NCBI GenBank assembly: GCA_905182125.1
Contig: CAJJAV010000008.1
Span: 3,974-67,973 of the forward strand
Direction: 5' to 3'
Length of the DNA: 64,000 nt
Origin: an uncultured Candidatus Poseidoniales archaeon
Lineage (GTDB): Archaea > Thermoplasmatota > Poseidoniia > Poseidoniales > Poseidoniaceae
Positions 1 through 64,000 of the stretch are shown piece after piece (position 1 is the first letter of the stretch; each line of letters begins with the position of its first letter). Below the pieces are notes generated by a model. The model saw only the letters and a list, made by a program, of their open reading frames with translations. It had not been told where the DNA came from and made no database searches. The position numbers were made by a program, and so were the translations under genes.

Positions 1-2601
1 AGTGAACAAGGCTGGTGTTCCACCCCATGAGGGCGCGGTCCAGTCGATTGATGTCGTGCTTTCTTGTGCGTTACCAAGGTTCTCCACCACAAGCCATGCG
101 CTTGCGTCGTGGTTCGGTCGACCGAACCCAGTCGATTCGCCCAATCCAGATGGACCAACGACAGAGAGGCCACGTGTTCTCAAAACTTCGATTGGAAGAC
201 GGAGTGTGGTCACAATGGTTGCGTCCTCTTCGAGGGTCAACATCAAATCGACATACGAGTTTTCATCTCCAAGAGCCGTCGATGGAATGGCGATGTCAAA
301 GGAGACTGTGACTGGTGAGTTGGGGATCAAAGTGGGCGTCAGGTCAGAACCACCGTTGGGGCTGAAGGACCATCCCTCAGGCAATGCTTCATCATCGTAC
401 GTCAATGTCCAATCTGCTGTTTTCGAACCAATTGCCACCAGGTCCAATGAAATGGTGTCTGTTGTGCCGGGGGCGATTCGGATTGGGTCAAACGGTGGGT
501 CGATGCGGGACACGAACGGATCGACAATGTTCAACACCATCGAGGCGTTGTTGTTGTCCTTTCTCGCTTCTGTAAGGTTATTATTGACATCCAGAACAAG
601 GGTAAACTCGTGTTCTCCCAGTTCTGCGACAAACGTAGCGCTGAATGTGAGTGGTCCGCCTTCACCACTCGGTGAAACAGGTTCAACCTCGGCGAAGCGT
701 TCCCGAGCAATCTCCTCACCGTTCATCCGCAAAACGACATCGACATTTTCCTGATTATCGAGGGTTCCTATGTTCGAGAATTGGCCAGTAACGGTGACTT
801 GGTCGCCTGGGTCAGGGGTTGCGGGATTGAAGCTAATACCTCGGTTATCTGCCAGTGGGGCGAGGTCAGCAGCCAATTGTGATACCAGCGTGTCCCCAAT
901 GAGAATGTCGATCCTACCATCGCCGTCCATGTCTGCAGCGGCCGGACTTGCCCAAACACGATGAGGCATAGCGAGGGGGGAGGACCATGCATTGTTGATA
1001 TCCGCAGATGCGCCGGTTTCGCCGTCAAATGCCCACAAGCGCATCCCAAAGGGCACCAATAGCTCAGGAGCACCGCTACCATCAATGTCGAGCCATATTG
1101 GAGATGCGACTGCGATTTCATCATTGTCGTTGCCATTGCCTCGTTGAAGGTCACGTGACCATTCCTTGAACGGTGTGTCATCGCTGATGTCGTGGCATCC
1201 AGTCAACCCTTGACGGTTGAAAGAAAATTGCGATTCAGAAAACCATGTTACCCAGCACAGACGATCGTGCAAACCATCACCAGTTGTGTCAACGACCAGA
1301 GGTTCTGCATCTGCGTAACCGTTCGGTGCACGGAAATTGAAAATTTGATTGGTGGATGTGAGTTCCATACCGATGAACCGAGCTCCAAGCCCAGAAGTGC
1401 GTCCGTTTGCATCGGTTGGAACCGTGAGGATCATTTCTGGTGCATCATCATCGTCCAATTGTGCAATGACCGGTCCAGGCAACCTCAAGCGAGGGGCATC
1501 GGTGTCTGAATCAGTTCCTTGAACGGCGACCCGTTCCCAATCGAGGGAGCCAGTTGCGCCATCAATGCGCCAAACCCACATTGATCCACCATTGGCATCG
1601 ATGGTCGTCAACACAATGGCTGTGTTGGTTGAATCGAGGGCTGCCCATGCCGGCGATGAAGGGTGGGTGCCACGGTCCAAAGCCACAGCCCAATCAGGTT
1701 CTGAAGGGACGCTTGTTGTCAATGAAAAGGCGAGGACAGTCGGATCGTTGGAGGTCTCATCCACCACCGACAGCACCAATTCTGGACTGCCGTCCAATGA
1801 CAAATCAGCGAGCAGGGGTTGGGTGACGGACAGATGGTTGCTTTGGGATGAAGGGGTGTGTGGGCTCTCAATGCCGATGCGGTAATCGACATCGGTGTAA
1901 CTCCAGAGTTTTTCATTTTCATGCCCTGACTTGTCCCATCCAGACTCTGTGCAACTCAATTCGGGCGACCATAGTTCAATGTTGAGTGCGGATTGAGTAT
2001 CGTAGACGAGGATGATTTCTTGGCGCCCATCGTTATTGATATCGGCGATGCTTGGTGTTGATCTCACATCCTTTGTCTCGCCTACGCTGACTTGCCATGC
2101 GATTTTTGCATCGTCCCCTGCGATGAGCGTGAGGTAAGTGTCCGTGGCGTCACTATGCACAAGCACCGCAAAGAGGTCTTCATCGGCACAGCGTTCCTGT
2201 GCTGCGGCCGGTGCGGTAATGCTAGACGAAAAGTCTGCGATGATGGATCCATAGGTGTCGCTGCCCACGCCATCGTCGAGTGCGACCCAATTGACACCAG
2301 GCTCAGTAATGGTTCCAAGTGTCAAGGCGTCTGAGACCAACCCTTGACCTGGACCGCCTTCTGGTCCATGGGCAGGCATGCTTCCATTGTGTGTTGGCGT
2401 CCGTCCGAATTGGCCCCACGGTTGTTCAAGGCCAGTCCATGCGTTGACGGAATCAGTGAGGTTGGTTGTGGTTGGTTCGGCAAAAGCTTGGTTCTGTGGA
2501 TTGGCCACCAACATCGGCGTCATTGATGCCAAAACGAACATCAAAACCGGCAGCAAAGCCGAGGCGAAATTTCCTCCGCCGTCACGCGTTTTACCGGTCA
2601 T
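1..2601 (-). CDS. Secreted/anchored FG-GAP (integrin-alpha-like) repeat protein with a CARDB-like domain; its 3' end runs off the left window edge
   Basis: Seen: absent from the ORF track because there is no stop in the window. My own minus-strand translation gives ATG at 2601-2599, then 867 codons open to nt 1. The N-terminus ALLPVLMFVLASMTPMLVA looks like a signal/anchor. FG-GAP Ca-loops are ADINNDGRQEIILVY, ADLSLDGSPELVLS, LDIDGSGAPELLVP, AADMDGDGRIDILIG. The CARDB-like stretch is PGDQVTVTGQFSNIGTLDNQENVDVVLRMNGEEI. Family names are from memory of the motifs. Confidence 0.8.
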   Translation of the reverse strand, partial: MTGKTRDGGGNFASALLPVLMFVLASMTPMLVANPQNQAFAEPTTTNLTDSVNAWTGLEQPWGQFGRTPTHNGSMPAHGPEGGPGQGLVSDALTLGTITEPGVNWVALDDGVGSDTYGSIIADFSSSITAPAAAQERCADEDLFAVLVHSDATDTYLTLIAGDDAKIAWQVSVGETKDVRSTPSIADINNDGRQEIILVYDTQSALNIELWSPELSCTESGWDKSGHENEKLWSYTDVDYRIGIESPHTPSSQSNHLSVTQPLLADLSLDGSPELVLSVVDETSNDPTVLAFSLTTSVPSEPDWAVALDRGTHPSSPAWAALDSTNTAIVLTTIDANGGSMWVWRIDGATGSLDWERVAVQGTDSDTDAPRLRLPGPVIAQLDDDDAPEMILTVPTDANGRTSGLGARFIGMELTSTNQIFNFRAPNGYADAEPLVVDTTGDGLHDRLCWVTWFSESQFSFNRQGLTGCHDISDDTPFKEWSRDLQRGNGNDNDEIAVASPIWLDIDGSGAPELLVPFGMRLWAFDGETGASADINNAWSSPLAMPHRVWASPAAADMDGDGRIDILIGDTLVSQLAADLAPLADNRGISFNPATPDPGDQVTVTGQFSNIGTLDNQENVDVVLRMNGEEIARERFAEVEPVSPSGEGGPLTFSATFVAELGEHEFTLVLDVNNNLTEARKDNNNASMVLNIVDPFVSRIDPPFDPIRIAPGTTDTISLDLVAIGSKTADWTLTYDDEALPEGWSFSPNGGSDLTPTLIPNSPVTVSFDIAIPSTALGDENSYVDLMLTLEEDATIVTTLRLPIEVLRTRGLSVVGPSGLGESTGFGRPNHDASAWLVVENLGNAQESTTSIDWTAPSWGGTPALFT

Positions 2602-2882
2602 GAGACCGAAGCAGGTTCGGGGGGTTGTTATGGGTTATGGCGGTCTGGCTCTGAAATCATCGATTCAAGGCCTCTATGAGCAGCCCCAGAACGTCGTTCT
2701 TCGGCGTGTTCTTCCTGCGTCCAATACCCTGATTGAGGCGAGTGGATTAAATAGAGGTCGTCGGTGGCGAGAATGACTACGGTCGACTTCTCTCCCGAGG
2801 CGATTGCCGGTGAAGGACGGAATGGGTTTCCCACTCCTCTTCTCCCATCGTTTCTGAGTTGTTGAACGCAGAGGTGAACATT

Positions 2883-3434
2883 ATGTACAAAATTGTATCA
2901 AGGGAAGACACGATCCGCATTCCTGCCGAATACATGCGCAAAGGCGCATCGCTGAATGATCACATCGATCGACTTTCAATGACCGCATTTGAAGGTCGCT
3001 TCGATGAACAAAACCGCTTCATCCTCCTAACCACCAACCACGAACCACTCGGCCGAGGTCGAATCATTCACGGCGACGGTGCCATTTACCAACGTGTTCG
3101 CTTCGATGCCGTGCTCTTTTGCATGGAAGATTACGAAGTGGTCGAAGGCGCTGTTTCCGAAGTCAACGAATTCGGTGCTTTCGTCCGAATTGGTCCTATG
3201 GAAGCTCTCCTTCACAAGTCTCAGATCATGGAAGACCACGTTGATGCCAACGTCGGCATGGGATGGATCGAAGGCCGTCAAAGCGGTCGTCGCATCGGTG
3301 TTGGGAACTCAGTTCGTGCTCGAATTGTTTCACTTTCCCCTGACACATCGGATCCTCGCCGCTCCAAGATTGGATTGACCAGCAAGCAACCGGGTCTCGG
3401 ATGCCACACCTGGCTCGATGAAGACAATGAATGA
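2883..3434 (+). CDS. rpoE: DNA-directed RNA polymerase subunit E' (Rpo7), S1 domain
   Basis: Seen: GAGGTGA lies 7 nt before the ATG at 2883 (the track ORF begins at a TTG at 2859). The S1-fold segment is VVEGAVSEVNEFGAFVRIGPMEALLHKSQI. Known: it heads the conserved archaeal rpoE'-spt4-S24e-S27ae operon. Confidence 0.9.
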   Translation: MYKIVSREDTIRIPAEYMRKGASLNDHIDRLSMTAFEGRFDEQNRFILLTTNHEPLGRGRIIHGDGAIYQRVRFDAVLFCMEDYEVVEGAVSEVNEFGAFVRIGPMEALLHKSQIMEDHVDANVGMGWIEGRQSGRRIGVGNSVRARIVSLSPDTSDPRRSKIGLTSKQPGLGCHTWLDEDNE

Positions 3435-3445
3435 GGTGATGATGT

Positions 3446-3649
3446 ATGGTTAAGATTCCCTTCGCATGCGCAGAATGTCACCTCGTCCTTGACGATGGTA
3501 TCGATCAGTGCCCTCGCCACCCATCCGCTCAAGTATCAACCGATCACCAAGGATACGTCATCATCATCAACCCAGCCCGTTCTGATATTGCCAAGAAATT
3601 GGAAGTCGAACTGCCAGGGAAGTACGCACTCAAAGTAAGCAACCGATAA
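3446..3649 (+). CDS. spt4: Transcription elongation factor Spt4 / RpoE''
   Basis: Seen: a 67-aa protein with Zn-ribbon-like CAEC...CPRH and a GYVIIINP...IAKKL core. The position directly after rpoE' is the canonical archaeal synteny. Confidence 0.85.
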   Translation: MVKIPFACAECHLVLDDGIDQCPRHPSAQVSTDHQGYVIIINPARSDIAKKLEVELPGKYALKVSNR

Positions 3650-3662
3650 GGAGATGAAAAGT

Positions 3663-3989
3663 ATGGAAATAGTAAACCGAACAGAAAACAAACTACTCAA
3701 CCGCGTTGAAATCGATTTCAGCTGGCAGCATATTGGACTTGCAACTCCTTCTCGAAAGGAAGTCATGGATTTGGTTCGCACCCTTGAACCAAAGTCCAAC
3801 CCCGATTGCATTGTTGTCAAAAACTGCAACACTCGATTTGGACAACCTTTGACCACAGGGACTGCATTTGTCTACAGTGATATCTCAGACATGAGCGTTG
3901 AACCAAGTTACATTCACAAGCGACACGAGCAATTCTGGACCGCAAAGGCCCCAGAAGCTGAAGAATCTTCCAAGGGAGGTGACGAGTGA
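3663..3989 (+). CDS. rps24e: 30S ribosomal protein eS24
   Basis: Seen: [19 protein letters not shown]...TPSRKEV matches the eS24 N-terminal signature. AAGGAG lies about 10 nt upstream of the ATG at 3663 (the track start 3654 is too close to the RBS). Confidence 0.9.
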
Positions 3990-4162
3990 TGGGCGACGGT
4001 CCTAAAGCCGGTGCCAAGTGGTCCAAGTATTCCGTCGGCGAAGATGGAACTTTGACTCGCAAAGCCGAGTTCTGCCCTCAATGTGGTCCAGGAGTTTTCT
4101 TGGGCGTTCACAAGGACCGCAAGTCATGCGGTCGCTGTGGTCACACTGAAACGAACGAGTGA
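3989..4162 (+). CDS. rps27ae: 30S ribosomal protein eS27ae (C4 zinc ribbon), 57 aa, below the track threshold
   Basis: Seen: my own translation is [57 protein letters not shown]. Its ATG overlaps the eS24 stop (TGATG). CPQCG...CGRCG is the eS27ae ribbon, and the synteny is canonical. Confidence 0.85.
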
Positions 4163-4165
4163 TGA

Positions 4166-4801
4166 TCAAGCGAGCAACGCTCGCACATCATTCAGAATGC
4201 CCTGAGCATTCCAATCATCATGAGTCCAGCGTACGCGTTGCCAACCGTCCTCATCAACGAGAACAACCCCGTTGGTATGGTCGAGGTCATAATACACTGT
4301 GTGCCCTCTCCCAAGGCTCGTTGACTGGTTTGATTCCGTGAGGACCAATCCGATGCTGAAGTCTGTCCATACCTGTTCGATCAGCGATAGGTTCGCCTCG
4401 GAATCAACAGGTGTTGTCAGGTGTGGCCACGTGACGTTGTGGTCGCTTTTGTAATTCGTGAGCCCGACGGGTCCATCCCGCCATGGATCAACGGTGATCG
4501 AGAGAAAACTGGTGTTGCTACGCTCGCTCTCTCCAAGTTGCGATTGAACCCACGCCATGTCGCTGGTTGTTGTGGGGCATACATCGGGGCAATTCACATA
4601 GACAAATCCTACAATGAGCACTTTGCCTGAGACGTTGCTCGAATTAAACAGGGAACCGTCATCGCTTTCGAGAACGAATGGTCGAAAGGTGACAGGGGGG
4701 TTGAGGTCCTCGCCTTGGTAAATATCGGCACCAATCGGCGACATGCAACCTGCAAACAGCAAGGTGGCTACAAGGAAAAATCCAAGGATGTGTTGCTTCA
4801 A
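4166..4801 (-). CDS. SCO1/SenC-family thioredoxin-fold copper chaperone, lipoprotein-like signal
   Basis: Seen: VLIVGFVYVNCPDVCPTTT carries the SCO1 CxxxC motif. I prefer the TTG start at 4801, which has GAGGGG 6 nt upstream and gives MKQHILGFFLVATLLFAGC. Track alternatives at 4852/4834 would overlap the upstream gene. Confidence 0.8.
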   Translation of the reverse strand: MKQHILGFFLVATLLFAGCMSPIGADIYQGEDLNPPVTFRPFVLESDDGSLFNSSNVSGKVLIVGFVYVNCPDVCPTTTSDMAWVQSQLGESERSNTSFLSITVDPWRDGPVGLTNYKSDHNVTWPHLTTPVDSEANLSLIEQVWTDFSIGLVLTESNQSTSLGRGHTVYYDLDHTNGVVLVDEDGWQRVRWTHDDWNAQGILNDVRALLA

Positions 4802-4811
4802 CAGGGTCCCC

Positions 4812-7112
4812 TCATCGGTTCTTGCGTTGACCATGAGAAAAAGCAGCACCAATGATCAGCAACAACATCCAACTCGTGTCAAACAAAAGTCCCGTTATGT
4901 TTGTTGGAAGTCGAGGTTCTTCAATCAATTCCGGCATGTGAGCATACACAGTCTGAGCGGCCATTCCACCGGGTGGTCCACCGCCACCTTGGCCGCCACC
5001 AGAATTGGAATCATCAGCAAGACCGTGGTAACACAACAAAAAGTAAGGGAATCCAATCATTGGCACCGTGTCACCATTGGTGTCGACAACGGTTTTGCTT
5101 GAACCACTCAGTGGTGTGGAGACATAGTAGTATGTGCCATCAGGGTATTCAGGCGTTGCTCCAAAACGTCCATTGCATTCATCCAAATCACCGGAACCGC
5201 TGATGTAGTTCCAATCATCAATACCGTTGTATCCTTGATCGCCACCATCGCTTGTGCGTTCAACTTCGTAGGATGATTTCATTCCTTGCACTGCGCCGTT
5301 TTCGTCCCATGTGTACATTCCATAGATTGGATAACCATCGAAGGACCATCCAATGACGGGGGAATGTTGTGTGGGGTCGATTAGACTCCAGTCATAGTCT
5401 TGCATGGTTTGACCATTCTCAGCTTCCCAGTATTGGCACATTGCATCCCAATGGTAGTGCACGCCAGTTGGACCGGCATGTGCTCCGCAGTAACCAAGAT
5501 CAATGGGCTGTCTGTCTTCATTAAAGTAAAACAAATCGAGTGCCACTGCATCGCCACCTGGTCCCTCTTCAGGACCAAAGATCGGAACACCGTTTGCAGC
5601 AACAGCCACTTGGCCACGATCAGCAGCGCATTCCCATCGTCCATTCGAGGCAGGGCAATTGGTTGAGGTATGGCCCCCGTTTGTGTCGTTTGTTGGGTTC
5701 AATGGAATGGACCAGGTGTGGCTTTGCACATCGCCAGGTCCGAAGGCAGAGACCCAATTGTGATTTGGAATGCCGTTTGAGTTGACGTTCATTTCTGTCG
5801 AGGACGCAGTGACGCTGACTTCACACTGGAACCAAGGTCCTGAGCCTCCGCCGTTCGGCGTGCTCACCCCGTTGGTATTTTCGTTGTAATTATTTCCAAC
5901 GCCATTATCATCTCGAACCCAAGGCCCGTTTCCATCTTGACAATACCAGGAATCTTCGGGTGACCAGTCTGGAAGGGTGCAGCCATCAGCGCCCACAACC
6001 GCGCCCATCGGGGTGTTGGGGCACTGATCGACAGCATCGCTGACACCATCGCCATCGCTGTCCTTTTGTGAGTCAGCGCAGCCATCAGCATCGACGGTTT
6101 CCCCAGTTGGTGTGTTGTCACAGAGGTCCAGAACATTGTTCACACCGTCATTATCGGCATCTTTTTGAGATTCTGCACATCCATCACTGTCCACAGTTTG
6201 GGACGAAGGGGTATCCGGACAGAGGTCTTTATCATTCATGATTCCATCAAGGTCGTCATCAGTCTCAGATTCAGAGCAGCCAGTTGCATACACAGGTTCG
6301 CCTTCAGGCGTCGCGTCACAGAGGTCTGCTTCATCCATCACGCCGTCGCTGTCAGCATCGCCTTCAGGAATTGGTGGCACTGGAAGGTTGACACGGATGC
6401 TCTCACTTGATGGTTCAAAGAGGCCACATTCAGACACAATATCGCCCTCGGTGTTGTGGTAGGATGTGTTGATTTGCATTGAGAATGTACCAGTAGTGGT
6501 GTTGCTTTGACCCGCAACAATACGTGCAGGACTTTGGCCCAAGGGGTGGTATTCGACGGAGCATGTTTGCGGGAAGTTATGGATCATTGTACCGGTGATT
6601 GTCCCTTGGTCATCTCCTTCGGCAGGTTGCAGCCAGTAAAATGTCACCAGAACATTGTTCTCGGTAGGAGGCAGGATCGTCAGTGAAGATAATTTTAGCG
6701 GGCTGGTTTGGTTGCTATCGTCGACGACGCTTGCTTGGATGACCCAAGTTCCAGGGAGCACCTTTCCGCTGTTGATTGTCCATTGCCCTTGGGCATCTGG
6801 TGTGGCATTGAACGTCAGGGTGCTTGAATCAGTCATGTCGATCAGAAGAACCGTGACAATAGAAGATGTGGGTGACTCATCAGTAATGAAACCGGTAATG
6901 TGTGCTGATGTGTTATCCCAGTCATGGACATGGGTTTGAGCAAGGAGGACAACAGGGCTCAGATTAACGGTTTGAGACCCAGGTATATCAGCATCCGCAT
7001 CTTCTTGTGGATTGACAGGGTCTTCATTTGAACCATTGTTGACAAGCATCATCCCACTCGTCACCATTAACAGAGCGAGAACACCACTGATGATGGTGAT
7101 TCTTGTGTCCAT
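4812..7112 (-). CDS. Exoprotein with TSP3 Ca-binding repeats plus a YHYH domain and a C-terminal TM anchor
   Basis: Seen: there is an N-terminal signal. Repeats of the DxDxDGxxDxxDxCPxTP type include DADSDGVMDEADLCDATP, DDDLDGIMNDKDLCPDTP, DADNDGVNNVLDLCDNTP, DSDGDGVSDAVDQCPNTP. YHYH-domain motifs are GVHYHWDAMC, LDECNGRFGATPEYPDGTYYYVST, GFPYFLLCYHG. The C-terminal hydrophobic helix is followed by HGQRKNR. Confidence 0.8.
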   Translation of the reverse strand: MDTRITIISGVLALLMVTSGMMLVNNGSNEDPVNPQEDADADIPGSQTVNLSPVVLLAQTHVHDWDNTSAHITGFITDESPTSSIVTVLLIDMTDSSTLTFNATPDAQGQWTINSGKVLPGTWVIQASVVDDSNQTSPLKLSSLTILPPTENNVLVTFYWLQPAEGDDQGTITGTMIHNFPQTCSVEYHPLGQSPARIVAGQSNTTTGTFSMQINTSYHNTEGDIVSECGLFEPSSESIRVNLPVPPIPEGDADSDGVMDEADLCDATPEGEPVYATGCSESETDDDLDGIMNDKDLCPDTPSSQTVDSDGCAESQKDADNDGVNNVLDLCDNTPTGETVDADGCADSQKDSDGDGVSDAVDQCPNTPMGAVVGADGCTLPDWSPEDSWYCQDGNGPWVRDDNGVGNNYNENTNGVSTPNGGGSGPWFQCEVSVTASSTEMNVNSNGIPNHNWVSAFGPGDVQSHTWSIPLNPTNDTNGGHTSTNCPASNGRWECAADRGQVAVAANGVPIFGPEEGPGGDAVALDLFYFNEDRQPIDLGYCGAHAGPTGVHYHWDAMCQYWEAENGQTMQDYDWSLIDPTQHSPVIGWSFDGYPIYGMYTWDENGAVQGMKSSYEVERTSDGGDQGYNGIDDWNYISGSGDLDECNGRFGATPEYPDGTYYYVSTPLSGSSKTVVDTNGDTVPMIGFPYFLLCYHGLADDSNSGGGQGGGGPPGGMAAQTVYAHMPELIEEPRLPTNITGLLFDTSWMLLLIIGAAFSHGQRKNR

Positions 7113-7135
7113 AAGTTAAGTTCACCAAATATTTG

Positions 7136-7142
7136 TTATAAA
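7136..7142 (-). promoter_or_regulatory. TATA-like box (TTTATAA on the minus strand) upstream of the TSP3/YHYH gene
   Basis: Seen: TTTATAA lies 24-30 nt upstream of the ATG at 7112, and GGTGA sits just before the ATG. The archaeal TATA consensus TTTAWA is established; the assignment here is inference. Confidence 0.35.
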
Positions 7143-7186
7143 CATCGTTACGCTTTGTTTGGTCAAGGCTGTGGAAACCTCAATGT

Positions 7187-8113
7187 TTAGAAGTGAGAAT
7201 GCAGCCATGAGCCATCATTGAGCAGAAGGTAAGTTTTGCCTTTGTTGTACAAAATGTGAACTGGTATTTCGTGCATTTTCGAGGTTTTGAGGCCATCTGT
7301 AGAGAGGAAGAGTTCTTCACGCCAACCTGCAATCCTCCAAGCCTTCTCACTTTCGCTCCAAAAAGCATGCTGAACAGGACCTGATAACTTAGCGTCAATG
7401 AGCGCCATTCCCTCCGTGCGCCAAACGACCGAACCGTTGTCATAGACGTGAAGTTCTTGCCCGTGTTGACAGTAAACATGCTCCAATACGCCATCATAGT
7501 GGTTTACGTTTGTAGAGACCAGATCTCCTGTCTCTACATCATATGACTGGGTCCCGCCTCCACGTGACCACACTTTCAACAACCCGTTATCGAATGCTGC
7601 TGTCACCACATCATTGGCGCGTGGAAGTTTGGTCAATTCTGGCCATGTAGGTAATTCAATGCGCCAATGTTCGCCAGCATCGTTACCCATTGCATAAATG
7701 CCCTTTTTGTAGAGCACAAAAGCAAACCCATCCTCATGACCACAGAGTGCAAGTGGTTCTGCGTCCAGCACATGAGACCAGAGGGAACCGCTTGGGTGTT
7801 GGGCTGATTCAAGTGTTGTGCGAGTTCTCAAGGAACCTCGTTCAGGTCCGTCAGTGATTGCTTCTGAGCAATCAAACGCTGCCATTCTTGCCATCAGCAA
7901 TTCGTGGTCAATCCATGTAGCCACAAAAGTGCCATTTACCACACACGTGTGTCGAACAGCCATTGGGAACGGCTTTCGAACTTCATCCACGGACTGAAAG
8001 TCCTTATCGAGTTGGAGAAACTCCCCATCAATTCCAACGGCTAAGTAGCCTTTCGAATGTGCTTGAAGCGTGAGTGCGTGAAAGGGCACCTTGGGTGGTA
8101 AGGTGTCCGTCAT
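7187..8113 (-). CDS. Hypothetical protein, repetitive beta-propeller-like
   Basis: Seen: a long open frame. The ATG at 8113 (MTDTLPPK) is preferred over the track start at 8164. Gly/Trp/Asp-containing beta-strand repeats recur, but I recognise no family. Confidence 0.55.
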   Translation of the reverse strand: MTDTLPPKVPFHALTLQAHSKGYLAVGIDGEFLQLDKDFQSVDEVRKPFPMAVRHTCVVNGTFVATWIDHELLMARMAAFDCSEAITDGPERGSLRTRTTLESAQHPSGSLWSHVLDAEPLALCGHEDGFAFVLYKKGIYAMGNDAGEHWRIELPTWPELTKLPRANDVVTAAFDNGLLKVWSRGGGTQSYDVETGDLVSTNVNHYDGVLEHVYCQHGQELHVYDNGSVVWRTEGMALIDAKLSGPVQHAFWSESEKAWRIAGWREELFLSTDGLKTSKMHEIPVHILYNKGKTYLLLNDGSWLHSHF

Positions 8114-8188
8114 GGTCTTGGCTTGGTGGCGTGGTTTGTCAATCCTCCCACGCAACAGAATCAAATGGCCTTCTGGACTGGTGATGGT

Positions 8189-9151
8189 ATGAGCGTACCA
8201 TCTGTGGTGTTGATTGCGGTCAGCGGCGGTGACATTGCATCAACCAACCAAGCCGATGTGGTTCGTTCGCTTGGTGCCTGGGATCAACTCCCGGATGTCG
8301 AAGGAGCCCCTGCCTATGCCTCAAAAGCAGTTCGAATGTGGGTTTTTCCAGATGGTGTGTTAAGGGAAGATCACATTGATTTACGTTGGTTCAAAGCGAC
8401 AGGTGAGCATGTTTCGGAGGTTATTTTCCCCTCTCGACACGTTGCTAAAAGTGGGCGTGCGTGCCTGACACTGCATCCAATAGGCGTCATGCAACTTGAC
8501 CCCTCAGTAACCGCCCCCTTTGGCGGCAAGGCTGGTGACGCACCCCCCCCATCACCTCGTCTCGGTCCATGGTGGCGTTCACTTCTACAACGATCTGAAG
8601 GTGTTGATTTGGGTGAAGCCTTTGACATTTCTCTCGAAGTGACGCACCACGGACCGTGGCTTGATGCTCCTTGTCTTTTCATTGAAGTTGGCTCCACTGC
8701 CGCGACATGGGGTCATCTGGGTGCAGCGCACCTGCTCGGTCAACTGATCCATGAAGGGCTCGGCCTGGATGGCGGCGAGGGCATTGGTCAGTGGGACCCT
8801 GAAAAGAACGCTGGCGAGCTTGTTCTCATCACCCTTGGTGGGGGTCATTACGCTCCACGGGGCAACCAAATCACCGCAAATACTGGCGTTTGGCTTGGCC
8901 ATATGCTCGCGACCTATGCTCTGCCCTTTGACGCACCACCGGAAGACGGAAGTGCACCGGGTGGATTCTGGCGTCAATCAATTGATGCAGCATTTGCCGC
9001 CACAAAGCGTGCATTTCCAAACGGAGATCTTGTCTTTTCCATGGATAAGAAAGCGTTCAAAGGGTGGCAACGGCAGGCCATTCGAGATCACTTAGAACAG
9101 TTGGGCGCTCCTTTGTTGAAGCGTCAAGGTGTGCTTGACCGGGTTCAATGA
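8189..9151 (+). CDS. dtdA: D-aminoacyl-tRNA deacylase, archaeal type (DtdA/GEK1 family)
   Basis: Seen: GGGHYAPR and EVTHHGP motifs, and an N-terminus of the VLIAVSGGDIAS type. The start is ambiguous (8165 or 8189; GGTGA lies 4 nt before 8189). Confidence 0.8.
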   Translation: MSVPSVVLIAVSGGDIASTNQADVVRSLGAWDQLPDVEGAPAYASKAVRMWVFPDGVLREDHIDLRWFKATGEHVSEVIFPSRHVAKSGRACLTLHPIGVMQLDPSVTAPFGGKAGDAPPPSPRLGPWWRSLLQRSEGVDLGEAFDISLEVTHHGPWLDAPCLFIEVGSTAATWGHLGAAHLLGQLIHEGLGLDGGEGIGQWDPEKNAGELVLITLGGGHYAPRGNQITANTGVWLGHMLATYALPFDAPPEDGSAPGGFWRQSIDAAFAATKRAFPNGDLVFSMDKKAFKGWQRQAIRDHLEQLGAPLLKRQGVLDRVQ

Positions 9152-9222
9152 ACTCATGTGTCCAAACATTAGGGCAACAAGCCTCAAGAATCTCCTGTGC
9201 TGACATGCCGCTGGGAGAAGTC

Positions 9223-10200
9223 ATGGTTGGTCTATTTTCTCGAACCGTTGTCGCCGCCACAGTGCGGATGCCAAAATGGTTCGTAGGCTGGGTTTCTCGT
9301 CGCTATGTCGCAGGTTCAACGCTCGAGGATGCGGTTGGTATAATGAAACGGCTAAGTTCTGAAGGGGCTTGCTTTACCATTGATGTTCTCGGTGAAGAAA
9401 TAACTTCAATCGCTGAAGCACAATACTTCCTCGATGAATATGTTCGCGTCGTCGATGCCATCACCGAACACAAACTGGATGCTAATCTTTCCATCAAGCC
9501 AACGGCCTTTGGTCTTCTGGTGGATAAAGAACAAGGCATGGTCAACATTGAAAAAATTGTCCGTATGGCCCATGAGAGGGACATGTTTGTGCGTTTAGAC
9601 ATGGAAGACCACCGGGTGACCACGGACACTATACAGGTTGTCCTGGACCTCCACAAGCAAGGTTTGACAAATGTTGGCACTGTCCTCCAAGGTCGATTAT
9701 TTCGAACCCTTGATGACATCAATGAACTTGAAGTCGAACTTGGTCCTGCTGCCGATTACAGAATCTGCAAAGGCATTTACTTGGAACCCGAAGACATCTC
9801 CTACACTGGCTATCAAGACATTGTGGATGCAACGAATGCATGCATCGATCGAATGCTAGCTGCTGGTGCCTACTGTTCCATTGCCAGCCATGACCTTCCC
9901 GTGATCAAGTACGCAACATCTGCCCTCGAATCTTACGGCATGGGTCCCGGCATTGCTGATCCACGACCGAACGCCGGTAAGGTTCGAAATTTCAAAGGCC
10001 CAGGCTATGAATTCCAAATGTTGCTCGGAGTACGAGGACCGATGAGGCGGAAACTAGCAGCAGCCGGCCATCGAACCCGAGTGTACATTCCGTATGGGGA
10101 AAAGTGGTATGAGTACAGCATACGTCGTTTAAAGGAAAACCCAACAGTGGGGGCGCAAGTTGCAAAGGCATTCTTGATGCCATGGTCCAACCGACCGTGA
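9223..10200 (+). CDS. Proline dehydrogenase (PRODH, PutA-like catalytic domain)
   Basis: Seen: FTIDVLGEE, LSIKPTAFG, RICKGIYLEP, ASHD, EFQMLLGVR, RVYIPYGEKWYEYSIRRLKENP. The start is uncertain (9205/9223); GGGAG precedes 9223. Confidence 0.85.
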   Translation: MVGLFSRTVVAATVRMPKWFVGWVSRRYVAGSTLEDAVGIMKRLSSEGACFTIDVLGEEITSIAEAQYFLDEYVRVVDAITEHKLDANLSIKPTAFGLLVDKEQGMVNIEKIVRMAHERDMFVRLDMEDHRVTTDTIQVVLDLHKQGLTNVGTVLQGRLFRTLDDINELEVELGPAADYRICKGIYLEPEDISYTGYQDIVDATNACIDRMLAAGAYCSIASHDLPVIKYATSALESYGMGPGIADPRPNAGKVRNFKGPGYEFQMLLGVRGPMRRKLAAAGHRTRVYIPYGEKWYEYSIRRLKENPTVGAQVAKAFLMPWSNRP

Positions 10201-10977
10201 TCAGCGTCGTGGCCTTTTGTGCTTCTTGTGATCAGGTTTGACGCCTTTTTTGATGATTTCATTTGGTAGCACTGGGTTTGGATTGAATCCGAGCCGTCCT
10301 TCTTTCCACGCTTGACGTCGTTCCCGTGGTGTGCGTGGTTCGAAATGTTCCGGGTTTGGAGGTTCGTGGAGGTACATTCGCTTGATGTCTGGTGCGTCAA
10401 CGGTTCCTCGCAAGGTACGTCCACGTCCTGTGTGAATCGCACGGATGCGCCACTCTATTCCTTCGATGTCGATTAAAAATCCAGCAGTGTAGGTTTTATC
10501 CTCACCAACAATCAAGACATCTGATTCAGATTCTTCTCCACGTGTCATGGTGATTTTCACTCGAACCATGTCTGAACGCAAAGCAGAGGCTCTGGCGATG
10601 AGGGTCGCTTCGGCTCGCTTTGCTTGCCGTCCATTCTTGAGTTCGATTTGATTGATCTTCCAAAGTTTGTCGCCATCTTTGAAAACGTCTTCGAGTTCAA
10701 TCATTTCATCTGCATCGATTTCAAGCTTGGTGGTGCTTGAAGACGGTCCTTCTGTGAGGATAAATGGGATTTCTACGACGGGTGGTGGGCGAATGTGAAC
10801 GGTGTGAACTTTGTTGCAATCGATGCACTTCACGAGGTAATCTGCGCCGGTACCTTTGCTTTTCTCATTCAGGATCTCGTGACCAGTCAGGTCGTCACAG
10901 ACGGGGCAATGGACTGCGTTTTCCAAGAAGACTTCTTCTTCTTCAAAAAAATCTTCCCCTTCTTCCGGCTCATCCAT
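10201..10977 (-). CDS. Conserved archaeal Zn-finger protein (COG1326/HVO_0476-like)
   Basis: Seen: acidic N-terminus, a CPVCD...CIDCNKVH zinc ribbon, a beta-rich middle and a basic tail. The family is recalled from memory. Confidence 0.65.
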   Translation of the reverse strand: MDEPEEGEDFFEEEEVFLENAVHCPVCDDLTGHEILNEKSKGTGADYLVKCIDCNKVHTVHIRPPPVVEIPFILTEGPSSSTTKLEIDADEMIELEDVFKDGDKLWKINQIELKNGRQAKRAEATLIARASALRSDMVRVKITMTRGEESESDVLIVGEDKTYTAGFLIDIEGIEWRIRAIHTGRGRTLRGTVDAPDIKRMYLHEPPNPEHFEPRTPRERRQAWKEGRLGFNPNPVLPNEIIKKGVKPDHKKHKRPRR

Positions 10978-11080
10978 GATGGTTCCCCATGGTAGGCGCG
11001 GAATCACTCTCGTTTGAAGTCACCGGCCGTGCACACGGTTTGATGCGAGCCTTGAAGGGGGTGTCACATGAGGGATTCTC

Positions 11081-11824
11081 ATGGCCACCGCAGATGATGC
11101 CGCTCCACCAGTGGACAAAGCGGATGTCCTCGCACAACTGCTCTCTGCTGATCCCTTGCGTAGCAGGGATGAACCTGATATTGCGGGGAACATTGGCGGA
11201 CAACTCAAACACATGGGGCTATCCACCTGGTCGATTTCTGCACACCGTCGCCTGCGGGATGCCCTCGGTCGTTTGAGGCCGAACAGGGTCATTGAAGTGG
11301 GTGGTGGCATTGGTCATCGTTCTGCTTGGATCTATGACTTGTTCACCGTCGATGATTTCACTCCAGAACGCTATGATATCATCGAAAATGGGGCAAAGTT
11401 TGCCGTCATTCTTCACCGGTTGATGACTCGGCATGAGGCTCAATCCTACACAAAAATCGTCGTCGGGGTGCTTGATGCACTCGTTGGAGAAACACTGGCT
11501 TGGAAAGCCGCATCCTCCACCGGTTTGGAAGTGGGGGAAGCTCCGATTCAACCAGAAGCGGATGCCATTATTGTCGATGGGACCTCTGCTGTGCGTGCTC
11601 GGAATGTTGAATTAATGCTTCCCTTTTTGGCTACCGGTGGCGTTCTCTTCACTTTGGAACCTGACATGCCTGTTGGCGATGTCGAGCCTGATGATGTTGA
11701 CGGAATGGCACTGGTCGATGGGTTCAATGCTTGGATTAAACTCATTCAATCATGCAGTGCAACCCATCATGTTGGTTTCATGCCCTTGTTTGGTGGCACA
11801 CTTGTGGCCATGACGCAGCGCTGA
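11081..11824 (+). CDS. Class I SAM-dependent (O-)methyltransferase, COG4122-like
   Basis: Seen: SAM motif I VIEVGGGIGHRS, and ADAIIVDG ... GGVLFTLEP. GAGGGA lies 7 nt upstream of the ATG. Confidence 0.7.
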   Translation: MATADDAAPPVDKADVLAQLLSADPLRSRDEPDIAGNIGGQLKHMGLSTWSISAHRRLRDALGRLRPNRVIEVGGGIGHRSAWIYDLFTVDDFTPERYDIIENGAKFAVILHRLMTRHEAQSYTKIVVGVLDALVGETLAWKAASSTGLEVGEAPIQPEADAIIVDGTSAVRARNVELMLPFLATGGVLFTLEPDMPVGDVEPDDVDGMALVDGFNAWIKLIQSCSATHHVGFMPLFGGTLVAMTQR

Positions 11825-11825
11825 T

Positions 11826-13079
11826 TCATTCAGATTCTGGGTTTGCTGCCTCAATCAGGGCTTTGATTTGAAGCAGTCCGTAGCCGTAGTTATCGTCGTG
11901 TCCTTCTTGGTTGGCCTTTGGCAGCGAAGATTGTTGAATCAATTCTTTGACTTGATTAATGTTCGAGATGCTTCCTTGCGACCCATTCGTAGCCAGCTCA
12001 GGATTGTTTTGGAGCAGCAGTGCAATCGCCCCTGTGACGTAGACAGTTGCCGCGCTCGTTCCATCGCTCAGCGACCAAGTTCCTTCCTTGTTGATGACTG
12101 CAACAGATTGCGCAGGTGCTACAATCTCAGGCTTCTTGTGCGGGTCTGATCGTGGAGTCAGAATTGGAAGCGGCCACAACCGTCCGTTGTTATCGCCAAC
12201 TGAGGACCCTTCCCAGTGGGTTCCCGATTGCTTTACACCTCCAACACAAATAACCGATGTTTCACTGCAAGGCGTAGCAACATCACCATCGTCATTCTCG
12301 CCACCGTCGTTGCCTGCTGCGGCGATCACAAAGATTCCAGACTCAGCTGCATCTTCAGCAGCCTGTGCAGAGGAACGTCCTGCTCCAAAGTTGAACGGCA
12401 GAATGCCGGGAGCACCGCCGAGGGAAAGGGAGATGATGTCTGCCCCGTTGCTTGCGCACCAATCGATGGCCTCTGCGACATCACTGTCGTCGCCTGAGCC
12501 ATTTTCTGCCAGTGCTTTAGCAACCAGCAGGTTGACCTTCGGCGCAATGCCTTGCATCCACCCATCTGCTACCAACAGACCAGCCATGCTGGTCCCATGA
12601 CCGTGATCGTCGTAAGGGGCCGAAGAAGTTCCAACGAAATCTTTCCATTTGGTGATCTTGAGTGACTTGAGGTCTTGGTGTTCGGTGTTGAGTCCCGAAT
12701 CAACGATGCATACCGTCACGCCAGAGCCATCTAAGGAGACCTGATCGCGTTGAATCATATCGACATACACTTCTTGCGCTTCCAAAGCGCCAGCACCAGG
12801 ACGATACCCAGTTATTTCGCCAACATCGACCAGAATGAAACCAACGTAAGCAAGGCTCCCAATCATCAAGAAGGCGAGACTAAAACTCACAATACGTTTG
12901 GCCAATCGAATATCTGAATCTAAATGATTTGGCCCCTGCAACACCGACTCCGGGGTTGGTGCGATTGGCGGTAAAACAAACAGTGGAGGTTCATTTGAGG
13001 TGGTCGTCGATGGAGTCGCTGGCACCCCTTCATCGCTTGGTGAAGTGGTGGCATCCTGCCATTCGAATGTTTCATCCAT
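11826..13079 (-). CDS. Membrane-anchored subtilisin-like serine protease (S8)
   Basis: Seen: Asp VCIVDSGL, His HGHGTSMAG, Ser SDGTSAATVYVTG. An N-terminal TM helix is present. The ATG at 13079 is 5 nt after the upstream stop. Confidence 0.85.
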   Translation of the reverse strand: MDETFEWQDATTSPSDEGVPATPSTTTSNEPPLFVLPPIAPTPESVLQGPNHLDSDIRLAKRIVSFSLAFLMIGSLAYVGFILVDVGEITGYRPGAGALEAQEVYVDMIQRDQVSLDGSGVTVCIVDSGLNTEHQDLKSLKITKWKDFVGTSSAPYDDHGHGTSMAGLLVADGWMQGIAPKVNLLVAKALAENGSGDDSDVAEAIDWCASNGADIISLSLGGAPGILPFNFGAGRSSAQAAEDAAESGIFVIAAAGNDGGENDDGDVATPCSETSVICVGGVKQSGTHWEGSSVGDNNGRLWPLPILTPRSDPHKKPEIVAPAQSVAVINKEGTWSLSDGTSAATVYVTGAIALLLQNNPELATNGSQGSISNINQVKELIQQSSLPKANQEGHDDNYGYGLLQIKALIEAANPESE

Positions 13080-13084
13080 AATAA

Positions 13085-14302
13085 TCAACTAAAGGCTTGT
13101 ACCGCTTCTTCAAAAGTGTCAGCAAAAAGTTTTGCTTCTTCTTCTGTGTTGTAAAAATATGCTGAGGCTCTGAGGGATCCGTTCGGATGGCCACGATCAT
13201 GGAACCAAGAATGAACACAATGCTGTCCACTTCGAACCATCACACCTGCGACTTCATCCAGTAAAATAGCGATGTCATGAGTTGGCAATTCGTTCATCAG
13301 AATTGAACAAATGCCACCGCGGAGGGCGGGGTCTTCAGGTCCAATAATGTCCACAGCGTCAAGGTCACGGATGGGTTTGCTCATGATTCGATTTAATTTT
13401 ATTTCATGCTCTTTGATGGCATCCATATCAAATTCCGAGAGGTATTCTACGGCAGCGCCGCTTGCAAGCATCCCGGCAAAGTTACCCAACCCACCCTCAA
13501 ACCGACCAGGCGGTGGAGCCCATTCAAACGAATCATAGGTTGCACTCTGTACGGTTTGACCCCCGGCTTGGATGGTGCGCAGGCCATCCAAAAGATCGTA
13601 CCTTCCCCAGAGCGCACCCATACCGGAAGGTCCACACATTTTGTGCAGTGAAAAAGCGAGGAAGTCAATGTCCAGTGCCTTTACGTCGACCTTCATGTGG
13701 GGCGTTGATTGGGCTCCGTCCACGCACATGAGTGCGCCATGGTCATGGGTGATTTTTGTGATCTCCTTAATCGGGAGGCACACACCATCCAAGTTTCCAA
13801 CATGGCCCATTGATACCAACTTCAACTTCGATCCTGCGTCAGCACATGCCGCCTCAAACGTCTCTAGATCAAAGGTGTTGTCAGGTTTGGAAGCCACCAC
13901 TCGATGGTCAATACCTTGTTCTTTCTCGAGTTGGAGCCACGGGACTAAATTGGAATTATGTTCTCTGTCCGTTGTTAATACGACATCGCCTTCGTTCCAT
14001 TCAAGACCATGAGCGACCTGGTTAAGGGAGTGCGTGGCGTTGCGAGTAAAGACGACTTCGCTGTTGGCCTCGGCGTTGATGAAGGATGCGATGTTGCTTC
14101 GGGCAGTCCGAACGCCCTGGGAGACCTTTGTTCCATACCGATGAACTGAACGTCCACCACACGCTGGATTGACCAAGTAATACTCCTGGACCGCATCAAC
14201 GACACTGTCAGGTTTCAATGTGACACATGCATTGTCGAGGTATGCGGGGGTGTCTTCCAACCGGAGGGTTGGGAAATCCTCTCTTCGTTGTTTAAAATTC
14301 AT
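13085..14302 (-). CDS. Cysteine desulfurase / class V aminotransferase (SufS/CsdA-like)
   Basis: Seen: PLP-Lys motif FSLHKMCGPSG and catalytic Cys RSGQHCVHSW. The ATG at 14302 overlaps the upstream stop by 1 nt (TGATG). Confidence 0.85.
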   Translation of the reverse strand: MNFKQRREDFPTLRLEDTPAYLDNACVTLKPDSVVDAVQEYYLVNPACGGRSVHRYGTKVSQGVRTARSNIASFINAEANSEVVFTRNATHSLNQVAHGLEWNEGDVVLTTDREHNSNLVPWLQLEKEQGIDHRVVASKPDNTFDLETFEAACADAGSKLKLVSMGHVGNLDGVCLPIKEITKITHDHGALMCVDGAQSTPHMKVDVKALDIDFLAFSLHKMCGPSGMGALWGRYDLLDGLRTIQAGGQTVQSATYDSFEWAPPPGRFEGGLGNFAGMLASGAAVEYLSEFDMDAIKEHEIKLNRIMSKPIRDLDAVDIIGPEDPALRGGICSILMNELPTHDIAILLDEVAGVMVRSGQHCVHSWFHDRGHPNGSLRASAYFYNTEEEAKLFADTFEEAVQAFS

Positions 14303-15480
14303 CACCAAGCCTCCACGTCAGATAGGAAATCTAAAACCGGGGCGTTGATGCCACACGATGGACAATCGTATCGTGTTGGTGCAGGAACGTTGCATGTCGG
14401 GCAAACTTTTCCAACCATGGAATTTGTTGTGCAAGCCTTTGTTGGACAGGGGACGAGAAGATCTCCTTTTGCGTTTCTTGTGACCATCACCTCGGCTTCA
14501 CACTCAGGGCAAAAAGAACCTGAGCGAGGATGGTCTGAATTGCCTGCCTTGGCCAACTCTGCATCGGCCGCTATGGCTGCCTTTGTACGAACCACCGTGT
14601 CTTGACCTAGCATTCTTTGCGGATACCATATGACCATCATGAACACAGGTAGTGTCAGGAGGCCTGAGACGATGTGGAGGGCGAGGAAGCTAGCGTCACC
14701 ACCTATTCTGTCAGCTATGTAATGCGCTCCCGACCATGCAGAGAGCATGGTCATAGCGGTCCATGTCGCCAAGAGGAATCCCCACGAACGCAGGGAATGC
14801 TCGGCCATTTCCATTTCCATCAATCGGACATCTTCGTGCAGATGGTATTCCTCGATATGCATATCGCGGGTTTCTGTGACTGCCTTCCAAAAGAAGTAGA
14901 TGAAGAAAAGAACAACCAACACAATCAGTGTTCCAATCATCGTGTCCGAAAGGACGATGTCTCGGGGGAATGCTGGGTTTGATTCGTGGTACAGGACTTG
15001 AGCGAGTACGAAAAGATTCCAAAATACCAACAGCGAGATAGCGTGGGCGCGCATGATTGGGAATTTACTCCAAATTTGGATGGCAAACCAACCCCATACG
15101 ATGAATGAGATGAGAATCTGAAGGAAGGCAAAACCCGAGATGGCTTGAATTCCTTCAGCGCCAATGACCTTTGGATCGCCGCCGCTGATGATTTCCGGTG
15201 AGAGGGAGCCGAGAAGGAAGGCCACTGCACCGAGTGCGATCGTAAACCAATGACCTCTTTCCCACTCATGAATGGCTAAGCGAACCTGAAACTTAAGCTC
15301 ACATTGAATCGTATCGAGGGGTCGGGCGATGGGGTGGATGTTTCCAAATGAGAAAAAAGGTTCAAAATCCCGCAATCTAAACGGCATTTCTCCATGGACA
15401 CCGGTGGTCATCGAACCTCCTTCTGCCACCTCATCTTCATGAAGCATGACGGCAGATACGGGGTCCCCATCCTCGCTCAT
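14302..15480 (-). CDS. Polytopic membrane protein with C-terminal tandem zinc ribbons, unknown function
   Basis: Seen: about 7 hydrophobic helices, then CPECEAEV...PCPTKAC...CPTCN...CPSCG. I recognise no family. Confidence 0.65.
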   Translation of the reverse strand: MSEDGDPVSAVMLHEDEVAEGGSMTTGVHGEMPFRLRDFEPFFSFGNIHPIARPLDTIQCELKFQVRLAIHEWERGHWFTIALGAVAFLLGSLSPEIISGGDPKVIGAEGIQAISGFAFLQILISFIVWGWFAIQIWSKFPIMRAHAISLLVFWNLFVLAQVLYHESNPAFPRDIVLSDTMIGTLIVLVVLFFIYFFWKAVTETRDMHIEEYHLHEDVRLMEMEMAEHSLRSWGFLLATWTAMTMLSAWSGAHYIADRIGGDASFLALHIVSGLLTLPVFMMVIWYPQRMLGQDTVVRTKAAIAADAELAKAGNSDHPRSGSFCPECEAEVMVTRNAKGDLLVPCPTKACTTNSMVGKVCPTCNVPAPTRYDCPSCGINAPVLDFLSDVEAW

Positions 15481-15556
15481 GGACGGCGTAAGAGGTCAAC
15501 ATATGAGTTCTTTCGCCCGTTCTGACTGCGAATGGCTTGAGAAGCAATCAGTGAGC

Positions 15557-15562
15557 ATTAAA
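15557..15562 (+). promoter_or_regulatory. TATA-like ATTAAA upstream of tRNA-Ser
   Basis: Seen: 28-33 nt upstream of the tRNA 5' end at 15590. The assignment is inference. Confidence 0.3.
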
Positions 15563-15589
15563 CGCAGAAGCCGAGTCGCCGGGTTACAA

Positions 15590-15675
15590 GCCGAGATCGC
15601 ATAGCCTGGTATTGCGCGCGACTGGAAATCGTGTTTCCTTTGGATTCGGGAGTTCAAATCTCTCTCTCGGCGCCA
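15590..15675 (+). tRNA. tRNA-Ser (anticodon GGA), long variable arm, CCA encoded
   Basis: Seen, folded by hand: acceptor GCCGAGA/TCTCGGC, anticodon stem CGCGA/TCGTG with loop CTGGAAA, variable arm TCC-TTT-GGA, T arm GGGAG-TTCAAAT-CTCTC, discriminator G, then CCA. Confidence 0.9.
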
Positions 15676-15771
15676 CTTCTTACTTTCCTTCACGTTGCAT
15701 GTGCTGTACTTCATCCCCTTCACGGGTTCCTTCGGGCAACATGTGAGCAAGCATAACGTTGGGATCTTTAC

Positions 15772-15846
15772 TGGAGCCACCGGCGAGAATTGAACTCGCG
15801 ACCTCCTCATTACCAATGAGGTGCTATACCGCTAAGCCACGGTGGC
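15772..15846 (-). tRNA. tRNA-Thr (anticodon GGU), CCA encoded
   Basis: Seen, reverse complement folded by hand: acceptor GCCACCG/CGGTGGC, anticodon stem CCTCA/TGAGG with loop TTGGTAA, T arm GCGAG-TTCAATT-CTCGC, discriminator T, then CCA; 75 nt. Confidence 0.9.
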
Positions 15847-15872
15847 AGTAATGCTGGCGACTTACCGGACCA

Positions 15873-15878
15873 ATATAA
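15873..15878 (-). promoter_or_regulatory. TATA-like TTATAT upstream of tRNA-Thr
   Basis: Seen: 27-32 nt upstream of the tRNA 5' end at 15846. The assignment is inference. Confidence 0.35.
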
Positions 15879-15991
15879 CCGCTTCGCGTCTGAATGAAGG
15901 TATGGAAATGATACAGGTCTGCTATGTGATGGCCTCAAAGCCTATAAGGTGATTTTTAGAAATATTCTTTTGGAGAAGGCAACTTCTCTGG

Positions 15992-16189
15992 ATGGGATGG
16001 AATATGCAGCGAGAGCTTGAAACAAAAACGGAGATGCGTCAACGAATGCGCGATCTCCAGAGCCAGGTAGATGAATTGAAAGACCTCGTGAACACGTTAC
16101 TCAGTGTCATATGTGAGGAACCGGATGGTGTGCACAGTGGAGCAGCACCGACCATTCCTGGTCAACCAGCAAATAACTACTGTATGTGA
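15992..16189 (+). CDS. Small coiled-coil protein (65 aa), hypothetical
   Basis: Seen: an A/T-rich TTTTTAGAAATATT box lies 26-39 nt upstream and GGAGAAGG lies 12 nt upstream. There is a heptad-like ELETKTEMRQRMRDLQSQVDELKDLVNTLL, and the stop is 2 nt from the rtcB stop. No homology recognised. Confidence 0.35.
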   Translation: MGWNMQRELETKTEMRQRMRDLQSQVDELKDLVNTLLSVICEEPDGVHSGAAPTIPGQPANNYCM

Positions 16190-16191
16190 CG

Positions 16192-17667
16192 TCATCCTTT
16201 GATGACTGCCAGTGGACTCAATCGAGCAACTGGCCTTGCAAGGTCCGCAGCATGTGTTAGTGCAATGACCTCATCGACGTCTTTGTAGGCATCAGGCGCT
16301 TCTTCAGCCAGTACATTTGGTGTCGATGCGTGGATCCGTATGCCCTTTGCTTCCAACGTTCTCTTCAACTCTTTCCCATCAATTGTGTTCTTGGCTTTGG
16401 TGCGTGAAAGTGCACGCCCTGCACCATGACATGATGATCCAAAGGCGCGGTTCATTCCCTTCTTTGGGCCCGACATCAGCCAAGATCCTGTGCCCATATC
16501 CCCGGGTACAAGGACCGGTTGTCCACTTTTATCATAGACGGAGTTTACATCGCTGTGATCGCCTCCGAAGGCTCGCGTAGCACCCTTTCTATGAACGCAG
16601 CACGTGCAGTCTTTTCCATCGATGGTGTGCTTCTCGACCTTGGCAATGTTGTGTGCCACATCGTACAAAACCCGTGCTTCTCCATCGGTGCCTAATTCTA
16701 ATCGTAGCACTTCTCGAAGACGATGAGCGAGGGCACTTCTGTTGGCAAAGGCAAAGTTTGCTGCAGCGTTCATTGCGTCAAAGTAAGATTGCCCCTCCTT
16801 GCTGTGGAAGGGGGCTGATGCCAATTGACGATCTGCCAAACTGTAGCCCCATTCCTCATCGACCCATTGATTGCCTTGGGCTTTGTAACGGCCTTCCAGT
16901 GCTCTGACGTGATCGCTGCATACTTGATGGCCGAGTCCACGAGAACCAGAATGAATCATCGCAACCAGTTGACCTTCATACAATCCCCATGCTTCCGCTG
17001 TTTCTGCATCGACTGTTTTGCCGACCGTTTGAAGTTCGAGAAAATGGTTGCCGCTACCGAGGGTGCCAAGAGCACGGAGGCCCCGTTCCCTTGCACGGGT
17101 CGAAATGGCTGCTTCTTCGGTGACCAAACGACCGCTTGATTCTATGTTTTGAATGTCTTCATGGAAACCAAATCCGAGGTCCGCCGCCGCATGAGCGCCA
17201 CCTTGAATCAATTCATCGAGTTGGCGAGCGTCAATGTCAAGCCCGCCCTTTCCAGATGCACCAGCAGGAATTCGACCAGCAAGCCGACCCGCTAATTTTT
17301 TGAGATTCGGGATGTCTGATTCAGTGGCATCTAGAGCCAACATTCGAACGCCGCAGTTGATGTCAAAGCCAACGCCACCCGGTGAGATGGCTCCACCGAG
17401 TTCACCTGCTTCTGTATCGGTCGCAATCACGCCTCCAATTGGGAGGCCGTAACCGTAATGCCAATCAGCCATCGCCCAAGCTTCGCCGACGATTCCTGGC
17501 AGTGAGGCTGCGTTGACCAGCTGCTCTGGTCCACGATCATCGCCATGTTTTCTCAGATGGTCTGCATCGGTGACGAGGCGTGCATCGACCTTCATTTGTC
17601 CATGTGCCTTGATTCGCATTGTCCCATCACCCTCATCCACGAGGTGGGTGCGCCAATCTTCGCCCAT
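16192..17667 (-). CDS. rtcB: RNA-splicing ligase RtcB
   Basis: Seen: GSGNHFLE, HSGSRGLGHQ, PGDMGTGS, SCHGAGR and the C-terminal AVIKG. Confidence 0.95.
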   Translation of the reverse strand: MGEDWRTHLVDEGDGTMRIKAHGQMKVDARLVTDADHLRKHGDDRGPEQLVNAASLPGIVGEAWAMADWHYGYGLPIGGVIATDTEAGELGGAISPGGVGFDINCGVRMLALDATESDIPNLKKLAGRLAGRIPAGASGKGGLDIDARQLDELIQGGAHAAADLGFGFHEDIQNIESSGRLVTEEAAISTRARERGLRALGTLGSGNHFLELQTVGKTVDAETAEAWGLYEGQLVAMIHSGSRGLGHQVCSDHVRALEGRYKAQGNQWVDEEWGYSLADRQLASAPFHSKEGQSYFDAMNAAANFAFANRSALAHRLREVLRLELGTDGEARVLYDVAHNIAKVEKHTIDGKDCTCCVHRKGATRAFGGDHSDVNSVYDKSGQPVLVPGDMGTGSWLMSGPKKGMNRAFGSSCHGAGRALSRTKAKNTIDGKELKRTLEAKGIRIHASTPNVLAEEAPDAYKDVDEVIALTHAADLARPVARLSPLAVIKG

Positions 17668-17786
17668 AGTGATGCGTTGGGTGAATCACCTTTGAGCGTT
17701 GTTCAAGACATTTAGACGAATCCACAACACAGGTTTCAAGGGGGATGTGTCGCTCGCAGAAAGCGTTCCTCCTTGGGCGTGTTGCT

Positions 17787-20642
17787 ATGAGTCTGCCACC
17801 AATTGATTTGGCTGTTTTCCACGAGAACGGTTTTATCCGTAAGCAATGCAGTATCACTGCGCTTTGGTTTTGGACCACAGACCACGATCGTATCACTTGT
17901 GGCGACACGACTGAAGACGAGTACACATTCATCGGCGCCCCTCTAATTCAAGGCTATCCAATGCGTGGTAAAGCGCTCAAAGATGCGATGCGAGAAACGT
18001 TCCTGAATTTCTTTGAAGGCTACGAGCACACTCGGGTCACTCCGTACCCCGTTTTGGCCCGATGGCGAGACGACATTCACCTTACGATTGCCTCGATTGC
18101 AGATTTCCAACCCCACGTTACCTCCGGTGAAGTGGAGCCTCCGGCGAACCCACTCACCATCTCACAACCTTGCATTCGCCTTACAGATGTAGATGCAGTT
18201 GGCCGTTCTGGCCGTCACTTGACGACGTTTGAAATGATGGCACACCACGTATTCAACCGTCCTGGAGAAGGTCGAATGTTTTACTGGATGGAAGAATGTG
18301 TTCGCTTTTGCCATGAATTGCTGACCGATGCCTTGGGCATCGATGCGGATGAAATCACCTATGTGGAAAATCCTTGGTCGGGCGGAGGAAACGCAGGAGC
18401 GGCTGTTGAAGTCATTGTTGGCGGTCTCGAATTGGCAACGCTGGTGTTCATGAATTTAGAAGAACATCCGGATGGCGATGTGGAATTGAAAGGTGATCGC
18501 TACCGAGAAATGCCTCTTCAAATCATCGATACAGGTTACGGTTTGGAGCGTTTCTGTTGGGCAGCAGCCGGAACGCCAACAATTTACGAATCCATTTATC
18601 CCGATTCAACCAAATGGCTGAAAGACATCTCAGGCTTTTCTTCAATTGCTGCGCAATGGCCTGAACTCGACCTTGATGGGCTGCTCGGCGAGATGAGTCG
18701 ACTCAACGGGATTATGAACATTGAACCCGGCGTCGATGCAGATGAGTTGCGTGCGACTTTCCTTCGACGCCTTGGTGAACGCGGCGTTGTTGTAACCGCT
18801 GAACAATTCTCCGCAGTGACTGAACCGCTTGCTAAAATTTACGCCATTCCAGATCACCTGCACGCTTTGTGCCACATGCTCGGTGATGGGCTCGTCCCGT
18901 CAAACGCCAAAGCAGGTTACCTTGCTCGCATGCTTGCCCGAAGGACCCTGAGGTTGCGGGATGAACTAAAATTGGACGTGTCGCTTTCAGATTTAGCAAA
19001 GCATCACATCGAAGTGAACCTCGGTGGCGCTCCAATGAAACAGACCTACGATGGATTGCTTGGCATTCTGGAACTTGAAGAAGCACGCTATGGGGAAATG
19101 CTCCGGAAGGGTGGCAATGTCATCAACACTCAACTCAAGCAGCTTCCTAAAGATGCAGAACGAATACCAGATGAGATCTTGTTCAACATGAACGACTCTC
19201 ACGGACTTGCTCCGGACATGGCAGTCTCCCTTGCAAAGAAGGCCGGATGGTCCTCGGTTTCTGTTCGAACAGGCTTTGCTGCTGAAATGGCAGAGCGGCA
19301 TGCTATGCTCGCAAAACAGGCGGCTCAAGCCATCGAAGCCAAACCACTGGTCGAGAACCTCCCTTCATTGCCAGCAACCCATGCACTGTATTACGAAGAT
19401 GTTCTTCAACAGGAATTTGATGCTTCTGTCCTCGCTTGTTTGCCGCTAATTGGGGATGATTACCCCGAAGAGGCAACCCACGGGGTGGTCATGGACAAAT
19501 CCTGCTTTTACCCTGAAGGCGGAGGACAAGAGGGTGATTATGGGTCCCTTGCAACCGACTCGACTCAACGCAGGGTGCTCGACACCCGGAAGGTCGGCAA
19601 CCATATCCTTCATTTGACTGACGGGGCGTTTGACAAAGGCGATCTCGTCCATGGAAGCATTGACTGGAAACGTCGAAAGCAACTGATGGACCATCACACA
19701 GCAGTTCACATCGTGGGCGGAGCAGCCCGACGTGTCCTCGGGCCCCACATCTACCAAGCAGGGGCCAACAAGTCAGTTGACATGGCCCGTTTGGACATCA
19801 CCCATTTCCACCGACTCAACAGAGAAGATTTGGATGCAATTGAAGCCCTCGCCAACGAAGTCATCGGGCAGGTCCAACGAACCGAAAAGACAGAATTAAA
19901 CCGACGAGATGCTGACAAAAAATATGGCTTTGACCTCTATCAAGGTGGGGCGCCGAAAGGAAACTCGATTCGCATCCTCCGGATTGCGGATCACGACATT
20001 CAAGCGTGCGGTGGCACACATCACGATGAACCAGGCCAAATAGGATCGATTCGAATCGTTCGCTCATCTGCTGTTCAAGACGGTGTTGAACGTTTGCACA
20101 TTGTGGCAGGTCAAGCAGCTTTGAATTACGCTCGTGAACAAGATAGCATTCTTCGCCAAGCATGCGAGATTTACGGTGTTCCGACCGCTGATCTTCCTCG
20201 GACTTCTGAGCGGTTTTACAAGGAATGGAAGGACCAACGCAAGCGAATTGAACACCTTGAAGCCGAAATCGTTCGTTTGAGAACCTCTGGAGGTGGTTCG
20301 GATTCCCATGAAGTCGATGGCGTTCGAATCGTGATCATGGAAGCCCATGGGGATTTGAAAAAGATGACAAAAATGCTCAAAGAACTGACCCTCGATGCAC
20401 AAAAACCTACGTTGGCTGTGCTCGGTTCAAGGGAAGGAGGCGGGAAATTAATGATCGCCGTCACGGAAAATACAGCTGCATCAGAACGCTATAATGCGGT
20501 TACGCTGTTGAGAGAAATAGCTCATCACATCAACGGTGGAGGCGGTGGTCGACCAACGCTTGCTCAAGGCGGGGGTTCCAACGCTGATGGTCTTGATGCC
20601 GCATTGGATGCAGCCCGGTCATCTGTTGGGCTCGAAGATTAA
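17787..20642 (+). CDS. alaS: Alanine--tRNA ligase, archaeal type
   Basis: Seen: archaeal N-terminus FHENGFIRKQC, catalytic SQPCIRLTDVD...FEMMAHH, editing-domain HTAVHI...CGGTHH, and a C-terminal DHHA1-like GGGGRPTLAQGGG. The ATG at 17787 is preferred. Confidence 0.95.
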   Translation: MSLPPIDLAVFHENGFIRKQCSITALWFWTTDHDRITCGDTTEDEYTFIGAPLIQGYPMRGKALKDAMRETFLNFFEGYEHTRVTPYPVLARWRDDIHLTIASIADFQPHVTSGEVEPPANPLTISQPCIRLTDVDAVGRSGRHLTTFEMMAHHVFNRPGEGRMFYWMEECVRFCHELLTDALGIDADEITYVENPWSGGGNAGAAVEVIVGGLELATLVFMNLEEHPDGDVELKGDRYREMPLQIIDTGYGLERFCWAAAGTPTIYESIYPDSTKWLKDISGFSSIAAQWPELDLDGLLGEMSRLNGIMNIEPGVDADELRATFLRRLGERGVVVTAEQFSAVTEPLAKIYAIPDHLHALCHMLGDGLVPSNAKAGYLARMLARRTLRLRDELKLDVSLSDLAKHHIEVNLGGAPMKQTYDGLLGILELEEARYGEMLRKGGNVINTQLKQLPKDAERIPDEILFNMNDSHGLAPDMAVSLAKKAGWSSVSVRTGFAAEMAERHAMLAKQAAQAIEAKPLVENLPSLPATHALYYEDVLQQEFDASVLACLPLIGDDYPEEATHGVVMDKSCFYPEGGGQEGDYGSLATDSTQRRVLDTRKVGNHILHLTDGAFDKGDLVHGSIDWKRRKQLMDHHTAVHIVGGAARRVLGPHIYQAGANKSVDMARLDITHFHRLNREDLDAIEALANEVIGQVQRTEKTELNRRDADKKYGFDLYQGGAPKGNSIRILRIADHDIQACGGTHHDEPGQIGSIRIVRSSAVQDGVERLHIVAGQAALNYAREQDSILRQACEIYGVPTADLPRTSERFYKEWKDQRKRIEHLEAEIVRLRTSGGGSDSHEVDGVRIVIMEAHGDLKKMTKMLKELTLDAQKPTLAVLGSREGGGKLMIAVTENTAASERYNAVTLLREIAHHINGGGGGRPTLAQGGGSNADGLDAALDAARSSVGLED

Positions 20643-21361
20643 ATCGATCGTAGAGCTTCACGATCGAAGTGAGAAACGGCAATATTCAGTGCTTCTTCCA
20701 CGTCAAACCAACGGACTTCGGCTATTTCTTCAGTTTGAACGTTCAATGTCGATGCATCGCCGTTCCATTTCGCCTGGTAGGTGAACGAGACGAAAGATAT
20801 GCCCTCATCTGTGAATATGTTTTGAGTCACGACCGGTTCGATGTCCTCGAGTTTAATGGTCAGACCGAGTTCTTCTTCAGTTTCCCGTACACACCCAACT
20901 GCAGGGTGCTCATCATGGTCCATGTAGCCACCAGGGAGCGTCCAAAAACCATGGAAATGCCCACGTTCGACGCGCCCCATGAGTACCTGCCTTTGATCGT
21001 TGCAAATCATAACTTTTGCAACCAGACGATGTATCGAGCGATAAATTGCTTCTCGAGCCACGGGATGCACGGCATTATCGCTGATTAAATCATCTTTGAG
21101 TGCCCAGTGGCGTGGCCATTCAATCTTTGGATACCCTTTGACCACCATCGTGACGTCATCTGCAAATTCGACTCGCGTGTGCCGAAACTCCTGCCATGGA
21201 ATCTCCATCGCTTCAATTTCGATTCTCGTTGGTAGCCTGAGGACAGCATCGTTGTTCATTCGCCCGGGGACGGGAAGTTGAGGCCCTTGTCCAGACCCAT
21301 CAACGAGAAGAACCCGGCCATCATGCTCGAGATGAACGACCTCCTTTGGGTGCATGTCCAC
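20639..21361 (-). CDS. Nudix hydrolase with an N-terminal extension of about 120 aa
   Basis: Seen: Nudix box GGYMDHDEHPAVGCVRETEEELGL. Its stop overlaps the alaS stop (shared TTAA). Confidence 0.8.
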   Translation of the reverse strand: MDMHPKEVVHLEHDGRVLLVDGSGQGPQLPVPGRMNNDAVLRLPTRIEIEAMEIPWQEFRHTRVEFADDVTMVVKGYPKIEWPRHWALKDDLISDNAVHPVAREAIYRSIHRLVAKVMICNDQRQVLMGRVERGHFHGFWTLPGGYMDHDEHPAVGCVRETEEELGLTIKLEDIEPVVTQNIFTDEGISFVSFTYQAKWNGDASTLNVQTEEIAEVRWFDVEEALNIAVSHFDREALRSI

Positions 21362-21411
21362 GGGTCGTCACCATGCCACATGAATGCTCGTATCAGAGAT
21401 GACCGTTCTGT

Positions 21412-22185
21412 ATGAGCGAACGCATGAAACTGATGATTCAAGTACTGCATGTCTGTGGCAACAGTATGGGCTTTGACCAGTTGAACGAAACAGGTTGGGC
21501 CATGACCTACTTGGTTTGGGATGACACCAGCAAAGAAGCGGCATTGATCGATCCAGTTTACGATTTCATGGATCACTACCTCGAAGTGCTCGAAAAGAAA
21601 GGTCTCACGCTTGTTTACGCAATGGCTACGCACACCCATGCCGATCACATCACCGCCTGTTTCTCGTTGAAAGAAAAGCTCGGCTGTTCGTACGTGATGT
21701 GGCATTCCACCTCGTGCCTCAATGTTTCCAAATATGTTGACCACGGTGACACGATTAAAATGGGCAATGTGATGTTCAAGTTCCACCATGCACCGGGTCA
21801 CACCAACGACAGCATGTTGATTGAAACGGCGACTCATGTGATGACTGGCGATTTCCTTTTCACCGGAAAAGGGGGCGTCGGGCGAGATGACCTTCCAAGC
21901 GGGCGAATGCATGTGCATTGGGCTGCTCTAGGGGTTCTGGACTTGCTTGACGGGCACCTTGTGGTCTGTACCGGCCACGACCCTCCTGGGACTGAAATGC
22001 AAACCCTGGATTGGAACCGAACTGAGAATCCAGTCTTGAACATGACCAGTTACGAAGCTTACGAATCATGGCAATTGGAAGTCAGTTCAGGCCTTGGGCC
22101 AGTGTCGAAAATCAAGACGGCTGTTCCAGCAAATTTATTCGCAGAAATACCTCAACACATCCCCTGGTTGGACCAAACCGAATGA
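21412..22185 (+). CDS. MBL-fold metallo-hydrolase (glyoxalase II / persulfide dioxygenase-like)
   Basis: Seen: THTHADH, HAPGHT, and TGDFLF..GGVGR. Confidence 0.8.
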   Translation: MSERMKLMIQVLHVCGNSMGFDQLNETGWAMTYLVWDDTSKEAALIDPVYDFMDHYLEVLEKKGLTLVYAMATHTHADHITACFSLKEKLGCSYVMWHSTSCLNVSKYVDHGDTIKMGNVMFKFHHAPGHTNDSMLIETATHVMTGDFLFTGKGGVGRDDLPSGRMHVHWAALGVLDLLDGHLVVCTGHDPPGTEMQTLDWNRTENPVLNMTSYEAYESWQLEVSSGLGPVSKIKTAVPANLFAEIPQHIPWLDQTE

Positions 22186-22194
22186 ACACAAAAA

Positions 22195-24750
22195 ATGCGA
22201 ATGCATTTGAAGGGTCACAGTGGGCATTGGTTCATGCGCTCCTCCTCCGCACGCGGTCTTCTGGTCGTTTTGTCGCTTCAACTGCTCTTAGTTGGCGCTT
22301 CTGCAGCCCCGTTGATGTCTTCCCTCAATCCCGCAGGCGATGCAGAGCGAATGGATGCTTCTTTGGAAGATGCCTTAGACCATTCTGACTTCGACACCAA
22401 ACTCTCCGTCATCTTCCAACTGAACAGCGAAGTGACCACTGAAGACCGAACATGGTTGGAAAACCATGGCGCTTCCATTCTTGGCGACGCACCCTTGATC
22501 GACGGTGGTCTGATGGAAGTCACGGCTACGGATGTTCGAATCATCAGTCAATGGGCCCGGACAGAATACCTGGAACTGAACCGAGAACTGGAATTCTTCT
22601 ATCTTCCTTCCGAGTGGGGCGGAGAACCAACCCCTGGAATCAAAATGCATGAAACCACTCATGTCGTTAACGCCACCACTTCATGGCACCGTGCCATCAT
22701 TAACACCGATGGAACCGTCGCATTCGAAACAGACTCCTCCTTCACCGAATGGGACGGAGACGGAACGGCGATCGTCGATTTGGACACCGGCGTCGATGCA
22801 GGTCACCCTGATTTCGATTACCTCGCACCTTGGACTGGTGACAAGACCCTGTATTCCGCAAAGTGGGACGGCGTTTGGACTGAAACTCGCAATTCCGATA
22901 CATCGTCCGGACACGGCACGCACGTCGGCGGGACCATTGCTGGAAATGGAGATGCGTCCTCTGGACGCCGAGCAGGCGTTGCCAAAGGCGGTCAACTCGT
23001 TGCGCTTGGAACCGGTGATGGGGCCTCGATTTTTGCTGCCGAGCAGGGGCTCGAATGGACCTTCCAACATTCGATCCCGGGACAGAATGAATACCACATT
23101 CGGGTTGTTTCCAACTCATGGGGCACAGATGGTGATTACGACCCCAATGGGGCAGTCGCCACCCTCACAGACCGCCTCACATACGAAAATGGTGTCGCAG
23201 TCATCTTTGCAGCCTCCAACTCTGGCGGCAGTGGAAGCGAATGTGCAAGCGGTTTGAAAACCAATGTATACGCAAACACTCCTTCGGCAATATCCGTTGC
23301 AGCACTCACTCATGATGGCACTGCAGTAACTTCCTTTTCCAGCCGTGGTTGCATGAATCAAATGCACACATGGCCTGATGTTGGCGCACCTGGTCGGGAT
23401 ATCTGGGCCACAGCTCCTCGGGGTACTGCAATTGATGCATCAACAAAAACCCAAGGCGATCTCTACTACATGTCCATCTCTGGTACCAGCATGGCTACAC
23501 CCCACGTCGGTGGTATGGCTGGCCTTATGCTCAACGCAGCACCTTCGCTTACCGTTGCAGACTACCATCGAGAAGACCATGACGAAGGTGACTCACTTGT
23601 CGGTGGTGAAGGAACAGCAGCTTACGGTCAGTTTGCTGACTGGGACGAAGCCAATTATTCTCGAATTCACGAACTTGAATTGATCCTTGAATTAACCGCT
23701 CGCTACGAAGGTATGGCAAATTCATGTGAAGCTGGAAACGATGACGATGGATGCAATGACATACCCGTCGAGTGTTACCGCTCCGCTACAGGACGATGCC
23801 ACGATTGGCGTGTTGGACACGGCCTCACGGATGTGGATGCTGCCGTGGCTCTCGCCAGAACCCTCCAATTGATGCGTGACCAGAACGATGACGGTATCGT
23901 TGACCATCCTGAATACACCGTCTGGGATGCTTACGAAATCTTTGATGCGCTTCGCACCAAAGAATCAATTGTGGTTGATACAGACCGTGTTAGGCACGCT
24001 TGGAAAGGTGATTGGAATCACTTCAACAACGGCCCAAATGGCGCTGTGTATTACACTGAAGATTCACACTATGTTTGGATCCCCAACGGCACCTACAACA
24101 TGCTGGTTCGGTTTACGCCAACCGAAGTTGATGTAGAAACTGGACAAGTAGGCAACCTGCAGATGGAGATTGACCTTGGTGAAGACGGTTCCAATGACGC
24201 CCAAGGCCAAGGAACCCGTGTCGCTGATACTTGGATTTACGATCTCGACGTCGATTCCTCTCACTGGAACACCTGGGCTCACTTCGACGTAACGGGTCAA
24301 GCCGTGGCTTTCCTCGGACTGTTCGAAGACTTTGAATTCTTTGAAGCCAGTATCCCGTACACGGTTGATGCTGTTTTGACGCTTGACTTGTCGACGCCAG
24401 TGGACATATCCATTCCACAACGCCCAGATTTCTATTCGGACTTGGACCCCACAACACGGTCTGATGCATGGGACGATGATTACATGGGTCAGCTGACCTT
24501 CACTCGGGATGCATACAATCAAGCGGCACTGATGGAAGAGATTCTTCCTAAGGTCCTTGTCGAAGAAGAAGAAGATTCCTTCTTCGGTGCTCTAGGCGCA
24601 GTCTTTTCAGAATTCACTGGTGCTTCGGTCTCCTTTGCAGTGTTCGCTTTGCTCTGCGCACTCGGCGTGGGTTACGTTATGCGGAACACCCGTGAAGATC
24701 AGCCTTTGTTGCTGGTGGATGGACCGGTTGACGCAGAACTTGAATCCTGA
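22195..24750 (+). CDS. Secreted subtilisin-like serine protease (S8, halolysin-like) with a large C-terminal extension and TM anchor
   Basis: Seen: signal peptide, Asp VDLDTGVDAGHPDF, His HGTHVGGTIAG, Ser SGTSMATPHVGGMAGL, and a C-terminal hydrophobic helix. Confidence 0.9.
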   Translation: MRMHLKGHSGHWFMRSSSARGLLVVLSLQLLLVGASAAPLMSSLNPAGDAERMDASLEDALDHSDFDTKLSVIFQLNSEVTTEDRTWLENHGASILGDAPLIDGGLMEVTATDVRIISQWARTEYLELNRELEFFYLPSEWGGEPTPGIKMHETTHVVNATTSWHRAIINTDGTVAFETDSSFTEWDGDGTAIVDLDTGVDAGHPDFDYLAPWTGDKTLYSAKWDGVWTETRNSDTSSGHGTHVGGTIAGNGDASSGRRAGVAKGGQLVALGTGDGASIFAAEQGLEWTFQHSIPGQNEYHIRVVSNSWGTDGDYDPNGAVATLTDRLTYENGVAVIFAASNSGGSGSECASGLKTNVYANTPSAISVAALTHDGTAVTSFSSRGCMNQMHTWPDVGAPGRDIWATAPRGTAIDASTKTQGDLYYMSISGTSMATPHVGGMAGLMLNAAPSLTVADYHREDHDEGDSLVGGEGTAAYGQFADWDEANYSRIHELELILELTARYEGMANSCEAGNDDDGCNDIPVECYRSATGRCHDWRVGHGLTDVDAAVALARTLQLMRDQNDDGIVDHPEYTVWDAYEIFDALRTKESIVVDTDRVRHAWKGDWNHFNNGPNGAVYYTEDSHYVWIPNGTYNMLVRFTPTEVDVETGQVGNLQMEIDLGEDGSNDAQGQGTRVADTWIYDLDVDSSHWNTWAHFDVTGQAVAFLGLFEDFEFFEASIPYTVDAVLTLDLSTPVDISIPQRPDFYSDLDPTTRSDAWDDDYMGQLTFTRDAYNQAALMEEILPKVLVEEEEDSFFGALGAVFSEFTGASVSFAVFALLCALGVGYVMRNTREDQPLLLVDGPVDAELES

Positions 24751-24752
24751 GT

Positions 24753-25937
24753 TCACAACGGGTTATCTGGAATAGACCCCTTGTGTTCTGATGAGGGCAA
24801 TGCTTGCAAATCAGCGAAGGTCAGTTGATCTGGTGGTGCTTCATTGAGGGTTGCCAACCGTTCCTTCATTTCCATTCGAACGTGGAACTCAATGCGTCCT
24901 CTGGTTCGTGTTAAGTCGTATGAGAGTGGATTCAGGGCTTCGATAATTTGTTGTTCAAAGTCATCTTTGACCTTTGTACCACGCCACAAAGAATAGCCCC
25001 AGCGGAACGCAATTCCCACAACGGCCGCACCGTACAAGATCATCAGAATGGAAGTCGCAAACAAAACGGCGTTCCCAGAACGTGATTCATCGAGTAAATT
25101 ACGCACAATCAAAAATCCTAAACCAATACCGACCAAAGGCTTGAGGATGCTTTCCAACCACTGATCGACCGGGACCAGACGCCCCTTCGCAGGGTCGACA
25201 AACACCAAATCCGATTCAAAGGCCGTGTTCATGACGCTCAAGGCCCCAAGGAGGATGATGTAAAGTCCAGTTGAGATCGCCAATTCAATGCCCCATGAAT
25301 TGAGGTTTAATGTCCAATGAACGATCAGCCAAGCAAACAATCCGAGAAAGGCTCCTTGTGGCACGTGGTTGAAGTGGATGACATGGTGTGAAAATTCATT
25401 CAGTTTTGTGCTCTTGGTCGTGATGCCACGATGAGGTTTGGGGATGTGGATGATTTGCCAGTGCATGAGGTGTTCAATTGTGGTCAAACCTTTGACGAGT
25501 AAGCGCTGTCGAATCAACAATGTCTCGATTAAAATAAGCACTGGAAGACCGAGAAGAATCACAGGGAAGGCCATCACAGCTGCCAGAGGGAAGATGATGA
25601 TCGTTGGCAATAAAAGAAAGTGCGATAACGTCAATGGATGGAATAAATCTGCTTCGATCAAACGCTGCTGGCTCGGTTGAATATGCAGGCTGCGTGCCAC
25701 ATCATCGAGGGTTGCACGAAAAGGTGCCACCTGTCGGCCTGCATCGATAATTTGGAGAACTGTGTTGCGGTACTGCGATTCCTCATGGCCAGCCCCGGTG
25801 AAAAACCGCCATGCGATCCTCATCGGCAGGGCAAGGAACAGAGGGATTGACAGCAATCCTATAGCCCACAACAGGGTGTTCGTATCTACATCTGCCATGG
25901 TAGTCCCTGATGAGGCCAGCAGGAAGGACGGTTTCAA
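24753..25937 (-). CDS. Polytopic membrane protein, unknown function
   Basis: Seen: a long ORF with about 8 hydrophobic segments. No motif recognised. The start may be 25898 (MADVDT). Confidence 0.6.
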   Translation of the reverse strand: MKPSFLLASSGTTMADVDTNTLLWAIGLLSIPLFLALPMRIAWRFFTGAGHEESQYRNTVLQIIDAGRQVAPFRATLDDVARSLHIQPSQQRLIEADLFHPLTLSHFLLLPTIIIFPLAAVMAFPVILLGLPVLILIETLLIRQRLLVKGLTTIEHLMHWQIIHIPKPHRGITTKSTKLNEFSHHVIHFNHVPQGAFLGLFAWLIVHWTLNLNSWGIELAISTGLYIILLGALSVMNTAFESDLVFVDPAKGRLVPVDQWLESILKPLVGIGLGFLIVRNLLDESRSGNAVLFATSILMILYGAAVVGIAFRWGYSLWRGTKVKDDFEQQIIEALNPLSYDLTRTRGRIEFHVRMEMKERLATLNEAPPDQLTFADLQALPSSEHKGSIPDNPL

Positions 25938-25999
25938 ACATTGGGGGGACTCATGAGAGGAACCTAAGATTCATGGCCTTCGTCGGTCGCATCAACATT

Positions 26000-26986
26000 A
26001 TGGCAAGGATTGCAGTGACGGACGGTATGGCTGAAGATGCAGTATTGCTGTTGCAACAAGCAGGACACGAAGTGGTTTTGGGCACCATCGAAGCCATCGA
26101 TTTAGCCAAAGGGGCTCTCGGGGATTTTGACGCTATCATTGTTCGCAGTGCTACGAAACTTCCGGCAAATGTCATCGCAGTATCAGGTGATCGACTGTCC
26201 GTAATCGCACGGGCTGGTGTGGGTGTTGACAACATTGACATCCACGCAGCAGCAACTGCAGGCATCCCCGTTGTCAATGCCCCGCGTGCCTCCACACAAT
26301 CCGTCGTGGAATTGACGATTGGTCACTTGCTCTCCTCTATTCGCCATATTCCTCGTGCCGATCGAGGCATGCGAGACGGCAAGTGGGAGAAAAAAATCAT
26401 GAAAGGGACTGAATTGTCTGAGAAGAACCTCGGACTCATCGGCTTCGGCCGAATCGCCCAAGGTGTCGGTGCGGTGGCCCAAGCGCTTGGTATGACGGTC
26501 CATACCTACGACCCCTACCTTCCACCCAAAGTCGCGAAGGCACAGAACACGACCCTTCACAAGAAGGTTGAGACCTTGTTTTCCAACTGCACTCACATTT
26601 CCATTCACTGCAACCTGAACGATGAAACCCACCACCTCGTCAACGCTGAACGCCTTGCATTGATGCCAGGTCGGTCAAACGATGGCATCGCATGTGGCAA
26701 CCACATCGTCAATTGCGCCCGGGGTGGCATCATCGACGAGGTTGCTTTGCTCGATGCTCTTGAACAAGGTCTCGTTGCTTCCGCAGCGTTGGATGTGTTT
26801 GAAGTTGAACCCGTTCCAGTCGATGCGCTCTTGCTCCAGCACGAACACTTCCATGGAACCCCGCACATTGGTGCTGCGACAATGGAAGCCCAAGCTCGTG
26901 TTGGCCGTGACATTGCACATGCGGTCATGGCCGTGCTCGATGGTGGCACCTCTGAAACCACCGTCAATGCTCATCTGATGTCGTGA
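26000..26986 (+). CDS. serA: D-3-phosphoglycerate dehydrogenase / D-2-hydroxyacid dehydrogenase (short form)
   Basis: Seen: GLIGFGRIA (NAD), NCARGGIID, AALDVFEVEP, TPHIGAAT. The ATG at 26000 (MARIAVTD) is preferred over the track start at 25910. Confidence 0.8.
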   Translation: MARIAVTDGMAEDAVLLLQQAGHEVVLGTIEAIDLAKGALGDFDAIIVRSATKLPANVIAVSGDRLSVIARAGVGVDNIDIHAAATAGIPVVNAPRASTQSVVELTIGHLLSSIRHIPRADRGMRDGKWEKKIMKGTELSEKNLGLIGFGRIAQGVGAVAQALGMTVHTYDPYLPPKVAKAQNTTLHKKVETLFSNCTHISIHCNLNDETHHLVNAERLALMPGRSNDGIACGNHIVNCARGGIIDEVALLDALEQGLVASAALDVFEVEPVPVDALLLQHEHFHGTPHIGAATMEAQARVGRDIAHAVMAVLDGGTSETTVNAHLMS

Positions 26987-26997
26987 TTCACTTTCAC
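26987..26997 (+). promoter_or_regulatory. TTCACTTTCAC motif (tandem TTCAC half-sites) upstream of the small-ORF/PolB operon
   Basis: Seen: it starts 1 nt after the serA stop and ends 55 nt before the ATG at 27053. An identical 11-mer recurs at 32785..32795 on the minus strand. A regulatory role is inference. Confidence 0.4.
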
Positions 26998-27052
26998 TTG
27001 AACCTGCTCGGGTCTCACGAACGATGGTCAATGGTGGCGGTGATTCCCACCC

Positions 27053-27340
27053 ATGGGACGAACGGTACCAACTTGGCGGACACGAATCGAAAACGAACTT
27101 CATTCGCTGGAGATGTTCCGTCGTGCACTTCCTTCGACTGAGAAGCCGTTGTTCGATGCGCTTCTTACGGGGGTTCGAAACCGGCGAACCGCCGGTGGCA
27201 TGTTGCCCTCACATGATGTTTGGAAACCTATGCTGCTTTCCATGTTGATCGAGATGATGGTTCAGAATGCCAAACTCGAACGACGCTTGGACGTTCTTGA
27301 AACGGCCGAGGTGATGGGCGATGAGCCGGCCCATTCTTGA
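27053..27340 (+). CDS. Small hypothetical protein (95 aa) translationally coupled to PolB
   Basis: Seen: GGTGA lies 9 nt upstream of the ATG, and the 3' end overlaps the PolB ATG by 20 nt. It looks helical (ENELHSLEMFRRALPSTEKPLFDALL...). No family recognised. Confidence 0.5.
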   Translation: MGRTVPTWRTRIENELHSLEMFRRALPSTEKPLFDALLTGVRNRRTAGGMLPSHDVWKPMLLSMLIEMMVQNAKLERRLDVLETAEVMGDEPAHS

Positions 27341-29744
27341 TGTTCAAAGCGCCGCCAACGGGACTTCAATGGATGTATGGCTGCTCGATGGTGAGCGTGG
27401 GGCAGTCAAGGTCAATGTCCCCTGGTGCCCTTCAATTCACGTCCATGCAACCCGGCACCGACTGAAGCACCTGTGGGCTTGGTTGGAACAACCTGAGATT
27501 CGTGACCGATTTGGCGTTGGCATGATGCGAACGCACCGTTCTCGACTTTCATTCGATGCTTCGGAAGTGGATGATGTGCTCGAAATCGATGTCCACAACA
27601 GTTGGAACATGAGGAAACTAGCAGCCCACATTGAAACCCGGGGTCAGTACCGTCACCACACCCTCTATTCGGTCGACGCTCACCTAGCGCAGCGTTTTCT
27701 GGTTGAGTATGGCATAGCACCATTCCAACGGGTGGAGTGGGACGGGGCCACATTCCAAGCCTTGCAACGCTCTTGGCACCTGCCAGAACTCAGCGTTGTT
27801 CACATGAGCGTCACCTACCGTACCACCAACGGGTTTCACACAGAAGAGGCTGAAATTGATGCCATCGAATTCCGAGCCTGTTCAGCAGATGGCCGATGCG
27901 ACCTTGATGCGCCGCCCATGCGTTCGCTGCTTCGGGCGAATCATCGCGATTCAGGGATGTTCTTGGGGCATCTTGAAGCGGTCATGAGCGAGTTCAATCC
28001 TGATGTGCTGTTGACGCACGGTGGCGATGGGCTCCATTTCCCTGCATTGATGAGGCTGGCAAAGCAAGCAGGTGTGACCTTGTCGCTCAGCCGTGATGAC
28101 CGTCCACTGGCGGCTCGTACCTCTGCTCGAACTGTTCACTCATACGGCCAAACCCTGCATAAAGACGGGTATATCCCACTGTATGGGCGCCTGCACATCG
28201 ATCAAAACAGCAGCTTCATCGTTCGTGAGGGTGGCTTACTCGGTCTGTTTGAACTGGCACAGCATTCCCAACAATCCCCGCAAGACATCTCCCGACTTTC
28301 GCCTGGGTCCGTGATCAGTGCGATTCAAATGCGTACGGCAATGGAGGATGGGGTGCTTGTGCCATGGAAGAAAAACCGTCCAGAGGATACCAAAACTGCT
28401 TGGGCGTTGCTTCATGCCGACCGGGGTGGTTTGTACCTTGACAGCAAACCCGGCGTGTATGGTCACGTGGTTGAACTTGACTTTGCGAGCCTCTTTCCAA
28501 GCATCATTGCCACTCGTAACATCTCCACTGAGACCCTTAACTGCCCGTGTTGCCAAGCTAAAGAATCGCCTGATGCAAGTCACTTTGTTCCCCTTCACCC
28601 CGCTGATGCGGAACGGGCCTTTACCGAGCGACACACAAAACGTCACTTCGGTGCAGGGCTGTTTCCAATCGCTTCTCCAAACGCTCTTCCCGTTCCCGGA
28701 CTTGCCTCACACACATGTGGGCAAATTCACGGCTTCCTCGGACGCATTGTAGCGCCCTTGATTGAGCGAAGGCGCCAGTTGAAGCTTCAAATCCTCACCA
28801 AAGGCGACCGTTTTGATCAACAGCAAAATGCTCTCAAATGGTTGCTCGTAACCTGCTTTGGATACACAGGATACAAGAATGCTCGATTTGGACGGATTGA
28901 AGCCCACGAAGCGATTTGCGCTTGGGCGCGTGATATTCTTCTCGAGACCATTGCGATGGCGGAAGAAGACGGTTGGGAAGTGCTGCATGCCATCGTGGAT
29001 TGTGTTTGGATTCAGGACCGGCGTCAGCGAACTGCAGAACAACGCCGCATCGATGCTCATGCCTTCGCTCAACGGGTCACAGAACGTGTGGGAATCCCTC
29101 TTGAATTCGAAGACATGTACCGTTTCATCGGTTTTGTCCCGAGCCGTGTTCACGGAGCTGGTTCCCTGACGAAGTATTGGGCGTTTGGAGAACATGGGTT
29201 GAAAGTTCGAGGGATTGAACAACGGCAACACTCGACCTGTGTCTGGGTTGCCAACATGCAACAAAGGGCGCTCCAAATGCTCGTTGAACATTCCAACGAC
29301 ATCGATGGTGTTCCTGGTCTGACGGCTCAAAAAGCAGTCGTTTCGCTGTTGCAGCAACAGATTCAGCGCCTCGAGCGGAATGAAGTTGGGTTGGACGAAC
29401 TTGTTGTGGCACGCCGAGTGACTCGGGATTTGGATGACTTTCATGTGGCGACCCTCACCCATGCAGCGTTGCTTCGTGGTCGCCTTCACGGTGTGACCAT
29501 TCCCCCAGGGGGTAAAGTGCGCTTTGCAGTTGTTGCTTCGACTGGGATGGTGCAACATGAACGGGTGATTTTACTCGAAGAGTTGGATCATGATCAACAC
29601 CTGTCGAAACGTCCCGATGTGGATCATTACAGAGCGTTGGCCATCCGTGCCATTTGGGCCATTGTGGCACCTTTTGGATGGGATGAAGAGGAAGTGTGTG
29701 TCGGTCAGCGTCGATCATCGTTGGATGCTTACATGGAGCAGTGA
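27321..29744 (+). CDS. polB: Family-B DNA polymerase with degenerate 3'-5' exonuclease motifs (PolB2-like)
   Basis: Seen: pol motif A ELDFASLFPSII, motif B KWLLVTCFGYTGY, and motif C reading VLHAIVDCV where canonical PolB has VLYxDTDG/S (second Asp kept). ExoI is LSVVHMSV instead of FDIE, and ExoII is THGGDGLHFPAL instead of YNGDxFDxPYL. Alignment to Pfu-type PolB was done by eye from memory. Confidence 0.9.
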   Translation: MSRPILDVQSAANGTSMDVWLLDGERGAVKVNVPWCPSIHVHATRHRLKHLWAWLEQPEIRDRFGVGMMRTHRSRLSFDASEVDDVLEIDVHNSWNMRKLAAHIETRGQYRHHTLYSVDAHLAQRFLVEYGIAPFQRVEWDGATFQALQRSWHLPELSVVHMSVTYRTTNGFHTEEAEIDAIEFRACSADGRCDLDAPPMRSLLRANHRDSGMFLGHLEAVMSEFNPDVLLTHGGDGLHFPALMRLAKQAGVTLSLSRDDRPLAARTSARTVHSYGQTLHKDGYIPLYGRLHIDQNSSFIVREGGLLGLFELAQHSQQSPQDISRLSPGSVISAIQMRTAMEDGVLVPWKKNRPEDTKTAWALLHADRGGLYLDSKPGVYGHVVELDFASLFPSIIATRNISTETLNCPCCQAKESPDASHFVPLHPADAERAFTERHTKRHFGAGLFPIASPNALPVPGLASHTCGQIHGFLGRIVAPLIERRRQLKLQILTKGDRFDQQQNALKWLLVTCFGYTGYKNARFGRIEAHEAICAWARDILLETIAMAEEDGWEVLHAIVDCVWIQDRRQRTAEQRRIDAHAFAQRVTERVGIPLEFEDMYRFIGFVPSRVHGAGSLTKYWAFGEHGLKVRGIEQRQHSTCVWVANMQQRALQMLVEHSNDIDGVPGLTAQKAVVSLLQQQIQRLERNEVGLDELVVARRVTRDLDDFHVATLTHAALLRGRLHGVTIPPGGKVRFAVVASTGMVQHERVILLEELDHDQHLSKRPDVDHYRALAIRAIWAIVAPFGWDEEEVCVGQRRSSLDAYMEQ

Positions 29745-29826
29745 TGGAAGCATATCCAAGCACTCGTGCCCATACAGACTCGCAAAAAGAAGCATCATTG
29801 TATGTTTTTTGTATCGAAACCCCACT

Positions 29827-30837
29827 TCAGAGTTCACTCGATTCTGGATTGGTTTCAGTTCTGAAGTATCGGTAGAAGAAGTACAATGATGCCCCCGTCA
29901 ATATGTGCCACACAGCATGGTATTGGAACAGTGAATCAGGGTTACAGGCTGCCTCACCGCTGCGACCATAGCGCCATACGATGTTGCCCACAATGTAGCA
30001 GCCGAATCCAATCCACAAATCCGGTTGAGCTTTGCGAAGGAGGGTCTGTCCCGGGTTGAAGTGGAGCGCTAATGCGATGCCGATGAACATCAAACAGAGG
30101 AGGATGATTTGCATGGTTGGGGCGCCAACAGAAAGTGTGATGCATGCCACAAGTGGGACTCCAATCATCCAAGGCCATTGATTCCCAGTGAGGTTTTTTG
30201 CCTCCTGTATCAGCCATACTCCGATGTACAAGGACCACAAATAATCTCGTGTGATGCTGGAGAGTTTGAGGTTCCGTGATCCTGAAAAGTTCTCAATGAG
30301 GGTGACGTTATTGTTGGCAGCAAAGGTGTCCAATAGGGCAGTCAATACGAACACGCAGAAAAACACAGTTAGAAAAAATCGGTCACTCCAGCGGTATTGG
30401 CGGCTGAGGTTGTAATAAACGGGAAAGGAGATGAAAAACAACATGCCGGTCCAATCCATACTGGTGCCCCAGTTGGTGTTCGTACCATGCATGGCAAAAC
30501 TACCGACTCCAATGTAGATGGAACCGGTTGCGAAAAGAATCGGGTACACGCTCCGTTCAAGCATTGGATTTCTTGACTTCTCCCTGGTTGTAGGCAGGTT
30601 CCACAAAACAACGAGCCCCACGAACACATAGGTCAAGTTGGACAACGTGTTCATCGGTTCCTTGATCAGTCCATCGGAGATTCCTTCGCAGAAATTGGTG
30701 GCAGATTCAATAGGCTCAACAGCCCATGTTGATGCACCAAGGATCGCGTACATTGTAGCAAGAAGGACCAATATTCCGATGGAAACAACAAACTCCCGCT
30801 TTTGTTCGAACAGCGTCGAAAACGATTGTTTGGTCAT
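29827..30837 (-). CDS. Alkaline ceramidase-family (PF05875-like) 7-TM membrane hydrolase
   Basis: Seen: NFCEGISDGLIKEPMNTLSNLTYV (compare ACER WCEeNY..iaEfwNTvSNl), FAMHGT...MDWTGM, and the C-terminal QYHAVWHILTGASLYFFY. The ATG at 30837 is preferred. Confidence 0.7.
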   Translation of the reverse strand: MTKQSFSTLFEQKREFVVSIGILVLLATMYAILGASTWAVEPIESATNFCEGISDGLIKEPMNTLSNLTYVFVGLVVLWNLPTTREKSRNPMLERSVYPILFATGSIYIGVGSFAMHGTNTNWGTSMDWTGMLFFISFPVYYNLSRQYRWSDRFFLTVFFCVFVLTALLDTFAANNNVTLIENFSGSRNLKLSSITRDYLWSLYIGVWLIQEAKNLTGNQWPWMIGVPLVACITLSVGAPTMQIILLCLMFIGIALALHFNPGQTLLRKAQPDLWIGFGCYIVGNIVWRYGRSGEAACNPDSLFQYHAVWHILTGASLYFFYRYFRTETNPESSEL

Positions 30838-31022
30838 GGGTCGGCGACATCGCTGTAGTATTTCGTTCTGAGTGTTGAACAGCAGCATTGTCCCAGCAGG
30901 CAGATGTCATCGAGCCACATCGACGTGGCTCGGTTGCTAACCTGATACACTTTTCAGCTTCTATTCATACTCAACGCATATCAGTGAAGTGCTTTACGCT
31001 CAGGTCGGGTGACTCTTTGGGA

Positions 31023-31772
31023 GTGAAGAAATATGGGGACCGTGAGGTCATTGATTTGTCCGAATGGGGCCGGCCAATCGCTCGTGTGATGGCCAACTTC
31101 CTCAAGGAGAAACCAATTTCTGTGATGCAGGTCACCAACATCCACTTTGTTCTCTCGCTCTATTGTGCTTGGCTGATCTATGAAGGGAGCACAATTCTTG
31201 CTTGCTCGTTGCTCATTGTGAAGGGTGTGATTGACGCAGTTGATGGCGAATTGGCCCGCATGCGTGAACGTCCATCGCACGTTGGACGGTACTGGGACAC
31301 CGTGGCTGACACCCTCGGCTTGGTTGCTGTAATGTGGGCATTCGCTACCCTGTTGAACTGGGAGGTTGCTTTCACCGGTGCCATGATTTTGGCGACCTTA
31401 TTCCAGTATTCATTGTTCAATCACTATTCAATTTTGATGCGTGCCCTCGGTTCCGGGGACGACACCAGTCGAATTGATGAGCGCGTCCGCCCGGTTGCTC
31501 ACCCTTGGGAGAAGCAGAGCAATGTCAACTTCTTGCATTTCATCTACTTGTGCTTTTTCAGTTGGCAAGACCGAATCATCTCCGCATTAACTGGCAAAGG
31601 CTCAGAAAAACTCGTGTTCGAATTGACCGTTTCTTCTTCGCTCGGATACGGTGCACAATCGATCGTCATCTTTTTGCTGGCATTGACACAGAACCTCGAT
31701 TACTTGCCTCACTTGGTCTTAGGTGTCAATGGTTCTTTGATGGCCTTGGTCATCCTTCGCAGTCGAATCTAG
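31023..31772 (+). CDS. CDP-alcohol phosphatidyltransferase family protein
   Basis: Seen: signature DAVDGELARMRERPSHVGRYWDTVAD (D-x2-DG-x2-AR...G-x3-D-x3-D) and multiple TM helices. The start is uncertain (GTG 31023 is my choice; the track has TTG 30888). Confidence 0.8.
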   Translation: MKKYGDREVIDLSEWGRPIARVMANFLKEKPISVMQVTNIHFVLSLYCAWLIYEGSTILACSLLIVKGVIDAVDGELARMRERPSHVGRYWDTVADTLGLVAVMWAFATLLNWEVAFTGAMILATLFQYSLFNHYSILMRALGSGDDTSRIDERVRPVAHPWEKQSNVNFLHFIYLCFFSWQDRIISALTGKGSEKLVFELTVSSSLGYGAQSIVIFLLALTQNLDYLPHLVLGVNGSLMALVILRSRI

Positions 31773-31837
31773 AGCAAGCATCGACCTGATTGTCTTTGGC
31801 TTGAACCGAAGGCTAGCGTGTTTTCTTTCGATAAGGA

Positions 31838-32017
31838 ATGGAAACCGTGACTCCAAGGCGGTGCCATGAACCTACCAAAGACCTCTCAATAGGCGGAAAT
31901 GAGTGGTCTTGTTACCATTCTTGCTGCCGTACAGTCTTGGTTTCAAATTCAAGAATGACAAGGGATCCGCCAAAGTACTGCAGCTCTCACGTTAACAGAA
32001 CTGTTTCACTGCCTTGA
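31838..32017 (+). CDS. Possible 59-aa Cys/His-rich small protein (below the track threshold)
   Basis: Seen: my own translation is METVTPRRCHEPTKDLSIGGNEWSCYHSCCRTVLVSNSRMTRDPPKYCSSHVNRTVSLP. It fills most of an otherwise anomalous 250-nt convergent spacer and ends 5 nt from the neighbouring stop. RBS spacing is poor and I recognise no homology. Confidence 0.3.
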   Translation: METVTPRRCHEPTKDLSIGGNEWSCYHSCCRTVLVSNSRMTRDPPKYCSSHVNRTVSLP

Positions 32018-32022
32018 TTTCA

Positions 32023-32733
32023 TCAATGCAAACCGGCATCTGTCAACTGATCGAACACACGGAAGAGGCTCTTTGCGACCCTTGGTTCCGGCCACATACC
32101 TGAAGTCCCGCTTGGTTGGTGAATCAACCATCTGGGAGAGCGGTCTGTTTTCGCACTTCTTTGTTCGGTGAGGTGTTGGGATGAACGCCGTTCAATCATC
32201 GCCAGCAAATGTTGATGCCGCTTGGATACCGGTTCGGTAGCAGTAATGACAATGACTGCCGTGTTGCTTTTTTCAGCCAAGTCTTGGAGTTGAATGCTGA
32301 TGCTACGCATAAGACTCCGGGCCTCATGATCCCCCACTTGCGTGTCCAAATGCATGGCAATCGGTCCATCGATCACTACCAATGGGGATCGAGTGATCGA
32401 AACTTCCCTTGGCAGACGTTCAACTAAAGTGGCCAGTTGATGAACGGTAAAACCACGCCCGATGAACAAACGATGGAGATGATCACGTGCTGAAGGCTCA
32501 TGACTTGGAAAGCATTTCAAAATCCGGCTTGGGTCAATGCGTGATGCACCATCGACCCAGTGGACACTTTCACCTCGCATCAAAGCGGCTACGGTCCAAG
32601 CCTCAGCGTACTTCCTCATGCTCTGTCCTGCACGGCCATGGCCGTGCAACTGGTAGATTCCCCCCCGCATTGGTGCGATTGTTGTGAGGTCCAATGCTGC
32701 ATCGCTTCGTTGAATGGGGAAGTTAACGGTCAT
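32023..32733 (-). CDS. RadB/RecA-fold paralog with a degenerate Walker A (predicted ATPase-dead)
   Basis: Seen: MRGGIYQLHGHGRAGQS sits at the P-loop position (GxxGxGK[ST] with Lys replaced by Gln). Also present are ESVHWVDG, the Rad51/RadB-like LHRLFIGRGFTVHQLATLVERL, Walker B PLVVIDG, and NTAVIVIT. The family call is by eye. Confidence 0.7.
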   Translation of the reverse strand: MTVNFPIQRSDAALDLTTIAPMRGGIYQLHGHGRAGQSMRKYAEAWTVAALMRGESVHWVDGASRIDPSRILKCFPSHEPSARDHLHRLFIGRGFTVHQLATLVERLPREVSITRSPLVVIDGPIAMHLDTQVGDHEARSLMRSISIQLQDLAEKSNTAVIVITATEPVSKRHQHLLAMIERRSSQHLTEQRSAKTDRSPRWLIHQPSGTSGMWPEPRVAKSLFRVFDQLTDAGLH

Positions 32734-32771
32734 ACCTCGGAAGGTTTGGAACCCGGTCCTCTTTCCTTCGG

Positions 32772-32795
32772 TTCACCCCCTCGGGTGAAAGTGAA
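32772..32795 (-). promoter_or_regulatory. Operator-like cluster: inverted repeat TTCACCC-N4-GGGTGAA overlapping GTGAAAGTGAA (= TTCACTTTCAC on the minus strand)
   Basis: Seen: it sits in the 120-nt divergent intergenic region, with the 11-mer 51 nt from the RadB-like ATG and 58 nt from the dinB ATG. The function is inference. Confidence 0.4.
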
Positions 32796-32853
32796 TGTCA
32801 TCAGGCCAAAAGATGTCATCAACTTGAAACACCGTGGCCACTCGAACAGGGTC

Positions 32854-33987
32854 ATGAAGGAGGAGAATGCAGGGACCTCTTCCTCAAACGAACGCATTCT
32901 TGTCCATTGTGATTTGGATGCGTTTTTTGCTTCGGTGGAAATCCTTCACCGAAGTTTAGACCCAGAACGTCCATTGATCATTGGATCAGACCCCAAAAGT
33001 GGTCGCGGGCGTGGCATCGTTTCCACATGCAACTACGCAGCCAGAGCGTTTGGTATTCGCTCCGCCATGCCGATTGGCGAAGCGTGGCGACGTTGCCCAG
33101 GTGCTCCGTTTGGCACAGGGCACTACATTCATGGTACGCGAGGTTTGTACAATCGAGCCTCAAGAAAGGTGATGGCGATGTTACGACCTCCGGCAGAACA
33201 TTTTGAACAAGCGGGCATCGATGAGGCCTATCTTGACATTACGAATGAAGTCGAAGGTGATTGGGATCGAGCTTACGCCCTCTGCCGTGATTTGCAAAAA
33301 TCGATTGAAGCGCACTTGGGTCTCACCGCTTCGTTCGGTATTGCACCGACACGAATCTTGGCAAAAATGTCAAGTGAAATCAACAAACCAAACGGGATTT
33401 TTAGGATGCTGCCAGACGAAACTCACGAATTCTTTGTCGAACGCTCGTTGCGTGAAGTCCCCGGTATTGGACCGAAAAGGGCCACACAATTGGCCGAGTG
33501 GGGTTTCAACACCGTCGATGAAGCATATGAATTGGGTGAATTGGCGTTGGGACGCATCGCAGGTGAACGGTTTGCGACCTGGCTTGTACAGGTCGTCGAC
33601 GGTGATACCAGCAGTGAAGTGAGCCCTCTTCGCAGTCGCAAATCGATTGGTAAGGAGAACACATTTTCTAGCGATGAACATGACAATGAACGCGTGTTGG
33701 AGCGCCTCAAAACACTTGTCGAGACGGTGATGGCCAAGGCCAAGGGGATCGGCGTGGCAGGTCGCTTGTGCGAGGTTAAGGTACGGTACACTGGGTTTGA
33801 AACTCATACCCATGGGCGTTCAATTCCTGTGGCCATGGATGATGTCGATGTCTTCACGCGCCTTGCGGTACGTTTGTTTGCTCTGAATGTCGATCATCAA
33901 CGACCAATCCGTTTGATTGGTTTTCGACTTGGTCAACTCGACATGCCACCAACTCGGCAAGCCAAGTTAGCACTCGAAGAGGAATAA
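32854..33987 (+). CDS. dinB: Y-family DNA polymerase IV (DinB/Dbh/Dpo4)
   Basis: Seen: HCDLDAFFASVE, GIVSTCNYAARAFGIRSAMP, GIDEAYLDIT, SFGIAPTRILAKMSSEINKPNG, VPGIGPKRATQL. The ATG at 32854 is preferred; the track ORF extends to 32560 and would overlap the divergent gene. Confidence 0.9.
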   Translation: MKEENAGTSSSNERILVHCDLDAFFASVEILHRSLDPERPLIIGSDPKSGRGRGIVSTCNYAARAFGIRSAMPIGEAWRRCPGAPFGTGHYIHGTRGLYNRASRKVMAMLRPPAEHFEQAGIDEAYLDITNEVEGDWDRAYALCRDLQKSIEAHLGLTASFGIAPTRILAKMSSEINKPNGIFRMLPDETHEFFVERSLREVPGIGPKRATQLAEWGFNTVDEAYELGELALGRIAGERFATWLVQVVDGDTSSEVSPLRSRKSIGKENTFSSDEHDNERVLERLKTLVETVMAKAKGIGVAGRLCEVKVRYTGFETHTHGRSIPVAMDDVDVFTRLAVRLFALNVDHQRPIRLIGFRLGQLDMPPTRQAKLALEEE

Positions 33988-36480
33988 TCACTCGAGATGG
34001 TGCATTCGTGTGAGGATGTCGGTAAATTCAGAGAGCGCTTCAGGAATTGCAACACCGGTCACGGGTTGATTGAGCGAAATGCCTTGCTCTTTCTTGTGGC
34101 CCCATGTGTCGCCGTTGAAGGTTTGAATGGCTTGTGAAAGGGTTCGCAAAGCGTCGCCATGTTCGGTGCCGGGTGCAACCGAGGGGTAAGCGTGAGGTGG
34201 GAAGGTCTCAACATCGACGGCAGAAGCGGCGTAAATGGTTGAGGATACGTGGTGGGTGAAGAATGGGCAAACCGGTGTAAAGGCTGACATAAAATCACGA
34301 ACGATTCGATGGAGTGTCCATGCTGCTGCCACATCGTCATCATAGAGTCGAGACTTGACCATTTCCAAATAATGGCTTGGCAGGACGCCAGTTCCGAAGG
34401 TTTTCAGAGCCTGAGTAGCGGTGTATATGTCCAACTCAGACCATGCTTTTCTGACGGTGTCCATTGTTTCCTGGAATTCAGCGAGGATCCATTCATCCTC
34501 TATGGCCAAGTTCTCAGGTGGTGTCTCTAAGTCCGCTGGTACTTCAAATTGTGAGGCAAACCGAGCGACGTTGAACAGTTTGGTCAGGACGCCAAAGTAC
34601 TTCTTTTCGATTTCTTCGGGATTGATGTGGAAGTCGTCGCCGACTTGTGCATCGCATGCTTTCCATAGACGGAAGCACTCGCTCCCGATTTTGTTGGCTC
34701 GAAGGCTTACGGTCTTGTCCGGGCCTTTCACCTTCCATGATCCAGTGCGTCCACCGGCTCCACATTCGAGGACAGAATCAGCATCGATACCGTTGCCGAG
34801 TGATTTGCTCATCTTTCGACCCCACGGGTCCATGCCCAAACCATCGATCCAAACGTGTTTGAATCCAGGCTGATCGAGCAACAGGGTCGATTTGAGCAGG
34901 GTGTAGTACAACCATGTGCGTACAATCTCCTTTCCTTGTGGTCTTAGTGCTGTGGGGAAGGCATCTTTGAACACCTCAGGTTGGTTGAGGTAGCCGCTGA
35001 CAAAGAGGTTGGAGTTTGAGGAATCCATCCAGGTATCAAACACCTTTTCTTCACCAACAACCGTGCCGAGGATCGATTTCAGCTCTTCGAAGGATCCGAG
35101 TACCTTGCGGCTGTCTCGGTCGAGCACCTGGCTGCCTTCAGGCGGTGACTGGCACCACGGTTGGACGTAGGTTCCAGTCGGTGGAACAATGATTTTATCT
35201 TCGTCATCGCAATACCAGATTGGGATTTCTGTATGGTACCAACGTCGTCGTGAAATAGGCCAGTCGATGCTGATGTTGTCCATCCAATCCAGCAAGAATT
35301 GTTTGTTACGAACCGGGTGGAATTCGATCTCTTCAACGTGTTCACGGATTCGATCTTGTGTGTGCGTTTGCCGAACATACCACTCCTTGAGAAGGATGAT
35401 CTCCACAGGGTTCTTTCCTCGTTCGGAAACTGGAACCTCTTGTTCACGCTCGACAATACTGACAATGCGTCCTTCACTTTCCAGATGTTCGATGGCTGCA
35501 GCGCGAGCTTCAAGGACGGTTTGACCTGCAAATGGTCCTGCCAACTCTGTCATGCGCCCCTCTAAATTGATGGCTTGGAAGGGGGTGAGGCCGAGTTCAC
35601 GGAACACTGCCACATCGTTTTGGTCACCGAATGAACACACCATAAGCACACCAGAACCGAAGTCTGATTTGACGGAAGGATGTGTCATAATTTCGACGCT
35701 CGTCTCACGACCGTCGACCGGCATAGGGAGGTTGATTCGCTTTCCGACCAGGTGCGTGTATCGTTCATCATCAGGATGAACAACCACGACGCCACAGGCG
35801 CAAATCAATTCGGGCCTGGTTGTGGAAATGACGATTTTCGTACCGTCTTCGCAGTTCCACTCGACATCGACCAGCTTGGTTCGACGAGAGAGGCGCTCAA
35901 CTTCTGCGTCTGCGATGGTTGTGCCTTCAACAGGGTCGTAGATGTTCGGACGCAAATCTTCAATGATCGAGCCATTTTTGAACAACTCAATAAAAATAGA
36001 TTGGGTCACGGTCCGGTACTCTGGAGAGTCCGTGAGGTATTCACGGTCAAAGTCACACGAAAGGCCAACGCGTCGAGCGGTCTTACGCATTGCTTGAGTA
36101 AAGGTTTCAATTGTGGTTTTGCAGAGTTCTAAAAACTCTGCACGGTCGTATGTTTTCATTTTTCGCTTGGTGTTTTTCTCAACGGTGAATTCAATATTGA
36201 TTCCGTTTCGATCGACGCCCCATGGGAAATAGACTTCCTTACCGAGCAACCGTTGTGAACGAGCAATGACGTCAATCATTGAGTATTGGGCTACTGCGCC
36301 AATGTGCCATGTGCCTGACGGATACGGTGGTGGCGTATCGATGACGAACATCTCTTTTCCGCTATCGGGATTGAAAGCATACCTGCGGGCATAGACCTGC
36401 GGGTCTTCAGCATGTGCTTCTTGAATTTTCTTTTCGAGGTCAATCGACCAACGTTTTTCGTTTAATGTCGGGGCTGGCAT
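33988..36480 (-). CDS. valS: Valine--tRNA ligase (divergent signature motifs)
   Basis: Seen: DTPPPYPSGTWHIGAV (HIGH region), editing-domain TTRPELICACGVVVVHPDDERY, DWPISRRRWYHTEIPIWYC, FDTWMDSS, KMSKS. The ATG at 36480 is preferred. Confidence 0.85.
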   Translation of the reverse strand: MPAPTLNEKRWSIDLEKKIQEAHAEDPQVYARRYAFNPDSGKEMFVIDTPPPYPSGTWHIGAVAQYSMIDVIARSQRLLGKEVYFPWGVDRNGINIEFTVEKNTKRKMKTYDRAEFLELCKTTIETFTQAMRKTARRVGLSCDFDREYLTDSPEYRTVTQSIFIELFKNGSIIEDLRPNIYDPVEGTTIADAEVERLSRRTKLVDVEWNCEDGTKIVISTTRPELICACGVVVVHPDDERYTHLVGKRINLPMPVDGRETSVEIMTHPSVKSDFGSGVLMVCSFGDQNDVAVFRELGLTPFQAINLEGRMTELAGPFAGQTVLEARAAAIEHLESEGRIVSIVEREQEVPVSERGKNPVEIILLKEWYVRQTHTQDRIREHVEEIEFHPVRNKQFLLDWMDNISIDWPISRRRWYHTEIPIWYCDDEDKIIVPPTGTYVQPWCQSPPEGSQVLDRDSRKVLGSFEELKSILGTVVGEEKVFDTWMDSSNSNLFVSGYLNQPEVFKDAFPTALRPQGKEIVRTWLYYTLLKSTLLLDQPGFKHVWIDGLGMDPWGRKMSKSLGNGIDADSVLECGAGGRTGSWKVKGPDKTVSLRANKIGSECFRLWKACDAQVGDDFHINPEEIEKKYFGVLTKLFNVARFASQFEVPADLETPPENLAIEDEWILAEFQETMDTVRKAWSELDIYTATQALKTFGTGVLPSHYLEMVKSRLYDDDVAAAWTLHRIVRDFMSAFTPVCPFFTHHVSSTIYAASAVDVETFPPHAYPSVAPGTEHGDALRTLSQAIQTFNGDTWGHKKEQGISLNQPVTGVAIPEALSEFTDILTRMHHLE

Positions 36481-36666
36481 GTGCCTCACCTGGCCCCTCA
36501 CGCATCAATGGTGCGGGTCCATTTGACGCTGACAGGGTTCACCTTTCAAACCAACGGCTTGGACTCGAAGCCTCAACCCAGTCCTAACAGATTTGAAACA
36601 TATCATGCAAACCGTAGGTAGGGCTTTCAAGGGGTTCGACATCCAGAGAATCGAAGGGGGGTTCAC

Positions 36667-39600
36667 ATGGTCGAGAAAGATGCGTCAAAAACCCCTGAAA
36701 AGCCTCAAGAGCGTTTGTCTGACCGGATTGGCAACCTTGCCGATTACAGCCGTTCTCGCCTCCAGAGCAGCGCCATTGATCTCACTGCTCGGGTCAAAGA
36801 ATTCAAGCCCAAAGAAGCACTTGACGCTGTGCTTGAAGCACCTGACCGCTTCAAGAGAGAATGGCAAAAAAATGGTGCTACCGGTGCCATCACCCGTTTC
36901 CCATTAGCGACCATCATCATTTTCTTGATGCTGACAGCGTTTTTCATGACGCAGTCCGGGTTCCTTGACAACACCCGTTTCGATGACGACCTGGAGAATC
37001 CTGCTTTGAACGTCAACGGAGATTTAGAGGTTTATTTGCCAGATGGATCGAAAATTGCCGCCTTGCTCGGGAAAGTGGAAGAGGATTGGACGACCAATGT
37101 GATGGTCATCTACATCGAGAGTGAGAGCCGTAACATCACCGACCAGCGTGTGCTTCAAGAGATCAGTTTCGTCGAAAAAGATCTCAACCCCGAATTGTCG
37201 GATCCAAGCGATGACGTGATTTACATTCTTTCGATTTCCACGGTCTTGAAGGAAGTCAATTCGAGCGCTCCTCGAGTCAGAAAAGCATTCGTTGACCAAG
37301 TGGGTCAACTTGGGTGTGGTGTGCAGCAAGAGGATTGCACATCAGCAGCCTTCACCGATGCTTTGAACAGCATTTTAGATGACACTACTTCTGAGTTTGA
37401 AGGCGGATATGAAATCCCATCTCAAACAACCATCGATCTTGTCATTGGCGAGATGTATGAAGACGATGGGACCCCCACGCCAGGTCTCGATAAACTCGCT
37501 CGTGACATCACCGACGGTGCGGAAGGGGAAGCAGATGGAACCCTGGACCGGGCCATCATGGCCATAGCCGTGACCGAAGATAAACCGGCAAAAGAAATCA
37601 TCGAGAACACACAAAGTCGCCTCGATCTTATCAGCCAACTTGAACGTCCATGTGAGTTCAATGCAGATGGTACTGCAGCGGGAACAGAACGTTGCACATG
37701 GGAGGACCTTGGCCTGACCATGACCCTGACCGGACCAGTCCCTATTACCAACTCTGTGACTGAATTTTCCTTCAAACTCTTCTGGCAAATTTTCCCCTCT
37801 GCGATCATCCTTGTGGCCATGGGCCTGTTTGTCTTCCACTCTGATATTCTCCAAGCAGGGTTGACAGGGATTCGCCCCATTCAAGGAATAAAGGTCGTCA
37901 TTATTTCCGGTCTACCGACTTTATGCGCCGTCTTTTGGACCCTCGGAATCATTGGGTGGACCAACTATGAAGTTACGATGACGGTGATTATTGTCGGGCC
38001 GATTTTATTGGCGCTCGGTGTCTCGTATGGTCTGCACATCACCAACAGATACGCCGAAGAAGACGGTACGAAATCTGAAAAGATGAAAGCTTCCCTCAAT
38101 TCAACAGGAAAAGCAGTGTTCCTTTCTGCGGTGACCACCGTGATTGGTTTCATCTCGCTGGTGTTCACGCCAATGGCCCCTATTCAGACGGTTGGTATCG
38201 CTCTTTCAGGCGGAATCGTTGTCGTTTACATCTTGACGATGTTCATGGTTCCAAACCTTACACTCCTTTTGGATTTACGTAAGCCAAAACACCCCCCGCT
38301 CCGTGCTTTCGAGATTCTGGTCGAAGTCCCCATGAAGCGCAATGTTGGTGTGATCACTGTCTTCGTCCTCTTGATTCTCTTTTCAGCAACCATCGGTCAA
38401 GCCAACGTCGAGGAGAACATTGACTTGCTCGGAATGGCACCTGAGGGTGAACTTCCTGTGATCAAAATGAAACAGTACAGTTCGGAATTTAGTTCGGGTC
38501 AAATTGGAATGGTTCTGGTTGAAGCAAACATCACCGGCGACACACAAGACAGTGATTCAACAAACGATGATCCAGCAGGAAACTTACAGGCCATCGACGA
38601 ACTGGAAGGGCTTCTCAACACTGTTGACAACACAACAGCCGTGTCCATTGTCTTCTTGATGAAATCAACGGGTATTGCAGTGACTGTGGAAGACTTCGGC
38701 CTCAATGAAATCATTCAAGCGAATCCTCTGATTCCAGAAGACATCAGGCAAACGGCAGCGGTCCTGTTGGATAATTCAGTGACGCAAGACGCATCCTTCT
38801 GGGACTTGCTCATGGCACCCGATGATTTTGGCCTCCCAGGCGGTTCTCAGAGTGAAATTTTCCTTCTCAACGTATTCTATGCCTCCATCACCGATGAAAC
38901 CCGTGAAATTTTCATCAACAAAGATTTCAGTCGTAACTTGATTTATGTCGATATGCCATACCTTCCTGTTGCTGCAACCAGTAAAATGGTGATTGCAGTG
39001 AATGACTACACACGGGAGTTCGAAGGAACCTCGATCGGTGATGAGGCCAATGACCTCGCCGGTGTTGCTTCCACCGCCATTGAGGTCAACGAATTGATTG
39101 TCGGTTCGCAATGGACTTCGCTTGGGTTCGCTATTGTCCTGACCCTGATCACTCTCGCCGTTGTGTTCAAGGATGTGCAATATTCACTCTGGACAACTTC
39201 ACCTGTGATTGCCACCGTTGCTATGCAATGGCTTGTGATGTGGCAAATGGATGTTCCGTTATCCTTGGTGACAGTGATGATTGGGTCAATCTTAGTTGGT
39301 GTTGGCGTCGACTTTTCGATTCACATATCCAACCGTATACGCGAATTGGGTGGGGGCATTGATGCCATTCGTAGCGCTGCAATTGGAACGGGTATGTCTC
39401 TGTTCGAAGCGGCTGTTGTGACCACGCTTGGTATGCTCACAGCCTATCAAATCCCGATCCCTGAAATCAAACCATTCGTGACTGTCATTCTCATCCTCCT
39501 TTGGGTTGCTGCTGCAAGTGCTCTCTTCCTTTTACCTGCAATTTTCGTAACCCTCGAAAACATGGGCTTAGGCGCCGTAAGTGGGCGTACAGCAATGGCC

Positions 39601-39687
39601 AAACGGCTCGGTCTTGGAAACACCAAAAGCATGGACGTCGATGTCCTTGATGCAGCATTAGTGGATGATGTTGTCGATGCTTGGTAA
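36667..39687 (+). CDS. RND-superfamily exporter (MMPL/COG1033-like, two 6-TM bundles)
   Basis: Seen: two homologous TM blocks (…VIIVGPILLALGVSYGLHITNRY… and …VMIGSILVGVGVDFSIHISNRI…), each preceded by a large extracytoplasmic domain. Confidence 0.85.
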   Translation: MVEKDASKTPEKPQERLSDRIGNLADYSRSRLQSSAIDLTARVKEFKPKEALDAVLEAPDRFKREWQKNGATGAITRFPLATIIIFLMLTAFFMTQSGFLDNTRFDDDLENPALNVNGDLEVYLPDGSKIAALLGKVEEDWTTNVMVIYIESESRNITDQRVLQEISFVEKDLNPELSDPSDDVIYILSISTVLKEVNSSAPRVRKAFVDQVGQLGCGVQQEDCTSAAFTDALNSILDDTTSEFEGGYEIPSQTTIDLVIGEMYEDDGTPTPGLDKLARDITDGAEGEADGTLDRAIMAIAVTEDKPAKEIIENTQSRLDLISQLERPCEFNADGTAAGTERCTWEDLGLTMTLTGPVPITNSVTEFSFKLFWQIFPSAIILVAMGLFVFHSDILQAGLTGIRPIQGIKVVIISGLPTLCAVFWTLGIIGWTNYEVTMTVIIVGPILLALGVSYGLHITNRYAEEDGTKSEKMKASLNSTGKAVFLSAVTTVIGFISLVFTPMAPIQTVGIALSGGIVVVYILTMFMVPNLTLLLDLRKPKHPPLRAFEILVEVPMKRNVGVITVFVLLILFSATIGQANVEENIDLLGMAPEGELPVIKMKQYSSEFSSGQIGMVLVEANITGDTQDSDSTNDDPAGNLQAIDELEGLLNTVDNTTAVSIVFLMKSTGIAVTVEDFGLNEIIQANPLIPEDIRQTAAVLLDNSVTQDASFWDLLMAPDDFGLPGGSQSEIFLLNVFYASITDETREIFINKDFSRNLIYVDMPYLPVAATSKMVIAVNDYTREFEGTSIGDEANDLAGVASTAIEVNELIVGSQWTSLGFAIVLTLITLAVVFKDVQYSLWTTSPVIATVAMQWLVMWQMDVPLSLVTVMIGSILVGVGVDFSIHISNRIRELGGGIDAIRSAAIGTGMSLFEAAVVTTLGMLTAYQIPIPEIKPFVTVILILLWVAAASALFLLPAIFVTLENMGLGAVSGRTAMAKRLGLGNTKSMDVDVLDAALVDDVVDAW

Positions 39688-39724
39688 GCAACACATCAAA
39701 AAAGCCCTTCGTTCTGCCTTCACC

Positions 39725-40201
39725 ATGGTGAATCATTGGCTGATGAAGTCGGAACCTGATGTCTACCCCTATGAGCAACTCGTGAGGGATGGGTCGACCC
39801 ATTGGGACGGTGTGAGGAATTATCAAGCTCGCAACATGATGCGGGATGACATGAAAATAGGCGACTTGGTTCTCTTTTACCATTCCAATTTCAAACCACC
39901 ACATATTGCAGGTGTGGCACGTGTATCGAAGGAAGGTTATCCCGATCACACTTCATGGGATGCCAGCAGCAAATACCACGATCCAAAATCCACGCCAGAC
40001 CAACCACGATGGTTCATGGTCGACTTGGAACCGGTGTGTGCCCTTGGAAACATTGTCCCTCTCCAATCGGTTCGTGACAACCCCGCATGCGAAAACATGT
40101 TGTTGATCAGGCGAGGTCAACGACTTTCGATTCAACCCGTCGACTCAGTGGATTTTGATACAATTCTCACCATGGGTGGGCGCTCTCGGAGCAATCTTTG
40201 A
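39725..40201 (+). CDS. EVE (PUA-like) domain protein
   Basis: Seen: WLMKSEPDVYPYEQL...HWDGVRNYQARNMMRDDMKIGDLVLFYHSN...IAGVARVSKEGYPD. Confidence 0.8.
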   Translation: MVNHWLMKSEPDVYPYEQLVRDGSTHWDGVRNYQARNMMRDDMKIGDLVLFYHSNFKPPHIAGVARVSKEGYPDHTSWDASSKYHDPKSTPDQPRWFMVDLEPVCALGNIVPLQSVRDNPACENMLLIRRGQRLSIQPVDSVDFDTILTMGGRSRSNL

Positions 40202-40246
40202 CTCAACCTTGATGAAGGGCGTCATGGACGAAGGAATGGTGAGGCA

Positions 40247-41458
40247 ATGACGGGTGAACAAATTCCAGTTGCGCCACGTGCTTCCAACATCGAGTACGCA
40301 ATACGAGATGTTGTGGTTCCTGCTACCAAACTCGAATCAGAGGGTCACACTATTCTCAAACTCAACATTGGCGACCCAATTGCATACCCTGGTTTGCCAA
40401 CCCCCGAGCACATGGTCGAAGCCTATGTTCAAGCCTTGAGGGATGGAAACAACGGATATTCACCATCGTATGGGATCCCATCGTTGCGGTCAGCACTTGC
40501 TCGGGACGAACAACGGAAGGGATGGGCCGCAACTGCAGAGGACATCTATGTGTGTCACGGCGTGACCGAAGCCTTGCAAATCCTTTTTGCAGCGGTCCTG
40601 TGTGATGGCGACAAAGTGCTTGCTCCAGGCCCTCATTATCCTCCTTACATGGCGTATCCACAAATGTACGGGGCGACCACTGTCGAATACAGACTCAAAC
40701 CTGATGATGGGTGGAAGTTGGACCTCGAAGATATCAAATCCAAGATGGATGATTCAGTCCGCCTGCTGGTTTTGATCAATCCAAACAATCCTTGTGGTAG
40801 CGTGGCCAATGAATCTGAGATCAAAGCTTTGCTTGAGATCGCACGCAACTATCCAAAATGCATGATTGTCGCCGATGAAATATACGATGGTTTGGATTTC
40901 ACTGGCGAGCATGTCAGCGTTGCCAGTTGTTCCAATGATGTACCAGTGGTTTCTTTGAATGGTGTTTCCAAAGTCTACTATGCTCCAGGTTGGAGGATTG
41001 GGTACATGGCCTTGCACGACCCATCAGGTTGCCTCCATTTGGTTCGTGACGGTATTGAGCGGATGCTTCGCGCCCGACTCTGTGCCTCGACTCCGGCTCA
41101 ACTTGGCTACCTCGCAGGCCTCGAGTCTGACCGTTCTTGGATGAAAGACTACGCCTCTAAGGTAGTGCAACAACGCGACGTCTGCATCGACCGAATTCGA
41201 TCGATCGAAGGGCTCGAAGTTCAATCCTCTGGTGGGGCATTTTACATGTTTGTCAAACTCACGGACCCAAAATGGGCAAATGATGACAAACAATTTGTCC
41301 TCGATTTACTGCATGAAGAGCATGTTCTCGTTGTGCATGGCAGCGGTTTTTCCCCGGAATTGGGTAAAGGCCACTTCCGGATTGTTTGCTTGCCAGAACC
41401 CGATGTTCTGAACGATGCCTTCGACCGTATCGAACGGTTTTTGATTCGCCATCGATGA
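40247..41458 (+). CDS. Alanine aminotransferase (class I PLP aminotransferase, Pyrococcus AlaAT-like)
   Basis: Seen: SNIEYAIRDVVVPATKLE..LKLNIGDP, NPNNPCG, and PLP-Lys SLNGVSKVYYAPGWRIGY. Confidence 0.85.
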   Translation: MTGEQIPVAPRASNIEYAIRDVVVPATKLESEGHTILKLNIGDPIAYPGLPTPEHMVEAYVQALRDGNNGYSPSYGIPSLRSALARDEQRKGWAATAEDIYVCHGVTEALQILFAAVLCDGDKVLAPGPHYPPYMAYPQMYGATTVEYRLKPDDGWKLDLEDIKSKMDDSVRLLVLINPNNPCGSVANESEIKALLEIARNYPKCMIVADEIYDGLDFTGEHVSVASCSNDVPVVSLNGVSKVYYAPGWRIGYMALHDPSGCLHLVRDGIERMLRARLCASTPAQLGYLAGLESDRSWMKDYASKVVQQRDVCIDRIRSIEGLEVQSSGGAFYMFVKLTDPKWANDDKQFVLDLLHEEHVLVVHGSGFSPELGKGHFRIVCLPEPDVLNDAFDRIERFLIRHR

Positions 41459-41507
41459 CACCCATGTCGCCGATGTATTGATGTCCATGAGTCATGCCGG
41501 TTGACAT

Positions 41508-44129
41508 ATGCTTGGGCATGTTCGAAGATTCCGCCTCGCCCTTTTGGCTTGTGCTTTCGCCATCCTAGCGCTTCCACAAGCCTCTGCATCAGAAATTGCT
41601 GACGTTGCGGATTTTAAGTTGGCCTTTCTTTATCCAGTGATCGTAGCATTTGCCATTGCTATACCCGTTTGGCGATGGTTCATCCCGAACCAATTGGCAA
41701 ACCTACAAGTCGCTTTTGAGATCGACGACAACCTGTATGAAGTCCACCGCATTACTCGCGGTGTTGACGAAGCACGAGCCTTGCTCAAAGAAGGTGGGAC
41801 TGCCTATGGAATCGGGCTTTACGTCATGGGTATGACTGGTGTTTTACTCCTGATCACAGAATTGCTGTTTGACCCCAATGTTTACTTCTTACCAGATTTG
41901 TTTTTGGTGGCAGTTTTAGTTGGAATCCCTGTCTTTATTTCACCTTGGGAAACTCTCAATGCTCAACTGATTGGGACCCGAAAGGGAAGTGGAAAAGGAA
42001 AATCATATGTGAAGTTCGTACGCCGATTGACAACCCTTCTCATCCTCCTTGGCGTGACATCTGCGGTGGTGATTTATGGCAGCACTCAATCCACTGGACT
42101 GGCATTTATTCAACCCATCTGGGTTGCAGCGGCCATGCTGACATTCATGGCGCCGACTATTTTTGCTTACGGGCGAATCATGGGTGCTTCATGGAACATG
42201 ATTCTCATCAACAAATGGCGCACAGCAAACGGAAGGTCGAACCCGATTGATCCGGATAAACCAGGAATTATCAACAGATTTTTCTCTTTGATTTTGGTTT
42301 TGTTTTTGCTCACCATGCCCCTTACTGCCCTCAACGGAGTCATCACTGTTTACCACATTATGTTCAACGATGTCCCTGAAGAGAAAGCCTTCCTGATCCT
42401 CAATTACGGTGGTGTGCTTGGGTACATGGTGTTTGAACGTGTCGACCTCATCGCTCAAATTCTGTTTGAATGGCAATTCATCAAAGAACTCCCACAGTTT
42501 TTGTCGTTGTACCTTTCGCTGAACATAGCCATCGTTGGTCTTGCGTTTATTTTTGAACTGACTCGAAACTTGGTTTTGGGTGGACAGTCCTTTGGCGGAT
42601 TGTTTGGGGTGACCCTTGATACGCCGAGGGAAATACGAACCGAAGTCGAAGCACAATCGCGACAATTGACCTTTGCGTTTGCAGGCTTTTCGGGGTATAC
42701 AGTTCTGTTATTGATTTTGGTATGCTACAAAGAATTTGGATCATTGATGCCCTTAACTGATGTTTTGGAAGCAGATAGGTTCGGATTTGATGAACGTGCT
42801 CGACTCGAAACAACCTGGATGTTCATCGCTCTCGGCCAGGCTGTTTTCTTGTTCACTTGGGCTCTTTCCATAATGCGATTCCGTTCCCTCAAAGCGCTCA
42901 AGTTCGATTTAAATCCGGATGAACGGCGTGAAGGTGCTGTTAAATTTGCACAAGGTGATTGGATGCGATCCTTGGTTGATGAGGCGGCGATCGCAGAAGA
43001 CCTCAACACCCTCATACAATTTCAGCGACGTTCGATTAAAGGCGATCCAGCTCTTATCAGGCACGAAAAAGCTCGAGCCCATATGTGGGAGATGTCCCTT
43101 CGAGGCCTCTGGCCACAAGCGATTGAAGAAGCAAGAAAAGTGCTCGCACAAGCAGGCGGGGATGACGATGTTTGCCGTATGATCATCGCCACTGGACATA
43201 TGGCATCTCGACGTTTAGATGCCGCACGTGAGGCACTGCATGGATTGCAACAACCTGAAGGGTACGATGAGCCAGAACTTTTGGCCTTCGTTTGTGAATG
43301 GTTGGACCCATGGCAAGGCAGCGTTGAGGAAGACGATTTCTGGGATTGGGAAAACAACTCTTGCATCGATCATCTCCAAACCTTGATGCGAATGTTACGA
43401 GGTTGGCAACCTTCGCCATCAGAACAATCGATTCACGATGACCGACTCACACGAGTTGCTCAACTTTCAATGGTCAGCCTCATGAGGGCACAACGCCGCC
43501 ATGATGAAGCACTTGATCTCGCCTTGCAAATCGTTCGTTCAGATCCTCTTGGTTCCCGTCCACGCATTGCTGTTGCTTTGTGCTTGATTGACAAGGGCGA
43601 TTGGCACAGCGCTCGCTCGATTCTCGCAGAACTCAAAGAGAGCGATGGTCAAGACCCAAGGGTTCTCGCTCTTGCTGCAATCCTCGGACAAACCGTGGAT
43701 GAACAGGAAATGGAAGTCGCTCTTGCCGTCGGGAAAGGAAAACACATCCGTCACTGGATCAATGATGCACCAGTCAACGCCGTTGCCGGCCTTGTCGTTC
43801 GTGGTGGCATGGATGAAGCCATGAGTGCAAACGTTCTGGTTGCGGCTCATGAAGCCACCCGCAGAGGCATGCCTCCGCAATTCACATTCAGCTGGCTGAC
43901 CATTCTTTACCATCTGCTGGTGTTGGTCCCGGTGTGGTTCGTTGTTTCCATTTATGTCTACGGCCAAGAAGGTCAAATGGCAGGTATCTTGGTGCTCGCT
44001 ACCTTGCTCACATTGCACCTCGCTTCCCGTCGTCTTTTCCAAACAGCAACGGCGTGTCATCCGTCACAGAGATCAAAAGGCGATGGTTTCTTATGCCAAA
44101 CGAATGAAACGCTTCAAAGTAAATCCTGA
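41508..44129 (+). CDS. Large polytopic membrane protein with a cytoplasmic helical-repeat (TPR-like) region, unknown function
   Basis: Seen: signal-like N-terminus, about 10 or more hydrophobic helices, an alpha-helical repeat segment of about 300 aa, then 2 terminal TM helices. No family recognised. Confidence 0.65.
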   Translation: MLGHVRRFRLALLACAFAILALPQASASEIADVADFKLAFLYPVIVAFAIAIPVWRWFIPNQLANLQVAFEIDDNLYEVHRITRGVDEARALLKEGGTAYGIGLYVMGMTGVLLLITELLFDPNVYFLPDLFLVAVLVGIPVFISPWETLNAQLIGTRKGSGKGKSYVKFVRRLTTLLILLGVTSAVVIYGSTQSTGLAFIQPIWVAAAMLTFMAPTIFAYGRIMGASWNMILINKWRTANGRSNPIDPDKPGIINRFFSLILVLFLLTMPLTALNGVITVYHIMFNDVPEEKAFLILNYGGVLGYMVFERVDLIAQILFEWQFIKELPQFLSLYLSLNIAIVGLAFIFELTRNLVLGGQSFGGLFGVTLDTPREIRTEVEAQSRQLTFAFAGFSGYTVLLLILVCYKEFGSLMPLTDVLEADRFGFDERARLETTWMFIALGQAVFLFTWALSIMRFRSLKALKFDLNPDERREGAVKFAQGDWMRSLVDEAAIAEDLNTLIQFQRRSIKGDPALIRHEKARAHMWEMSLRGLWPQAIEEARKVLAQAGGDDDVCRMIIATGHMASRRLDAAREALHGLQQPEGYDEPELLAFVCEWLDPWQGSVEEDDFWDWENNSCIDHLQTLMRMLRGWQPSPSEQSIHDDRLTRVAQLSMVSLMRAQRRHDEALDLALQIVRSDPLGSRPRIAVALCLIDKGDWHSARSILAELKESDGQDPRVLALAAILGQTVDEQEMEVALAVGKGKHIRHWINDAPVNAVAGLVVRGGMDEAMSANVLVAAHEATRRGMPPQFTFSWLTILYHLLVLVPVWFVVSIYVYGQEGQMAGILVLATLLTLHLASRRLFQTATACHPSQRSKGDGFLCQTNETLQSKS

Positions 44130-44667
44130 ACGCGGAAACATCCCAGTTGGCACCCATCTTTTGTTGTCTGGTATGCTTGTTACAGTGAATGGAGTTGTGC
44201 TCGACCTAGGTTTGCCCGGTTGGATGACTGTGAGGTTGCCAAAGGATACCGACAAAGCAGTTAAGGCCAGACTTAGGCGTCAATCCAAAGCCATTTCCAA
44301 AGCCAGACCCCCCCGTCTTCAGCCCCTTGGCGAAGGTTGGTGGCTAAAGCGGCCGAAGGAAGACGGAGCGAATGTTCCTGCTCTTGAACGCTTGATTGGA
44401 CCATCGGCTTACCGAGGGCGTCAACAAAACATCCTCAAAAAGCAGAATGCAGGACGGTCGAAATCCGCAGCTAAATCTGCTTCTGGTAAACGCTCTGTTA
44501 CCGATATGAACCTCGGGAACCGAGGCATACCGACCAATACGCGTGTCTCGGAACGGGTGCAAAACCGCAAACCGAAATCCAATGTATCCATCGGCTCGAA
44601 ACAAACAGGACCGAATGTGCGCCCGCCACCTCGAAAAAACGATGATGATACCATCGATTTCAGCTGA
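44083..44667 (+). CDS. Highly basic hypothetical protein (small N-terminal domain plus Lys/Arg-rich tail)
   Basis: Seen: the ATG at 44083 overlaps the upstream gene end by 47 nt in the +1 frame (the track ORF begins at 43942). The tail is rich in K/R/S/N. No family recognised. Confidence 0.45.
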   Translation: MVSYAKRMKRFKVNPERGNIPVGTHLLLSGMLVTVNGVVLDLGLPGWMTVRLPKDTDKAVKARLRRQSKAISKARPPRLQPLGEGWWLKRPKEDGANVPALERLIGPSAYRGRQQNILKKQNAGRSKSAAKSASGKRSVTDMNLGNRGIPTNTRVSERVQNRKPKSNVSIGSKQTGPNVRPPPRKNDDDTIDFS

Positions 44668-44726
44668 GTTCTCCCTCATGACTCTTTGAGCAATGAGTTC
44701 AAAGACCGGCCATTGAATGCTTCACT

Positions 44727-46040
44727 ATGAGCAAACAACGTGGTGCTTGGTCTCCGGATTCCTCAACATTGAACAAGGCTCAAGCCGTGATGAATGCGGC
44801 TGCTGAGAGTGGAAACTTATACCGCAATGGATTGGGCATGATCGCTTCTGAAAACATTGTTTCACCGATGGTACAAAAAATTGTAGCGAGTGACTTGCAC
44901 GGACGGTATGCTGAAGGATTGCCAGGGAAGCGGTACTACCAGGGTTGCGAAGGTTTCGATACCATCGAAAGTATGGGCATCGAATTGGCTCGTTCTGTGT
45001 TCAATGCACCTTTTGCAAACATCCAATCGACCTCAGGAACAGTCTCGAATATTGCAGCGCTCAAAGCATTGGCCAAACCTGGTGACGGAATCACCGCTGT
45101 TTCGACAGCAGATGGAGGCCACATTTCACACGCCCGGATGGGTGCTGTTGGTTTGCGAGACCTCAACCTCTCGACCTACCCGTGGAATGAAGAGCGAATG
45201 GAGCCAGATATTGATGGGGCCTGTGAACTGATCCGTTCAGTCGAGCCAAAGGTGGCATTAATCGGTCAATCTGTTTTCCTTTTCCCCACCCCACTGAAAG
45301 AAATTGCTGACGCAGCTCACGAAGTTGGCGCCAAAGTCATGTACGATGGAGCTCATGTTCTGGGCCTCATCGCCGGTGGAGTGTTCCAGGATCCATTGCG
45401 GGAAGGTGCGGATGTTATGACTGGCTCTTCACACAAGACCTTCCCTGGACCACAAGGGGGGTTCCTGCTTTCAAGCAGTGAAGATCCTGCCTTTCAAAAG
45501 CGACTTAACACTGCTATTTTCCCAGGTGTTTGTTCATCATATCACCTGCATCACGTGGCTGGAAAGGTTATTGCATTGGCAGAATTTGAAGAATACGGTC
45601 AAGCCTATGCAGAAGACATCATCCAAAACGCACAACACTTTGCTTCATCCCTCGCAGCAGAAGGCTTTGATGTTCTTGCTGAAAGCCGAGGCTACACTGC
45701 TTCCCACCAAGTTCTCACTCGTCACGGTGGCACAGATTCCGGGGCTGGTGCGAAGGCAGCAAGTTTGCTTGAAGATGCTGGCATTGTGACCAACATGAAC
45801 ATGCTTCCCGGTGACAGCAAAGCATTGACACCCTCAGGCCTCCGTCTGGGGGTGCAAGAACTCACCAGGGTCGGCATGGGCCCCTCTGAAATGGAGGAGG
45901 TTGCCAATCTCTATGCCCGTGTCTTGCTTCATGGTGAAGATCCCAAAATTGTCAAGGAATCCGTGAATGAATTGAAATCAAATCACCAAGTGATTCGTTA
46001 CTGCTTCAATGATGACAAGCTTAACGGTTACCCTCTCTGA
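44727..46040 (+). CDS. glyA: Serine hydroxymethyltransferase, archaeal type
   Basis: Seen: MIASENIVSP, RYYQGCEGFD, and PLP-Lys TGSSHKTFPGPQGG. Confidence 0.95.
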   Translation: MSKQRGAWSPDSSTLNKAQAVMNAAAESGNLYRNGLGMIASENIVSPMVQKIVASDLHGRYAEGLPGKRYYQGCEGFDTIESMGIELARSVFNAPFANIQSTSGTVSNIAALKALAKPGDGITAVSTADGGHISHARMGAVGLRDLNLSTYPWNEERMEPDIDGACELIRSVEPKVALIGQSVFLFPTPLKEIADAAHEVGAKVMYDGAHVLGLIAGGVFQDPLREGADVMTGSSHKTFPGPQGGFLLSSSEDPAFQKRLNTAIFPGVCSSYHLHHVAGKVIALAEFEEYGQAYAEDIIQNAQHFASSLAAEGFDVLAESRGYTASHQVLTRHGGTDSGAGAKAASLLEDAGIVTNMNMLPGDSKALTPSGLRLGVQELTRVGMGPSEMEEVANLYARVLLHGEDPKIVKESVNELKSNHQVIRYCFNDDKLNGYPL

Positions 46041-47117
46041 GTGAGCGGAATGCCAACGGTCAAGGATTCAGACTTCGTTGATGGCTCAGCGCTTTTGAAC
46101 GTTCTACGTGAAGAATTCAGTACCAAAGATGGGATGATTTTCGATGCACATGGCGGCGCATGGATCGTTTGGAAGACCAGCGAACTATACGCATGGTGGC
46201 ATTCTTTTGAGGACCAGTGCAGCGTTCCTCTCCAAAGGAAATTGATGAACGCATGCGCCGATCAAGAAGAGTATCTTCTGAGCCTCAACCAAACATTGAG
46301 CACTGGATGGTTGCTCCGAAAGAGGAAGCAAAAGTCTGCTCTTGACCAGCGATGGGCGCGTTATGGATGGGGTCGCATTGATCTCGAACACGATGTCCTG
46401 CAGACCTTAATTTTCGCACCGATGGCATCGGGTGTGGCACTTGCAACAAAGGAGCAACACACCCACGAACGATTGAAACTCGAATGGCAACAGGCAAGTC
46501 AGCGCACCATAAGTCTTGAATTCACATCTGCTCCAAGCAACCTCGCACCTGCTCCTGCAGCACCACAAATGCCCTGGTCGACCGAACACCAACAAGGGTT
46601 CACGCCGCCTCAGTTTCTTGATGAACTGGAGTGGTTAAACGCCAACTGGACCGTCGGTGGTGAACCTACCTGCTTGTTTCCAATGGATGCCTTTACTCGG
46701 TTATTTGATACATGTCGGGCCTACCCGAGCGCCGTCTCTAAGGAGCAACAACTGGCTTGGTTGACGCCAACATTTGATGCTGGAATTCGCAGTGTTTTCT
46801 TGATGGTCGTAGCATCAATGGCAACCTTGGTGAACGTCGGGGAACGAGCGATTTACATCGAAAACACATCCAGTTGGGCTTCATTGTCGGCTCACTATCT
46901 TTCTCCAAATGGCTGGGGTCATCCGCTTTCGGTTGAATCATTGGGCACTGAACATGGCGTTCGCTTTGTTCTTTCATCTGGTCCAACCTTGCCCTTTTTG
47001 ACCGGCTGGCTTGTCGCTATGTGGGAGCGTGGGCATGGAAAATCTTCGAAATTCACATTGAAAAAAAGAGAGCATCACTGGTCGCTGGAGGTTGATTCCA
47101 GACTCGCCTACAACTGA
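46041..47117 (+). CDS. Hypothetical two-domain protein, translationally coupled to glyA
   Basis: Seen: GTG at 46041 immediately follows the glyA TGA (alternative ATG at 46050). Two halves each contain a GWG-centred segment (RYGWGRIDLEHD; PNGWGHPLSVES), faintly V4R-like. This is a low-confidence family idea. Confidence 0.6.
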   Translation: MSGMPTVKDSDFVDGSALLNVLREEFSTKDGMIFDAHGGAWIVWKTSELYAWWHSFEDQCSVPLQRKLMNACADQEEYLLSLNQTLSTGWLLRKRKQKSALDQRWARYGWGRIDLEHDVLQTLIFAPMASGVALATKEQHTHERLKLEWQQASQRTISLEFTSAPSNLAPAPAAPQMPWSTEHQQGFTPPQFLDELEWLNANWTVGGEPTCLFPMDAFTRLFDTCRAYPSAVSKEQQLAWLTPTFDAGIRSVFLMVVASMATLVNVGERAIYIENTSSWASLSAHYLSPNGWGHPLSVESLGTEHGVRFVLSSGPTLPFLTGWLVAMWERGHGKSSKFTLKKREHHWSLEVDSRLAYN

Positions 47118-47215
47118 GGTTGCGTGGTACGGTTTCCAAGGGGGTTAAGACTCCAATTTCGCCCATCTATGGTTAAGGACTATAACCACGACATGGAGTC
47201 GACAAAGTTGCACAG

Positions 47216-50200
47216 ATGTGCGTGGTGTTATTTATGTCGCTGAATCACAACCAAATGGCTTATGCCGCTATTGTATCAACATTGATTTTTGGCTCTATTT
47301 TTGTAGGTCTTTCAGGTTACTTCCAAACCAGTGAAGGGATCGGCGGCTTCGAAAGCGCTGCTGAGGACGATTTGCTCGGCGGTGGAACATCGCTCGGTAT
47401 TGCAATTGATACCGATGGTGATGGCTTGTCTGATGTTCTTGAGAACACCCAATACGGTACCGATCCAAACGATGCTGACACCGATAAAGACGGTATGAGC
47501 GATGGATGGGAAGTTGATCACGACCTTAATCCACTCGATAATGGCGAATCAGAGGATTTGTTACAAGATCCTGGGGAAGCAGATACAGACGATGCTAACA
47601 TCGCCAACGAAACCGATTCATGGCCTGACCCAAGTCAAGGACCAAACGGCGACCCTGACCGTGACGGTCTGATCAATAAAATCGAAGAGGAACTCGGCAC
47701 TGACCCTCAACGCAGTGACACAGATAACGACGGCCTCAATGACCGTTGGGAATCGCTGTACACAATGACTGTTCAAACACCAGGTGGCGATGTAACTTTG
47801 TTCAATCCACTCAGTGGAAACTGGGACTGCCTCTTGCTCGATCAGGCCATGGAAGACACACTTTCGACCCGATTCAATGGAGAAGGCGATGTTGCAGATT
47901 GGGATGACCTTGGCAACTCCATCGGTGCACACTCCTGTGACATGGTGCTCGACACAGACGATGACGGTCTTGCCAACTTCGAGGAAGAAGCCTTTGGTAC
48001 CAACCCAACCGCTCGCGACTCAGACATGGATTTAATCGATGATATCGTGGAAGTTTCCAACGTTTCAGTTGGCCTCTTCATGGGTGTTGGTGAAAACTGT
48101 AACATTCCACTCTTAGAATCCATCACACGCACCGCACCATTCCAGGACCAAGATCGTTCTTGGTTCATGATGGACATGGACGATGACGGCTTGCTGAACG
48201 GTCCTTCAGATTGGGACACTGACGGTGACGGAATGCCTGACGGCTTCGAATACTGTTACTCCAACGTTCTCGACCAACCAAACAACAATGCTTTGGAAAC
48301 ACTCAATCCTTCAAACGCTTCTGATGGCTACGGCGATTGGGACGAAGATGGCATGAACAACTACGAAGAGTACCAAGTGGCCAACATCTTCGGACCAACC
48401 AATTTCACATCTCCATGGAGACTCGACACCGATTTGGACGGCATGCCCGACGGCTGGGAAGCAACAAATGGCCTCCACCCTCGCGACGGTGCCAACGGCG
48501 ACCTCGACCCTGACCATGACGGTTGGGACGCAGACGGTGATGGCGCTGTACGCTACGATACTTTGGAGTACACAGCTGTCGTGATTGGCATCGATGTGGA
48601 AGAAGACCAATGGGTTGATGCCAACTCGACAGTCGCTCGAGCTCAGATCACCCTCGCTGGTGGTAACAAGCAAACCATCCCGATGGTCGCTCCAGTCTCC
48701 GGATATGTCTATGAAATTCACGTGTCCCTCGGCCAAGCTGTCGATTCACGATTATTCACTTGGATGGAAATCGTCGAACCCGAGGAGCAGTTCACCAACC
48801 TCATGGAATACAACGCCCGTGATCGAGACGGTGACGGCATCATCGATGGTCGATCAACCGATCCACTCAACCCTGACACCGATGGTGACGGACTTATCGA
48901 CGGAATCGAAGTGATGGGTTGGGAAATTCTTGTTGTCAACAATGGTGTTGTTCGGACCTGGGTCACCTCCGACCCTGGTCTTTTCGACACTGATGCAGAC
49001 GGCCTCTCAGACTACAGCGAATTCGCTACTGTTTGTACAGGTGGTTCCAACGCTTCGAACCCAGACACTGACGGTGATGGATTGGGCGACCAATCTGAAG
49101 CACTCGCTGGGTTCTCTTGGGAAGGCGTCGCTTACTTCACCAGCCCGTGCATGTTCGATACCGACAATGATGGTTTGGAAGACGGTGAAGAAGTGATTGC
49201 AGGAAAGGACAACTTCCTCACGCACGCTAACAATTCCGACACAGACAATGACAGCCTCATTGATGGAAACGAAGTTCTCTTCATTCCACGCCCATTCCAA
49301 AACCCAACCAACCCACTGATCAACGACACCGATGGTGACGGCATGCTCGATGGATGGGAAATGCAGGTGAAGTCCGCTGAAGAAAACACCAACTCACACA
49401 GCCTGTGGGTCGTGACTTCTTCATGGGACCGACCAGGATGTGTTCCTTCACAAACCTCTGATTGCTCAATGAGCGCAGGTGGCTATGTGTGGCAAAACAA
49501 ACTTGGAGGTTTCGTGATCGAACCTATGTTTGAGGTTTCTGAAATGAACCTTACTGGCTTTTCAATGCCGGTGAATGACTTCTGTGCATGCAATGGACGT
49601 TGGGCGTTAGACCCATCACTCGACTCGCTCAAGGACGATACCTTTGACATCGATAATGACTCATTGGCCAACGGTGCAGAAGCACCAGACAAGTGGAACA
49701 CGAACCCGGTCGATGACGACACAGATTCAGATGGTCTTCCAGATGGCTGGGAAGTCTACTACTCAGGACTGGCACTGGAAGCTGGTCTGGTCGACAATGC
49801 AAGTGTCAGTGCTTACGGCGCTCGCGGTGTTCTCGACCCGTCCATGGCTGACAGCGATCTCGATGGCGTTGATGACGGCTATGAAGACCCAGACGACGAT
49901 GGTTTGAACCGAACCGGTTTGATCAAGAAGTACTGCCCTGGTTACAACGACACAACGAATTCCGAGTGCAACATTAACCCTGATGAAGCGGATGGAAAGA
50001 AGTTCTATGACAACCTTGAGAACTACACGAACCTTGAGGAATATCAAAATGGTACCAACCCCATCTCCAACGACTCCGATGGCGATGATTGGAACGACGG
50101 TCCTGAAGTTTACTATCAAGACCACGACAGTGACGGCATGGCCACCGGTTGGGAATTCCACTTCCAATTTGATCCATTCGACGCTGCAGACCGTGTGGCC

Positions 50201-50314
50201 GATCCAGATGCAGACGGCCACGTCAATTACTGTGAATTCAAATGGGACACAAATCCAAAGGATCCAACGAGTTTCCCTGGTCAAGGCGAGTTGTGCGATC
50301 CATTTGCGCAATGA
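47216..50314 (+). CDS. Large secreted TSP3/calcium-binding repeat protein
   Basis: Seen: an N-terminal hydrophobic anchor and dozens of DxDxDGxxDxxE repeats (DTDGDGLSDVLE, DTDKDGMSDGWE, DTDNDGLNDRWE, DTDGDGLIDGIE, DTDSDGLPDGWE...). The start is ambiguous (47216/47234/47255). Confidence 0.85.
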   Translation: MCVVLFMSLNHNQMAYAAIVSTLIFGSIFVGLSGYFQTSEGIGGFESAAEDDLLGGGTSLGIAIDTDGDGLSDVLENTQYGTDPNDADTDKDGMSDGWEVDHDLNPLDNGESEDLLQDPGEADTDDANIANETDSWPDPSQGPNGDPDRDGLINKIEEELGTDPQRSDTDNDGLNDRWESLYTMTVQTPGGDVTLFNPLSGNWDCLLLDQAMEDTLSTRFNGEGDVADWDDLGNSIGAHSCDMVLDTDDDGLANFEEEAFGTNPTARDSDMDLIDDIVEVSNVSVGLFMGVGENCNIPLLESITRTAPFQDQDRSWFMMDMDDDGLLNGPSDWDTDGDGMPDGFEYCYSNVLDQPNNNALETLNPSNASDGYGDWDEDGMNNYEEYQVANIFGPTNFTSPWRLDTDLDGMPDGWEATNGLHPRDGANGDLDPDHDGWDADGDGAVRYDTLEYTAVVIGIDVEEDQWVDANSTVARAQITLAGGNKQTIPMVAPVSGYVYEIHVSLGQAVDSRLFTWMEIVEPEEQFTNLMEYNARDRDGDGIIDGRSTDPLNPDTDGDGLIDGIEVMGWEILVVNNGVVRTWVTSDPGLFDTDADGLSDYSEFATVCTGGSNASNPDTDGDGLGDQSEALAGFSWEGVAYFTSPCMFDTDNDGLEDGEEVIAGKDNFLTHANNSDTDNDSLIDGNEVLFIPRPFQNPTNPLINDTDGDGMLDGWEMQVKSAEENTNSHSLWVVTSSWDRPGCVPSQTSDCSMSAGGYVWQNKLGGFVIEPMFEVSEMNLTGFSMPVNDFCACNGRWALDPSLDSLKDDTFDIDNDSLANGAEAPDKWNTNPVDDDTDSDGLPDGWEVYYSGLALEAGLVDNASVSAYGARGVLDPSMADSDLDGVDDGYEDPDDDGLNRTGLIKKYCPGYNDTTNSECNINPDEADGKKFYDNLENYTNLEEYQNGTNPISNDSDGDDWNDGPEVYYQDHDSDGMATGWEFHFQFDPFDAADRVADPDADGHVNYCEFKWDTNPKDPTSFPGQGELCDPFAQ

Positions 50315-50376
50315 AGCGTTGGTAATGGATGCACAGCACGCCAAGTTTCTTGACTGATTGGCTCTGAGTTGACAAC

Positions 50377-51912
50377 ATGAGCAAGCGATTGCGAATTCTG
50401 ACGGTGCTTGCCATCGCGTTGTTCGTTTCAGCATCATTGAGCCAAGGGACCTCTGCTCGAACACCACCCGAAGACCAAGATCACCAACGAAGGGTGGTGT
50501 TTCATCAAGAAGATGGGATCAAAGCAAACTCAACACTCATCCTCAACGGGACGTCCACACAACCTCTCCAATCAAGCTCTTGGCGCCTTGTCAACATGAC
50601 CAACTTCGATCAGCACGATATCCTTGTTGAAGGGACTCACCTCTCAAGCGTCGTCCCATCGGGTGAAACACAATGGCGTTGGACACTTGTTCTGGATGTC
50701 GAAGATATTCATTGTACCTGCAGAGTCGAAGTTTTGGCTAACAATCAATCCCTTCACCCCGCTGTGATCACGGTTTATTTGGGAGACTCAGACCACAGAC
50801 CAGTTCTCAAACCGTTTTCAAACCCCTTCTATTTACTCACCACTGAACATCTTGTCGTGGAAATGGACGCTGTGACGCCTTCTCATTCATTGAACGGCTC
50901 TGCACTATCGACCACGTTGTGTGAAGCACCGTGGGGTGTTTGCTTGGCTGAAAAGGTTCCATTTGAACTCACATACAGTGTTACAGATTCCATCAACATT
51001 GAGTTTAATTCTTCTGAAATCGCCTTGCCTGATGGTTTTTGGATGTTCCATATTGAACTGGAAGACCGGACATTGAAAGTTTCAAACACAGTTTCCTTCG
51101 TTCTCCAACTCGACAGACAAGCCCCCGTCATCACGCTTTCAAACTCGCATAACTCCGAAGCTATCGGCCTTATGGAAAACGACATGATTCCGGGAGAGTT
51201 CGACGGAACTTCTGTCGTAATGGAACATTCAGTAGTTCTTTTCTCAGCAGATGTTTCAGATGGGTATGCTGGTGAATCTGAAGTGCTCACATGGTCGAAA
51301 ATTTCCCCCAGCGGTGAGCAATCCACTTTTTCAAAGGCATCGTTTGTCTCGCCTTCAAGTGTTTCATTTACGCCTGATGAAGCAGGCAAATGGACTGTTG
51401 AACTCCTTGTTCGGGATTCAGCAGGACATCTCGTTCGAGCATCATCGTCGATCATGGTCGAGAACGTTCCTCCACAGGCCCACCTGTTCCTTGATGGTTT
51501 GACGGTCAACGATGGCGATATGGTGATGTTTCCTCAAGGAACAGATTGGATTCTCAATGCCAGTCAAAGCCTTGACACAGAAAACGACTTGTTTGGATTG
51601 AATTACCGCTGGTACGTTGGTGAGGAACTGGTCAAGAATGGAGGGGCGACCCTCAACTCTGGAGATTTCAACAAAACTGGTTCTCACACACTTCGCCTGC
51701 TCGTTACCGACGACGATGGTGCACAGAGCGAACTTTCGTTCACAATCAGCGTCCCATCTGACTCGGCCGCAGGTTCTGAAGGCATGCTCGGTGCCAACCC
51801 GTTCACTCTTGGCCTCGTCGTGGTGTTCTCCCTTTCGATGTTCCTTCTTGTACGAATGGGTCGTTCCTCACCGCCAGAATCCTTGCCTAAATGGCATTCG
51901 AAAGAAGAATGA
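50377..51912 (+). CDS. Secreted Ig/PKD-like domain protein with a C-terminal TM anchor
   Basis: Seen: signal peptide MSKRLRILTVLAIALFVSASLSQG, PKD-like NYRWYVGEE...GSHTLRLLVTDDDGAQSELSFTISV, and a C-terminal helix followed by basic residues. Confidence 0.75.
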   Translation: MSKRLRILTVLAIALFVSASLSQGTSARTPPEDQDHQRRVVFHQEDGIKANSTLILNGTSTQPLQSSSWRLVNMTNFDQHDILVEGTHLSSVVPSGETQWRWTLVLDVEDIHCTCRVEVLANNQSLHPAVITVYLGDSDHRPVLKPFSNPFYLLTTEHLVVEMDAVTPSHSLNGSALSTTLCEAPWGVCLAEKVPFELTYSVTDSINIEFNSSEIALPDGFWMFHIELEDRTLKVSNTVSFVLQLDRQAPVITLSNSHNSEAIGLMENDMIPGEFDGTSVVMEHSVVLFSADVSDGYAGESEVLTWSKISPSGEQSTFSKASFVSPSSVSFTPDEAGKWTVELLVRDSAGHLVRASSSIMVENVPPQAHLFLDGLTVNDGDMVMFPQGTDWILNASQSLDTENDLFGLNYRWYVGEELVKNGGATLNSGDFNKTGSHTLRLLVTDDDGAQSELSFTISVPSDSAAGSEGMLGANPFTLGLVVVFSLSMFLLVRMGRSSPPESLPKWHSKEE

Positions 51913-51998
51913 ATGGATGATACAATACGATTGTAATCTCTTGATTTGTATTCGAATCGAAGGCAACGGTTGAAGATGGAGCGCTTCCTCGCAGTTCT

Positions 51999-53369
51999 AT
52001 GTACGATGCTGCTCTTGAACTCATTGGGAGCGAGCCGCAACCAATTTCCAATGATGAGTACAGACGAAGGGTTGACCGCTTGACCTCACAGATGCGCCCC
52101 GGTGACCTTCTTATTGTCCCCGCATCGAACACCGCAGTTCACTCCAACGACGTTCATTACCCTTACAGAACCCAGAGCGATATGCTTTATCTTGCAGGTT
52201 GGGATGAACCTGAGGCAGTGTTCACAGTTCATCACCAAGAAGGTAAGTGGATCAGCACCCTGTTTGTTCAACCAAAAGATACGCTCAAAGAAATCTGGGA
52301 AGGTCGCAGACCCGGTACAGAGGGTGCCCTTGCGGATTGGCCCATCGATGCTGCTCACTCATCACACGAGTTGGAAGACCATCTGCAAGCCATGCTCTCA
52401 GATGCCTCGAGGGTTCTTCTGCGAACTGGAATCCGTAGTGAAATAGATCAATTGGTGGTCAATGCGTTGGAACGAAGGGACAGAGCAAGGCAACATTTCG
52501 GCTCTGGACCCATTACCATCGAAGATCCAAGCGCTCGCATTGCTGAACTCAGGTTAAGAAAATCCGCCGCAGAAATAGCGCAGATGCGTTTTGCCTCTGA
52601 TGTCAGCAGCATCGCTCATGTCGCAGCAATGCGAAACACCAAACCAGGACGGATGGAATACCAACTCCAAGCAACCATTGAAGGCTTCTTTTCATATGCA
52701 GGCACGTCAGGTTGGGCTTACCCATCAATCGTTGGCTGCGGTGACAACGCAACCGTCCTTCATTACCACCAAAACAACGATGTTTGTCAAGATGGTGAAG
52801 TCATTTTGATTGATGCAGGGGCAGAATACCGGGGCTATGCAGCCGATATCACTCGTTCATGGCCAATCAATGGAATATTCACAGATGCACAAAAAGAAAT
52901 CTATCAACTCGTACTCGATGCTCAGTTAGCTGCCATCGACAAATGCCGTGTAGGGCTCCCATACAATGCGCCCCATGACGAAGCACGGCTCGTTTTAGCT
53001 CAAGGTCTCATCGATCTAGGTGTCATCAACCAAACCCTCGAAGAAGCACTGGACATGGAAACAGGGGAATTGAAAAAGTGGTACATGCATAACACCGGTC
53101 ATTGGATTGGCCTTGATGTCCATGATGTTGGCGTCTACAAGCCCAACGGCGAGCCACGTTTGTTGGAAGAAGGCATGGTTATGACCGTTGAACCTGGTCT
53201 TTACTTTGGCGCCTGGCGCCCAGATGTCGATTGTCCAGAGCGGTACGCAGATCTTGGCGTTCGCATCGAAGACGACGTACTTGTGACCTCAGGGAACCCA
53301 GATGTTCTTACTTCGGCTTGTCCCAAGACCATTGAGGACATCGAGAGCATCACGGGTCAATCATTCTAA
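51999..53369 (+). CDS. pepP: Xaa-Pro aminopeptidase (M24B)
   Basis: Seen: VILIDAGAEYRGYAADITR, HNTGHWIGLDVHD, MVMTVEPG, GVRIEDDVLVT. Confidence 0.9.
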   Translation: MYDAALELIGSEPQPISNDEYRRRVDRLTSQMRPGDLLIVPASNTAVHSNDVHYPYRTQSDMLYLAGWDEPEAVFTVHHQEGKWISTLFVQPKDTLKEIWEGRRPGTEGALADWPIDAAHSSHELEDHLQAMLSDASRVLLRTGIRSEIDQLVVNALERRDRARQHFGSGPITIEDPSARIAELRLRKSAAEIAQMRFASDVSSIAHVAAMRNTKPGRMEYQLQATIEGFFSYAGTSGWAYPSIVGCGDNATVLHYHQNNDVCQDGEVILIDAGAEYRGYAADITRSWPINGIFTDAQKEIYQLVLDAQLAAIDKCRVGLPYNAPHDEARLVLAQGLIDLGVINQTLEEALDMETGELKKWYMHNTGHWIGLDVHDVGVYKPNGEPRLLEEGMVMTVEPGLYFGAWRPDVDCPERYADLGVRIEDDVLVTSGNPDVLTSACPKTIEDIESITGQSF

Positions 53370-53378
53370 GGTGATACA

Positions 53379-54563
53379 ATGAACTGGAAGTCCATTCTTG
53401 TCGAACAGTCCGCATGGTCAAACGACACTGCTGCTGAGTTACGAATGAGTCCCGAAGATGCCGTGACGCTGTACGACCATGCTCCACTTCACGAATTAAT
53501 GACTGCGGCTCATCAACGCCGGATTGCCATGCACGGCCCGACTCGGGTGACCTACCTCGTCGATCGCAACATCAACTACACCAATGTGTGCACCATCAAT
53601 TGCCAATTCTGTTCATTTTATCGCTCCCCAGGCCATGAGGAAACCTACACCCAGACATTTGAGGAAATTTCAGGCCGGATTTCAGCGCTTGAAGAAATCG
53701 GAGGTTCCCGTATCTTGATGCAAGGCGGTGTGAATCCAGATCTTCCATTTGAATGGTATGAAGATTTACTGCGCCATATTTCTACCAATCATCCAACCAT
53801 CGCGATCGATTGCTTCAGCCCCATTGAAATCGAAGGCATCGCAGAGGTGAGCAACCAAACAACATTGGAAGTGCTCACGCGACTCAAAGCAGCAGGCATG
53901 CATGGTCTTCCCGGCGGTGGCGCAGAAATGCTCGTGGACGATGTACGCAAGGATGTTTCACCCAAAAAAGGACTCCCTGCAAATTGGCTGCGCGTCATGG
54001 AAGAGGCTCAAAGCCTCCACTTGACGACCAGTGCCACAAACGTGATCGGCTTTGGTGAATCGAACGCTCAGCGTGTCGAACACATGCGCCGTGTTCGAAA
54101 CCTGCAAGATCAATCTTTAGAAGACAATGAAATTGGATTCACTTCCTTCATTGCCTGGCCCGTTCAACTTGAATCCAACACGTTCGGTCGTCGTAACCGT
54201 GGCTCTAACCGAGTGACACTTGGCGCAGGTTCCTCGGAGTACCTCCGACACGTCGCTATGTCGAGGCTTTTTTTGGACTCCATCCCTAGCATTCAGTCCT
54301 CGTGGCCGACAATGGGCATTAAAACCGCACAAATGGCCTTGTTTGGTGGAGCCAACGACGTCGGATCAACCATGATGGAAGAGAACGTTGTTTCCGCTTC
54401 TGGGACCACAAAGTTCAGTGCCAGTGAGAAGGAATTACAGCATGTGATTCAACGAGCGGGTTTTGTCCCTCAACGAAGAGACAGCAATTATGTCCTGCTT
54501 GAAACACCACTTGTCGCTCCGAATCACGCAGACGTTCCTGCTCCAATTCCACTCCAAGGATGA
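53379..54563 (+). CDS. Radical SAM enzyme of the MqnE/MqnC/CofH family
   Basis: Seen: NYTNVCTINCQFCSFYR (CxxxCxxC), ILMQGGVNPDLPFEWY, FSPIEIEG. I cannot tell the subfamily by eye. Confidence 0.8.
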   Translation: MNWKSILVEQSAWSNDTAAELRMSPEDAVTLYDHAPLHELMTAAHQRRIAMHGPTRVTYLVDRNINYTNVCTINCQFCSFYRSPGHEETYTQTFEEISGRISALEEIGGSRILMQGGVNPDLPFEWYEDLLRHISTNHPTIAIDCFSPIEIEGIAEVSNQTTLEVLTRLKAAGMHGLPGGGAEMLVDDVRKDVSPKKGLPANWLRVMEEAQSLHLTTSATNVIGFGESNAQRVEHMRRVRNLQDQSLEDNEIGFTSFIAWPVQLESNTFGRRNRGSNRVTLGAGSSEYLRHVAMSRLFLDSIPSIQSSWPTMGIKTAQMALFGGANDVGSTMMEENVVSASGTTKFSASEKELQHVIQRAGFVPQRRDSNYVLLETPLVAPNHADVPAPIPLQG

Positions 54564-57500
54564 TCATGAACTCGTGGTTGAGTTGTAATAGACGACCCAA
54601 ATTTCAGCGTGAATGTTCCGTTGGCCATTCCCGACTCCATCTGATGGCACGTACTCTTGACCGTTGAACAAGCCTTTGTATGACAAATGGTTGTTCCCAC
54701 CAGACATATCGCTCCAAGATGTGATGTCGTAGGTCCACTGCTTGACATCTTGGCCAGCACACCAACCAGCTCGACCAAAGGGCCACGAACCAAATTGATT
54801 GGCGACAACTCCGTTGTTGACCTCGTTTTCACAACCTTCATTCGAATACACCAGCGGATGCCACTCGTATGTGGATTGGCCATTGAGGTAGTAGTAATGC
54901 TGATGATCACAGAACTCTGCGCAATTTTCGGCATCTTTTCCAAACCCGTGACCGGTGATTGTTGCAACAATCTTCACCTCAGAAGCCCATGAAGGGACTG
55001 TAAAATTCAGATGGCGATTGTGCTTTGATTCGTTGTTATAGGTTCCATCGAATTGACCTCCGGTGAATGCAAACGTTGCTTCATCACCGCGCAGTCCACT
55101 GCCCCAATCACTGAACAGGAAAGAGACAGTGAGGTCCCCTTTGTTCGCCCCCTTGTATTGGAAAGTACGGTTTTCATTGTTTTCGAGCATAAACAGGTAG
55201 GGTGACACATCAGTCAACCATTTGCCTTCCCTGCCATATGTTGTGATCCAGCGCATGAATTCAGTACCGCATGAAGAGGCGTTATCTGCTTGACAAATTT
55301 TCAGATTCGCTTCATAATCCCATTCGTGACATCCTCCGTAGGAACCATCTGAATTCTGATACCTGTTCGAACGTTCGAAACAGGCATGCTCGTGATAGAT
55401 TTCCAGTGTGTCATAGTCGGTGAGGTTACTCGGTAGGATGGTGGACTGCGTCGAAGTAAATCCAGAACTCCACCCTCCTGAGTGTCTGGCGAAATCCATC
55501 AGGGTCACTTCTTCTACCGCTGGATCGTGCCTTCGAATCTCGACAGGGAATTCAGCATTCCATTGGTGAGGTTCGTGGACTAAATGCATAGGATCGTTTG
55601 TTTGTGAGGTCCAAGCGTAGAGTGACCCTGTTTCTCGTGCAAGTTGGAACCTGTCGATGCCCATGTACCTTGGATTATTGAAACTTGAAATCATCTGTCC
55701 TAAGCCACCAGAAATACTTCCAGCTTGCTGGTCGATGTAATGTATACGATCTTGCCACATTTCTTCTTCATCCGGGTTCAGTGCATTTTCGATAGCACTT
55801 TTTCGATTGATGACATCTGTGTGGTAGGTGGTGTCGAAGGAACCAAAGAAAAGATGAACATTTTCAGGGAGTCCTCGGATGAAAGGTCCTGGGCTTTGAC
55901 CCCATGTTCCAGCGTTAGAACTTCCAGATGAGTCTGTGTATTTGAATAAGAAATAGTAGATGTCCTTCCCTGTCCACTCCTGTTGGAAGTAGTACGTCCC
56001 ATCCAGGGTTGGCACGGTGAAGTGGGGAACACTTTGCATTGGGCCGCTTAGCGTTGAAGGAGAAGTCCAAGGGACCGGTGCTTGTACCACAGCGCAACCA
56101 AGGTCATCGATTGTCCAGCGTACTGGAGAATCGGGGCACTGGTCAATGTTAGCAGAGACGCCATCTTGATCAAGATCAGCGCAGCCAACATCGTTTACGA
56201 CGAGTCCAGTTGGTGTACCATCGCACACATCAACGGCATCATTGACACCATCAGAATCCGAATCTCTTTGAACAGCTGCGCACCCTTTTTCGTCAATATC
56301 AGTGGCGTTTGCAGGTGTTTGTGGGCATCGATCGAGTTGATCCCCTGTCGCATTGACATCGAGGACGTTATCGTTGTCATCGTCTTCATCTTCTGTGGCA
56401 TCTGCACACCCATCATCATCAAAATCACTTGAAGCATCCCTGAGCCAGGAAGTGAATCCTTTCGGGCACAAATCGTCAGCGTCAAGAGCCAAATCATTGT
56501 CGTCATCCTCGTCTTCGTCTAAATCAAGGCAGCCATCGCCGTCCCAATCACTGTACAGTGTTGAACTCCAGCCAACACGTCCATTGGGGCAATCATCGTC
56601 AACATCAAGGACATTATCATTGTCATCGTCTTCATCTTCATTGGTGTCATGGCATCCATCAGAGTCGTAATCTGCATCGGGAGTACTGATCCAACCAACA
56701 GAATCGGGACAAAGGTCGTGGAGATCAAGAACACCGTCCCCATCATCATCGTCATCTTCATCATTGTCTCTGCAGCCGTCCGAATCTTTGTCACTGTTGA
56801 GGTTTGATTTCCATCCCTCTTGGTCACCAATACCGTTCGGGCATCGGTCGTAGGCATCATCGATGCTGTCACCATCGCTGTCTTGCCCACCGCCTTCAAG
56901 CAGAACATTGGTTAAGAACGTATCACTGAGGGTGGTGTATTTTCCACACGTAGCGGTTGTCGTGATGGTCATGCTTGTTTCGATTTCAGTGAAATCCAAG
57001 AGAATTTTCCAAGTCCCATCTTCCTTGATTGTGATCGCACCGCTGGTTCCATCGTCGATGATGTAGCCTAGAACACACGTGTCAAGGGCTTCGTGAAGAA
57101 CGATGCCTTCATGCCAAAGAAGATTCGGTTGTTCAAGGATTTCTCTTGAACTGGTTTGAACAACTGGCGCCGATTCAACAGGGGGTGTCACTTCAATTCG
57201 GTGTTCAATCCCCTGAATTTCCGGTGCATTGGTAGTTGAATCAAGAGGTTCAATCGCTACACCGACCGTGTAATTTCCGACCATGGAAGGTAGGAACTCG
57301 ATTGAATACCCCTGCGGCGAGACGCTCCAACCATATGCGCTGAGGCTTTCGAAAATCGGCGTTGTGACGGTCGGTATTAGTTTCCATCCTTCACCGGCAT
57401 AGCGGACCTGTAGAACGATTGGCGTACCGTCGAGTTGAATGGTACTGGCAGGGTTGATCCATTCGAAAACTGGTTGTTCAAGAGCGATTGGTACCACCTT

Positions 57501-57593
57501 TTCTTCAGGGGGGTCTGGTTCAACGGCACCGAAACAACCTGCGAATCCGAGCAGTGCGACAAGCAGCATTGCGGTCGGCACCGTGCGATTCAT
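54564..57593 (-). CDS. Secreted lipoprotein-like protein: Ig-like N-terminal region, TSP3 repeat block, and a C-terminal PNGase-F-like domain
   Basis: Seen: the ATG at 57593 gives MNRTVPTAMLLVALLGFAGC (lipobox-like). TSP3 repeats include DSDGDSIDDAYDRCPNG, DKDSDGCRDNDEDDDDDGDGVLDLHDLCPDS. The C-terminal motifs are ITGHGFGKDAENCAEFCDHQHYYYLNG...GRAGWCAGQDV. The PNGase-F-like call is from memory, at medium confidence. Confidence 0.8.
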   Translation of the reverse strand: MNRTVPTAMLLVALLGFAGCFGAVEPDPPEEKVVPIALEQPVFEWINPASTIQLDGTPIVLQVRYAGEGWKLIPTVTTPIFESLSAYGWSVSPQGYSIEFLPSMVGNYTVGVAIEPLDSTTNAPEIQGIEHRIEVTPPVESAPVVQTSSREILEQPNLLWHEGIVLHEALDTCVLGYIIDDGTSGAITIKEDGTWKILLDFTEIETSMTITTTATCGKYTTLSDTFLTNVLLEGGGQDSDGDSIDDAYDRCPNGIGDQEGWKSNLNSDKDSDGCRDNDEDDDDDGDGVLDLHDLCPDSVGWISTPDADYDSDGCHDTNEDEDDDNDNVLDVDDDCPNGRVGWSSTLYSDWDGDGCLDLDEDEDDDNDLALDADDLCPKGFTSWLRDASSDFDDDGCADATEDEDDDNDNVLDVNATGDQLDRCPQTPANATDIDEKGCAAVQRDSDSDGVNDAVDVCDGTPTGLVVNDVGCADLDQDGVSANIDQCPDSPVRWTIDDLGCAVVQAPVPWTSPSTLSGPMQSVPHFTVPTLDGTYYFQQEWTGKDIYYFLFKYTDSSGSSNAGTWGQSPGPFIRGLPENVHLFFGSFDTTYHTDVINRKSAIENALNPDEEEMWQDRIHYIDQQAGSISGGLGQMISSFNNPRYMGIDRFQLARETGSLYAWTSQTNDPMHLVHEPHQWNAEFPVEIRRHDPAVEEVTLMDFARHSGGWSSGFTSTQSTILPSNLTDYDTLEIYHEHACFERSNRYQNSDGSYGGCHEWDYEANLKICQADNASSCGTEFMRWITTYGREGKWLTDVSPYLFMLENNENRTFQYKGANKGDLTVSFLFSDWGSGLRGDEATFAFTGGQFDGTYNNESKHNRHLNFTVPSWASEVKIVATITGHGFGKDAENCAEFCDHQHYYYLNGQSTYEWHPLVYSNEGCENEVNNGVVANQFGSWPFGRAGWCAGQDVKQWTYDITSWSDMSGGNNHLSYKGLFNGQEYVPSDGVGNGQRNIHAEIWVVYYNSTTSS

Positions 57594-57630
57594 GAAACGA
57601 CTTACAATTGGCCGTCTTTGAATGTGTTGT

Positions 57631-58782
57631 TCATGACAACTGGTCGGATTCAGAACGGCCGTCGTTTGTTGGCAGTGATTCAACAGTCACAGGCTGGGTT
57701 GAATGGGCTACTGCGATTGGTTGGACAAACATCAGCGACCCACCGCGTGGTCGTTCAATTCTTATGATCAGTTCCCAATGCACCCGAATCAACGGAGTGG
57801 ACACCGTACCCGGCCATGTATTTGGAGGTGTATCAAGGCGCAAAGGCTCTGGTTTCCAAGCCGTCCTCCCACCAAATTCCATCACCCGCATTGGGCGCAA
57901 AAACAGTCCTCCGCGGACTTCACGACGCTCCATTGGCGCTTCTTCACCGCCCCCGGTTCCATCGTCTAGGCCAACTTCCCAATGATGTGGTAACACTGTT
58001 GTGAGTCCTGGAGGGGGTTGTGCGTCTTTGGATCGCCCTAACGCCCTGAACACCTCCTCTCTAGCGGGTGGGAGAATTCCAACCCGCCACATGACCTCTA
58101 TGTTCTTCCATCCTTCACGCTGTTCGGGAAATTCGACTGTGACCACAAGCGGTTGGCCTGCGGTCGGTGCGGCCCCCCAGGTGATTACGGGATCCATCAC
58201 GGAAGATTGTAGAAATCTGCGTTGTGAAATCATATCGGAGAAGTTGGCCCCAACACGCAGCAAGAGGGGCGCTACCAGCAGCGGCGCAACAATAATGCTA
58301 AGGGCTGGATAATCGAGCAATCCAAATCGAACGGTACCGGTGCCAATGCCGCTAAAACCCATGGAATTCAAGAGTGGTTCAATGAATAAATAACCAAGAG
58401 AAAGGAGCAGTATCATTACTGAAAAAGACATGAATTTACGCACCGCCCTGTGAACCGGGTTCGGGGTAAGGTACCAACCTTGTCGGTGGAGTTTGACAAT
58501 CCTTGGGATTTTTCCAGTTTCCAAGATCGTTGACTCACGGGGGATGTTTGCGTCATCAAAGACTTCCTCTTGGTACACATACCTTTGCTCAATCAACCAA
58601 CTTTTCTCGTTTCCAAGGCGGAAACTTGGGGTTTGTTGAGAAAGGATGGTTTGGAGTTCACCAGCAGTAACATCGCTTTCAATCGTCCAAGAATGCCTCG
58701 CCAATGGGAGGGCGCTGGCATCAAATCGTCCGGGCTCAAATGGGGGGTAGCGAACCCGTTGTTCGAGCTTGAGGACTGGCAT
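57631..58782 (-). CDS. Hypothetical membrane protein (soluble N-terminal domain, central TM helices, C-terminal beta-rich domain)
   Basis: Seen: a long ORF tightly packed between the GGR gene and the TSP3 gene. The central hydrophobic segments are FMSFSVMILLLSLGYLFIEPLL and PALSIIVAPLLVAPLLL. No family recognised. Confidence 0.6.
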   Translation of the reverse strand: MPVLKLEQRVRYPPFEPGRFDASALPLARHSWTIESDVTAGELQTILSQQTPSFRLGNEKSWLIEQRYVYQEEVFDDANIPRESTILETGKIPRIVKLHRQGWYLTPNPVHRAVRKFMSFSVMILLLSLGYLFIEPLLNSMGFSGIGTGTVRFGLLDYPALSIIVAPLLVAPLLLRVGANFSDMISQRRFLQSSVMDPVITWGAAPTAGQPLVVTVEFPEQREGWKNIEVMWRVGILPPAREEVFRALGRSKDAQPPPGLTTVLPHHWEVGLDDGTGGGEEAPMERREVRGGLFLRPMRVMEFGGRTAWKPEPLRLDTPPNTWPGTVSTPLIRVHWELIIRIERPRGGSLMFVQPIAVAHSTQPVTVESLPTNDGRSESDQLS

Positions 58783-58796
58783 TGGAACACAACCAC

Positions 58797-60080
58797 CTAT
58801 CGGAACATCAACCGGGTTCCAGCCCTGAGTGCGAGCCTTCTGAATGCTGGTACCTTCTTGATCAAAGCGAGACCTAAAGGTACGGGTTTTTCGATGTCCC
58901 CAATCTCATTAATCAATTCCAAAACCTCTTCCTTTGCAAAGTTGGTAAAGTGTTTATTCAACTCTTCATCCGTGGTGTCTGAGACCAAAAGGTTGCGGAG
59001 TGCACGAGCTTTATCTTGGTCCTTCTTCATGGTAGTGAAGTGTTTAATGCTCAATTTATGAAGTTGTTTTTCGTTCAGTCGGTCCGCAGTAATTGCTTCG
59101 GAAAGGGGTTTGAGAATGCCCTTAATTTGACGGAACCCAGGACCAATTCCTCCACCTGTTGTCGGTTTTGCCATCCCTGCGGCATCTCCGAGGAGCATGA
59201 CCCGATTTGAGACTGTTTTCTTGACCATGCCGCTGGGGATCGGGCCGCAATAGCGTGCTGTTTCGGTGATGTTTTCGAATCTGTGTTTCCAAAGAGGATG
59301 GTTGAGTAAATCTTCGTAACAGTCCTCGACGCTCTTTCCGTCGAGCCGGTCTGGTGTGGACCAAACGCCAATACGATGACTGCCGAAACCAGACGGGATA
59401 ACCCAAGAGAAGAAGCCCGGGGCTATTTCAGAACCGCTGTACATTTCCAGCCATCGCTCTTTCCCTTCATACCCGAGAACTTCAGTTTGGAAACCAATCA
59501 TCATTTCCTTTGGACGTCCCATTTTGAAATTACGCCGGGTCCAACTGTGTGCACCATCGCAGCCCAAGAGTAATTTTGTCTTGATCTCCTTTGTTGCCCC
59601 ATCAATTTGAATTTTCAAAAACACACCATCGTCGTTGGCCGTTGCTTCGAGGGGGGTTGAATTGAGAGAAAGGGTTGCACCAGCTTGCATAGCCTGCTGG
59701 ACAACGCCTTGATCAAATTGCTTTCGACAGACCACGTAGGTTCGTAATTTACCTGAGGTTCCTACGGGTACCAAGGTGCCATCGGGGCCGTGGATTCGAG
59801 CACCGTCGATTTCTTGTAGAACGGAATCATACAATTCCACCTCATGCATTGCTTTGGGTGTCACGAGTCCTGCACATTGGAAGGGCCTGCCAATTTCCTG
59901 ATGCTCTTCGAGCATGAGAACGGAGTGCCCAAGCGATGCCAAGTGGGTCGCAGCACGGCCGCCAGTGGGACCGGCGCCAACGATAACTACGTCCCAATCG
60001 TTACCGACCATGCTTGCTTCACAAGCGTGCCACCCATCAATCTTCGCTTGAAGTGGTGTCGTTATTGCCGACTCTTGCAT
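58797..60080 (-). CDS. Geranylgeranyl reductase-family FAD oxidoreductase
   Basis: Seen: DVVIVGAGPTGGRAA..LMLEE (FAD), RPFQCAGLV, GCDGAHS, LLGDAAGMAKPTTGGGI. Confidence 0.85.
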   Translation of the reverse strand: MQESAITTPLQAKIDGWHACEASMVGNDWDVVIVGAGPTGGRAATHLASLGHSVLMLEEHQEIGRPFQCAGLVTPKAMHEVELYDSVLQEIDGARIHGPDGTLVPVGTSGKLRTYVVCRKQFDQGVVQQAMQAGATLSLNSTPLEATANDDGVFLKIQIDGATKEIKTKLLLGCDGAHSWTRRNFKMGRPKEMMIGFQTEVLGYEGKERWLEMYSGSEIAPGFFSWVIPSGFGSHRIGVWSTPDRLDGKSVEDCYEDLLNHPLWKHRFENITETARYCGPIPSGMVKKTVSNRVMLLGDAAGMAKPTTGGGIGPGFRQIKGILKPLSEAITADRLNEKQLHKLSIKHFTTMKKDQDKARALRNLLVSDTTDEELNKHFTNFAKEEVLELINEIGDIEKPVPLGLALIKKVPAFRRLALRAGTRLMFR

Positions 60081-60082
60081 CT

Positions 60083-62830
60083 TCAGCGCTTGGCGAACTT
60101 GTAGCCAATGCTCTCGTTTTTCTTGAGATAAATTTTGGAAGCAAATTCTCGGTTAGTTTTCTTCGAGATGAAATTATCAAATGGACCAATTTCTTTCTTT
60201 TCGATGAGAACCTTGGCTTCATCACGGGTTATTTCCCGCTTTGAAATCTCTCGTGCCACCTGCAGTGAACAACCCGTAGATCCTTCTTCAGGTTGATAGT
60301 GTGTCTCAGTTTCCACGATGTTGACCTTGTGGGTCGGGCAAACCGCAACAACACCTGGTGCGACCGGAAATCGCGTTGCATCTGCTGCAGCTTCTCTTGG
60401 TGGGAAGTCAAATTTGACTCGGGTGTTTTCAATCACTAAGAAGGCCTTGAATGGTCGACCTCGCTTTGATGTGAAATCCTCTAGCAGATCAGATTTGCCA
60501 TTGGTCATGATGACCTTTGCTTCTTCTGGGGAGATGGAACGCTTGCACATTTCCTTTGACAATCCTCTGAACTTGCATTCGGCGTGATCACACGCATACA
60601 TCGTTTGACCAATTCGTATGGTTCCGTGGTCACATGCTGGGCACGGGCAAAGTTCCTCATCGTTTTCGTCGGTGGATGATTCTCCACCGCCGATGAATTC
60701 AACGCGACCTTCCTCTGTGAGTTTGACAGTTGCCACATAGTGTTCTCCTGAGCGGCTAAAGAATCCGTGGAGGTCATCGAGTTGGCCGGTTTGCATGAGT
60801 CGTGCAGCCGTGATTCGATCGAACCAACGTCCACTTGTGTCCTTCCAAAAGACAAACGAACAGCCTTTATCTCGACCTTCATTCTTTTCACACTGATAGG
60901 AAAGAGTGGTTTCTTGAACTGCTGAACTGCATGCTGGACAATCGCCGAGGGACGGTTCTTTGAGGTACAATTCTGCTCGGTCGTGATTCTTGATTCGTTC
61001 AACCATCGAGGTGGTTTGTGCCACAATTGTATCCATGTATGTGGATTTGGGGTCATCACCGCGTTGCACACGGAGAAGTGAAGCCTCCATTTCTCCAGTT
61101 AATTCTGCGGACGTGATCCATTCAACCGGGATTCTTCGGAGCACATCAATGATGCGAATTCCGTGGGCTGCTGCACTGATGCTCCCACCCTTAGCACGCA
61201 AAATATAGCCTCTGTCAACGAGTTTTTCGATGGTATCCGCTCGAGTTGCTGGCGTCCCCAATCCCTTTTCCTTAATTGCAGCAGCAAGATCTTCGTCTTC
61301 GATGTGTTTTCCGGCATGTTCCATAAGGCGAAGCAATCCAGCTTCCTTGAGTCTGCCTTTTGGTTTGGACCGTTCTTCTTTGAATTCAAATTCGCTTACG
61401 TCGGCTTTGCACGGGTTAGCGGGGAGTGAATTCCATCCATCTGGGAGGTCTTGCTTCTTTGGCCTGACAGCTCGCCAGCCTTCGGATTTGATGGTGCGTA
61501 CTTCCTTGAGGAAGCGTTCACTTTCGATGGTGCTGATTCGCTTTTGGACATCCCACACGGCATGTGGGTACCACGATGCAAGGAATGTTCTGGCGATCAA
61601 GTCGTAGAGTTTCTTATGATCGGCACTTGGGAATCCGTCGGGAATTTTCCCAGTGGGAATAATGGCAAAGTGATCGCTCACTTTGGCATCATCAAAATTT
61701 CGGCCCGTATTTTTTAATCCATCAGCGACGAGGTTGGCGCTGTGAGTCGAATACTCATCCTGGGCTCCGAGTTGACGAATAATTTTTGAAATCTCTTCCT
61801 TCATGTCATTTGGTAAATGCCGGGAATCAGTCCGTGGGTATGTGGTCAACTTGGAATCTGCATACAAATTCTGAGCGATGCCCAAAGTTCGCTTTGCAGA
61901 CCATGACCATAGATTGTTGGCTTCCCTCTGTAAGCTTGTGAGGTCGAAGTTGAGCGGTGGTTTCTCATTTGCATCCCGCCGTGTCTCAGTGACTTCTGCC
62001 TGGGCACCTGATTCCATGATTGCTTTCAATCGATCATGTTCGGCTTGCTCAACAATTCGATGTGGTTTGTAATCCGGTTCATCGGGATTATCGACGTGAT
62101 TGTTTCTTTCCCATCGAGCGTTCCATGAGGCTTCACCGGCTTTGAAATCGGCATTGAGTTGCCAATAGGGTAATGGCTTGTGACCAAGAACTTCCAATTC
62201 GTGGTCCACGACCATAGCGAGGGTTGCAGTTTGAACCCGCCCAAGGGAAATTGCTGCACGTTCATTCCGCTTTCGTGGGAGGAATGAGTTTGCGATTCGA
62301 GAACCGTTCATTCCGATGATCCAGTCTGCTTCAGACCGGGCGTAGGCTGCATCTCTCAATGCATTGTATTCGACGCCGTTTTTCCTGCCTTCATATGCAG
62401 TGTTGATCGCATCTGTTGTCATCGATTGCAACCACATGCGGGATGTCATGACTTTGGATTTCGTATGTTGAACGATGGTCCGGAAAATCAACTCCCCTTC
62501 ACGAGCAGCGTCACAGGCGTTGACAATTTCCGTTACGGACTTGTCCTTGATGAGTTTTGAGACTGCCGTCAGTTGTTTTTTGCCTCGACCACTGATGGGT
62601 TTGTATTCGAATGCTTCGGGGACAAACGGGAGCCTATCAACTGTTTTTCTCCAGTCTTTGAACGCTTCATCATAGTCATCCATGTACTTCAATTGCAATA
62701 AATGACCGACTGCCCAAGTGACGACCATACCGTTCCCTTCCCAATGCGTTTCGTGCTTTCCTTTCACTCCAAGCACATTGGCGATGTCGTTGGCAACGCT
62801 TGGTTTCTCGGCCAGAATTACAATCGTCAT
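60083..62830 (-). CDS. Type IA DNA topoisomerase (Topo III-like) with zinc ribbons and three C-terminal repeat modules
   Basis: Seen: Toprim MTIVILAEKPSVA, active-site TTYPRTDSRHL, Zn ribbons CPACS...C..C and CPCPAC...C..C. The triple repeat is FFSRSGEHYVATVKL / FTSKRGRPFKAFLVI / FISKKTNREFASKIYL. Confidence 0.9.
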   Translation of the reverse strand: MTIVILAEKPSVANDIANVLGVKGKHETHWEGNGMVVTWAVGHLLQLKYMDDYDEAFKDWRKTVDRLPFVPEAFEYKPISGRGKKQLTAVSKLIKDKSVTEIVNACDAAREGELIFRTIVQHTKSKVMTSRMWLQSMTTDAINTAYEGRKNGVEYNALRDAAYARSEADWIIGMNGSRIANSFLPRKRNERAAISLGRVQTATLAMVVDHELEVLGHKPLPYWQLNADFKAGEASWNARWERNNHVDNPDEPDYKPHRIVEQAEHDRLKAIMESGAQAEVTETRRDANEKPPLNFDLTSLQREANNLWSWSAKRTLGIAQNLYADSKLTTYPRTDSRHLPNDMKEEISKIIRQLGAQDEYSTHSANLVADGLKNTGRNFDDAKVSDHFAIIPTGKIPDGFPSADHKKLYDLIARTFLASWYPHAVWDVQKRISTIESERFLKEVRTIKSEGWRAVRPKKQDLPDGWNSLPANPCKADVSEFEFKEERSKPKGRLKEAGLLRLMEHAGKHIEDEDLAAAIKEKGLGTPATRADTIEKLVDRGYILRAKGGSISAAAHGIRIIDVLRRIPVEWITSAELTGEMEASLLRVQRGDDPKSTYMDTIVAQTTSMVERIKNHDRAELYLKEPSLGDCPACSSAVQETTLSYQCEKNEGRDKGCSFVFWKDTSGRWFDRITAARLMQTGQLDDLHGFFSRSGEHYVATVKLTEEGRVEFIGGGESSTDENDEELCPCPACDHGTIRIGQTMYACDHAECKFRGLSKEMCKRSISPEEAKVIMTNGKSDLLEDFTSKRGRPFKAFLVIENTRVKFDFPPREAAADATRFPVAPGVVAVCPTHKVNIVETETHYQPEEGSTGCSLQVAREISKREITRDEAKVLIEKKEIGPFDNFISKKTNREFASKIYLKKNESIGYKFAKR

Positions 62831-62942
62831 CGATTAAGAGCGCATCGCCGAGGCTACTTGAACTCTCTCCAAGCCCACTCGTGCGGACAGATACTCTTGT
62901 ATCTGTACTGATTTTTCCGAATCAAGAATGGAGGCCGTCGAC

Positions 62943-63428
62943 TCATTTGGTGGCCCAGATATTTCGTGATTTTTGTTCATTCCATGGTCGCTCACTGTTC
63001 GGGCCGCCACATCCAATGCATCCTGGATAACCAGCGGCCAACAGTTCAATGCATGCTTCAAGGACCACTGACCATGATTCTGTCACATCCATTGGGATCC
63101 AACATGTATTCGGTTCAGGTTCGTGCTGTCCCAAGCGAACCACATGACCACGTAGATCATCTTCAGGTGCAAGAAGCGATACATCGATCGAACGCTGTTC
63201 GTGAGGTTTTACCATTGGGAACGTCAGTCGGGAAGGTTGTGCATCACCCATCCTGAGGATCAGTGCATCCAGTTGTGGTATGCATTCCAATGGAGCACAG
63301 ATGGTCAATGCCTCCAAACGGAGAATTCTCCGAGCGGCTTCCCTCACCGCCGGCCACATTGGGTCATCAATCCGCACATTTGACCCCAGCAAGCCGAAGT
63401 CTTGAAGCATGCCGGTCCGAGGCATCAA
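62943..63428 (-). CDS. Hypothetical protein (start uncertain)
   Basis: Seen: it is the longest frame in a 600-nt interval, but the annotated start lies 3 nt from the divergent pyrD ATG, so the true start may be 63410 or 63359, or the ORF may be spurious. Confidence 0.4.
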   Translation of the reverse strand: MMPRTGMLQDFGLLGSNVRIDDPMWPAVREAARRILRLEALTICAPLECIPQLDALILRMGDAQPSRLTFPMVKPHEQRSIDVSLLAPEDDLRGHVVRLGQHEPEPNTCWIPMDVTESWSVVLEACIELLAAGYPGCIGCGGPNSERPWNEQKSRNIWATK

Positions 63429-63431
63429 CCA

Positions 63432-64000
63432 TGGGCTTGGTCTTCAGGTTGGTGAGTCGTCCTCTCCTCGCCCTTCAAGATTCTGAGAAAGCCCATGCTC
63501 GGGCGATCCTTGGTCTCAAATTAATGAGCTCCAACCCCCTAACACGAGCCCCATTGCGCCTCCTTTACACCCCCAAAACCTTGCCTGTACAAAGGTTTGG
63601 AATGACGTACAGGAATCCCTTTGGTCTCGCAGCAGGCATGGATAAACGAGCTGAAGCGTTACGTGGTTGGGAAACACTAGGACTTGGATTCATCGAAATA
63701 GGTGGCGTTACTGCTGAAGAACAAACGGGCAATCCAAAGCCACGGATGTTCCGTTCTGGAACTTCAAAAGCCCTTGTCAACCGAATGGGTTTCAACAATC
63801 CCGGTTCGGTTAAAATTGCTAAGCAGCTGGAATCTCACTTCAGTCGCATCGGATCACCAAACGTTCCCCTCTGGGCCAATCTTGGCAAATCGAAGGTCAC
63901 ACCACTTTCAGAAGCACCCGCTGATTATGCTGCAACGATGGAACGTTTGTGGGCTTTTTGTGATGTGTTTGTCATCAATGTCTCCTCACCAAACACCCCG
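63432..64000 (+). CDS. pyrD: Dihydroorotate dehydrogenase, class 2 type; 3' end beyond the window
   Basis: Seen: absent from the track because there is no stop in the window. My own translation is MGLVFRLVSRPLLALQDSEKAHARAILG...NPFGLAAGMDK...GFIEIGGVT...NRMGFNNPG...VINVSSPNTP. Confidence 0.85.

Follow-up and report, generated by a model that had tools for sequence, protein, structure and literature searches.

A conserved tandem-hexamer promoter element common to the PPB2-PolB2 and iRadA units of a split PolB2 mutasome in marine group II archaea

In bacteria the SOS box, a palindrome bound by a dimer of the repressor LexA, controls the polymerases Pol II, Pol IV and Pol V. In the Sulfolobales, a DNA damage-responsive element, 5'-A(N)TTTC-3', is bound by Orc1-2 (Le et al. 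2017, PMC5817253; Sun et al. 2018, PMC6061795); it takes the form ACTTTC at upsE and upsA, and lies at -44 to -39 from the transcription start, next to a weak BRE (PMC6061795, PMC5817253). All three genes of the PolB2 module are damage-induced in this lineage in an Orc1-2-dependent manner (PMC6061795, PMC5817253), and the Y-family polymerase of Sulfolobus is not damage-induced (PMC6061795). This module, the PPB2-PolB2-iRadA mutasome (Makarova et al. 2014, PMC4104785; Timinskas et al. 2025, PMC11791011), encodes the subunits of one complex (Timinskas et al. 2025, PMC11791011) and is published as a same-strand operon. No cis-element has been described in the published work on the module, whereas one is present at the locus studied here.

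The DNA analysed, a stretch of 64,000 nucleotides referred to below as the window, belongs to a Ca. Poseidoniaceae (marine group II) archaeon. Judged by their sequences, the small ORF, polymerase and 'RadB-like' gene of the initial annotation are the known mutasome parts PPB2, PolB2 and iRadA. PPB2 (the partner of PolB2, small and helical in the known module, arCOG07300; 95 aa; 27053-27340, + strand) overlaps the start of the PolB2 gene; it has 39% identity to PPB2 of a Halobaculum operon (E 7e-11), with a common MGRTxPT[WF]R N-terminus, and its orthologues carry PF26485/DUF8156. PolB2 (807 aa; 27321-29744, + strand) is a PolB2-type family B DNA polymerase, matching the NCBIfam PRK05761 type B models at ~1e-113. 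DNA_pol_B is its sole Pfam domain, with no Pfam match to an exonuclease domain, and in an alignment to KOD polymerase its motif C reads HAIVDC in place of YSDTDG, so that DxD lacks its first Asp, and His stands at the position of the Exo II Asp. The product of the convergent iRadA gene (inactive RadA paralogue, 236 aa; 32023-32733, - strand) gives weak Rad51/RadB/RadA matches, has a Walker A motif of GHGRAGQS in which Lys is changed to Gln, and is 27% identical to iRadA of the Halobaculum operon (E 2e-10). The same three neighbouring proteins as in the published module, with the DxD Asp lost from PolB2, a seemingly degenerate exonuclease, the adjacent PPB2 with its N-terminal arm, and an iRadA with an inactivated Walker A ATPase site, are the mutasome traits encountered here. 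The arrangement differs from that of the published operon in that iRadA is convergent and has its own promoter. In all Poseidoniales loci iRadA is on the strand opposite PolB2, in contrast to the usual single same-strand operon, and two promoters are therefore needed. In every one of these loci other than the window iRadA directly adjoins PolB2; in the window they are separated by two unrelated genes.

The exact 11-mer TTCACTTTCAC, which the initial annotation had reported before both units, was found by a whole-window scan at just two sites: copy 1 at 26987-26997 (+) and copy 2 at 32785-32795 (-), with no third. Copy 1 starts immediately 3' of the stop codon of a 2-hydroxyacid dehydrogenase gene, at a distance of 55 nt from the PPB2 ATG (27053); copy 2 faces iRadA and lies 51 nt from the iRadA ATG (32733, -) and 58 nt from the dinB ATG (32854), so that all three distances given previously were correct. 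The ACTTTC core occupies 26990-26995 in copy 1 and 32787-32792 (-) in copy 2, corresponding to -63 to -58 at PPB2 and -48 to -43 at iRadA, relative to the ATG and not to the transcription start. At both promoters the ANTTTC hexamer is non-palindromic and points to the downstream gene. The pattern T[TC]CAC.T[TC]CAC matches both sites and nothing else in the window, and the element was not found in the remaining 25 intergenic regions. The two near matches in coding sequence noted earlier (3329-3339 and 16404-16414) are the sole one-mismatch matches to TTCACTTTCAC, and such matches are not enriched across the window (4 against 2 expected).

By itself, the window gives no significance for the shared 11-mer, which comes instead from conservation in relatives. 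The 27 intergenic regions of the window, 3.2 kb in total, have 4 exact 11-mers in common, where 1.8 would be expected, and in 75% of shuffles at least one is shared by some intergenic pair. The earlier argument that the match is improbable by chance holds for the pre-chosen PPB2/iRadA pair, for which ~0.004 exact 11-mer matches are expected, and fails when applied window-wide. The description of the motif as two TTCAC half-sites also has to be modified, as only TCACTTT(C)(A) is invariant and other clades have 2-4 tandem TTYCAN hexamers.

Phylogenetic footprinting found the element conserved at both promoters. On the PPB2 side, TCACTTTCACTTG forms 13 consecutive invariant columns across 14 MGIIa promoters (column-shuffle P<5e-5), the longest invariant block of the promoter in these relatives, with the rest of the spacer variable. 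All 20 of the Poseidoniales genome-scan loci that cover the PPB2 promoter have the core TCACTTTCA, down to 42% PolB2 identity and also where another gene lies upstream; further clades have looser hexamer versions. On the iRadA side, TTCACTTT is invariant across 10 MGIIa intergenic regions. More distant clades have looser tandem hexamers before iRadA, such as TTTCACTTTCAC in L155; the motif is degenerate in L157/L022 and L163, and was not found before iRadA in the most distant clades (L015-L019), where this gene follows a ParB-like gene. The Poseidoniales DNA scanned amounts to ~0.5 Mb, mostly orthologous loci. In 435 kb, comprising the window and related loci, there are 39 matches to TCACTTTCA, where 3.3 would be expected, and those checked fall either in PPB2/iRadA promoters or in coding sequence; none was seen in the other intergenic regions sampled. 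The element exists, is conserved and, within the DNA scanned, is specific to two promoters, at which its position and orientation are constant. On this comparative evidence the 11-mer is a real upstream promoter element, built from TTYCAC hexamers in tandem and having ACTTTC as its core.

The neighbouring conserved blocks provide two candidate placements of the core promoter. Abutting copy 1 is TTGAA (26998-27002, +), a candidate TATA-like box. In 55 upstream regions TTGAA and TTCAA occur 24 times each, against ~5 expected, and TTTAA and TTTAT are nearly absent, an enrichment that is tentative because these regions are partly orthologous. An invariant GGGT block (27010-27013, +) stands 3' of copy 1, as the same block does 3' of copy 2, and a conserved A.G.TGGT block (27021-27028, +), ~30 nt before the PPB2 ATG, may be an alternative BRE/TATA-like element or the start-site region; other clades have equivalent GAAA-type blocks at the same distance from this ATG. 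The iRadA core-promoter blocks (32761-32778, -) comprise an invariant GGGT (32775-32778) and AA..AA.G (32761-32768). The order of motif, GGGT and A/G-rich block ~30 nt before the ATG is the same at both promoters, with a difference of ~6-7 nt in the spacing from the motif to the downstream block. The core promoters look weak; that of iRadA in the window, for example, reads CCGAG in place of TTGAA.

The element recurs in a second archaeal class. Two Halobaculum plasmids have the exact 11-mer 5' of their iRadA-PPB2-PolB2 operon, and its 9-nt core CACTTTCAC precedes the plasmid-borne operons of Halorubrum PV6 and H. litoreum; 5 of 18 haloarchaeal PolB2 loci have one or the other. In Halobacteria the motif is ~21 nt 5' of the TATA box, not at the BRE, and in unidirectional operons it is at the 5' end only. 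In five other haloarchaeal loci a Cdc6 gene is adjacent, and within each of these the Cdc6 and operon promoters share tandem (A)NTTTCGGAA-type repeats, with ANTTTCGG repeats common to the Cdc6-linked promoters. Loci of the CACTTTCAC type have no adjacent cdc6, unlike those of the TTTCGGAA type. No Orc1/Cdc6 gene was found in the scanned Poseidoniales PolB2 loci or in the window, of which all but ~14 kb was covered with Pfam; marine group II archaea do have an Orc1-2-cluster paralogue, which branches with Crenarchaeota (PMC3914693).

Of the described systems, the Sulfolobales element resembles this one in its core hexamer ACTTTC, non-palindromic form, fixed orientation and location 5' of what is here a putative core promoter, tens of nucleotides from the ATG. 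The targets are also orthologous, as the dpo2 (PolB2) operon includes PPB2 and a RadA paralogue, and the MGIIb form ACTTTCAGG fits the extended Sulfolobales consensus AGTTTCRG. The initial pointer to ANTTTC in Sulfolobus is thereby stronger than first thought, given the dpo2-module orthologues and the identity of ACTTTC with the upsE/upsA element (PMC5817253, PMC6061795). As ANTTTC occurs 149 times in the window and carries little information, the likeness depends mainly on target-gene orthology. By contrast, the Sulfolobales element is a single hexamer, whereas here 2-4 hexamers are repeated in tandem every 6 nt, with additional conserved flanks (TCACTTTCAC), and the organism belongs to the Thermoplasmatota, not the Crenarchaeota. 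With the SOS system the element has in common that one short operator serves translesion polymerase promoters, but it is a direct repeat and not a palindrome, dinB is apparently outside the regulon, and no resemblance to LexA was detected in the window ORFs that were scanned. The reverse complement GTGAAAGTGAA presumably resembles the GTGGAAA-type core of ORBs, and haloarchaeal versions include TTCCAC, which is GTGGAA on the other strand; ORBs and mini-ORBs, the archaeal origin recognition boxes bound by Orc1/Cdc6, differ in being dyads clustered at an origin, around an AT-rich region and beside orc1/cdc6; here there are two isolated copies at gene starts, with no dyad, AT-rich unwinding region or adjacent orc gene.

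These comparisons make it probable that the upstream site co-regulates the split mutasome, probably in response to damage, with an Orc1-2-type Orc1/Cdc6 paralogue as the best-candidate regulator. The site would lie just 5' of the core promoters of two convergent units, PPB2-PolB2 and iRadA, which between them encode the three subunits of a single translesion-synthesis complex. Most archaea have these genes together in one operon; since the Poseidoniales have iRadA on the other strand, a copy of the site at each outer promoter would keep the subunits co-expressed. By analogy with the Sulfolobales, a sequence-specific factor, for which the Orc1-2-type paralogue is the best candidate, would bind the site after DNA damage and help TBP/TFB to load on an otherwise weak core promoter. 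Induction by damage, an activating as opposed to a repressing role and the choice of regulator are inferred.

The initial annotation proposed that one regulator may control three specialised replication/repair genes, those for PolB2, the RadB-like protein and DinB, which would imply bidirectional use of copy 2. Its first part stands, since the PPB2-PolB2 unit and the RadB-like gene share one conserved cis-element, although PPB2, PolB2 and iRadA belong to one complex and are not independent; the inclusion of dinB is unsupported and seems doubtful. The dinB gene (Y-family DNA polymerase IV; 32854-33987, +; Pfam IMS and IMS_C, NCBIfam Pol IV) is divergent from iRadA across a 120-nt intergenic region, an arrangement kept in MGIIa that leaves copy 2 within reach of its start. 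However, copy 2 is oriented away from dinB, which has a promoter block of its own outside the shared element, TCATCAACTTGAAACACCGTGG (32816-32839, +), with TTGAA ~30 nt before the ATG; this block is near-invariant in MGIIa and unique in the window, and the spacer between it and the motif varies in length and sequence. Furthermore, in the module-less contigs L159-L162 dinB is directly 3' of the 2-hydroxyacid dehydrogenase gene and retains its block as CAAGTTCAAACACC, with TTSAA at -30, but neither TCACTTT nor TTCA-N2-TTCA was found before it. The lack of damage induction of the Sulfolobus Y-family polymerase (PMC6061795) argues in the same direction. That the module is present or absent between the same two flanking genes in different Poseidoniaceae, that it is at other genomic places in other clades and is often plasmid-borne in haloarchaea, and that the copies are inverted at its outer ends might suggest a mobile PolB2 cassette, with the copies serving as its terminal inverted repeats or as sites of recombination rather than as transcription signals. 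This is highly improbable, because convergent genes sharing a promoter motif produce the inverted geometry automatically, the 5'-only copies of the haloarchaeal operons lack it, and the motif keeps a fixed distance to start codons and promoter-like blocks; no transposase or integrase was found between 24 and 36 kb in the window, and no target duplication was seen in filled/empty junctions inspected by eye. Least credible of all is a chance match or generic promoter word of the genome, for which the shuffles and the lack of one-mismatch enrichment within the window could be cited; it is effectively refuted by order-wide conservation at both orthologous promoters amid diverged flanks, by the other intergenic regions of the window without the element and by its recurrence at the same gene module in Halobacteria.

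A real regulatory site that is read by another factor is the most serious competitor to control by an Orc1-2-type paralogue, if still rather unlikely. The element could be the operator of a repressor that blocks the BRE/TATA until damage, with LexA-like logic, a specialised BRE of an alternative TFB, or the target of a wHTH/Lrp/TrmB-type regulator with no relation to Orc1/Cdc6. In support of such a factor, the MGIIa motif directly adjoins a TTGAA-type box, in the place of a BRE, the Poseidoniales loci scanned have no Orc gene nearby, haloarchaeal loci with and without adjacent cdc6 have different repeat types, and repeats spaced at 6 nt are uncommon among the known Orc1 sites. A BRE role is at odds with the distance from the motif to the haloarchaeal TATA, and weak-looking core promoters, as at iRadA, fit activation better than repression. 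In favour of the Orc1-2-type paralogue, the ACTTTC core is common to Orc1-2-bound Sulfolobus sites (PMC6061795) and is also present in the Cdc6-linked haloarchaeal repeats.

A scan of the window recovers the 11-mer TTCACTTTCAC exactly twice, at 26987-26997(+) before the PPB2-PolB2 unit and at 32785-32795(-) before iRadA, as the initial annotation had reported. The distances given there (55 nt to the ATG at 27053, 51 nt to the ATG at 32733(-) and 58 nt to the divergent dinB ATG at 32854) are correct, and one-mismatch matches are limited to the two sites it named, both in coding sequence. Its argument that such a pair is unlikely to arise by chance holds for a pre-chosen pair of spacers, for which about 0.004 matches are expected, but not for all intergenic regions of the window: the 27 regions (3.2 kb) share four exact 11-mers where 1.8 would be expected, and at least one arises in 75% of shuffles. 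Hence the window by itself proves nothing for this 11-mer; what is special about the pair is the function of the genes downstream, and relatives are therefore needed as the test. Within the window, T[TC]CAC.T[TC]CAC has no matches other than the two promoter sites. Across the 435 kb formed by the window and the compared loci, there are 39 occurrences of the 9-mer core, compared with an expectation of 3.3, and all checked matches outside the two promoters fall in coding sequence. A tRNA or Rfam explanation of the motif regions was excluded, and a third motif site in three relatives (L005, L009 and L011) was rejected as lying inside a conserved coding region.

A polymerase-based scan of one genome per species returned 22 loci, all from Poseidoniales (marine group II, MGII), at identities ranging from 96% to 42%. 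The only Pfam match of the window polymerase (27321-29744, +) is the polymerase domain; alignment with the KOD polymerase reveals the replacement of motif C YSDTDG by HAIVDC and of the Exo II aspartate by histidine, changes which match the PolB2 signature of Timinskas et al. 2025 (PMC11791011). The 95-aa small ORF overlapping the polymerase start (27053-27340, +) is 39% identical (E 7e-11) to the small gene of haloarchaeal PolB2 operons, with which it has the N-terminus MGRTxPT[WF]R in common, and its orthologues carry DUF8156; by homology, it is PPB2. The protein initially described as RadB-like (32023-32733, -) has weak Rad51/RadB matches and a Walker A motif reading GHGRAGQS, in which the lysine is lost, and shares 27% identity with the gene that opens the haloarchaeal operons, a relationship by which it is iRadA. 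These identities imply that, together, the two units preceded by the motif code for a single predicted complex of three subunits, the PolB2 mutasome. Gene order is PPB2 and PolB2 followed by convergent iRadA in every Poseidoniales locus; in the window and its 96% relative (L001), two unrelated genes (29827-31772), one ceramidase-like and the other encoding a CDP-alcohol phosphatidyltransferase, lie between PolB2 and iRadA. Among Poseidoniaceae the module is present or absent between a 2-hydroxyacid dehydrogenase gene and dinB (window versus L159-L162), and in other clades it occupies different genomic places. Searches for PolB2 and DinB homologues gave only Poseidoniales among the matches listed, so that the lineages sampled overall are Poseidoniales and Halobacteria.

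Phylogenetic footprinting, proposed in the initial annotation as a check, finds the motif conserved at the iRadA promoter in MGIIa and at the PPB2 promoter more widely: TCACTTTCA occupies the same PPB2-promoter position in all 20 genome-scan loci that cover the region, including clades with a different upstream gene. Across 14 MGIIa sequences, the PPB2 spacer (66 columns, 24 of them invariant) contains TCACTTTCACTTG as 13 consecutive invariant columns, a run reached in none of 20,000 column shuffles. PPB2 promoters of further clades, found via PolB2 homologues, have two to four tandem hexamers (TTTCAC ATTCAT TTTTAC TTTCAC in L155, ATCAC TTTCAC ATTTAC in L157 and GCAC TTTCAC TTTCAA in L163). 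At iRadA, TTCACTTT is invariant in 10 MGIIa sequences and L155 has TTTCACTTTCAC; the promoters of L154, L157/L022 and L163 carry looser TTCA-repeat forms, and in the clade furthest away (L015-L019) iRadA lies after a ParB-like gene and the motif was not found at its promoter. Both promoters show the same succession of blocks, in which the motif is followed by an invariant GGGT and, about 30 nt before the ATG, by an A/G-rich block. This comparison shows the motif to be a conserved, promoter-specific cis-element common to the PPB2-PolB2 and iRadA units, and it is very probably a real shared regulatory site. A scan of viral contigs for TTCACTTTCAC-N(5-13)-GGGT gave, among the matches listed, apparently scattered viral contigs and was set aside as evidence for a regulon, loci L023-L141 being left out as uninformative here.

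The three-gene regulon originally suggested stands as regards the element shared by PPB2-PolB2 and iRadA, but not as regards dinB, since the motif is absent where the module is absent. In other Poseidoniaceae contigs (dinB 69-76% identical), the dehydrogenase gene is followed directly by dinB, with no PolB2 module between; the dinB upstream regions there keep dinB's own block, CAAGTTCAAACACC, counterpart of the window's CAACTTGAAACACC, in which TTSAA lies some 30 nt ahead of the start, and neither TCACTTT nor TTCA-N2-TTCA was found in them. The motif thus belongs to the module and not to dinB, which is a neighbour owing to the module's position between it and the dehydrogenase gene. Within the MGIIa alignment, the dinB block is the longest invariant run, and the spacer from motif to block differs in length and sequence. 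On this comparison dinB should be dropped from the proposed regulon; nothing supports the alternative that a factor bound at the iRadA copy also affects it. The dinB promoter block is itself near-invariant, reading (G)TCATCAACTTGAAACACCGTGG and containing TTGAA some 30 nt ahead of the ATG (window 32816-32839; L161:4950-4975; L163:4960-4985). Relatives that have the PolB2 module and relatives that lack it alike preserve the block as CAAGTTCAA(A/G)CACC, a conservation far exceeding what a plain TATA box would require.

A tblastn search against plasmids located PolB2 on 109 haloarchaeal plasmids, from which 18 loci were read, most with iRadA-PPB2-PolB2 on one strand; in three of the 18 the upstream genes are unannotated or the operon is apparently disrupted. 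Two versions of the promoter were observed. In the first, seen at five loci, an MGII-type word precedes a TATA-like box by about 21 nt: the exact 11-mer occurs within GTTCACTTTCACTTCCAC in Halobaculum roseum and H. magnesiiphilum, Halorubrum PV6 has GTCACTTCCACTTTCAC, H. litoreum has GCCACTTTCAC and H. rubrum retains a remnant, TACTTTCAC. The chance expectation for T[TC]CAC[TC]T[TC]CAC is about 0.5 in the 144 kb examined (both strands), and far less in promoters alone; a blastn search of plasmids with the promoter matched Halobaculum only. In the second version, at most other loci, repeats of ATCGGAA, CCCGGAA or (A)NTTTCGGAA stand in tandem roughly 10 nt 5' of the TATA box. At five plasmid loci a Cdc6/Cdc18 gene with a readable promoter adjoins the operon (L143, L144, L153, L166 and L168; variants ATCGGAA, CCCGGAA or ANTTTCGGAA), and the cdc6 promoter carries the same repeat variant as the operon promoter. 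The two promoters share CCCGGAA in Halosegnis and ATCGGAA in Haloprofundus and Haladaptatus, the cdc6 promoter of Natrononativus has CACTTTCGGAAGTTTCGGAAACG, and this Cdc6-linked version includes TTTCGGAA-type promoters. Matching repeats within a locus are the pattern expected from an autoregulated local regulator, which suggests that the Cdc6 paralogue regulates both itself and the adjoining PolB2 operon; no description of this matching was found in the literature searched.

In Sulfolobus acidocaldarius, induction depends on the UV-response element A(N)TTTC, literally ACTTTC at upsE and upsA, which occupies -44 to -39, immediately before a weak BRE (PMC5817253). In S. islandicus, induction requires Orc1-2, which leaves a footprint on the element (consensus AATAGTTTCRGWDTACTCWS), and dpo2, encoding PolB2, is the sole induced polymerase gene (PMC6061795). 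The MGII motif contains ACTTTC, and the extended Sulfolobales consensus is fitted by the MGIIb ACTTTCAGG and the haloarchaeal ANTTTCGG. ANTTTC alone is frequent, with 149 matches in the window, and the initial annotation had offered the likeness only as a pointer; it is now backed by orthology of the targets, by the core that they have in common and by a candidate regulator known from the literature on the lineage, since Raymann et al. 2014 (PMC3914693) assign a gene of marine group II to the Orc1-2 cluster, in a position basal to Crenarchaeota. Archaeal PolB2 neighbourhoods are also enriched for orc1/cdc6 (PMC11791011). The comparison of the MGII motif with this damage-response element remains an analogy. 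Neither Orc1/Cdc6 nor an obvious transcription factor was found by Pfam among about 36 window ORFs (approximately 1-17.7 kb and 22-53.4 kb), by Pfam among neighbours in distant loci, or by a P-loop regular expression across all Poseidoniales loci. That an Orc1-2-type regulator acts at the motif is nearly an even proposition, and it is somewhat probable that the motif is damage-responsive.

Under such a mechanism, a factor would bind the tandem hexamers head to tail, its binding would be coupled to DNA damage, and it would activate otherwise weak core promoters; the motif at both units would keep the three-subunit complex co-expressed after the operon split. One hint of weak core promoters comes from three features. 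The classical TATA words TTTAA and TTTAT are almost absent upstream of genes in the window and L004, L007 and L011; TTGAA/TTCAA, often followed by GGGG(T), is about four- to fivefold enriched 20-60 nt before start codons in the same regions; and the motif is directly followed by TTGAA in the PPB2 promoter versus CCGAG in the window's iRadA promoter. TTGAA/TTCAA may be the TATA-like box of the lineage, an idea drawn from one enrichment analysis; a general k-mer enrichment for basal promoter words was dominated by words containing stop codons and was set aside. An alternative placement of the core promoter is the A/G-rich block about 30 nt before the ATG, which matches the motif-to-TATA distance of roughly 21-23 nt in MGIIb and haloarchaea.

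A chance match or generic promoter word is excluded by the comparative data. The geometry of the two copies and the presence/absence polymorphism of the module would also fit terminal inverted repeats of a mobile cassette; however, in the unidirectional haloarchaeal operons the motif is confined to the 5' end, no recombinase gene was found at 24-36 kb and no target duplication is seen in the printed junction sequences, making this explanation very improbable. A regulator of a different class, or repressor logic, is unlikely, though appreciably less so than a cassette. The finding is real, and more coherent than was first proposed: by analogy, the motif would represent a new form of the archaeal damage-response promoter element, tandem in structure and associated with the PolB2 mutasome of MGII and some Halobacteria. 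It is a tentative reading that an ACTTTC-core element read by Orc1/Cdc6-family regulators is ancient and present in several archaeal phyla, with the PolB2 mutasome as conserved target; the groups behind it are Sulfolobales (experimental), Halobacteria (where, of the two versions of the motif, one co-evolves with a neighbouring Cdc6 paralogue) and Poseidoniales. If true, the most abundant archaea of the sunlit ocean would possess an inducible, SOS-like mutagenesis programme. Experimental proof of the damage-response circuit is limited to Sulfolobales, and other archaea are an open question (PMC6061795, PMC12890983). The motif provides two more lineages with a short stretch of DNA that can be mutated and that is linked to this one translesion polymerase complex, and can be tested in culturable Halobaculum or Halorubrum and, for the unculturable MGII, which live under strong UV, in ocean metatranscriptomes; it should appeal to specialists in archaeal DNA repair and transcription because the circuit outside Crenarchaeota becomes directly testable.

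Several other repeats were observed. A perfect 7-bp inverted repeat, TTCACCC-N4-GGGTGAA, lies at 32772-32789 in the window and is present in L001; one arm is the second TTCAC of the iRadA copy, so that a third, inverted GTGAA/TTCAC unit is added, which other relatives conserve no more than weakly. A second exact 11-mer (TGAACCGAAGG / CCTTCGGTTCA), at 31800-31810 and 32766-32776, is common to the spacer 3' of iRadA and the iRadA core-promoter block; the copy at 31800-31810 follows a TTGAA and precedes a 59-aa ORF (31838-32017) with an AAGGA ribosome-binding-like site. At 1907-1925, TTTTCATTTTCAT is a tandem TTCA repeat with the motif's 6-nt period, in a 206-nt spacer preceding small ORFs that lack annotation (2092-2776), and may represent a third site, weaker than the other two. 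On a Halorussus vallis plasmid (L151:5990-6015(-)), GTTTCCACTTTCAC occurs in the spacer upstream of a hypothetical gene, with a TIR-domain gene next, about 2 kb from a PolB2 operon that has a TCTGGAA-type repeat. Overlapping 11-mers TCCCATCCAGA and CATCCAGAGAA are common to three unrelated intergenic regions of the window (1886-2091, 15817-16191 and 36502-36666), together reading TCCCATCCAGAGAA in 15817-16191. The mechanical ORF at 15496-15816(-) overlaps tRNA-Ser(GGA) (15590-15675, +) and tRNA-Thr(GGT) (15772-15846, -) and is probably spurious. The cumulative GC skew of the window climbs to a maximum near 46-48 kb and then declines.

Follow-up and report, generated by a model that had tools for sequence, protein, structure and literature searches.

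An operon that joins the family-B DNA polymerase PolB2, a protein of arCOG07300 and an inactivated RadA was first described in 2014 by Makarova et al., who treated three mutually unrecognisable iRadA arCOGs as orthologues on the basis of their context (PMC4104785). In 2025 Timinskas, Timinskas and Venclovas modelled a PolB2:iRadA:PPB2x3 mutasome and included a representative of Poseidoniales (PMC11791011). More specifically, EHR76800 (iRadA) of operon group 3b (PPB2-PolB2-iRadA) was modelled together with EHR76801 and EHR76802, with a pLDDT of 87, an ipTM of 0.86 and a ranking score of 0.866 (PMC11791011). As of 2026 the published PolB2 mutasome is still a prediction (PMC13324097). The Sulfolobales polymerase is induced by damage; its exonuclease is dead, and it extends primer ends that are mismatched or contain lesions. 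Its gene dpo2 is controlled by a damage-response element, 5'-A(N)TTTC-3', bound by Orc1-2; this upstream, non-palindromic element is needed for dpo2 induction (PMC6061795, PMC5817253).

In the window, i.e. the whole 64-kb stretch of Poseidoniales DNA that was analysed, we find genes for all three proteins (Table 1). The 236-aa protein is very probably the iRadA of the archaeal PolB2 mutasome, i.e. its RadA-like subunit without catalytic function, because it has a RadA core without the N-terminal domain, has lost the catalytic Glu and is linked to PPB2 and polB2, whose products carry the diagnostic motifs of the family. GRGFTVHQ and SKRH are the invariant motifs specific to the iRadA family. 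The sequence-only reading had described the protein as a RadA/RadB-type paralogue with a dead ATPase, and the motifs on which it relied (ESVHWVDG, LHRLFIGRGFTVHQLATLVERL, PLVVIDG and NTAVIVIT) are all present in the ORF. Its P-loop is indeed GHGRAGQS (residues 31–38), with the Walker A Lys replaced by Gln37 (codon CAG at 32625–32623). The site of the catalytic Glu (IDTEN in RadA) is Ala63 in VHWVDGASR, and Asp122 of Walker B is retained, so that the ATPase site is broken at two positions, as had been claimed for the P-loop. Sequencing error was considered as the source of Gln37 and rejected. The substitution is real since GHGRAGQS is also found in P0001, a cluster of 24 member sequences 98% identical to the window protein, and in L008, an independent MAG locus with a 93% identical iRadA.

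Table 1. Features of the iRadA–PolB2 region, in positions of the window
Feature	Position	Strand	Remarks
Element TTCACTTTCACTT (same element as TTCACTTTCAC)	26987..26999	plus	66 nt before PPB2 ATG
PPB2 (arCOG07300; precomputed annotation: Pfam DUF8156)	27053..27340	plus	95 aa
PolB2	27321..29744	plus	807-aa family-B polymerase
Two-gene insertion between polB2 and iRadA	29827..31772	mixed	common only to L008 among fetched loci
Ceramidase-like membrane protein (insertion)	29827–30888	minus	
CDP-alcohol phosphatidyltransferase (insertion)	30888–31772	plus	
iRadA	32023..32733	minus	236 aa, ATG start; RadA/Rad51 ATPase core, no N-terminal HhH/polymerisation domain
Element TTCACTTTCAC	32785..32795	minus	62 nt before iRadA ATG, middle of the 120-nt iRadA–dinB intergenic region
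Second conserved block GGTGTTTCAAGTTGATGAC (iRadA strand)	32815..32833	minus	21–39 nt upstream of dinB ATG
dinB (Pol IV/Dpo4-like Y-family polymerase)	32854..33987	plus	377 aa, divergent from iRadA

The AF2 model of iRadA has a mean pLDDT of 83.6 and a pTM of 0.81, and its first strand begins at residue 26. Foldseek against the PDB gave the cores of Dmc1, RAD51 and RadA as best matches (E about 1e-11, query-normalised TM 0.62–0.69), so that the fold is a RadA/Rad51 ATPase core; the sequence-only reading had expected a RadB/RadA-paralogue or KaiC-like fold. Sequence-level matches are weak (Pfam Rad51, E=0.0028, under the gathering score), and neither the window protein nor ten distant relatives gave a Pfam or NCBIfam match to ImuA, KaiC or other named families. 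Window iRadA is 60% identical over 232 residues to the iRadA of L009 (CM001443.1), and at its N-terminus the L009 product matches the piece of EHR76800 shown in PMC11791011 (supplementary file 2). In hhalign the Poseidoniales iRadA family profile does not match S. islandicus iRadA significantly (probability 0.3), a degree of divergence that Makarova et al. also report among the iRadA arCOGs (PMC4104785). The assignment of the window protein to iRadA is therefore based on its fold, its context and its orthology to the published Poseidoniales member. A strict PIP box (Qxx[LIVM]xx[FYW][FYW]-like) is absent from the iRadA C-termini of orthologues. Relaxed PIP-like C-termini, e.g. QETLQQSF, are seen in iRadA of one clade only, the one that lacks DinB.

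The polymerase of the window has motif A LDFASLFPS, motif C IVD (residues 558–560), in which the first Asp of DTD is lost, and ADRGG (residues 366–370) as its D(K/R) motif. In BLASTP against S. islandicus Dpo2 (E=4e-31) IVD aligns with IID and ADRGG with ADKGG; the beta-alpha loop VLVPWKKNRPEDTKTAWALLHADRGG is also present and aligns to the Dpo2 loop. Pfam finds the polymerase domain alone, with no exonuclease-domain match, and the Exo II Asp is replaced, NFD being aligned to LHF. The NCBIfam 'type B' subfamily models score the protein at 377–380 bits, under their cutoffs. Its C-terminus, QRRSSLDAYMEQ, is PIP-like, the C-terminal motif of PolB2 being [QKR]xxLxx[FY][FMT]. The traits by which PolB2 is recognised, namely loss of the motif C Asp, the D(K/R) motif, loss of the exonuclease site and similarity to Dpo2, are all found here, and motif C reads IVD in 78 of 84 loci. 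PPB2 is likewise recognised as a protein of about 90 aa encoded directly upstream of polB2, with an MGRT arm containing Arg3 and Arg9 (N-terminus MGRTVPTWR). The 3' end of its gene overlaps polB2 by 20 nt, and the protein is 62% identical to one published group-3b PPB2. An MGRT or MGRS N-terminus and Arg9 are found in nearly all loci.

Gene neighbourhoods were surveyed by tblastn in 80 GTDB Poseidoniales loci and in metagenome loci. Among the 75 Poseidoniales loci with sufficient flank, PolB2 lies at most 700 nt from iRadA in 73, with PPB2 upstream of PolB2, and in almost every Poseidoniales genome iRadA is tail-to-tail with PPB2-polB2. In the window iRadA is 2.3 kb from polB2 owing to the two-gene insertion; the GC content of the insertion is slightly lower (0.48–0.50 vs 0.53–0.55). 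PPB2, polB2 and iRadA do not form a single operon, as iRadA is always on the strand opposite to polB2 and here 2.3 kb away. Rfam and tRNA scans of the 24–37 kb part of the window found no hits. Compared to the published group-3b members, the window shares the fold of iRadA, its missing N-terminal domain and its broken ATPase site, as well as the neighbours, i.e. a PolB2 with IxD motif C, ADRGG and a dead exonuclease, and a PPB2 with an MGRT arm. It differs, together with L008, in the insertion between iRadA and polB2, and also in the Walker A Gln. With the Sulfolobales Dpo2 locus it has the three-gene system in common. However, the iRadA sequences of the two groups lack detectable similarity, and in Sulfolobales the three genes form a putative operon of one orientation, whereas Poseidoniales iRadA is on the opposite strand.

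Across 85 iRadA orthologues the Walker A Lys position is variable (K55, R14, S7, A5, Q2, D1). Gln is thus a rare variant: the window lineage has lost the Lys, and most Poseidoniales orthologues keep it. At the position of the catalytic Glu, Ala or Gly is found in all orthologues. The sequence-only reading had held that an intact P-loop in orthologues would point to a sequencing error or a plain RadB. GK[ST] is indeed kept in 55 of the 85, but the catalytic Glu is missing in every one, and therefore iRadA is not a plain RadB. For the lineages that retain GK[ST] the label 'inactive' is perhaps too strong; judging by the motif, nucleotide binding may persist in many of them.

The exact 11-mer TTCACTTTCAC occurs twice in the 64-kb window, once upstream of iRadA and once upstream of PPB2. 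It is conserved across the order Poseidoniales, with invariant positions A-N-TTTC-A, and precedes PPB2 in all clades; it precedes iRadA even in the clade that has no DinB beside it. A PWM scan over 1.39 Mb gave 197 matches, of which 140 fell in the upstream zones of PPB2 or iRadA, and the 47 matches on the iRadA side were independent of the training set. The search for further regulon members covered 10 kb to each side of iRadA in about 85 loci and found none: of the 57 leftover matches most lie inside genes or lack an ORF downstream, and one is the iRadA promoter, shifted by a run of Ns. It is important to note that a 13-mer search in the window alone performed no better than chance (1 match vs 1.0 expected), and for this reason the argument for the element is based on the exact 11-mer at the second promoter and on conservation between species. 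That the iRadA and PPB2-polB2 units are preceded by the identical element, with matching distance and orientation, suggests that they are co-regulated, perhaps together with dinB. The intergenic region between iRadA and dinB (92–120 nt) is strongly conserved between clades in which iRadA itself is only about 40% identical. Its second block is conserved as GGTGYTTSAASTTGATG across both DinB-containing clades, and by its position it is a candidate for the dinB core promoter.

Regarding DinB, the sequence-only reading had placed its ATG on the opposite strand, 120 nt from that of iRadA, and had read the catalytic acidic motifs DLDAFFASVE and IDEAYLD as intact; both observations are correct. The product matches Pfam IMS (1.8e-36) and IMS_C (1.4e-19) and scores 250 bits with NF002677, just below the cutoff of 256. 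Orthologous dinB genes support the start codon, as their calls have the same length of 377 aa. In 45 of 78 loci dinB lies next to iRadA in divergent orientation. In the remaining 33, which make up one whole clade, PolB2 and PPB2 have moved along with iRadA, and DinB is not found within 10 kb. The proposed divergent pair is therefore conserved in part of the order and absent from an entire clade, and DinB does not hold as the conserved partner of iRadA when set against PolB2 and PPB2 (73/75). Moreover, the retention of DinB exactly equals that of ValRS, MMPL and 2-hydroxyacid dehydrogenase, its housekeeping neighbours, and ordinary synteny thus explains its adjacency. DinB belongs to a local synteny block and not to a conserved three-gene module. 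Similar retention is seen in Table S1 of PMC11791011, where the group-3b neighbours include IMS in 46, 2-Hacid_dh_C in 45 and tRNA-synt_1 in 42 of 95 operons, and Lactamase_B as well.

One extension of the PolB2 mutasome reading, rather than a strict rival to it, is a two-polymerase translesion unit, in which DinB would act as inserter and the PolB2 mutasome as extender, both co-induced through the common iRadA–dinB intergenic region and the corresponding promoter of PPB2. The element TTCACTTTCAC would be bound by a regulator that responds to damage, and contact between iRadA and DinB would be unneeded. We regard this as a tentative idea, less probable than its absence. The conservation of the intergenic region between divergent clades is in its favour, as are the presence of the element before PPB2 in every clade and before iRadA even where DinB is missing, the agreement of A-N-TTTC-A with the Sulfolobales Orc1-2 element, and the adjacency of DinB in two of the three clades of Poseidoniaceae as well as in the more distant metagenome loci L089–L091. 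However, the element is non-palindromic and faces iRadA, it has decayed to TTCAGTTCAA in one of the DinB-containing clades, and DinB is kept no more often than its housekeeping neighbours. The agreement with the Sulfolobus element covers 6 nt and is weak evidence, orc1/cdc6 genes are neighbours of 0 of 95 group-3b operons (Table S1, PMC11791011), and the Y-family polymerase of S. islandicus is not damage-induced (PMC6061795, PMC5817253). That TTCACTTTCAC is an Orc1-2-like DNA-damage-response element which co-induces the PolB2 mutasome and, via the shared intergenic region, DinB in Poseidoniales is still less likely, and we put it forward as an improbable but specific proposal.

The sequence-only reading itself was that of an ImuA-like accessory dedicated to DinB, which would load, tether or regulate this polymerase at damaged DNA. 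A RecA-fold protein with a dead ATPase is compatible with this, and so are the divergent arrangement, the 120-nt spacer, the conserved intergenic region and the retention of the pair in 45 loci. The bacterial ImuA-ImuB-DnaE2 system similarly combines a non-recombinase RecA-fold protein with a replicative-family polymerase for mutagenic TLS and has a Y-family gene nearby. However, ImuB is an adaptor of the Y family that has lost catalysis, and DnaE2 is a polymerase of family C, whereas in the window the Y-family enzyme is intact and outside the conserved module, the catalytic subunit is of family B, and no C-family polymerase is found at the locus. No match to ImuA was obtained at E<=1 (NCBIfam, Pfam), and published models put the specific iRadA docking motif on PolB2 (PMC11791011). 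In the clade without DinB iRadA has moved with PolB2 and PPB2, and the very distant high-GC homologue L088 is paired with PolB2 and has SRAP, not DinB, as a neighbour. The idea of a DinB-dedicated accessory is already disfavoured, with a very small chance of being right, and should be dropped. The notion of a TLS polymerase accessory with mutasome logic was right in kind, with PolB2 as the polymerase. The reading also had the host right, a Poseidoniales archaeon. The statement that no archaeal RecA-fold accessory of this sort had been described is outdated in view of the 2014 and 2025 studies, the latter of which covers Poseidoniales (PMC4104785, PMC11791011).

Euryarchaeal RadB (TIGR02237) is a RadA paralogue too, likewise short and lacking the N-terminal domain; it keeps its ATPase motifs and works with RadA in recombination. 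The RadB gene of P. furiosus is part of the PolD operon, and its product binds DP1. That the window protein is an ordinary RadB, a recombination mediator acting on RadA that lies near polymerase genes by chance, has hardly any probability left: TIGR02237 is its best curated sequence match (E=1e-4) and the sizes are similar, but the score of 22.1 bits against a cutoff of 172.4, Gln37 and Ala63, the absence of the catalytic Glu and the variable Walker A Lys among orthologues, the invariant linkage to PolB2 and PPB2, and GRGFTVHQ and SKRH, which are not RadB motifs, all speak against membership.

With iRadA as a subunit of the PolB2 mutasome, the AlphaFold models of PMC11791011 predict that PolB2 docks on iRadA by a beta-alpha loop just upstream of ADRGG, and this loop would mimic the RadA/Rad51 oligomerisation motif. 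One of the N-terminal MGRT arms of the PPB2 trimer would be inserted between iRadA and PolB2, beside the DNA (PMC11791011). As modelled, this resembles E. coli Pol V (UmuD'2C-RecA-ATP), in which one RecA/Rad51-family protomer is likewise bound via a filament-interface mimic and the N-terminal arm of the small subunit is inserted near the active site (PMC11791011). Pol V, however, works with the cell's active RecA, a catalytic subunit of the Y family and dimeric UmuD', whereas the predicted PolB2 mutasome would have an inactive paralogue dedicated to it, a polymerase of family B and trimeric PPB2. DinB, which shares the intergenic region of iRadA, may be co-induced as an inserter, and would be neither a subunit nor a dedicated client of iRadA.

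The iRadA/PolB2/PPB2 system of Poseidoniales is already known, and the DinB neighbour is tabulated without discussion in PMC11791011. A small new point is the element TTCACTTTCAC shared by the iRadA and PPB2 promoters, which is not discussed there. The system is of specialist interest, as the PolB2 mutasome is known from predictions. The main value of the present analysis is correct annotation: thousands of 'hypothetical' sequences of marine Poseidoniales (MGII) can be named as iRadA, the partner of PolB2 and PPB2. The shared promoter element and the repeated loss of the Walker A Lys, as opposed to its frequent retention, provide handles in an abundant, uncultured and sunlight-exposed lineage. 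If the damage-response proposal is true, an inserter/extender TLS regulon would exist in one of the most abundant archaeal groups of the surface ocean, and the Orc1-2-type damage response would be older than the split between Thermoproteota and Thermoplasmatota.

The closest structures to the AlphaFold2 model of iRadA (confident, pLDDT 83.6 and pTM 0.81, with 22 homologues as input) are, by Foldseek, the ATPase cores of Dmc1, RAD51 and RadA (E about 1e-11); the N-terminal domain is absent. Resemblance to named families by sequence is weak: Pfam Rad51 matches at E=0.0028, under its gathering score, the RadB family TIGR02237 gives 22 bits with a cutoff of 172, and the top PDB sequence match is RadA at E=0.03. 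The Walker A site reads GHGRAGQS, and VHWVDGASR, GRGFTVHQ, LVVIDG and AVIVIT are also present. Since the same octapeptide is found in a 24-sequence cluster (98% identity) and in an independent Poseidoniaceae MAG locus (L008, iRadA 93% identical), Gln37 is genuine. The sequence-only reading, which had described a RadA/RadB-type fold with a Lys-to-Gln broken P-loop, 120 nt from ATG to ATG from a divergent dinB whose product keeps its catalytic acidic residues, was thus accurate in its observations.

Features of the iRadA region in the window
Feature	Position	Strand	Remarks
TTCACTTTCAC copy 1	26987-26997	+	66 nt before PPB2 ATG; element also given as 26987-26999
PPB2/polB2 overlap	27321-27340		20 nt
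PolB2 C-terminus QRRSSLDAYMEQ	29703-29741		PIP-like; residues 795-807
Insertion between polB2 and iRadA	29827-31772		two genes: ceramidase-like membrane protein, CDP-alcohol phosphatidyltransferase
iRadA	32023-32733	-	236 aa
iRadA Gln37 codon	32625-32623		CAG
TTCACTTTCAC copy 2	32795-32785	-	62 nt before iRadA ATG
Conserved block GGTGYTTSAASTTGATG (iRadA strand)	32815-32833		intergenic; 21-39 nt upstream of dinB ATG
dinB	32854-33987	+	377 aa; IMS and IMS_C domains
DinB extreme C-terminus	33955-33984		residues 368-377

An exhaustive profile search gave 535 representatives of the iRadA family at E<=0.001; separately, scanning GTDB species representatives yielded 116 genomic copies. Eighty loci were fetched, their titles being Poseidoniales, unclassified euryarchaeal or Thermoplasmatota with one exception (uncultured bacterium), and the proteins neighbouring iRadA in the window were placed on each by tblastn. 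A 1.9-kb contig with Poseidoniales-type dinB, iRadA and polB2 fragments (L079, CAXHAW010000423.1) belongs to a MAG labelled 'uncultured bacterium', probably a binning error. In 73 of the 75 loci having enough flank, iRadA is arranged tail-to-tail with the gene of a family-B DNA polymerase, which often overlaps its 3' end; a gene for a protein of some 90 aa stands before the polymerase. The gene diverging from iRadA is dinB in 45 of 78 loci. The fetched loci form three sequence clades. Two share the syntenic block MMPL-ValRS-DinB-iRadA-PolB2-PPB2-dehydrogenase; the third, L021-L058, has iRadA-PolB2-PPB2 in other surroundings, next to genes for a PRC-domain protein and a metallo-beta-lactamase, and no DinB lies closer than 10 kb to the trio. 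In a very distant high-GC homologue (P0071, locus L088), a PolB orthologue (45% identical over the C-terminal fragment) again converges on the iRadA gene, and an SRAP gene diverges from it. Given this context, the conserved unit is the trio iRadA-PolB2-PPB2, with DinB outside it. The proposal of an ATPase-dead RecA-fold accessory to a translesion polymerase stands, with PolB2 and not DinB as the partner; conservation of the divergent iRadA-dinB pair holds for two clades and fails in the third. The distant high-GC proteins P0071, P0074, P0076, P0077, P0081 and P0084 have lost the P-loop entirely and share a C-terminal tail S-S-(D/S)-Q-P-N-G-(E/D)...A-x-R-x-A-S-G. The insertion that splits the trio has a GC content slightly below its surroundings and is common only to the window and L008 among about 85 loci, so it is recent.

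This system is already known. A three-gene operon of PolB2 (exemplified by Sulfolobales Dpo2), arCOG07300 (renamed PPB2) and an inactivated RadA homologue, iRadA, has been predicted (Makarova et al. 2014, PMC4104785; Timinskas, Timinskas & Venclovas 2025, PMC11791011), and a PolB2:iRadA:PPB2x3 heteropentamer was modelled in 2025 (PMC11791011). The suggestion of a previously undescribed archaeal RecA-fold accessory is thereby superseded. The MG-II proteins EHR76801 (PolB2), EHR76800 (iRadA) and EHR76802 (PPB2) are listed there as group '3b (PPB2-PolB2-iRadA)' (supplementary file 2), with a complex model of pLDDT 87, ipTM 0.86 and ranking score 0.866 (PMC11791011). The published N-terminal fragment of EHR76800 matches the product of the MG-II locus CM001443.1 (L009), to which the window iRadA is 60% identical. 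The window trio has all defining features of the PolB2 mutasome, a model that is still to be verified by experiment according to a 2026 review (PMC13324097). Neighbour counts in Table S1 of PMC11791011 (95 group-3b neighbourhoods: IMS (DinB) 46, 2-Hacid_dh_C 45, tRNA-synt_1 42, Lactamase_B 32) put DinB at nearly the same frequency as 2-Hacid_dh_C and tRNA-synt_1 and mirror the clade structure of our loci; DinB adjacency is not discussed in that paper, though it is counted. Our Poseidoniales iRadA profile did not detect S. islandicus iRadA, in agreement with the remark of Makarova that iRadA arCOGs have diverged past mutual recognition (PMC4104785).

The Walker A Lys position is variable over 85 loci (K 55, R 14, S 7, A 5, Q 2, D 1), which indicates that the lysine was lost repeatedly and independently and hence that the P-loop is under relaxed constraint. 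Many orthologues thus carry an intact GKT/GKS, a result that the sequence-only reading had named as counting against it, as a sign of a sequencing error or a plain RadB. Identity as a plain RadB is rejected: where RadA has its catalytic Glu (IDTEN) the window protein has Ala63, the position is Ala or Gly in all orthologues, all are tied to PolB2, and the TIGR02237 score is low. The Glu missing from every orthologue and the tie to PolB2 are why we use the name iRadA. The Walker B Asp, VHWxDGAxR, GRGFTVHQ and SKRH are invariant among 22 aligned homologues; SKRH is not retained in a more distant Poseidoniales clade.

The partners carry the expected motifs. When the window's PolB2 is aligned with S. 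islandicus Dpo2 (E=4e-31), motif C (IVD) falls on IID and the D(K/R) motif (ADRGG) on ADKGG; Pfam recognises no exonuclease domain in the window's PolB2, and another residue stands in place of the Exo II Asp. PPB2 shares 62% identity with a group-3b PPB2 from the literature and begins MGRTVPTWR, the 'MGRT arm' that carries Arg3 and Arg9. For iRadA, the fold, the loss of the catalytic residue, the linkage of the genes and the motifs of the partners are established directly; in the published models the PolB2 loop before ADRGG would be a beta-alpha motif filling the oligomerisation-motif pocket of iRadA, and a single PPB2 N-terminal arm would lie between PolB2 and iRadA, near DNA. Those models place predicted clamp-binding motifs in PolB2 or else iRadA (PMC11791011). 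A PIP-like [QKR]xxLxx[FY][FMT] is conserved at Poseidoniales PolB2 C-termini (KFTLFDFF, QPSLLEFT; RSSLDAYM in the window), which suggests PCNA binding via PolB2 in this lineage. iRadA C-termini of the DinB-less L021-L044 conserve QETLxQ[ST][FY] about 30 residues before the end, a relaxed PIP-motif likeness; the window has AKSLFRVF in the same register. The PPB2-polB2 overlap suggests translational coupling, and the convergent iRadA/polB2 3' ends, overlapping by 4-80 nt in most other Poseidoniales, might influence each other through antisense transcription or termination.

We infer that iRadA and PPB2-polB2 are transcribed separately, as two convergent units; the two have an upstream element in common. 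The exact 11-mer TTCACTTTCAC occurs just twice in the 64-kb window, each copy oriented toward its downstream gene. With a PWM derived from PPB2 promoters, 197 matches were found in 1.39 Mb of loci, of which 93 precede PPB2 and 47 precede iRadA; these 47 played no part in training the matrix and are roughly 200-fold enriched. Across Poseidoniales (L001-L091) the element is conserved at both genes with invariant positions A-N-TTTC-A, resembling, over only six informative bases, the Orc1-2-bound 5'-A(N)TTTC-3' damage-response element that controls dpo2 induction in Sulfolobales (PMC6061795, PMC5817253). We regard an A(N)TTTC-type damage-response role as a lead. The iRadA copy sits in the intergenic region common to DinB, where GGTGYTTSAASTTGATG, conserved in both DinB-containing clades, is possibly the dinB core promoter. 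Co-induction of DinB through this region is possible, but ordinary synteny accounts for the adjacency just as well. The extreme C-terminus of DinB, conserved among its orthologues as RQ(A/T)(K/T)L(x)(L/F)EEE, is acidic and has none of the paired aromatics usual in a PIP box.

The earlier observation is confirmed and its interpretation partly supported; the remaining interest lies in the shared promoter element, the possible co-regulation of DinB and the variable Walker A site.
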